Positions 1 to 12,555 of a DNA stretch of 12,555 nucleotides are shown piece by piece. The first letter of the stretch is position 1. Every line of letters begins with the position of its first letter. The notes below the pieces were generated by a model. That model was not told where the DNA came from. It saw only the letters and a program-made list of their open reading frames with translations, and ran no database searches. Both the position numbers and the translations under genes were made by a program. This DNA is from a virus (taxonomy: Duplodnaviria > Heunggongvirae > Uroviricota > Caudoviricetes). Where the stretch lies: positions 1 to 12,555 of IMG/VR virus record IMGVR_UViG_2606217107_000010. One strand, written 5' to 3'.

Positions 1-7219: not shown

Positions 7220-7555
7220 ATGAAGTGGATTGTGATTGATACAGTTATCCAGCCATCATGCGGAATATCTTTTTCAGTCATATGGAGTAAAATAAAATTA
7301 ATAATCTGGTATCAATCGGATGCTTTCTTACCTCCTGAAAGTATATTTACACTGACTCACACAGGCATCATGCTCAATAACAAAGTGCTACCTGTAACCA
7401 TTTACAACGTAGTACCATTCAATAAAACATTCTGGAATTTAATCAAAAACAGCCAGGAATGCCCTACAAATACAGATAACGTATTGAATGAATGCTTTAA
7501 TAACCGTTGCACTCTGCAAATATGTCCTTATGGGCTAAAACAACAAAGTCCATAA
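7220..7555 (+). CDS. hypothetical Cys-containing protein (111 aa) in an AT-rich slot, antisense to the late operon
   Basis: ATG at 7220 with SD GGAA 5 nt upstream; low-GC codon usage; five Cys residues; no family recognised. Could be a spurious ORF in AT-rich non-coding DNA. Confidence 0.25.
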
Positions 7556-7575
7556 GGAGTTTACTCACATCTGAC

Positions 7576-7610
7576 AAAATCAATATAAACAGCCCCTCCG
7601 GAGAGGGGCT
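7576..7610 (-). terminator. intrinsic terminator-like hairpin downstream of the tRNA cluster
   Basis: Stem AGCCCCTC (7591..7598) pairs with GAGGGGCT (7603..7610), loop CGGA; on the minus strand it is followed by a T-rich run (complement of 7576..7590). Confidence 0.45.
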
Positions 7611-7846
7611 GGAGAGTGGCGCTATGTGCCATTGCATGGTGCCGGGTGCCTCCCGGTGAATTCAGTACCAGCACCTGAATCCGCGATTATCCCATATACC
7701 TACTCGCTGATTGCCCCTCCGCACAGGGGGATTCACCATGCCAGTTTCTTTTAACAAACTCCCCGCAAACCAGACAACAGTCAACCGCCTGAATTGTGAG
7801 ACATTTAAAAAAAAGGCCCACAAAAGCGAGCCAGGGAAAATAAGTG

Positions 7847-7923
7847 TGGCGCGTTGTACTGGATTCGAACCAGTGACCGATTGCTTAGAAGGCAATTGCT
7901 CTGTCCGGCTGAGCTAACAACGC
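7847..7923 (-). tRNA. tRNA-Arg (anticodon UCU)
   Basis: Manual fold of the minus strand: GCGTTGT-TA-GCTC-AGCCGGAC-AGAGC-A-ATTGC-CTTCTAA-GCAAT-CGGTC-ACTGG-TTCGAAT-CCAGT-ACAACGC-G-CCA. Cloverleaf with T-loop GGTTCGAATCC, anticodon loop CU-UCU-AA, and encoded CCA. Confidence 0.85.
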
Positions 7924-7936
7924 ATGATGCAGATAA

Positions 7937-8013
7937 TGGACCGCCATCGGGGACTTGAACCCCGCGCAACCAGCTTCGAAGGCTGGCGCTCTTTCCTGAT
8001 GAGCTAATGGCGG
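7937..8013 (-). tRNA. tRNA-Arg (anticodon read as UCG)
   Basis: Minus strand CCGCCAT-TA-GCTC-ATCAGGAAA-GAGC-G-CCAGC-CTTCGAA-GCTGG-TTGCG-CGGGG-TTCAAGT-CCCCG-ATGGCGG-T-CCA. Canonical stems; anticodon assigned by manual folding only. Confidence 0.75.
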
Positions 8014-8020
8014 TATGTGA

Positions 8021-8096
8021 TGGTGGCCCTTGCTGGATTTGAACCAGCGACCTGGCGATTATGAGTCGCTCGCTCTCACCACTGAGCTAAAGGGCC
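8021..8096 (-). tRNA. tRNA-Ile2 / Met-like (anticodon CAU, ileX/ileZ-type)
   Basis: Minus strand GGCCCTTTAGCTCAGTGGTGAGAGCGAGCGACTCATAATCGCCAGGTCGCTGGTTCAAATCCAGCAAGGGCCACCA; nearly collinear with my recollection of E. coli ileX (lysidine-modified CAU reading AUA). Confidence 0.85.
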
Positions 8097-8145
8097 GGGA
8101 GCAGAATAATAATGGTGCGTAATTAATTCTGCAATCTCATCCGTT

Positions 8146-9195
8146 TCAAACGATTAAATCCTGAACTTCCCTGACTGTCTGCTCAAAACGTCCGGTCTCC
8201 AGTTCAACGCCAATCGCACGACGCCCGAGCGCCAGTGCAGCTTTTACCGTTGAACCTGAGCCCATAAAAAAATCTGCAACCAGGTCTCCCGGACGACTGC
8301 TTGCGCTGATTATCTGCTGCAGCATTTCTGCCGGTTTTTCGCACGGATGTTTCCCGGGATAGAACTGCACCGGTTTATGTGTCCACACATCCGTGTACGG
8401 CACCTGCGCCGTCACACCAAAATACCGCCGCAGATGCTTATATTCACTCTGCAGCTCCACATACTGCCGGTTCAGTGACGTATACGTATCCACCAGCTGG
8501 TGGTGGGGCTTTTCCAGTTCACCGCGCTGATGTTTCTCTTCTGCCACCCGGGCAAACAGCGACTGTAATTTCAGATAATCGCTTTCGTTCGGTAGCTGCC
8601 ACTGACTGGCACTGAACCAGTGCGGCACCATGTTTTTCTTTCCTGTGGCATCTGCAATCTGTTTTGCCGTTATCCCCAGGGCAGCGCGCGCATCACGAAA
8701 GTAAGCAATCAGCGGGGCCATCACATGCTGTTTCAGTGCCCTGCCCTTCGCCTCATACCCGGCATCTTTCGGACGATACGGCCCCTGATAATGTTCCGCG
8801 AACAGAATGCGCTCTGTGGCGGGGAAATACGCCCGCAGGCTTTCCTTGTTGCATCCGTTCCAGCGTCCGGACGGCTTCGCCCAGATAATATGGTTCAGCA
8901 CACTGAAGCGTTCACGCATCATGATTTCGATATCAGATGCCAGGCGATGACCACAGAACAGGTAAAGACTTCCGGCAGGTTTCAGCACCCGCCAGAACTG
9001 CGCCAGACACTGGTCCAGCCACTTCAGGTAATCATCGTCGCCCTTCCACTGGTTATCCCAGCCCTCGGGCTTCACTTTAAAGTACGGCGGGTCCGTGACT
9101 ATCAGGTCAACAGAATTTTCGGGTAACGACCGGATAAATTCCAGGCAGTCGGCGTTGATTAACTCACAACTGGATATTTTTACAGTATTAAGCAT
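8146..9195 (-). CDS. DNA methyltransferase (beta-class N6-adenine/N4-cytosine MTase, DPPY motif), apparently orphan
   Basis: 349-aa ORF with motif IV DLIVTDPPYF near the N-terminus and motif I FFMGSGST near the C-terminus (beta-class order). No adjacent restriction endonuclease ORF. Confidence 0.9.
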   Translation of the reverse strand: MLNTVKISSCELINADCLEFIRSLPENSVDLIVTDPPYFKVKPEGWDNQWKGDDDYLKWLDQCLAQFWRVLKPAGSLYLFCGHRLASDIEIMMRERFSVLNHIIWAKPSGRWNGCNKESLRAYFPATERILFAEHYQGPYRPKDAGYEAKGRALKQHVMAPLIAYFRDARAALGITAKQIADATGKKNMVPHWFSASQWQLPNESDYLKLQSLFARVAEEKHQRGELEKPHHQLVDTYTSLNRQYVELQSEYKHLRRYFGVTAQVPYTDVWTHKPVQFYPGKHPCEKPAEMLQQIISASSRPGDLVADFFMGSGSTVKAALALGRRAIGVELETGRFEQTVREVQDLIV

Positions 9196-9333
9196 GGATC
9201 ATTAAGCCTGTCTCTGATAGGCTCATTCTGCTTTTGCGCAAAGCAGATGGGCCTGAGGTTTGCTTGTGACCCCAACGCATGAGCAGATGGCTGGCAGGTG
9301 CCGCTAACACCCACCAGCCGCCCATTACCACAA

Positions 9334-9359
9334 ATAAAAAAGCCTTCAGGGCTGAAGGC
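9334..9359 (-). terminator. intrinsic terminator overlapping the stop codon of the small upstream ORF
   Basis: Stem GCCTTCA (9342..9348) pairs with TGAAGGC (9353..9359), 4-nt loop; A-run at 9334..9341 on the plus strand gives a U-run after the hairpin on the minus strand. Confidence 0.5.
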
Positions 9360-9543
9360 GTCTGTAACAACCGAACTGATAATCTGCCAGACCCGCCATA
9401 ACAAGCTGAGTCAGTATTAACTGGCAGCGTTCACGTGAAAGGTAAGTATTCTGCGCAATTTCCCCGACAGTCGCCGGTTCGGTGACGCTCAATTCATTAA
9501 ACACCACTCTGGCGGTTTCGGTCATATCTTGCTGTTTTAGCAT
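9346..9543 (-). CDS. small hypothetical protein, possible winged-helix DNA-binding fold (65 aa)
   Basis: MLKQQDMTETARVVFNELSVTEPATVGEIAQNTYLSRERCQLILTQLVMAGL...; start chosen at the ATG at 9543 with SD AAGGGAAA (six-frame ORF begins at 9567). Helix-turn-helix-like segment TVGEIAQNTYLSRERCQLIL. Fold assignment is speculative. Confidence 0.45.
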   Translation of the reverse strand: MLKQQDMTETARVVFNELSVTEPATVGEIAQNTYLSRERCQLILTQLVMAGLADYQFGCYRRLQP

Positions 9544-9664
9544 GTCTTTTTCCCTTCTGGTTAACATGACATACCAATAACTCTTGTCTAAAAAGCCAGC
9601 AAGATAAAAAGTCAGTATTCACGACCACCAGCGTGTTTACTGTACTGCACCAAGTTTACAGGTA

Positions 9665-9688
9665 CAAAAAACCCGCTCAGTGGCGGGG
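9665..9688 (-). terminator. intrinsic terminator-like hairpin, candidate tR' of the late operon
   Basis: Stem CCCGC (9672..9676) pairs with GCGGG (9683..9687), loop TCAGTG; the A7 run at 9665..9671 gives U7 immediately after the hairpin on the minus strand. Confidence 0.45.
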
Positions 9689-9822
9689 TTAAGTTGTGTG
9701 GCGAAGTAACCACTCTTAACAGATTAAGATAAAATTTGCGGACCGCGGTAATTTTTTTTGCTAAATTAAAGCCATATAAAAAATAAGATCCATAAGAAAT
9801 TATTAGTATACTAAGGTTTAAC

Positions 9823-10764
9823 ATGGCTACTATTGCGCAATCAAAGAAACAAAAAAAACTTAAAATTGGTTTTTACACCAGCAGTTCTGGGACTATCCGC
9901 AGCCATTCAGTTGCTAAGCAAGCAATTGAAAATCTGTATAATACTTGCGTAACCGTTACGAATAATCATTTTGATACCATCTATAGAAATAAAAAGTTAA
10001 AAATAGCTTTTATAAATAAAGATACAAAAGCTAAATATTTCTTCGGCTACATGTCATGCTCACGAGAAGAGTATCTCCTTCCTTATATTGGTGATGAACA
10101 CTGGAATGAGCACAACATACCACTAGATGATAAAAAATACATAGTCGAAAGAACCTATTTTTTATATTATTACGATAGTGATATTTTAATATTAACTCAA
10201 AATCATCTTGGGCCGAAAGAATCGGATTTAGCTTATCTGCTTTACAGCCAGAGTGGTAATCCTGGAAATAACTTTTCATTCCAAGCCATCTGGAAAAAAG
10301 AGAGCGTCAAAGAGCTACTTGAAACAGGAAGTACTTTGAGAAGTTGTGATATTGTCCTGGCTGCTCCCAGGAACTTTGATGCAACAAATTACCAGCTAAA
10401 TAGTTCATTTTCTAAGGAACTGGTAAATATGATGGTAGGGCTGGGTGGAACACGTCTCAAGTTAAATCTAAGGGGACGTGCATCAGGGAGAGTAAAAGTC
10501 AAAGGTTATTTATCAGATCTCGTTAAGGATGGTATTAAAGAACTCCTTGAAAAAATGCCGGGAATTGTAAAAAAAGCGGCAGTAACACAGCCCAAAAATA
10601 CCGTTGAACAAAGTCTTCTTGATCAGGTACTCATTTCAGAAAAAAACATATATACCGTTAATGGTTATGGCACTGATAGTGATGTTCTGCAAGCCATGAT
10701 TTCTGCTAAAATTGATAACAATGAATACCTTAAGCAATACGATATCAGCAAAAAGAAGGTATAG
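9823..10764 (+). CDS. hypothetical soluble protein (313 aa), first gene of a low-GC two-gene insert; possible RexA-like sensor
   Basis: ATG at 9823 with SD AAGG 6 nt upstream; strongly AT-rich codon usage, unlike the flanking phage genes; opposite strand to the late operon. By-eye motif resemblance to my recollection of lambda RexA (GFY near the N-terminus; LDD...GPxxSDLxxxL block). Unverified. Confidence 0.8.
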   Translation: MATIAQSKKQKKLKIGFYTSSSGTIRSHSVAKQAIENLYNTCVTVTNNHFDTIYRNKKLKIAFINKDTKAKYFFGYMSCSREEYLLPYIGDEHWNEHNIPLDDKKYIVERTYFLYYYDSDILILTQNHLGPKESDLAYLLYSQSGNPGNNFSFQAIWKKESVKELLETGSTLRSCDIVLAAPRNFDATNYQLNSSFSKELVNMMVGLGGTRLKLNLRGRASGRVKVKGYLSDLVKDGIKELLEKMPGIVKKAAVTQPKNTVEQSLLDQVLISEKNIYTVNGYGTDSDVLQAMISAKIDNNEYLKQYDISKKKV

Positions 10765-10767
10765 GAT

Positions 10768-11211
10768 ATGTTATTGAAATACTTAAGAAACCTGATTGTA
10801 AGTGTTTTTTGCACCTTGTTCCTACTGAGGTATATCCCTCAGATGGGGCATGCTGACATACTTACAGCCTCCGGGGTTATTTCAACTGTATCCGGTATTT
10901 TATTTGGTTTTATTTTAGCCACAATATCAATTTTTAGTGCTGCTAGCGAAAACTCAAATGGAATAATAAAAGCATTAAAAAACAACAACATACTTCAAGT
11001 TATTATTGTAAATCTATTAACCGCAGGTGCATCTTTAATTACGGCATGCGTTATTGCTTTGATAGCAATGTTTGCCAATGAAAAGACATTGTTACATGGA
11101 GAAAAAATAGAATTTATTTTAATTATCGAATCTTTATCTCTTCTTATCATTTCAGTAATAACTTTTGCCTTTACATGGAGAAAAGTAAACTGGATACTCC
11201 CCCACATTTAA
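10768..11211 (+). CDS. hypothetical four-TM membrane protein (147 aa), second gene of the insert; possible RexB-like effector
   Basis: ATG at 10768, 3 nt after the stop of the upstream gene, with SD GAAGG. Four hydrophobic segments (about residues 8-22, 33-58, 74-101, 113-136). A LRYIPQ motif before TM2 recalls FRHYIPG in my recollection of lambda RexB. Confidence 0.8.
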   Translation: MLLKYLRNLIVSVFCTLFLLRYIPQMGHADILTASGVISTVSGILFGFILATISIFSAASENSNGIIKALKNNNILQVIIVNLLTAGASLITACVIALIAMFANEKTLLHGEKIEFILIIESLSLLIISVITFAFTWRKVNWILPHI

Positions 11212-11234
11212 AAAGGGCAGAAATGCCCTTTTTT
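11211..11234. terminator. bidirectional intrinsic terminator between the convergent insert operon and gene Q
   Basis: AAAAGGGCA-GAAA-TGCCCTTTTTT: stem 11215..11219 pairs with 11224..11228, GAAA loop, with an A-run before and a T-run after. Serves both the plus and minus strands. Confidence 0.65.
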
Positions 11235-11597
11235 CTACTCCATTTCAAGTTTAACATCCAGCATTGAAAGGCATCCATCAATAAACCCTTCAGCCATCTG
11301 TATCTCTATACGTATCAATTTCTCATCTTTTTTGCGAGCTCTTGCAAGCTTTCTTTTCGAGATGCCATACAGGTAATGGGCCACAATCAAAGAATGCTCG
11401 TACGGTTTTCGCTTTTTAAGAAGAGCAAGACAACCTTCAATAATTAATGCATCACTATCTGAACAAGCCTGACGTGTTTTGCTTGTATAGGGAAGAAGCC
11501 CTTTAAACCCAGCAGCTATAGGAGAATAGTCTACTCCTGAACTATCACTCGCCGCCCATGCTCCCCAACGATCCAGAACCATTTGAATATCACGCAT
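11235..11597 (-). CDS. Q: late-gene antiterminator Q (phage 21 / Stx-phage Q family)
   Basis: MRDIQMVLDRWGAWAASDSSGVDYSPIAAGFKGLLPYTSKTRQACSDSDALIIEGCLALLKK...; N-terminus matches my recollection of Q proteins of Stx/21-like phages. Start at the ATG at 11597 with SD GGAG; the six-frame ORF has a TTG at 11612. Confidence 0.85.
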   Translation of the reverse strand: MRDIQMVLDRWGAWAASDSSGVDYSPIAAGFKGLLPYTSKTRQACSDSDALIIEGCLALLKKRKPYEHSLIVAHYLYGISKRKLARARKKDEKLIRIEIQMAEGFIDGCLSMLDVKLEME

Positions 11598-11614
11598 CAA
11601 CTTTCTCCACAAAA

Positions 11615-12532
11615 TCAGGCCAGCACGCCAATTGCCAGCGCACGATCGATAAAACGAAATATCAGCTCCAGTTGGGAACCATACTTCTCTTCAAATGCCA
11701 CGGTATCCGCATGCAGTTCGTCATGGTGTTTTCTGCACAAAGGCAACACAAAAAGGTCATGCGCTTTTGTACCCATTCCACCCTGACCATGACCAATCAG
11801 GTGATGAGGATCGTCGGCTGGCTTACCACAACATGCACACGGCTGCGTCTTAACCCAGCGCGTGTACTTTTCATTAACCCAGCGACGACGTTTTGGGCGT
11901 AACATAAAAGACTCCGGCGACTCCGGATCCACTTTCAGCGCCAGCACCTTTTTCGCCTTATCCTGGATGATGCTGGTGGCAGTAACCGAAGGCACAAGGT
12001 CACTTTCCCGGGTGACAGACGGCACAACAGGCTTCGGTAATCTCAGGGCCTTACGGGCTGCACTTTCCGGTAAGGCATCCGCCAGATCATTACGAATCAG
12101 CCACCAGCACAGTTCCGGCATTGTCACAACGTGACTGTCATCAAAACCGAGATCCCGACGCACAACAGACAACACCCAGCGGGCACAGTTATCCGTTGCC
12201 ATTGATTCCAGCCGTTCCGTGAACTGATCGCGCAGCTGATTATCGCAGTGCCAGCACAGACGGATTGCACCCGGAGCGTGTCGCATTGTGGTCATGTTCT
12301 CGCTGTGCCAGTCGGAATGAGGCCACTGGCAGCCTTTTTCACGAAGTAACCAGCTTTCAAGACATTCCACGCCACCAGCACGACGGATCACTGCCTCATT
12401 GCGGAACACGGCCCGAACGGCAGGATCATCCGCCAGCGGTTGTGATGCCGCCGGAACGGCACCACTGGCGAAAGATGAATAACGCTCCGGCTCAGGCTCC
12501 AGCAGGACACGCCCCTGCATAAACAGGGGCAT
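11615..12532 (-). CDS. DUF968-domain phage protein (YdfU-like), upstream of Q
   Basis: C-terminal region RWVKTQPCACCGKPADDPHHLIGHGQGGMGTKAHDLFVLPLCRKHHDELH with Cys/His clusters typical of DUF968. The reading frame stays open upstream of the ATG at 12532 to the window edge, so the true start may lie beyond 12555. Confidence 0.75.
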   Translation of the reverse strand: MPLFMQGRVLLEPEPERYSSFASGAVPAASQPLADDPAVRAVFRNEAVIRRAGGVECLESWLLREKGCQWPHSDWHSENMTTMRHAPGAIRLCWHCDNQLRDQFTERLESMATDNCARWVLSVVRRDLGFDDSHVVTMPELCWWLIRNDLADALPESAARKALRLPKPVVPSVTRESDLVPSVTATSIIQDKAKKVLALKVDPESPESFMLRPKRRRWVNEKYTRWVKTQPCACCGKPADDPHHLIGHGQGGMGTKAHDLFVLPLCRKHHDELHADTVAFEEKYGSQLELIFRFIDRALAIGVLA

Positions 12533-12555
12533 CAGCTCTGAACCTGGTCTGAACA

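Follow-up and report, generated by a model that had tools for sequence, protein, structure and literature searches.

The late control region in the window, by which we mean the whole stretch of 12,555 nt that was analysed, is best read as an ordinary Q-dependent late switch of the Q21 family in which a cargo cassette, placed exactly between the stop codon of Q and the late promoter, keeps the two halves 1.5 kb from each other, a reading to which we give a probability of about 0.8. An insert was found at the junction of Q and pR' in 95 of the 181 related loci, and adjacency of the two elements is therefore not a defining trait of the Q21 subfamily. The distance from the end of Q to the promoter block is 1517 nt here, compared to 54-76 nt in relatives of the adjacent type, and immediate adjacency of Q and PR' is not found in the window. 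Cargo lay on the opposite strand in 78 of the 87 insert-bearing loci of the first collection, and the genes inserted at the junction include nmpC of DLP12, a Kiwa system and other defence candidates. The window contains a counter-oriented cargo site of the type seen with DLP12 nmpC and with PA-2 lc, a porin gene with the layout of quuD-nmpC-essD in DLP12, and the promoter and terminator are intact beyond the cargo. The layout is ordinary, has a precedent in E. coli K-12 and involves no regulatory anomaly; the window is a new member of a known arrangement. The features discussed below are collected in Table 1.

Table 1. [quoted passage not shown]
Feature	Position	Strand	Description
Q ORF, late antiterminator, Q21 family	11235-11612	minus	longest ORF 125 aa; ATG at 11597
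Two-way hairpin	11210-11233	both	AAAAAGGGCA-gaaa-TGCCCTTTTT; between the stops of Q and the 147-aa ORF
Second cassette gene	10768-11211	plus	147 aa; stop codon 11209-11211; phrog_8552 (function unknown)
First cassette gene	9823-10764	plus	DUF6731 protein, 313 aa; lambda RexA-like fold
Insert left end	9760-9822	plus	presumed cassette promoter and 5' UTR; best -10 candidate TAAGAT 9784-9789
A8 tract	9759-9752	minus	-45 to -38; A-rich tract at this place in all large Q clusters
Palindrome GCGGTCCGC	9746-9738	minus	-32 to -24
-10 hexamer TAATCT of pR'	9726-9721	minus	aligns with annotated TATCAT of VT1-Sakai
Invariant block GTTAAGAGTGGTTACTTCG	9720-9702	minus	-6 to +13; contains predicted start A 9714
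Leader terminator, first tR'	9687-9666	minus	CCCGC-cactga-GCGGG 9687-9672, 6-nt loop; TTTTTT 9671-9666; ends at +49
First gene past leader	9346-9567	minus	73 aa; phrog_331; weak helix-turn-helix signal
Second terminator-like hairpin	9359-9336 (stem 9359-9342)	minus	GCCTTCAG-ccct-GAAGGC and T-run; overlaps end of 73-aa gene

The identity of Q is given by its protein sequence, which matched PF06530 over the entire model (positions 1-118 of 118, E 5.2e-52 in Pfam), the family named as Q21 (PMC9388147). This assignment ruled out the Q of phage 82 as the closest relative. The PHROG match of the same ORF was to 'anti-termination protein Q-like', and the match to the phage 21 Q structures 6jnx and 6p18 was weak (E 0.002). 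Compared to insert-less relatives, the last ~6 codons of Q are missing and the TAG stop codon (11237-11235, minus strand) is contributed by the insert junction. Directly after this stop lies a hairpin that folds in both directions (plus strand, -13.4 kcal/mol; minus strand, -13.0 kcal/mol) and has T-rich sequence following the stem on either side, which agrees with the claim of an earlier note on this DNA that Q ends against a bidirectional terminator. This hairpin is missing from the insert-less relatives, and a relative carrying an NYN insert has 12 nt between the two stop codons and no room for it; judged by these comparisons, the two-way hairpin is part of the cassette.

A scan with consensus promoters returned nothing in 9690-9822 on either strand, and the promoter was therefore located by comparison. 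In insert-less relatives with the same Q type (74-78% identity), a segment homologous to 9759-9615 starts ~20 nt past the Q stop codon, the distance from the end of Q to the block being 59-60 nt. The corresponding segment of the window is homologous to the annotated late promoter (TTTACG-16-TATCAT), qut site and terminators of VT1-Sakai. The promoter went unflagged by the scan because no good -35 hexamer is present at 16-18 nt from the -10 hexamer, TTACCG being found at 19 nt. The promoter-like hits elsewhere in the window numbered 13, compared to 16.3 expected. The putative sigma-70 promoter has a start homologous to a mapped PR': transcription is predicted to begin at A 9714 because this base is homologous to the PR' start of Sp15 (VT1-Sakai) and Sp5, which was mapped by dRNA-seq with a transcript 3' end 258 nt away (Sy et al. 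2020). In both Sp15 and Sp5, an A located seven nt past TATCAT and aligned with 9714 is separated by exactly 258 nt from the final T of the second terminator; it was by this spacing that the Sakai start was checked, the coordinates of the paper being offset by 135 and 142 nt relative to NC_002695.2 (record versions). The expectation that pR' and qut lie in the AT-rich gap at 9690-9822 (29% GC) is thus borne out by the comparative evidence and by the homology to the Sakai Stx PR', the complete module extending from 9759 to 9666.

Within this module, the 19-nt block is exact in all relatives found by BLAST except two, each with one base different, and also in DLP12, whereas its invariance among loci L016-L255 is a product of their collection by exact 15-mer search. 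The window contains it once, compared to 0 occurrences expected by chance. The -10 hexamer of the relatives keeps TAnnnT with freely variable inner bases, and the A8 tract is possibly an UP-like element. Two candidates for a sigma-dependent pause signal were noted, AAGAGT at -3 to +3 and TACTTC at +7 to +12 (TACATT or TACTTT in relatives), the latter without the usual final T. A conserved 5' leader hairpin (GTGG...CCAC, +2 to +17) was considered and rejected, as it is absent from other variants, and Rfam gave no family over the leader, its hits in the window being tRNAs and STnc100 only.

The intrinsic terminator located past the promoter and ahead of the late genes was detected both by a terminator scan and by folding. 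Of 149 unique related sequences, 103 have this hairpin and its T-run at +47 to +61, and the stems show many compensatory variants. The earlier note had described this structure as the next minus-strand hairpin, with a U7 tail; the hairpin stands, and the tail consists of six T's instead of seven. Likewise, of the terminators that had been proposed for both flanks of the insert, the right-hand one was recovered and the left-hand one was not, as that hairpin faces away from the insert, being part of the late-operon leader. Over the whole window the terminator scan gave 20 hits for 12.8 +/- 3.2 expected, a mild enrichment. A plus-strand 'terminator' at 9736 was discarded for failing to fold (-4.5 kcal/mol, z 0.3); it corresponds to the promoter palindrome and A-tract read on the other strand. 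In E. coli genomes, Q, the insert and the promoter are common as one unit and divergence sets in just downstream of the hairpin, with recombination breakpoints just past the first tR' (9668, 9661, 9617 and 9511) or at its start (9687). The 73-aa protein encoded beyond the leader is annotated as 'hypothetical' in all relatives, and the terminator-like hairpin overlapping the end of its gene is possibly a second tR', by analogy with the second terminator of the Sakai phages at +258. The 3'-end tables published in eLife contain no K-12 transcript end near DLP12 pR' (5772xx).

The plus-strand insert that had been placed between Q and this hairpin was confirmed as a low-GC cassette of ~1.5 kb spanning 9760-11234 (GC 0.34, compared to 0.48 for the whole window) and carrying two genes. 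Homology to insert-less relatives picks up again at ~9759, and the sequence 9760-9822 is common to loci with the same cassette. Nothing in 9760-9822 exceeded the threshold of the promoter scan for a cassette promoter. The DUF6731 protein has a two-domain fold like that of RexA of phage lambda. The 147-aa protein gave no match in Pfam or PADLOC, leaving DUF6731 as the only part of the cassette matched in these two collections; it contains four hydrophobic segments (1-20, 31-61, 74-109 and 112-137, from a Kyte-Doolittle window and not from a dedicated topology predictor) and is a candidate RexB-like partner. At the sequence level, the cassette proteins bear no detectable similarity to lambda RexA/RexB: no such homology was found in Pfam, PADLOC or PHROGs, and a profile search of PDB sequences did not recover RexA. 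The DUF6731 profile showed no relationship to KwaB, PDC-M53A or two other cassette proteins. The position is different as well, the rex genes adjoining cI whereas the present pair, found between Q and pR', presumably depends on a promoter other than pRM. Most likely, the cassette is an exclusion or defence module expressed by the prophage.

These elements suggest the following mechanism. Q would be made from the early rightward transcript, here on the minus strand, and, being diffusible, would reach its own promoter on the far side of the cassette. RNA polymerase starting from A 9714 would pause early in transcription, within the invariant block that extends to 9702. In the absence of Q, it would stop after ~49 nt at the hairpin and T6, or else at the terminator that follows the 73-aa gene; in the presence of Q, it would continue past these sites and transcribe the genes for the methylase, the tRNAs, nanS-p and lysis. 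Transcription of the cassette would run in the opposite direction, from a promoter of its own in 9760-9822 to the two-way hairpin beside Q.

The same order of elements is found in known prophages and phages. In DLP12 of K-12, quuD is followed by nmpC in the opposite orientation, by a 19-nt block identical to that of the window, a -10 hexamer of the form TAnnnT, a hairpin with T-run and essD, and the lysis operon has been reported to be under the control of the prophage Q across nmpC. The DLP12 Q is 49% identical to that of the window, its -35 hexamer is better (TTTACG, 16-nt spacer), and its cargo is a porin gene, interrupted by IS5 in K-12, instead of a RexA-like pair. Phage cdtI (AB285204 / NC_009514, orf52, which is Q, to orf55) is much closer: its Q is 99-100% identical and has the same short C-terminus, both reverse genes are present as orf54 and orf53, and its promoter region matches 9600-9830 at 97% identity. 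One nucleotide is missing from the cdtI hairpin, and the record of this phage is without promoter or terminator annotation; unlike in the window, its methylase is directly followed by the lysis genes, without tRNAs or nanS-p. The title of the paper describing it calls the phage inducible. Sp15 and Sp5 have homologous Q proteins (46-48% identity), and the homology to the window extends to the promoter architecture, the early transcribed block (GATAAGAGTGGTTAC) and the first hairpin. By contrast, their Q gene directly adjoins the promoter and overlaps its -35, and a 258-nt leader (small RNA StxS) with a second terminator precedes the toxin genes. The Q cassette of phage 21 (6jnx, 6p18) also belongs to PF06530 and has its binding element placed between -35 and -10, followed by a sigma-dependent pause and a terminator.

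Given the distance between Q and its promoter, Q could be thought to be orphaned, with late transcription starting elsewhere (for example downstream of the methyltransferase) or with a prophage defective for late expression. The 1.5-kb gap with a two-way hairpin after Q, the empty promoter scan at 9690-9822 and the loss of C-terminal codons upon insertion would all fit such a situation, which we nevertheless regard as very improbable: the module of promoter, block and terminator is intact and single, so many relatives (95/181) carry an insert at the same site, other promoter-like hits do not exceed chance, DLP12 Q is reported to act across nmpC, and cdtI, inducible according to that title, has both the identical short-C-terminus Q and the same insert. 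The earlier note had envisaged a late start located elsewhere, which is not supported, the conserved block being present as a single copy, as well as interference of the insert with late-gene activation, which finds no support given a diffusible Q, the frequency of such inserts and the DLP12 and cdtI precedents. A subtler form of coupling was also considered. The cassette ATG at 9823 is only 109 nt from the predicted start at 9714, so that a promoter of the cassette has to lie directly against the A-tract of pR', and the two promoters, standing back to back, possibly form a divergent control region. Through these 109 nt the cassette and the late operon could be co-regulated by Q or polymerase at pR', or antisense early transcription could silence the cassette on induction; the prevalence of inserts directed against late and early transcription is as expected from selection for antisense silencing, or for Q independence. 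This coupling appears unlikely, as the unrelated cassettes found at the site have different upstream regions, with no common cassette operator visible, and as the two-way hairpin would halt an unmodified polymerase leaving Q.

Retaining the ordinary Q-dependent switch, two of its components deserve a closer weighing. The Sakai lysogen transcript passes the hairpin equivalent to 9687-9672 (+27 to +49 in Sp15 and Sp5) and ends at +258, so this hairpin may be leaky. It might then be a weak attenuator with a stem of only 5 GC pairs, the real late-gene terminator being the second terminator-like site after the 73-aa gene. We are inclined to doubt this, since most relatives keep the hairpin and T-run at a fixed distance with compensatory changes; moreover, RNAs of ~49 nt are usually lost from RNA-seq and Term-seq libraries, and the Sakai data are therefore no proof of an inactive hairpin. 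The other component is the palindrome. Among 181 loci in 18 Q clusters, the sequence at -32 to -24 follows the Q cluster independently of the insert, and at least 8 different palindromes occupy this position, including ACGTACGT in DLP12 and ACGATCGT in Sp15 and Sp5. The palindrome GCGGTCCGC, which occurs once in the window, is conserved at >=90% within the window's Q cluster, with variable flanks; the exact 11-mer CGCGGTCCGCA is present in 28 of the 36 loci of this cluster and differs by one base in the other 8, the gaps in these loci ranging between 59 and 2276 nt and the inserts having no fewer than 8 sizes. Because it goes with the Q allele irrespective of the insert, the palindrome is a candidate Q-binding site. 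It may instead reflect linkage only, the site of another factor, or the -35 region, whose position it overlaps. Indeed, linkage is expected in insert-less genomes, where the palindrome is only ~30 nt from Q, and the Q-binding element of phage 21, the only one solved in the Q21 family, consists of two direct copies of TGAGCA at about -24 to -10 and is not a palindrome. These alternatives seem to us the weaker explanation, as the palindrome stays matched to the Q cluster across the various inserts while flanking promoter bases vary, does so independently of the downstream late module that is swapped just past the hairpin, and has its different versions at one and the same position in different Q clusters.

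Several of these observations can be joined into a wider proposal, which we put forward as speculative. The site between the Q stop codon and pR' would be a dedicated hotspot for swapped counter-oriented defence cassettes (>25 kinds, with Kiwa and several PADLOC candidates) in the DLP12/Stx-phage/cdtI branch of Q21; the DUF6731 protein and its four-segment partner would constitute an unrecognised, sequence-divergent Rex-like abortive-infection system; and the palindrome at -32 to -24 would be a new, dimer-type Q-binding element. A limited literature search found no explicit description of an insertion hotspot at the Q-pR' junction. If the proposal holds, the dimer-type element would set the specificity between Q and pR', including in phages that drive Shiga-toxin expression. 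The RexA-like assignment is a first functional lead for DUF6731, and the junction is apparently a rich source of prophage-borne defence genes. For annotation, it should be noted that pR' and tR' are not always found beside Q, as about half of the sampled relatives have them 0.6-3 kb apart, behind accessory genes. The module consisting of the A-tract, Q-specific palindrome, TAnnnT, GTTAAGAGTGGTTAC and hairpin makes the late promoter findable by sequence, and this extends to toxin-converting phages, in which the late promoter drives toxin expression.

The window has the usual lambdoid gene order, with nearly all genes on the minus strand, and two plus-strand ORFs interrupt this order in a stretch with a GC content of 34%, compared to 48% for the window. 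The sequence features described in the earlier note were present at their positions: the Q stop codon (TAG, 11237-11235) lies directly against a hairpin at 11210-11233, which has T-rich sequence on both sides and about the same folding energy on either strand (-13.4 and -13.0 kcal/mol), and the 9690-9822 gap has 29% GC. Regarding the next minus-strand terminator-like site, the hairpin CCCGC-cactga-GCGGG was found as described, but it is followed by six T's instead of the reported seven. A plus-strand "terminator" predicted by the scan at 9736 was rejected, as it has no fold.

Features of the window; relative positions are counted from the predicted pR' start
Feature	Position	Strand	Relative position	Remark
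DUF968 protein	11615-12532	minus		
Antiterminator Q	11235-11612	minus		PF06530, E 5e-52
147-aa ORF	10768-11211	plus		interrupts minus-strand order
DUF6731 ORF, 313 aa	9823-10764	plus		interrupts minus-strand order
A8 tract	9759-9752	minus	-45 to -38	
Palindrome	9746-9738	minus	-32 to -24	
-10 TAATCT	9726-9721	minus	-12 to -7	
Invariant block	9720-9702	minus	-6 to +13	
Terminator-like hairpin	9687-9672	minus	+28 to +43	
T-run (T6)	9671-9666	minus	ends +49	
Small 73-aa gene	9346-9567	minus		
DNA methylase	8146-9195	minus		
Three tRNAs	7847-8096	minus		
nanS-p-type esterase	5103-6974	minus		
Phage 21-type holin	4737-5030	minus		

The region 9600-9830 was compared by BLAST with phage genomes, yielding two types of match. 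Phage cdtI, whose Q is 99% identical to that of the window and which also carries both reverse genes, matches the entire region at 97% identity. In several Stx2a phages and phage 1720a-02, the match is restricted to 9759-9615 and its homologue lies directly 3' of a same-type Q gene; in LC616079, for instance, the match begins at 13438, just after the Q end at 13417. In the alignment, an A-rich tract comes first, then a short palindrome, a variable TAnnnT hexamer and an invariant 19-mer (GTTAAGAGTGGTTACTTCG). About 12 nt beyond the 19-mer is a GC-rich hairpin followed by a T-run, and changes in its stem compensate one another among the BLAST-found relatives. The 19-mer is exact in all of these relatives but two, each with one base different, and occurs once in the window, the chance expectation being zero at ≤3 mismatches. 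The earlier note was right to place pR'/qut beyond the insert: the homologous module lies at 9759-9666 and adjoins Q in insert-less relatives. The predicted window pR' lacks a good -35 hexamer 16-18 nt from the -10, which explains why a consensus scan missed it.

In the VT1-Sakai (Sp15) record, the homologous stretch is annotated with a putative late promoter (TTTACG-16-TATCAT), a Q-utilisation site and two terminators of the pR' transcript. The PR' start (dRNA-seq) and 3' end (Term-seq) are 258 nt apart in Sp15 and in Sp5, another Sakai Stx phage (Sy et al. 2020, PMC7547250). The current Sakai record shows the same spacing: in both phages, exactly 258 nt separate the A that follows TATCAT by seven nt from the final T of terminator two. 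This amounts to a check of consistency rather than to a base-for-base match, the coordinates of PMC7547250 being offset by 135 and 142 nt relative to the record version. The A after TATCAT aligns with window position 9714, the predicted start.

The earlier note read the Q-insert-pR' arrangement correctly: the feature is real, and it is an ordinary example of a layout that is already known. The order in DLP12 (MG1655) is similar: quuD, the opposite-strand porin pseudogene nmpC, a promoter of its own (TTTACG-16-TATGCT) ahead of an identical 19-mer, a hairpin with T-run, and essD; a referenced review-level statement places the DLP12 lysis operon under the control of the prophage Q-type antiterminator. 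IMG/VR loci were gathered through exact matches to GTTAAGAGTGGTTAC and GATAAGAGTGGTTAC, which makes invariance of the 15-mer in them a consequence of the collection; counts are among the matches listed, database redundancy included. On this basis, Q lies 5' of the promoter on the same strand in 181 loci, adjacent (gap <100 nt) in 86 and separated by an insert of ≥300 nt in 95. The 87 insert-bearing loci listed in the first collection represent 26 architectures, and all cargo is opposite to the late-transcription strand in 78 of them. The proposal that the insert is co-regulated with, or interferes with, late activation received no computed support. Q, a DNA-binding protein, is diffusible; the layout is frequent and old; and cdtI, with the same layout, is called inducible in the title of its paper. 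Speculatively, terminator-resistant early transcription past Q would cross the cassette antisense after induction, and this could be a reason for the near-universal backward cargo.

In the insert-less relatives compared (loci L004 and L050), Q ends ...LEMDDWLLKK-stop within CTAAAAAAGTAAAAAATGATTAG, and the palindrome comes next. The C-terminus of the window Q is ...LEME-stop; AAAAAAGGGCA comes after it (junction within the Q 3' end, 11235-11260, minus), and homology with these relatives resumes at ...GCAAAAAAAATTACCGCGG. This comparison places the cassette (~9760-11234) between two A-runs, both junctions being at A6-A8 runs, with about the last six Q codons replaced; cdtI has the same short Q C-terminus. 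A promoter belonging to the cassette itself would have to be located in 9760-9822, back-to-back with the pR' A-tract; the best -10 candidate there is a weak TAAGAT (9784-9789).

Of 149 unique downstream sequences from the collected loci, 103 contain the hairpin and T-run by a simple search; the others are mostly chance 15-mer matches in unrelated DNA. The stem is CCCGC/GCGGG, CCGCC/GGCGG, CCTCGC/GCGGGG or CCCAC/GTGGG, and the last T lies at +47 to +50 or +57 to +61. The window hairpin may be leaky by analogy with Sp15 and Sp5, in whose lysogens the transcript extends through the equivalent hairpin, the first of two, to a 3' end at +258 (PMC7547250). Beyond the 73-aa gene, the window has another terminator-like site (9359-9342). 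In a subset of DLP12-like prophages (at least 15 loci), the leader hairpin has GAGCTGG in place of GAGCGGG, and the leader terminator may be weakened in these strains because one stem pair is broken.

Q proteins were clustered at 80% identity and the promoter upstream regions were then compared. At one and the same promoter position, the palindrome varies with the Q cluster, at least eight versions being present in the 181 related loci among the matches listed: GCGGTCCGC in the window's cluster and a sister cluster at 62-69% identity, GCGTACGC in three clusters at 50-58% identity, ACGTACGT, ACGATCGT or ACAATCGT in the DLP12 and Stx-phage cluster (ACGATCGT being the version in Stx-phage promoters), and TTCGTTACGAA, TGTTATAACA, TGTCATGACA and TGGAATTCCA in smaller clusters. 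Among the matches listed, all 36 loci of the window's cluster carry the element, the 11-mer CGCGGTCCGCA being exact in 28 and one base off in 8, and it is kept at gaps of 59-60 nt and 862-2276 nt alike. In the 16 unique upstream sequences of this cluster, palindrome positions are ≥90% conserved, and the spacer and inner -10 bases are variable. The palindrome does not track the downstream late module: E. coli genomes with the common Q, insert and promoter part company just past the hairpin (9668, 9661, 9617 or 9511), and phages with other Q types share sequence only from the hairpin onward, from 9687. In Stx2c phages, mEp460 and Ayreon, 100% identity starts exactly at the first hairpin base (9600-9687, minus) despite an unrelated Q, which indicates that the leader terminator is a recombination boundary between Q/promoter and late module. 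The palindrome thus behaves as a Q-specificity element would. We regard it, however, as a candidate Q-binding element only, since linkage contributes to the palindrome/Q-cluster pattern and phage 21, whose Q belongs to this protein family, has a direct repeat nearer the -10 as its solved Q-binding element.

The Q stop-pR' junction of related loci (L016-L255, among the matches listed) holds more than 25 different cassettes, nearly all on the opposite strand (for example L027 4848-6256, L131 260-1285, L118 2241-3569, L065 1424-2167 and L037 7327-10158). A complete Kiwa system (KwaA, E 2e-83; KwaB, E 2e-150) is among them, as are the PADLOC candidates PDC-M53A (alongside a membrane partner), PDC-S20 (a KAP-type NTPase), PDC-M68A (an HNH protein) and PDC-S42, an ATPase and cytosine methylase pair, an NYN-domain protein and the nmpC/lc porin. 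Apart from the porin, these cassettes support a defence role for this location. Several cassettes resemble that of the window in encoding a soluble protein of ~300 aa and then a multi-pass membrane protein.

DUF6731 belongs to a PHROG of unknown function, with only 45 homologue clusters, mostly from Enterobacterales plus Vibrio; the literature search returned nothing on it, and PADLOC gave no match. Fold comparison indicated a RexA-like fold, the next matches being CHL4, RdgC and IML3, which are structural relatives also reported for RexA (RexA structure paper). The 147-aa protein encoded after it has four hydrophobic segments; RexB is a 16 kDa protein with a predicted four-helix membrane topology (same paper), and lambda RexA/RexB have the same gene order. 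Sequence-level searches found no similarity to RexA or RexB for either protein. From fold and layout, we read the cassette as a putative Rex-like exclusion module. Three side results merit further work: the cargo site as a possible defence hotspot, the palindrome as a candidate Q-binding element, and the match of DUF6731 to the RexA fold.

Elsewhere in the window, the Rfam small RNA STnc100 was matched full-length at 7581-7770 (minus; 132 bits, gathering score 47), just 3' of the three tRNA genes. Between it and the nanS-p gene, a further plus-strand ORF (7220-7555, 111 aa, phrog_4407, function unknown) is enclosed in a low-GC stretch (~6900-7500, 32-34% GC), which looks like another counter-oriented cargo insert. 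The DUF968 (YdfU) gene 5' of Q is labelled "antitermination protein Q" in some phage records (L006 114-1103, L010 1-616), apparently an annotation error.

Follow-up and report, generated by a model that had tools for sequence, protein, structure and literature searches.

The two-gene module described here is, in our judgement, a RexAB-type system that has not previously been recognised: it is probably a remote member of the two-component phage-exclusion (abortive-infection) systems of that type, present as a moron in a cdtI-like lambdoid prophage. No abortive-infection system has been known for longer than RexAB, and to our knowledge its trigger and its mechanism of activation are still unresolved. 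The module lies within a stretch of viral DNA of 12,555 nucleotides (IMG/VR record IMGVR_UViG_2606217107_000010), which is referred to below as the window. The original prediction described a highly diverged RexAB-like module, and the analysis supports this, on the basis of matches to the structure of RexA, reciprocal profile matches to RexB, and protein size, topology and gene order. Remote homology of the pair to RexA and RexB is well supported, and a role in anti-phage defence for modules of this kind is probable by analogy with the characterised systems.

The module consists of two open reading frames on the plus strand, gene 1 at positions 9823–10764 (313 residues) and gene 2 at 10768–11211 (147 residues). 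The 3-nt gap between them, as originally described, suggests translational coupling. Shine-Dalgarno-like sequences had been proposed for both genes and can be read on the plus strand, namely TAAGG at 9812–9816, which is 6 nt upstream of the ATG of gene 1, and GAAGG at 10755–10759, which lies within the end of gene 1 and 8 nt upstream of the ATG of gene 2. The flanking phage genes all run on the opposite strand. They include the antiterminator Q (11235–11612; Pfam PF06530, E 5e-52), which is convergent with the module, a 73-residue ORF (9346–9567) and a methylase (8146–9195). The module is also markedly AT-rich, with a GC content of 34.4% against 50.2% in the rest of the window. Upstream of gene 1, a consensus scan for plus-strand promoters was negative, and a relaxed scan gave candidates with at best 8/12 matches, one of them too near the ATG.

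Gene 1 belongs to the Pfam family DUF6731 (PF20505), with a score of 41.4 bits against a gathering cut-off of 27 (E 1.7e-10). It is annotated in RefSeq as a DUF6731 family protein, and the Pfam model also picks out 68 of 80 aligned relatives. The family is large, comprising at least about 230 clusters at 50% identity in Gammaproteobacteria and beyond, with members in E. coli, Klebsiella, Citrobacter, Pectobacterium, Yersinia, Serratia, Vibrio, Aeromonas, Shewanella and Pseudomonas phages. Homologues of the same length are found at 38–87% identity across Enterobacterales and Vibrio, with 29 invariant columns. The pair is a conserved operon: in all contexts examined (E. coli, Citrobacter, Pectobacterium, Xenorhabdus, Vibrio, metagenomes and a Pseudomonas phage) the DUF6731 gene is followed by a gene for a hydrophobic partner of about 134–161 residues, and in several hosts the module is a low-GC insert. 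An unusual composition is the only feature that would suit the view that the ORFs arose by chance or are decayed, and that this is an AT-rich spacer which encodes nothing functional. We regard this explanation as extremely improbable, and it is effectively refuted by the conservation of full-length homologues in several genera; the operon architecture is likewise conserved, and both proteins give confident structure predictions.

The relationship of gene 1 to RexA is most apparent at the level of structure. The protein has no hydrophobic segments, in line with its original description as soluble. In two independent structure comparisons of the gene 1 model, the sole strong match was RexA of lambda (8TWQ). 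The model has the RexA fold, in which a split globular β-sheet domain is interrupted by a dimerisation domain made up of a four-stranded sheet and a helix, the whole being RdgC-like. RdgC itself (PDB 2OWL) was the second-best structural relative, with a score far below that of RexA. The global TM-scores between the gene 1 model and RexA are low (0.35–0.39), which could stem from a hinge that moves between an open and a closed conformation. An assignment of gene 1 as an RdgC ortholog was rejected on the basis of the much weaker fold score and the lack of a match to the RdgC HMM (PF04381). The gene for RdgC is moreover a chromosomal one that stands alone, without the membrane partner that accompanies gene 1.

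Sequence profiles point in the same direction. Profile-profile alignment with hhalign of the DUF6731 family (80 sequences) against the RexA family, the latter represented by an alignment of five sequences, gave P 0.0033 over 59 collinear columns at a probability of 9.6%. The score of 27.8 compares with a null distribution of mean 14, standard deviation 2.2 and maximum 20.4, and exceeds all 160 of the 160 local-shuffle nulls as well as the reversed profile. Within the aligned block, residues that are invariant in the families coincide, including D/E, F, GP, DL and P. Local HMM searches between DUF6731 and RexA gave E-values of 0.2–0.3 in both directions, each being the top match outside the family searched with. 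It had been noted that gene 1 shares short motifs with RexA, and both are present: GFY corresponds to RexA MKNGFYA, and GPkeSDLayLL to RexA GPTTSDLTDFL, and the GP-x3-DL motif falls inside the collinear block. It should be added that hhalign comparisons with early, narrow alignments against single or narrow Rex profiles were weak (P 0.084 and 0.027), and improved only once distant members were added.

Curated models do not detect this relationship. Gene 1 matched no RexA model, whether in Pfam and PADLOC at E<=1 or in NCBIfam, and none of the 80 DUF6731 members matched the RexA HMM, for which lambda RexA as positive control scored 9e-110. PDB sequences, searched either with a single sequence or with a 36-sequence profile, also returned no match. 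For gene 2, too, there was no RexB match in Pfam and PADLOC at E<=1, nor in NCBIfam. The standard HMM libraries do not classify the proteins of the window as RexA or RexB, so that by the measure of those models the two proteins do not strictly belong to either family.

The link between gene 2 and RexB comes mainly from its relatives. The protein had been described as having four transmembrane helices, and it does contain four hydrophobic segments; AlphaFold2 predicts a four-helix bundle with a pLDDT of 83.7, in this case from a narrower alignment. The RYIP motif that had been likened to RexB is present in gene 2, its counterpart in RexB being HYIP. Four partners of other DUF6731 proteins match the PADLOC RexB model, with E-values of 2.9e-5, 9e-5, 1.6e-4 and 1.1e-3, and all four matches are collinear; one of these bridging partners also matches Pfam RexB at E 0.036. 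An HMM built from partners of the type found in the window retrieves these four proteins, with E-values from 5e-28 to 2e-6. When a profile of the whole gene 2 family is used for searching, the first five matches outside the family are all RexB, and in the converse search the first four out-of-family matches of the RexB profile are all DUF6731 partners. With hhalign, the gene 2 family against RexB gave P 0.0016, a value reached by none of 200 nulls; the hhalign probability is again low (15.9%). Comparison of the gene 2 model with the structures in BFVD yielded no RexB-like match, the best being an uncharacterised protein at E 0.015. As judged from these sequence profiles, the gene 2 family of putative four-helix inner-membrane proteins is reciprocally related to RexB.

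The architecture of the module also closely resembles that of lambda RexA/RexB (PF15969/PF15968). Both have a soluble basic protein of about 300 residues followed, after a short gap, by a four-helix membrane protein of about 145 residues, and both are prophage-borne with a GC content below that of their surroundings. The sizes are 313 and 147 residues compared with 279 and 144 in lambda, gene 1 being 34 residues longer than RexA, and the gap is 3 nt compared with 15 nt in lambda rexAB. The pI of gene 1 is 9.25 and that of RexA 8.61, and the basic pI of gene 1 is consistent with a non-specific DNA-binding homodimer of the RexA kind. Sequence identity between the two systems is only about 10–15%. 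The position is different: in lambda the pair is found in the immunity region, where it follows cI and is transcribed together with it, whereas the module adjoins Q and is on the opposite strand to the late genes.

Only five Rex-like systems had been described by a 2026 count (PMC12894663). Sbash gp30/31, CarolAnn gp44/43 and Butters gp30/31 have been called Rex-like, and are also pairs of soluble and membrane genes in temperate phages. The RexA homologues of actinobacteriophages, whose hosts are Actinobacteria, are dimers with non-specific DNA binding. In prophage P1 of Pseudomonas putida, RexABpp (PP_5643/PP_5644; PMC12894663) adjoins a cI-like repressor, whereas the module adjoins Q, and RexBpp has at least 181 residues, compared with 147 for gene 2. 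A clamp-like dimer on DNA and a ring-shaped oligomer of the membrane protein have been reported for RexABpp. No Pseudomonas putida member was seen among the DUF6731 family representatives looked up.

With lambda RexAB and P. putida RexABpp as the analogy, we hypothesise that a lysogen would express the pair from the module's own promoter. The product of gene 1 would be a basic, probably dimeric sensor that binds DNA non-specifically. Infection by another phage would lead it to activate the product of gene 2, a putative effector that might form an oligomeric channel or damage the membrane in some other way, with collapse of membrane potential and ATP. The collapse would arrest growth and so abort the infection. 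A reversed logic has been described for gp30/gp31 of mycobacteriophage Butters (PMC12894663), and no computed result assigns the roles of genes 1 and 2. It might be that the soluble protein is the toxic or antiviral effector, and that the membrane protein restrains it until infection. We think this arrangement quite unlikely, given that the membrane protein is the effector in the lambda, Sbash, CarolAnn and P. putida systems (PMC12894663), and that it is specifically lambda RexB to which the gene 2 family is related.

The genomic contexts of the pair bear on its function. In Pseudomonas phage AUS531phi, a DUF6731 pair occupies the canonical position after cI, so that in the window a module of this same kind has been relocated to a site close to Q. 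In Vibrio the pair is found in an island and, in another element, directly after the integrase, and on a metagenome contig (L043) it adjoins AbiEii/AbiEi. A profile search of genome contigs with the DUF6731 alignment gave three loci only, and a search for RexA-related loci gave loci that were almost all identical to lambda.

These contexts are of use in weighing an explanation that accepts the Rex-like ancestry but has regulation of its own prophage as the main job of the module, with gene 1 biasing the switch between lysogeny and lysis, or late expression. Lambda RexA binds DNA non-specifically and, independently of RexB, tips the bistable switch to lysis (PMC11077077), and the module abuts both Q and the putative late promoter. 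However, the pair also occurs beyond lambdoid regulatory regions, as in the Vibrio elements and beside AbiE, and the membrane partner is always retained. In addition, alleles of the module only 44–46% identical to it are found beside Q genes that are 84–85% identical to the Q of the window. Divergence so much faster than that of the adjacent Q is more in keeping with an arms race than with a part in regulation, and we consider regulation as the main function to be unlikely.

The location of the module can be defined more closely than by its proximity to Q, as originally described: the insert is bounded by Q on one side and by the putative late promoter on the other. The left boundary of this slot is a conserved promoter-like region with its leader at 9700–9765 on the minus strand (ATTACCGCGGTCCGC...CTGTTAAGAGTGGTTACTTCGCC), which we infer to be the putative late promoter pR' and the initial transcribed region. 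It is retained in the window, in locus L001, partly in locus L005, and in PhiR40_1, despite their different cargo. Downstream of the putative promoter, the hairpin that had been likened to tR' was detected by a terminator scan at 9666–9687 on the minus strand, with the sequence CCCGCCACTGAGCGGG followed by T6. The phages mEp460, Ayreon and Stx2c share this hairpin sequence with 100% identity, and the Ayreon annotation lists it as a terminator.

On the other side, the strong bidirectional terminator proposed to be shared with Q is borne out at 11210–11233. It has a 10-bp stem and a GAAA loop, flanked by an A-run and a T-run, and the sequence AAAAAGGGCA-GAAA-TGCCCTTTTT has folding energies of -13.4 kcal/mol (plus strand) and -13.0 kcal/mol (minus strand), with a U-run on each. 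This hairpin was not flagged by a simple terminator scan. At the equivalent position L001 has a different strong hairpin (-27 kcal/mol). Since the module has Q on one flank and the putative late promoter on the other, and faces Q across a bidirectional terminator, late transcription would not cross it. We conclude that the interval from Q to the putative late promoter is a variable cargo site, and that the module is probably a moron of a cdtI-like lambdoid prophage inserted there. In related phages the same slot carries lipoprotein morons.

Cargo of that sort, together with the place of RdgC as second structural relative of gene 1 and the lack of any match of the window proteins to a defence HMM, would also suit a function other than defence. 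The pair might be an RdgC-like modulator of DNA transactions that is tethered to its membrane protein or simply paired with it. It might also be a generic moron of lysogenic conversion, for instance one that contributes to host fitness or an exclusion factor that blocks injection. We rate the chances of such a function as low, and retain the reading of the module as a remote RexAB-type exclusion system.

The arrangement next to Q allows some speculation on how the module might behave when its own prophage is induced. After induction, antiterminated early-right transcription could run antisense into the module. A broader and more tentative proposal, which we consider possible but doubtful, is that DUF6731 proteins with their four-helix partners form a large branch of a RexAB superfamily that includes PDC-M67, and that this branch has colonised the Q slot of enterobacterial lambdoid phages. 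Antisense early-right transcription through the shared terminator would then silence the module at induction of its own prophage, giving a self-immunity switch that lambda reaches in another way with its cI-linked rexAB.

If the module is indeed a RexAB-type system, a function would be gained for DUF6731, a family of about 230 clusters whose function is unknown. A blind spot of HMM-based defence finders would be exposed, in that current tools miss the module. Natural alleles with 44–87% identity, in a phage background tractable in E. coli, would be available for mapping recognition by a RexA-like sensor. In lambdoid prophages, the stretch from Q to the late promoter would stand out as a site of exchangeable cargo that deserves to be mined.

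It is worth adding how the two proteins are placed in existing classifications. Both fall in PHROGs of unknown function (PHROG 7651 and 8552), and beyond DUF6731 and these PHROGs, direct scans of Pfam, NCBIfam, PADLOC and PHROGs yielded no named function. The entries for DUF6731, for the two PHROGs and for the PADLOC candidate system PDC-M67 carry neither a function nor a link to Rex, and a search of one library of papers found no mention of DUF6731 or PDC-M67. Kiwa, which has a four-helix membrane protein (KwaA) and a DUF4868 protein (KwaB), was rejected, as there is no PADLOC or DUF4868 match and the gene order is opposite, the membrane gene coming first in Kiwa. The window proteins do not match the PDC-M67A and PDC-M67B models. 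Distant relatives match them weakly, with 7 of 80 members matching the A model (best 7e-4) and values of 0.017 and 0.093 for the B model.

The two genes of the module lie on the plus strand of the window (gene 1, 9823–10764, a 313-aa ORF; gene 2, 10768–11211, 147 aa), among phage genes that run on the minus strand. On one side are the antiterminator gene Q (11235–11612; Pfam PF06530, E 5e-52) and a DUF968/HNH gene (11615–12532). On the other are a 73-aa ORF (9346–9567), an N6/N4 DNA methylase gene (8146–9195), three tRNAs and a NanS-p-like esterase gene, and then the holin, lysozyme and Rz genes. The module has 34.4% GC, against 50.2% for the remainder of the window. The original observation of two opposite-strand, AT-rich ORFs is borne out by the ORF list and the composition, as are its further details. 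Each gene has its own Shine-Dalgarno sequence (TAAGG, 6 nt upstream of the ATG of gene 1; GAAGG, 8 nt upstream of that of gene 2), and gene 2 starts only 3 nt after the gene 1 stop codon. A strong bidirectional terminator common to the module and Q had been proposed, and folding of the hairpin at 11210–11233 gives about -13 kcal/mol on each strand; because the energies are similar and the hairpin is flanked by an A-run and a T-run, it has the shape of a genuine bidirectional terminator. The hairpin expected on the other side was detected by a terminator scan on the minus strand (9687–9672, followed by T6), and phage Ayreon carries the identical sequence, with a terminator annotation.

The window shares 99.5% identity with the Q region of Enterobacteria phage cdtI, whose orf54 and orf53, both annotated "hypothetical", are the two module genes. 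Among 5,426 complete E. coli genomes, 25 carry both genes, under the RefSeq names "DUF6731 family protein" and "hypothetical protein".

In the family scans gene 1 scored 41.4 bits against Pfam DUF6731 (cut-off 27) and also matched PHROG 7651; both are of unknown function. Among the models of Pfam, NCBIfam and PADLOC, none for RexA, RexB or any other defence system matched either module protein, nor did any PDB sequence. A word-indexed search returned 45 homologs, down to 38% identity, and an exhaustive profile search gave 230 representatives among 1.84 billion, every one a single-domain protein of about 285–325 aa. The family is small but real, with named members in Serratia, Yersinia, Pectobacterium, Cronobacter, Pantoea, Xenorhabdus, Citrobacter, Klebsiella, Vibrio, Aeromonas, Shewanella and Pseudoalteromonas. 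The PADLOC defence-candidate model PDC-M67A weakly matches 7 of 80 members, and PDC-M67B weakly matches two of the partners; no mention of DUF6731 or PDC-M67 was found in the literature searched. An 87%-identical DUF6731 gene is labelled "portal (connector) protein" in ON470608.1 and ON470622.1 (vB_EcoS-733R5 and vB_EcoS-716R3), almost certainly a misannotation.

The predicted fold of gene 1 is RexA-like. A usable AlphaFold2 model was obtained from a 36-sequence alignment (pLDDT 80.4, pTM 0.70), and its top Foldseek match, aligned over the full length, is RexA (E 3.3e-8, probability 1.00), followed by RdgC (1.4e-4). The RexA structure paper counts RdgC, together with IML3 and CHL4, among RexA's own structural relatives, so the list is coherent. 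The model also has its elements in the same order as the published RexA topology, with an N-terminal part of multi-stranded sheet and helices up to about residue 145, a middle β-α-β-α-β-α-β unit (about 150–255), and a C-terminal strand and helices going back to the first domain. Global TM-scores against RexA are low (0.35–0.39); one possible explanation is conformational, the RexA crystal being closed and the AlphaFold prediction open (RexA structure paper).

At the sequence level, the signal towards RexA is weak but consistent. An 80-member DUF6731 alignment was compared using hhalign with a RexA alignment of 5 members only, giving 59 collinear columns (95–155 against 81–143; P 0.0033) in which conserved L, D/E, L, F, G-P, D-L, aromatic-L and P positions are aligned. 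The score is 27.8. All 160 RexA profiles shuffled locally score lower (mean 14, sd 2.2, maximum 20.4), as does the reversed profile (16.3). The GP-x3-DL-x3-L block that had been pointed out as RexA-like falls inside this match. Plain HMM-against-sequence searches were non-significant, DUF6731 and RexA being each other's best out-of-family match at E 0.2–0.3.

Gene 2 has four hydrophobic segments and is modelled as a four-helix bundle (pLDDT 83.7), in agreement with the four TM segments foreseen. It matches PHROG 8552, of unknown function, and a Foldseek search of BFVD with the model gave no RexB-like match. Its relationship to RexB is seen at the family level. An HMM built from window-type enterobacterial partners only, and searched in a 607-ORF background where noise starts at E of about 1, finds the Vibrio partners of distant DUF6731 genes (E 5e-28 and 4e-27), and also those in Pseudomonas phage AUS531phi (9e-8) and the metagenomic contigs L043 (1e-7) and L034 (2e-6). 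These bridging partners match the PADLOC RexB HMM collinearly (2.9e-5, 9e-5, 1.6e-4 and 1.1e-3), and one gives 0.036 with Pfam RexB. With a profile covering all the partners, the first five out-of-family matches are five RexB proteins (best 7e-4); with a RexB profile, the first four are four partners (best 2.3e-5). In hhalign the two families share 62 collinear columns (19–85 against 20–85; P 0.0016), with a score above 200 of 200 local-shuffle nulls that kept the positions of the hydrophobic segments. The common core is TM2 (S-x-x-S/A-G-T/I-L/M-...-A-A/S-x-S/T) and the short helix after it. Gene 2 is a RexB-related four-TM partner, as had been suggested, by way of the bridging partners; its own sequence matches no RexB model.

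Downstream of every DUF6731 gene examined, and in the same orientation, is a gene for a hydrophobic partner of about 134–161 aa, and the pair is a conserved operon. The loci are E. coli alleles at 44% identity (L001–L004), Citrobacter (L010), Pectobacterium (L005 and L006, the latter with its partner present and uncalled), Xenorhabdus (L011, L012), a Vibrio island (L007, L008), a Vibrio mobile element with an adjacent integrase (L046), metagenomic contigs (L034, L042–L044) and AUS531phi (L045). The module is mobile, prophage-borne and low in GC. Two contexts are especially telling. In AUS531phi a repressor gene of the Cro/CI family is directly followed by the DUF6731 gene (Pfam, E 8.6e-13) and the gene for its RexB-like partner; this is the canonical rexAB position. 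On contig L043 (647–3759) the pair directly adjoins an AbiEii/AbiEi abortive-infection module. Rep_1 and DUF4145 genes are also close by on L043, and the neighbourhood looks like a defence island or plasmid. The AUS531phi partner (MN585195) is annotated as a 118-aa CDS (L045:4926–5282), probably with its start too far downstream, since a 161-aa ORF from 4797 to 5282 matches the family across the N-terminal helix.

The position of the pair in enterobacterial lambdoid prophages is constant: it comes immediately after Q and is convergent with it. Where the module proteins are only 44–46% identical, the neighbouring Q genes share 84–85%, which indicates allelic replacement in a fixed slot. To the left the slot is delimited by a promoter-like region with its leader, both conserved and on the minus strand, which run into the terminator at 9687–9672. 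The conserved element (9700–9765, minus strand) reads ATTA(C/G)CGCGGTCCGC...TG(T/A)TAAGAGTGGT, with the inverted repeat GCGG-N-CCGC, and recurs in L001 (5838–5975) and L005 (5860–5960); it is common to prophages whose neighbouring modules share only 44–62% identity. For this Q family it probably supplies the late promoter and the Q-utilisation leader, and from conservation and position the promoter-like region and terminator would be pR' and tR'. The slot is a variable cargo site, since related phages hold unrelated AT-rich genes there: PhiR40_1 has an opposite-strand lipoprotein gene (L040:1227–1673, 37.6% GC) and Ayreon a different lipoprotein gene (L039:2668–3093).

By comparison with RexAB, the module proteins are not strict members, since the curated HMMs for RexA and for RexB do not match them, and the module in the window is not at the canonical location; the RexA fold, the family-level RexB homology and the operon are shared. 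For these reasons DUF6731 and its partner are a distinct sequence family in a new genomic slot, which carries no Rex-like label in Pfam, PADLOC, RefSeq annotation or the literature searched. We regard the module as a RexAB-type system, functionally and architecturally. The fold, homology and operon all support the RexAB-like reading first proposed: a RexAB-like ancestry and structure of the pair is highly probable, and a role as a membrane-effector system for phage exclusion is reasonably likely. The models for the analogy are lambda RexAB, as established knowledge, and the experimentally dissected RexABpp of P. putida (both PMC12894663). On this basis, the pair would be expressed in the lysogen, and the basic DUF6731 protein would be a sensor that binds DNA as a dimer. 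Superinfection would lead it to activate the membrane protein, which would compromise the membrane, causing growth arrest and aborting the infection. Three other readings are considered less likely: a role in regulating the switch, like RexA's second function; the reversed logic of mycobacteriophage Butters; and a non-defence role, RdgC-like or that of a generic moron. More speculatively, after induction, convergent antiterminated transcription from the early right operon might act as antisense and silence the module. The result gives a DUF family a testable function and extends a classic system whose mechanism is unsolved; it also draws attention to a slot for cargo genes and to a gap in detection.

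The window has a second AT-rich island (31–34% GC) with a 111-aa ORF (7220–7555, plus strand) opposite to the late genes, flanked by the tRNA cluster and the gene for the NanS-p-like esterase and without a Pfam match; Stx phages have stx at the equivalent position. The tRNA genes, Arg(tct), Arg(tcg) and Met(cat) (7847–8096, minus strand), lie downstream of the methylase gene, and such a cluster is a usual feature of Stx-phage-like late regions. An opposite-strand ORF of 90 aa lies between the lysozyme and DUF1327 genes (4150–4422, plus strand); it overlaps the latter by 35 nt, has no Pfam match and may be spurious. Close to Rz, in a stretch of 42–43% GC, is a gene for a 113-aa lipoprotein-like protein (1736–2077, minus strand) with a signal ending LVMGC and a TonB C-terminal domain (E 1e-14); since the relatives L002–L004 hold Bor at about the same place, it may be another moron.
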